A stretch of DNA of 10,907 bases from a virus. The stretch lies in the IMG/VR virus record IMGVR_UViG_3300024353_000077. One strand, given 5' to 3'. Position numbers and translations under genes: made by a program. A model generated the notes under the pieces. That model was given only the letters and a program-made list of their open reading frames with translations. It had not been told where the DNA came from and ran no database searches. Positions 1-10,907 of this stretch are shown one piece after another; the first letter of the stretch is position 1, and each line of letters opens with the position of its first letter.

Positions 1-948
1 GGCGTGGGCGTCTCAATCTGTGATGATATGGGTAGCTGGGGTCCATGCTACTTTTTGACGACTGAACCAGAAAAATGCGATAGTGTAGATAACGACTGTG
101 ACGGTCTCATTGACGGTTATGCTGAGCAGTGTGGTGATGCATCGACGGCTGGTGTCGGTGAGTGTCGCATGGGTTCAAAGATGTGTGACTTTGGCACATG
201 GACGCAGTGTGCGGGCTCTGTTGTTCCGATTGCTGAGGTGTGCAACCACAGGGATGATGATTGTGATGGTCTAATCGATGAAGAGCTCAATCCACATGAG
301 CGCGTCGATATATGTTTCTTCATCGACGGCTCAGGGTCGATGTGCTCCACGATGGCAGCATTGAGGGCAGGCATCTCTGCATACGCCACAGACTTCATCG
401 GCTCTGAGCATCGCTTTTGTTTGGGCGTCTTTCCTGGTGTTGAACCATCAGGCTCTGCATCAGGCATACCCGTTCTAATGCTCACTGGCTCACAGACAAG
501 CGCTCTCGTCGATATCACTGAATTCCAACGAGCATTAGCATCGCTTGATTGTAGCTACGGTGGTCTTGAGCCGAGCTATGATGTTGGGTGGTTGGCAGCG
601 AATCCAGCAGACCCGCTCCACATAGGTTGGCGTTCACCCATGGGTAGCAACACGGGTGCGTACCCATACATCATAATCATCACTGATGAGCCTGCGCAGA
701 CATGGGAGCAGACGACGATGCAATCACGTGAGACAATCGTCGCCCAAGAGATGGGTGATTGTCGTGTCGGTTCATGCGCTCAGGGTGATGAGTATGAGAC
801 GTATGTCATCACACCAAGCTCATTTTGGATGATGTGGAATGACATCACGTTCAACGAACAGTCGCGGCTAATCGACCTCTACCCAGCAGACCCAGTCAGG
901 TATGTCGATGTCCTTCGAAGCGTGTTTTCAAACGTTTGTATCCAATGA
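1..948 (+). CDS. C-terminal part of a Cys-rich-repeat / von Willebrand factor A (vWA) domain protein; the 5' end is outside the window
   Basis: The frame is open from the window edge to TGA at 946-948. There are two Cys/Asp repeats, EKCDSVDNDCDGLIDG and EVCNHRDDDCDGLIDEE, of the Asp/Cys-rich putative Ca/metal-binding repeat type. They are followed by a vWA metal-ion-dependent adhesion site (MIDAS): DxSxS in DICFFIDGSGSM, then LTGSQT and IIIITDE. The ORF track lists it as 4..948 with a GTG, but the frame continues to base 1. Confidence 0.75.
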   Translation, partial: GVGVSICDDMGSWGPCYFLTTEPEKCDSVDNDCDGLIDGYAEQCGDASTAGVGECRMGSKMCDFGTWTQCAGSVVPIAEVCNHRDDDCDGLIDEELNPHERVDICFFIDGSGSMCSTMAALRAGISAYATDFIGSEHRFCLGVFPGVEPSGSASGIPVLMLTGSQTSALVDITEFQRALASLDCSYGGLEPSYDVGWLAANPADPLHIGWRSPMGSNTGAYPYIIIITDEPAQTWEQTTMQSRETIVAQEMGDCRVGSCAQGDEYETYVITPSSFWMMWNDITFNEQSRLIDLYPADPVRYVDVLRSVFSNVCIQ

Positions 949-1060
949 TTGAGTCTGTCGATGCTTAAACGTTATTTCGTTGTGTAAACGCTTGTTAACG
1001 TTGTTTAGTATCAATGAATAAACCCAATGCAGGGTTTTAAAGAAAGCTTAGAGGTGTCCA

Positions 1061-2227
1061 GTGTCTGAAGCAACCAGTACGTTCACGATGCGTGGCCTTG
1101 TGGAGGCCCTCCGCTACATCGACCCAAAACAGACCGCGCTCATCCGGGGTCGCCACGGTATCGGAAAGTCCGCCATCGCCTACCAGATGGCAAAAGAATG
1201 GGGTCTTGACCGTGTCATCGAACGTCGCATCTCACAGTTGAGCGAGGGAGACATGATTGGTCTTCCTGACCGTGATGCCATGAAGTCGTATGATGGTGGA
1301 GACCTCCAGAAGGTCACGAAGTTCCTACCCACCGATTGGTTCCTTGAGGCTGAGTTTAGGCCATGTCTCGTGTTCCTCGATGAAATCAACCGCGGTACTC
1401 CAGAGACGATGCAAGCATGTTTCCAGTTCATTGAGAAGGGTGAACTCAATGGTCGAAAGATTCATCCTGAGAGTCGAATCATCGCCGCCGTCAACTTCTC
1501 TAAGGAATACCAGGTCACTCCAATGGACCCTGCATTCCTTGATAGATTTTGGGTCGCAGACCTCGACCCAGACAAGACCGATTGGGTGACCTGGGCGCGT
1601 AAGTCGAAGACCGATGGTGGTGGTGGCATCTCTGATGCGACCATCGATTTCATCCAGCAATGCAACGAGGACCACTTTGAGATTCGACCCGATAAGCTCG
1701 CTAACATGGGGCCATGTGAAATCACCCCATCGCGCCGATCGTGGGAGCGTCTTGACCGGCATTTCAATAGGACCGTCAATGGTGCTACGCTTCTCGAAAA
1801 GATTGGTGATGGTGTCGCTTACGACGTTGCTCGTGGGTTCGTCGGCCCTGATGCTGCCAGAGCCTACGTGAGGTTCCAGGTCGACCACGACCAGAATGTC
1901 TCTCCTGAGGATGTGTTGAATAACATCTCCAAGGTGCAGAGCAAGGTTAAGAGGCTCAAGCCTGATGCAGCCATCGCGCTCGTTGATAAGCTTGGACACC
2001 ATCTCGTGTCTAAGAACATCATTCTCACTGAACCCCAGGCGAAGAACATCGGAACGTTCATTCGCTTGATTCCGTCTGAGCTTGTTGTCGTGCTTTGGAG
2101 CAAGATTGCTCATACTGCTGTCGAGAATGTGAAGGTCGTGCATAAGCATGTTGGTAGCTACATAATCGAGGTCTTGAGCAATGGAAAGGCCCAACCCTCG
2201 GTGCCTGACACCAAGAAAAAGAAGTGA
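1061..2227 (+). CDS. MoxR-class AAA+ ATPase (AAA_5/AAA_3-like) with a C-terminal extension of about 200 aa of unknown function
   Basis: Walker A is GRHGIGKS. Walker B and the MoxR signature are VFLDEINRGTPETMQACFQFIE, and sensor-1 is IIAAVNFS. The AFLDRF motif matches MoxR ALLDRF. The start is GTG, preceded by AGAGGTG as an SD-like motif 4 nt upstream. The protein ends in a KKKK tail. Confidence 0.85.
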   Translation: MSEATSTFTMRGLVEALRYIDPKQTALIRGRHGIGKSAIAYQMAKEWGLDRVIERRISQLSEGDMIGLPDRDAMKSYDGGDLQKVTKFLPTDWFLEAEFRPCLVFLDEINRGTPETMQACFQFIEKGELNGRKIHPESRIIAAVNFSKEYQVTPMDPAFLDRFWVADLDPDKTDWVTWARKSKTDGGGGISDATIDFIQQCNEDHFEIRPDKLANMGPCEITPSRRSWERLDRHFNRTVNGATLLEKIGDGVAYDVARGFVGPDAARAYVRFQVDHDQNVSPEDVLNNISKVQSKVKRLKPDAAIALVDKLGHHLVSKNIILTEPQAKNIGTFIRLIPSELVVVLWSKIAHTAVENVKVVHKHVGSYIIEVLSNGKAQPSVPDTKKKK

Positions 2228-2230
2228 TGT

Positions 2231-2545
2231 ATGCTTGACGAGGGTTTGATTCAACATCTGTTTGACACTAGCATCTCTGATGAGTTGTATGTAACCGGGC
2301 TTAGGCCCATGATAGATGTTCTTCGTACACAAGAGCTATCAGATGATGATGTCATCTGCATCAGAGATGCCATGAATGTTCAGACTGCACAGCGTGTATG
2401 GAACATATACAGTGTAGTTTTGAGTGCCCATGATGATGGGCGTGAAGAAAGCATCGCACTAGAAAATCTGAAAAGGGTTCATAGGTGTTGTGGAGCGATA
2501 GTCTTGCGTGCGCTTCAAGGGTTTGAAGCCCCTAAAAAGGCATGA
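2231..2545 (+). CDS. hypothetical protein (104 aa)
   Basis: The ATG lies 3 nt after the MoxR stop, which suggests translational coupling. The protein is of normal complexity and I recognise no motifs. It sits between the ATPase and the vWA genes. Confidence 0.4.
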   Translation: MLDEGLIQHLFDTSISDELYVTGLRPMIDVLRTQELSDDDVICIRDAMNVQTAQRVWNIYSVVLSAHDDGREESIALENLKRVHRCCGAIVLRALQGFEAPKKA

Positions 2546-2550
2546 AAGCA

Positions 2551-2593
2551 TGCTGCATTGTCATATGGCATTCTGTCGTATGACAATGCAGTA
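2551..2593. repeat. Perfect 13-bp inverted repeat (hairpin) immediately downstream of the 2231-2545 ORF and upstream of the vWA/metallopeptidase gene start
   Basis: CTGCATTGTCATA at 2553-2565 is the reverse complement of TATGACAATGCAG at 2579-2591. The loop is 13 nt, and outward pairs extend to about 2550/2594. No T-tract follows. Confidence 0.5.
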
Positions 2594-2618
2594 TCCACGA
2601 CAAAAGGATGTGAATGAT

Positions 2619-4259
2619 ATGTCGAAAGATGATGAGAAGAAGCTTGAGGTTGAAGAGGCAGAGAAGACGTGGGAGCAGCTCGTCGAAGAGCAGAAGAACG
2701 TCATGGAGAAGCCTGACGTTCTTCCAAATGAGAAGGCATACAACACAAGCCAGCTTCCACCTGAGCTCATCAAGGATTGGTGTCTTGATATTGAGAAGTT
2801 CAAGGAACTGTGGGCAAGCTCACAGGACTTTGATTTGCAACGTGCATGTATCATTCCGATGTCGTTTGATGAGCCATTTCTCGGTTCTCTTTCGAGACGC
2901 ATCCTGAAGATTAAGACGGCGGCTATTCCAACCGTCGGCGTACGCATCAATGGTATGGGCCTTGAGATGCTCTGGAATCCAATCTTCTTCAAGCACAAGT
3001 TGCATGCCATCTCACCGAAGCACTGCTACGGCGTGTATAAGCATGAGCTATACCACATCGTCTGTGAGCACATCACCAACAGGCGTCAGACGCCACACAT
3101 CCTGTGGAACGTTGCCACAGACTGTGCAATCAACTCTCTGATTCCTCGTGATGAGCTCCCGGCGTTCGGTTGTCATCCGGGAGAGCTGTATGTTCCTCCG
3201 AATGCTCCTCCTGAATGGAAGCCGGGTGTGCTGTCGTTGTTGATTAAGTCGTTGCCGAAGGGTAAGTCGTCTGAGTGGTACATGAACACGTTCCTCGATG
3301 ATAAGGGCGTGCAGGAAGCGATGCAACGTGCCGCTGAGAAGGCTGAAAAGAGAAAGCAAAAGAGGCAGCAGGGAGGACAAAAGGGCAAGGGTATGTCTGA
3401 CCCGAATAGCGACCCAAGCGAAGGCCAACCGGGCTCTGGTGAGGGAGGTGACCCTGACCAGAACGCACAGGACCCGGGCGAGCCCAATGGAATCGATCGC
3501 GACCTCGAGAATGCGCTAAATGAAGAGCTGTTCGGCGAGGGTTCAGGAGCATCCTTCGACGACCACGATGCGTGGGACCAGATGTCGGATTCACAGCGTG
3601 ATATGATGAGAGACGCAATCAGGGACGTCTTCAGGGACTGTGTCAAGGAGACTGAGAGCAAATCGAAGGGATGGGGCTCTGTGCCCTCATCGATGGTGGC
3701 GGCAATCAAGAAGCTAATCTCCAAGGAGGTCGATTGGAGAGCGTTGCTGAACCAGTTCATCGGTCGCACGAGGACATCGCAGACGACGTCGAGCATCAAG
3801 CGTGTCAATCGTCGTGTGCCGTGGGATTTTCCGGGCCGTAAGAGGGCGTATAGCGCAAGACCGGGCATCCTGTTCGACCAGTCTGGGTCGATGGATGATG
3901 AATGGGTATCTCTGTTCTTTGCAGAGCTCGATGCGCTCGGAAATCTCTCTGAGTATGAGATAATCCCGTTCGACTACGATGTTGATGAGAAGAACATCCA
4001 GAACATCAAGCGAGGTCAGAAACCGAACACAATCAGGACGAAGTGCGGAGGAACGAACTTCGAGGCAGCCGTGCAGTACGGCAATAAGCATGCCGATAGG
4101 CTTGACGCACTAATTATGCTAACGGATGGAGGGTGCTCTGCACCGAGCAAGAGTGCACTTCCACTTGCATACGTTCTTGCACCTGGGTGTGAACTCATGT
4201 TTGACCCGGGCCCGAACACGACGGTAATCAAGATGACCGACACGAGGAAGCGTCGCTGA
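2619..4259 (+). CDS. DUF2201-like protein: N-terminal putative HExxH metallopeptidase domain plus C-terminal vWA domain (the MoxR partner protein)
   Basis: The HExxH motif is in YKHELYHIVCEHI. A Gly/Asp/Pro/Gln-rich acidic low-complexity linker follows (QKGKGMSDPNSDPSEGQPGSGEGGDPDQNAQDPGEPNG). The vWA MIDAS is ILFDQSGSMDDEW, then GGTNF and MLTDGG. The start is uncertain: the maximal ORF begins at GTG 2508, and in-frame ATGs occur at 2550, 2586 and 2619. I chose 2619 because it lies downstream of the hairpin and has AAGGA 10 nt upstream. Confidence 0.8.
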   Translation: MSKDDEKKLEVEEAEKTWEQLVEEQKNVMEKPDVLPNEKAYNTSQLPPELIKDWCLDIEKFKELWASSQDFDLQRACIIPMSFDEPFLGSLSRRILKIKTAAIPTVGVRINGMGLEMLWNPIFFKHKLHAISPKHCYGVYKHELYHIVCEHITNRRQTPHILWNVATDCAINSLIPRDELPAFGCHPGELYVPPNAPPEWKPGVLSLLIKSLPKGKSSEWYMNTFLDDKGVQEAMQRAAEKAEKRKQKRQQGGQKGKGMSDPNSDPSEGQPGSGEGGDPDQNAQDPGEPNGIDRDLENALNEELFGEGSGASFDDHDAWDQMSDSQRDMMRDAIRDVFRDCVKETESKSKGWGSVPSSMVAAIKKLISKEVDWRALLNQFIGRTRTSQTTSSIKRVNRRVPWDFPGRKRAYSARPGILFDQSGSMDDEWVSLFFAELDALGNLSEYEIIPFDYDVDEKNIQNIKRGQKPNTIRTKCGGTNFEAAVQYGNKHADRLDALIMLTDGGCSAPSKSALPLAYVLAPGCELMFDPGPNTTVIKMTDTRKRR

Positions 4260-4296
4260 CTTTTACGACTGCAACGTCTTGCTTATAGAATTGAGC

Positions 4297-4476
4297 ATGT
4301 ATGTAAAGAAGCAGAGAACATCACAGTGCGCTAGATGTGGCATCATCTTTCAAAGGAGGATTAAGCCACGTGCGCACTGTGATGCGTGCAGTCCAGTGGT
4401 TCGTAAAGAGAAGGCCCTAGCAAGGCGTCTTGCAAAGGGTACAAACGTTGTGATTGGAAGGGCTGTGATAGCATGA
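4297..4476 (+). CDS. small CxxC zinc-ribbon protein; possibly the frameshifted N-terminal part of the following HNH endonuclease
   Basis: The motifs QCARCG and HCDACS lie 14 aa apart. The stop overlaps the next start as ATGA at 4473-4476. The same CxxC spacing continues in the N-terminus of the next ORF. The maximal ORF starts at TTG 4279, and the first ATG is at 4297. Confidence 0.3.
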   Translation: MYVKKQRTSQCARCGIIFQRRIKPRAHCDACSPVVRKEKALARRLAKGTNVVIGRAVIA

Positions 4477-5069
4477 AACTGCTTCCAATCGACCAGAAGT
4501 TCTGCTCAAAGCGTTGTGTAAATTACGCTGTCATATGGAAGACGCAGCCGACAAAGAGCGTCGTGTGCAATGCATGTGGAACGACATACACGCACATGAA
4601 ACCCATCAGCCACACGAAAAAGGCATGCTCAAGGCAGTGTGCGAATGAGCTCAAGCGTCGGGGTCGCCTGGGAAAAAGCTCATCAGATGAGACACGTGCG
4701 AAGCTTCGTGAGTTAAGACTTGGCACCAAGCTATCATATGAGCATCGAAGAGCAATCGGTGATGGTTGTTCAAGAGAAAAGAACGGAAGGTGGATTGACG
4801 GGCGCTCTTTAATCCCTGATGAGGTTGCATACTTCAATTTTTCGAGGGCACGTAAACGTGATGTCAGGATTCGAGACGGCGGTTGCTGTCGCGTTTGCTC
4901 AGATAAGAAGCAGCTAGCGATACATCACATCGACGGTGATAAAAAGAATGATTCAGACGAAAATTTCATCACTCTCTGTTTTAGCTGTCATTCACGTGTG
5001 CATGGAACCAACCCTCCCATAAAAGGAGACATTGGACTGTTTTACGAATTAAAGGAGAAGCTCAAATGA
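4473..5069 (+). CDS. HNH (His-Me finger) endonuclease with N-terminal CxxC zinc ribbons and a NUMOD3-like DNA-binding motif; homing-endonuclease-like
   Basis: The HNH core is CCRVCSDKKQLAIHHIDGDKKNDSDENFITLCFSCHSRVH. The NUMOD3-like stretch is SSDETRAKLRELRLGTKLSYEHRRAIGDG. The N-terminal motifs are FCSKRC, VCNACG and ACSRQC. GGAAGGG lies upstream of the ATG. Confidence 0.8.
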   Translation: MKLLPIDQKFCSKRCVNYAVIWKTQPTKSVVCNACGTTYTHMKPISHTKKACSRQCANELKRRGRLGKSSSDETRAKLRELRLGTKLSYEHRRAIGDGCSREKNGRWIDGRSLIPDEVAYFNFSRARKRDVRIRDGGCCRVCSDKKQLAIHHIDGDKKNDSDENFITLCFSCHSRVHGTNPPIKGDIGLFYELKEKLK

Positions 5070-5269
5070 GAAAACCCAAACGTTGGGAACTTACACGTGG
5101 CATCGGCCCATTTAAGCAGTTTTATACAAGCGTGTGCTCTGCTCATCGTCATCATGATGATGCATGTGAGCTATGCAATATCGGTTCGTGGTCGAACCTA
5201 TGGTCATGGACCATCTCATGGTATCTATCAGAGTTGCGTTCATCATGTAAGAGATTCATGCGTCAATGA
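5066..5269 (+). CDS. hypothetical small Cys/His-containing protein (67 aa)
   Basis: The start overlaps the HNH stop as ATGA. A strong SD (AAAGGAGAAG) lies 8 nt upstream of the ATG. It is preferred over the overlapping alternative-frame ORF 5097..5282. Confidence 0.4.
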   Translation: MRKPKRWELTRGIGPFKQFYTSVCSAHRHHDDACELCNIGSWSNLWSWTISWYLSELRSSCKRFMRQ

Positions 5270-5306
5270 TGACGTGGCATAATCATCCTGTATGATGCCA
5301 TCATCA
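5267..5306. repeat. imperfect hairpin at the 3' end of the 5066-5269 ORF
   Basis: TGATGA(CG)TGGCAT at 5267-5280 pairs with ATGCCATCATCA at 5295-5306, giving about 12 bp with a 2-nt bulge. The loop is 14 nt. There is no downstream T-run. Confidence 0.3.
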
Positions 5307-5346
5307 CGAGGTTCATCCATGTTTAAACGATACATCGTCGATTGGT

Positions 5347-5679
5347 ATGCCAATGTTAAATGATAACGATGACACGTCGAATGACCTCGAGCTAGATGTT
5401 TCGTTGCTAGCGCCAGAGATAGGCGATGCTGTAGAAATCATGAACATCAACGCGGCGCCACGTCTCTGTGATGTCGTCGCACGAGGCGATATCCTCGGTA
5501 CGTACAGCGTTTCAATACGTACCAAGCATGTTCAAATCCGCGATGATTATGAACAATGCATCGGGCTCATAATTGATGAACTTCCAAGCGCGACATCGAT
5601 GCAGTTGTTCGTTGTGATGATAGGTGATGAGCGCTACGTCATATCATCGTGCTGGCTAGAGGTCATTTCGAGGTCATGA
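5347..5679 (+). CDS. hypothetical protein with an acidic N-terminus (110 aa)
   Basis: It is an ORF with an ATG start. Its stop lies 3 nt before the next start. It has no recognisable SD and no motif I recognise. Confidence 0.35.
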   Translation: MPMLNDNDDTSNDLELDVSLLAPEIGDAVEIMNINAAPRLCDVVARGDILGTYSVSIRTKHVQIRDDYEQCIGLIIDELPSATSMQLFVVMIGDERYVISSCWLEVISRS

Positions 5680-5682
5680 GAC

Positions 5683-5907
5683 ATGGTTAAACCAATCGAT
5701 AGCGGCACACTCGCTCTCATCAAAAATGGGTACAGGATGTGGCAGTTGGATGCAGACATGCACATCATCGCAACCGTCATGCGGTTTTCATACGATGAAC
5801 CACTGTGCATCGTTATCACTTACTACCCATACAACAACAATTTCTATCGTGTGCTGTGTGGAGATACGTTTTACATCATCGAGAATGTTGCTTTATTGCC
5901 CCAGTGA
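5683..5907 (+). CDS. hypothetical small protein (74 aa)
   Basis: The ATG lies 3 nt after the upstream stop, and GAGG sits 9 nt upstream. I recognise no motif. Confidence 0.35.
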   Translation: MVKPIDSGTLALIKNGYRMWQLDADMHIIATVMRFSYDEPLCIVITYYPYNNNFYRVLCGDTFYIIENVALLPQ

Positions 5908-5938
5908 TTGTATCCAATGCACAATTGCCGTGTAGAAT
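5908..5938 (+). promoter_or_regulatory. candidate sigma70-like promoter upstream of the 6027 gene
   Basis: TTGTAT at 5908-5913 would be the -35 box, followed by a 19-nt spacer and TG-preceded TAGAAT at 5933-5938. The spacer is longer than optimal, so this call is weak. Confidence 0.2.
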
Positions 5939-6026
5939 GATTGGGAAGGCTGTGGTGATGTGGTTCTAATTGTTTGGACCACGCTTTTCTAGCCTTTACC
6001 ACCGTTTGGGTGGAAGGAAAGAAGAT

Positions 6027-6278
6027 ATGAGTGACCAGAATAGGAATGCTAGGATTCGTGAGTCGATGACGTCGGGCTCAACCCTTGAGGTTGAGACAGC
6101 GTTTCGTGACGTTGGAACGCTTGTTGCGTCAGCTGATGTCCGTGAGAGGTCAGATGTCGGAACGGGCCGTTCATTGACTGGGCTGTCTGTGAAGACGTCG
6201 GGCGGGCGGAACATCCGCTTCTCTGGCTCAGAGGCTCGCACGCTGTTGCGTGTGCTGCAGCAGGCTGCTTACGGCTGA
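6027..6278 (+). CDS. hypothetical protein (83 aa from ATG 6027; the maximal ORF runs from 5970)
   Basis: A good SD (GGAAGGAAAG) lies 8 nt upstream of ATG 6027. The product is not recognisable. Confidence 0.45.
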   Translation: MSDQNRNARIRESMTSGSTLEVETAFRDVGTLVASADVRERSDVGTGRSLTGLSVKTSGGRNIRFSGSEARTLLRVLQQAAYG

Positions 6279-6288
6279 GTCGTTGTGA

Positions 6289-6330
6289 TTGTTGGTTGGA
6301 TGGTGTGATATGATGCCATCCAACCAACAT
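6289..6330. repeat. Perfect 13-14 bp inverted repeat (hairpin) that encloses the candidate start codons of the glycosylase gene
   Basis: GTTGGTTGGATGG at 6291-6303 is the reverse complement of CCATCCAACCAAC at 6316-6328. The 12-nt loop TGTGATATGATG contains two in-frame ATGs. Confidence 0.5.
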
Positions 6331-6723
6331 ATGCAAACATTTCTTCCATTACCATCGTTCACAGCATCAGCACAGGCTCTTGATTACAGAAGACTTGGCA
6401 AGCAGAGGGTTGAGGCGATGCAAATACTCAACACACTGACGGGAAAGAGCACGGGATGGAAAACGCATCCTGCTGTTAAGATGTGGGTCGGACATGAGAA
6501 TGCATTGGCTGCTTACATGGATGCATGCATCGATGAGTGGGTCTCTAGGGGATATCGAAACACGATGCGTGTCGTTCGACCGACTGGCATCATCATGCCA
6601 CCGTGGTTCGGTGACGATGCATTTCACGCATCACATCGCTCAAACCTACTCAGAAAGTCTCCTGACTTTTACTCTAGGTTCGGATGGATTGAGGGACCCG
6701 ATCTGCCGTATGTGTGGCCTTGA
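6310..6723 (+). CDS. pyrimidine-dimer DNA glycosylase, T4 endonuclease V / bacterial Pdg family
   Basis: RRLGKQRVEAMQIL, GWKTHPAVKMW and LAAYMDACIDEWVSRGYRNT resemble the LLGQHRECCAL, GWGKKHATV and YHKLVMDEMTRRGY blocks of bacterial/phage Pdg, recalled from memory. The start is uncertain among TTG 6289, ATG 6310 and ATG 6331. Confidence 0.55.
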   Translation: MMPSNQHMQTFLPLPSFTASAQALDYRRLGKQRVEAMQILNTLTGKSTGWKTHPAVKMWVGHENALAAYMDACIDEWVSRGYRNTMRVVRPTGIIMPPWFGDDAFHASHRSNLLRKSPDFYSRFGWIEGPDLPYVWP

Positions 6724-6749
6724 AATCAACGATGCAACCGTGAGATAAT
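6720..6749 (+). promoter_or_regulatory. candidate sigma70-like promoter for the MVP-homolog gene
   Basis: TTGAAA at 6720-6725 would be the -35 box and overlaps the upstream stop. An 18-nt spacer is followed by an extended -10, TGaGATAAT at 6741-6749. The leader to ATG 6817 would be about 60 nt, with SD AAGGAAG at 6803-6809. Confidence 0.35.

Positions 6750-10907: not shown

Follow-up and report, generated by a model that had tools for sequence, protein, structure and literature searches.

A diverged phage copy of the MoxR-class ATPase and zincin-vWA gene pair from an uncultured large-phage clade

The pair of genes analysed here, carried on a 10,907-nucleotide stretch of virus record IMGVR_UViG_3300024353_000077 (the window), is a diverged version of a module widespread among phages and represented by gp24/gp25 in phage N4 and g028/g029 in phage AR9. 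It comes from an uncultured clade of large phages, and the kind of module is already known. One gene encodes an AAA+ ATPase of the MoxR class and the other, termed the partner below, a predicted zincin-like metallopeptidase fused to a vWA domain. The open reading frames given in the preliminary description are all present on the plus strand (Table 1), and its assignment to a conserved phage pair of MoxR and DUF2201 proteins is borne out by Pfam and PHROG matches and by the adjacency of the two genes in AR9 and in Shigella phage B2. Its proposal of a ternary MoxR-vWA conflict arrangement did not hold up, as discussed below.

Table 1 Features of the gene pair and its neighbours (positions in the window; partner residue numbers count from the ATG at 2550).
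Feature	Position	Strand	Remarks
3' part (last 315 codons) of predicted MopE-type Cys-rich lipoprotein with C-terminal vWA	1..948	+	
AAA+ ATPase, AAA_5 / MoxR class, N4 gp24-like, AR9 g028-like	1061..2227	+	388 aa; Pfam and PHROG
Walker A GRHGIGKS, residues 30-37	1148..1171	+	G33, G35, K36 invariant in 40 homologs
Walker B VFLDE, residues 104-108	1370..1384	+	D107, E108 invariant in 40 homologs
AFLDRF with putative arginine finger R162	1532..1549	+	A158, R162, F163 invariant in 40 homologs
104-aa ORF between the ATPase and partner genes	2231..2545	+	Accessory, specific to this contig
Zincin-like metallopeptidase fused to vWA (DUF2201_N and DUF2201), N4 gp25-like, AR9 g029-like	2619..4259	+	546 aa
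Predicted zincin-fold catalytic core: three strands and active-site helix, H165-E166-x-x-H169, then H174, D191	2835..3194	+	HELYH at 3042-3056
Acidic Gly/Pro-rich low-complexity linker	3375..3497	+	Composition; pLDDT; occupancy 0.42
DDHxxW motif directly after the linker	3558..3575	+	D337, H339, W342 invariant and D338 at least 90% conserved in 40 homologs
Predicted vWA domain, complete MIDAS: D443-x-S445-G-S447, G500-G501-T502, D526	3840..4232	+	Invariant in 40 homologs; DQSGS at 3876-3890

The two proteins of the pair

The product of 1061-2227 contains both sequence strings on which the ATPase assignment had been based, AFLDRF and DEINRGTPETMQ. In a Pfam profile scan it matches AAA_5 (PF07728) with E=1.5e-6 and 28.7 bits against a cut-off of 22, and in PHROG residues 8-361 match phrog_1297, “ATPase”, with E=1.2e-48; 285 homologs were found at E<=1e-3. 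The profile for MoxR proper, AAA_3 (PF07726), scored below its cut-off (E=0.16, 12.3 bits against 27), and because of this weak score the label MoxR is valid in the broad sense only, which is reportedly the sense used by Snider and Houry and also by Aravind's group. Compared with the PDB, the ATPase family profile matches the AAA domains of midasin (E=6e-24), CobS (1.6e-4), CbbQ (2e-3) and NorQ (about 0.1).

The Walker A, Walker B, sensor-1 and arginine-finger residues are intact. N145, assigned as the sensor-1 asparagine from its motif position, is invariant among the 40 aligned homologs, and we infer R162 to be the arginine finger from the MoxR-family consensus and the position of the motif. 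Equally invariant is PSRRSWER (residues 223-230), a candidate sensor-2 region. This motif lies in the C-terminal half, of which some 200 residues had been singled out as an extension of this particular ATPase. That was overstated: nearly all of the 40 homologs can be aligned over this half (occupancy 0.96-0.98), and judging from this alignment the half is the normal second half of the whole family, evolving faster than the core, and no special extension.

The partner matches DUF2201_N (PF13203, E=1.6e-15) in Pfam and phrog_1314 (E=3.9e-41) in PHROG. The “VWA-like” DUF2201 profile (PF09967) gives 24.6 bits with the whole protein, which is under the cut-off of 26.4, and 28.4 bits with the isolated domain; PF13203 precedes PF09967, as the family order requires. 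The search found 133 homologs, and most of the 120 listed have both domains. Upstream starts are available at 2550, chosen by the gene caller, and at 2508, but the N-termini of homologs favour the ATG at 2619. In an alignment of 40 sequences with a mean column identity of 30%, zincin, linker and vWA form the single architecture, and a structure-level search of BFVD found the same two domains combined in many phages.

The AlphaFold2 (AF2) model of the partner has a mean pLDDT of 78.7, and a model of the zincin-core domain has 86.3. The preliminary description had asked whether HELYH and His/Glu residues downstream of it form a zincin site; the half containing HExxH models as a zincin fold in which the motif falls within predicted helix 156-171. 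H165, E166, H169, H174, R178 and D191 are invariant in the 40 homologs, making H174 or D191 the candidate third metal ligand. The linker of 41 residues is acidic and rich in Gly and Pro, as described earlier (24% Gly, 15% Asp, 15% Pro; 9 acidic against 2 basic residues), with a core, residues 291-307, modelled at pLDDT below 50 and a length that varies across homologs. A helical region besides this flexible linker joins the two halves of the partner. The C-terminal domain models as a vWA (Rossmann-like) fold, and its full MIDAS agrees with the earlier view of the partner as an HExxH protein with a vWA MIDAS domain.

Genomic setting and closest known systems

The adjacency of ATPase and partner recurs in AR9 (g028/g029), in Shigella phage B2 (gp1/gp2), in sister contigs and in other large phage-like contigs. 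Phages of Bacillus, Vibrio and cyanobacteria have the pair as well. Of the loci with enough flanking sequence, about two thirds have the ATPase gene at most 4 kb upstream of the partner. Vibrio phage phiKT1024 and contigs L009 and L010 have a DUF2201 gene with no ATPase gene within 4-6 kb, and since some phages thus lack a nearby ATPase, coupling in cis is not obligatory. The gene block of this contig includes genes for sigma-70, NUDIX, 5'-3' exonuclease and the chaperones GroEL and HSP20; recognisable structural genes are absent within 10 kb in this block.

The 104-aa ORF between the two genes had escaped the preliminary description. It has a low GC content (0.454) and no match in Pfam, PHROG, NCBIfam or PADLOC, and tblastn against sister contigs L006-L008 found nothing. 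It is a neighbour of the pair and no component.

Among the closest known systems are N4 gp24 (AAA ATPase) and gp25 (vWFA) and their counterparts throughout the N4-like phages (Schitoviridae), Shigella phage B2 gp1/gp2 among them, which belong to the same families and are adjacent in the same order. They make up two of the 14 core genes of these phages and are carried on middle transcripts (PMC4193335, PMC2784036). Relative to its N4-like orthologs the ATPase has a tblastn identity of 25-28% over 83-88% of its length. Both proteins are longer here, with a partner of 546 aa against about 366-393 aa; at the N-terminus of the partner is an additional leader of about 70 aa, which only its own subclade shares (occupancy 0.41), the acidic linker is longer, and the 104-aa ORF separates the two genes. 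The same families are adjacent in the jumbo phages AR9, where g029 is annotated as “zincin-like protease fused to vWA domain”, and PBS1 (213/214). Identity to these pairs is only 25-29%. In BFVD the structural match to the partner that ranks second is PBS1 protein A0A223LDP1 (E=2.3e-21). AR9 is a Bacillus phage, and its g028 is preceded by an annotated early promoter.

An identical architecture, a MoxR gene beside a gene for a vWA protein with an N-terminal metallopeptidase (MPTase), was described as a “chaperone-cochaperone” pair in the group 2.2 jumbo phages (Iyer et al. 2021, Viruses 13:63; PMC7824862). The likeness to group 2.2 rests on this pair architecture; the clade studied here has an MVP homolog, GroEL and a sigma factor.

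Among better characterised systems, the cellular MoxR-vWA pairs NorQ/NorD and CbbQ/CbbO, whose structures have been solved, and midasin (Rea1/MDN1) have an AAA_5-type ATPase in common with our pair, and midasin also carries an acidic low-complexity stretch ahead of its MIDAS domain, as does the partner. Unlike the partner, NorD, CbbO and midasin are without a zincin peptidase domain, and these systems activate or remodel enzymes or pre-ribosomes, whereas the pair here is predicted to cleave its substrate. Midasin is moreover one giant polypeptide and not two proteins. The VMAP/iSTAND ternary systems (Kaur et al. 2020, eLife 9:e52696; PMC7159879) likewise place a vWA protein after a MoxR-class ATPase, but the pair here is without a VMAP/iSTAND third component and without C-terminal effector domains on the vWA protein. 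Those systems form mobile, diversifying islands of multicellular bacteria, in contrast to the phage core-gene context seen here.

Proposed mechanism and rival explanations

By analogy with the characterised MoxR-vWA pairs NorQ/NorD, CbbQ/CbbO and RavA/ViaA, and with midasin, which has its own MIDAS, we think it reasonably probable that the MoxR-class ring and a MIDAS adaptor hold and remodel a protein substrate which is then cleaved by the zincin. The ATPase would assemble as a hexameric ring onto which the vWA domain of the partner docks, with the MIDAS metal gripping an acidic residue of the substrate. ATP hydrolysis would pull or remodel this substrate and the tethered zincin domain would cut it, giving an ATP-dependent metalloprotease built from two polypeptides, presumably acting in the cytoplasm of the infected cell in early to mid infection. 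Because the pair is core in N4-like phages of unrelated hosts, the target is most likely phage-intrinsic or universally conserved. A bolder version, which we regard as rather unlikely, would make the pair an “FtsH in trans”, or a split mini-midasin that carries a blade, in which MIDAS grips, the AAA+ ring pulls and the zincin cuts, while DDHxxW, as a built-in plug or pseudo-substrate, would hold the protease latent up to the point at which the ATPase engages.

The alternative that survives best is a virion-assembly chaperone with a maturation protease, folding, assembling and trimming structural proteins, which we consider possible though doubtful. It amounts to a specific choice of substrate inside the preferred mechanism, which it leaves unchanged. 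A virion-assembly role has been put forward, as a proposal only, for the jumbo-phage pairs, in analogy to a MoxR-vWA pair that Acidianus two-tailed virus requires to grow its tails (PMC7824862). Core status across hosts suits a phage-intrinsic substrate, and in roseophage RPP1 mid-phase virion-protein genes lie close to the gp24/gp25 homologs (PMC4193335); the GroEL and HSP20 genes in the block here point the same way. Against such a role, the N4 transcripts are middle and not late, and the gp24/gp25 homologs are missing from the virion-protein lists of RPP1 and RLP1 (PMC4193335). The early promoter ahead of AR9 g028 and the lack of structural genes noted above also speak against it.

Early or middle expression in AR9 and N4 would agree with a host-takeover or anti-defence protease that seizes a host protein and destroys it at an early stage of infection, and the pair lies next to the gene for a phage sigma factor and to other genes of takeover type. 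However, genes that serve takeover or anti-defence are in most cases accessory and specific to a host, while this pair belongs to the core of N4-like phages infecting Alpha- and Gammaproteobacteria and reaches the further phage groups named above, with catalytic and MIDAS residues that are invariant. We therefore judge this explanation unlikely.

The ternary conflict system, NTP-dependent and with the upstream Cys-rich vWA protein as third component, was suggested by an arrangement in this one contig, where a MoxR-class ATPase is flanked by two vWA proteins in an order (third component, MoxR, vWA) that superficially resembles VMAP systems (PMC7159879). The upstream gene is cut by the left edge of the window and is complete on contig L004 (7945-9888, 647 aa). 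Its product is indeed a second vWA protein with Cys-rich repeats, as had been described: Pfam finds seven MopE repeats (E=4.6e-33), and while the C-terminal domain has no Pfam match of its own even at E<=10, a profile built from 26 homologs finds the I-domain of integrin alpha-L (E=1.9e-8), and PF00092 (VWA) is matched by 23 of these homologs. D-x-S-x-S, a Glu and D-E are all invariant in this family, the Glu sitting in or near the position of the MIDAS Thr of integrin alpha-L. Integrin beta subunits have a Glu in place of this Thr, and the domain is assigned as an integrin-beta-like vWA by transitive homology only.

The same protein has a lipobox (ISAC) and 51 cysteines, and because of this lipoprotein signal and its cysteines it is probably exported, an extracytoplasmic lipoprotein kept apart from the cytoplasmic ATPase. 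Pfam detects no VMAP, iSTAND, beta-propeller, FtsH or other third-component domain in it. In sister contigs L006 and L007 the orthologous gene is placed 3-5 kb upstream of the ATPase gene, with HSP20 and sigma-70 genes in between, and no ortholog was found at any more distant locus having the pair. PADLOC gave no significant protein-model match (best E 0.019 and 0.064, chance level), and effector-domain variability was not seen in the 40 aligned partner homologs. Since the adjacency of the upstream gene is not conserved, the ternary reading is largely refuted and we hold it to be very improbable; the lipoprotein is a neighbour of the ATPase/zincin-vWA module and no component. Least credible of all is a metal chelatase of the CobS/CobT or BchI/BchD type, encoded as an auxiliary metabolic gene: chelatases likewise combine an AAA+ and a vWA protein and the ATPase is weakly similar to CobS (phrog_249 E=4e-6, and the PDB match above), but its own-family profiles (phrog_1297, midasin) are better by tens of orders of magnitude, CobS_N, CbbQ_C and CobT give no Pfam match even at E<=10, and the invariant HExxH zincin domain of the partner has no counterpart in chelatase subunits, so that the CobS/CobT assignment is excluded, as the preliminary description had expected.

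Significance for the phage module

The window adds no new principle, and the ternary idea behind its unusual look fails against related genomes. The pair it carries belongs to the small number of core gene sets in N4-like phages and recurs as a module in jumbo phages. A diverged member adds sequence depth that makes the constraints clear, namely that HExxHxxxxH...D, DDHxxW and the full MIDAS are invariant, and in the tractable phages N4 and AR9 these residues offer precise targets for mutagenesis. If the “FtsH in trans” reading were true, it would represent a logic of protease activation undescribed for MoxR-vWA systems and would provide a function for two of the 14 genes that form the core of N4-like phages.

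The ATPase–partner pair and its genomic setting

The window sequence is contained identically in an 83-kb metagenome contig (locus L004; ENA ERZ27249619 k141_271959) and is also matched by a 4.9-kb Logan contig. On the 5' side of the ATPase and partner genes L004 encodes a 5'-3' exonuclease, GroEL, NUDIX, HSP20 and a sigma-70-like factor, and on the 3' side a major vault protein (MVP) homolog, a set of genes consistent with a large phage. The sister contigs L006 and L007/L008 carry a gene block of the same content in much the same order, with ATPases 56-57% and partner proteins 53-57% identical to those of the window; the best matches in isolated phages reach only 25-29% identity. Every sizeable gene of the window lies on the + strand. 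Since promoter and terminator counts in 900-4600 were no higher than in shuffled sequence, operon boundaries could not be called in that region.

Table. Genes and open reading frames of the window
Feature	Position	Strand	Remarks
Upstream protein, predicted lipoprotein (3' part)	1-948	+	cut by left edge
ATPase	1061-2227	+	388 aa
104-aa ORF	2231-2545	+	between ATPase and partner genes; no database match
Partner	2619-4259	+	546 aa
Small Cys-rich ORF (65 aa), HNH endonuclease (198 aa), 67-aa ORF	4279-5269	+	directly 3' of partner gene
Small ORF	5970-6278	+	residues 21-102 conserved in every sister contig (63-65% identity)
T4 denV-like pyrimidine dimer DNA glycosylase	6289-6723	+	Pyr_excise E=5.8e-24
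Eukaryotic major vault protein homolog	6817-9480	+	887 aa; MVP_shoulder E=1.8e-18, Vault_3 E=3.2e-8
Start of 514-aa gene	9579-10907	+	cut by right edge; gene call L004 18519-20063

The ATPase, in which AFLDRF and the other strings quoted in the preliminary description were found, passes the Pfam model AAA_5 (28.7 bits, cut-off 22) and matches phrog_1297 over residues 8-361 (1.2e-48). In an alignment of 40 homologs with 36-65% identity the invariant positions include G33, G35 and K36 of Walker A, D107 and E108 of Walker B, N145, R162 of the LLDRF motif, and S224, R226 and S227 of PSRRSWER. A PDB search with the single sequence gave chance matches only, and a match emerged only with the family profile derived from this alignment, which found midasin AAA domains at 6e-24 and, more weakly, CobS (1.6e-4), CbbQ (2e-3) and NorQ (about 0.1). 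The CobS/CobT chelatase assignment, raised beforehand as the reading that would overturn the MoxR one, was rejected on these scores. With the strict MoxR model AAA_3 the ATPase scored E=0.16, so that it belongs to the MoxR class only in the wider sense and is not a MoxR proper. The region previously described as a C-terminal extension does exist, but it is not peculiar to this gene: occupancy of residues 236-370 is 96-98% across the homologs, with a mean identity to the query of 32-34% versus 61% for the core, making it the family's normal, faster-evolving C-terminal half.

The partner is a DUF2201-type protein as originally proposed, matching DUF2201_N at 1.6e-15 and DUF2201 with 28.4 bits as an isolated domain (24.6 bits in context; cut-off 26.4), and it matches phrog_1314 at 3.9e-41; a PDB search with the DUF2201 profile gave chance matches only. 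The N-termini of homologs line up with the ATG at 2619, the start chosen in the preliminary description, which is favoured over the 2550 of the gene caller. Forty of the 133 homologs found were aligned (mean column identity 30%), and counted from the ATG at 2550 the invariant residues are H165, E166, H169 and H174 (HExxHxxxxH), R178, D191, D337, H339 and W342 (DDHxxW), W375, G376, D443, S445, G446, S447, G500, G501, T502 and D526. The concern that the vWA domain might lack a MIDAS site did not hold for this protein. The AF2 model of the whole partner had a mean pLDDT of 78.7 with a disordered linker, and the N-terminal half modelled alone reached a pLDDT of 86.3 and a pTM of 0.82. When this N-terminal model was used in a structural search, zincin metallopeptidases made up 12 of the 13 best matches (3e11 6.1, projannalysin 5.8, proabylysin 5.6, BepA 5.4, ECE-1 5.3, BlaR1 5.2, selecase 5.1, Wss1 and Spartan 4.7), scores that are moderate but agree with one another. 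The linker of 41 residues is indeed acidic and Gly/Pro-rich (9 acidic and 2 basic residues; Gly 24%, Asp 15%, Pro 15%), and its length differs between homologs.

The family phrog_1314, which comprises DUF2201 zincin-vWA proteins, carries the label 'HNH endonuclease', as do the RefSeq copies of AR9, PBS1 and Alteromonas phage AD45-P1 (NC_031039, NC_043027, NC_021532). An HNH domain is absent from the proteins so labelled; the label is evidently wrong and has been carried over into RefSeq records. Relatives of the partner with the motif ATD[LC]AINS in genome collections (L013-L029) all lie on MAG contigs and in no isolate genome. Several of these contigs have been assigned to Bdellovibrionota or Halobacteriovorax bins. 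The contigs are probably phage DNA placed in bacterial bins, and the binning may hint at the host.

Probable insertions and other genes near the pair

For the 104-aa ORF lying between the ATPase and partner genes, tblastn gave no match in the sister contigs; as a module component it was rejected. It sits in the lowest-GC 500-base block of the window (0.454) and looks like an insertion. GC is 0.45-0.48 in the downstream stretch with the HNH gene, against 0.51-0.56 in the blocks that contain the gene for the ATPase and most of that for the partner. The corresponding gap holds four different small ORFs in L007 and none in L006. Directly downstream of the partner gene, the HNH endonuclease (PF01844 E=5e-5, phrog_1271 1e-17) and its two small neighbours are absent from the sister contigs and probably represent a homing-endonuclease insertion. 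Counterparts of the ORF at 5970-6278 are always found downstream of the partner gene in the sister contigs, the denV-like glycosylase is present in this contig only among its relatives, and the 514-aa gene at the right edge had no Pfam match.

The MVP homolog may be the most interesting gene of the window. It is 57-61% identical to its counterparts in the sister contigs and 38-40% identical to proteins of uncultured huge-phage genomes of 462-735 kb (LR756500/1/3). Only one report, on two gut phages, has described such homologs in phages (bioRxiv 10.1101/2023.11.10.566534).

The upstream lipoprotein and the proposed ternary system

Only the last 315 codons of the upstream protein lie inside the window; the full-length protein has 647 aa (L004 7945-9888), with 51 cysteines and seven MopE repeats. 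Its N-terminus, MALNQSKKSRAIAYVSVILLISAC, has a basic n-region, a hydrophobic core and a lipobox (I-S-A-C; L-V-G-C in the L006 ortholog), from which we infer an exported lipoprotein. The C-terminal 220 residues alone had no Pfam match at E<=10. A word-indexed homolog search with this domain found one relative and an exhaustive profile search 1,395, of which 26 were aligned. The resulting profile matched the integrin alpha-L I-domain (1.9e-8), PF00092 was matched by 23 of the 26 relatives, and the description of the upstream protein as a second vWA protein was therefore correct. Invariant in this alignment are DxSxS, a Glu and an Asp-Glu, and in the printed alignment the Glu is placed within or beside the MIDAS Thr segment of integrin alpha-L. 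At this position of the MIDAS, integrin beta subunits carry a Glu. The same integrin-beta-like vWA domain terminates giant proteins of 3,000-5,000 aa with 20-46 separately matched stretches, mostly to the MopE-motif end of the profile.

It had been suggested that this protein is the third component of a ternary MoxR-vWA system. In L006 and L007/L008, however, the lipoprotein ortholog sits 3-5 kb upstream of the ATPase, and HSP20, the sigma factor and small ORFs occupy the interval. The 20 more distant loci with the partner gene yielded no lipoprotein and no MVP homolog. The ATPase gene lies at most 4 kb upstream of the partner gene in roughly two thirds of the distant loci with enough flank. 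As its adjacency to the ATPase is kept in neither sister nor distant loci, the lipoprotein was rejected as a module component; as a guess, it could act at the host surface, e.g. in adhesion or superinfection exclusion. The ternary conflict systems of Kaur et al. have a VMAP, iSTAND or similar third protein, a strict order and variable effector domains on the vWA protein (PMC7159879). Neither such a third protein nor effector-domain variability on the vWA protein was present here (Pfam; 40 homologs), and with none of the defining features of these systems found the identification falls. NCBIfam and PADLOC scans gave nothing meaningful and no PADLOC model matched; a defence system was likewise rejected. 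What had been observed was thus confirmed, and the interpretation stands for the phage AAA+/DUF2201 pair but not for the ternary system.

Known relatives and a possible mechanism

The pair of the window is a diverged new copy of an already known phage module and not a new kind of system. Its prototypes are N4 gp24/gp25 (PMC2784036), which count among the 14 core genes of N4-like phages and are transcribed as middle genes (PMC4193335). AR9 g028/g029, behind an early promoter, are annotated 'AAA family ATPase' and 'zincin-like protease fused to vWA domain', and Shigella phage B2 gp1/gp2 'MoxR-like ATPase' and 'putative metallopeptidase'. Among viral models searched with Foldseek, matching architectures occur in PBS1, Pseudomonas phage Zuri, a Klebsiella phage, cyanophage S-TIM5, a Ruegeria phage and others. 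Our literature search found no experimental study of N4 gp24/gp25, AR9 g028/g029 or any other member. Iyer et al. (2021) described the MoxR plus metallopeptidase-vWA pair in jumbo phages and, drawing a parallel to Acidianus two-tailed virus, proposed that it functions in virion assembly with proteolytic processing (PMC7824862).

Beyond the family membership, folds, motif conservation and ATPase-partner linkage observed in this analysis, characterised MoxR-vWA pairs and midasin suggest how the two proteins may work. The ATPase would form a ring onto which the vWA domain of the partner would dock, the MIDAS metal would capture an acidic residue of a protein substrate, ATP hydrolysis would remodel the captured substrate, and the tethered zincin domain would cleave it. 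That the pair belongs to the core genes of phages with unrelated hosts speaks for a substrate that is phage-intrinsic or universally conserved. Early/middle expression and the non-structural genes nearby speak against a classic late maturation protease, and the choice of substrate therefore stands between assembly and takeover.
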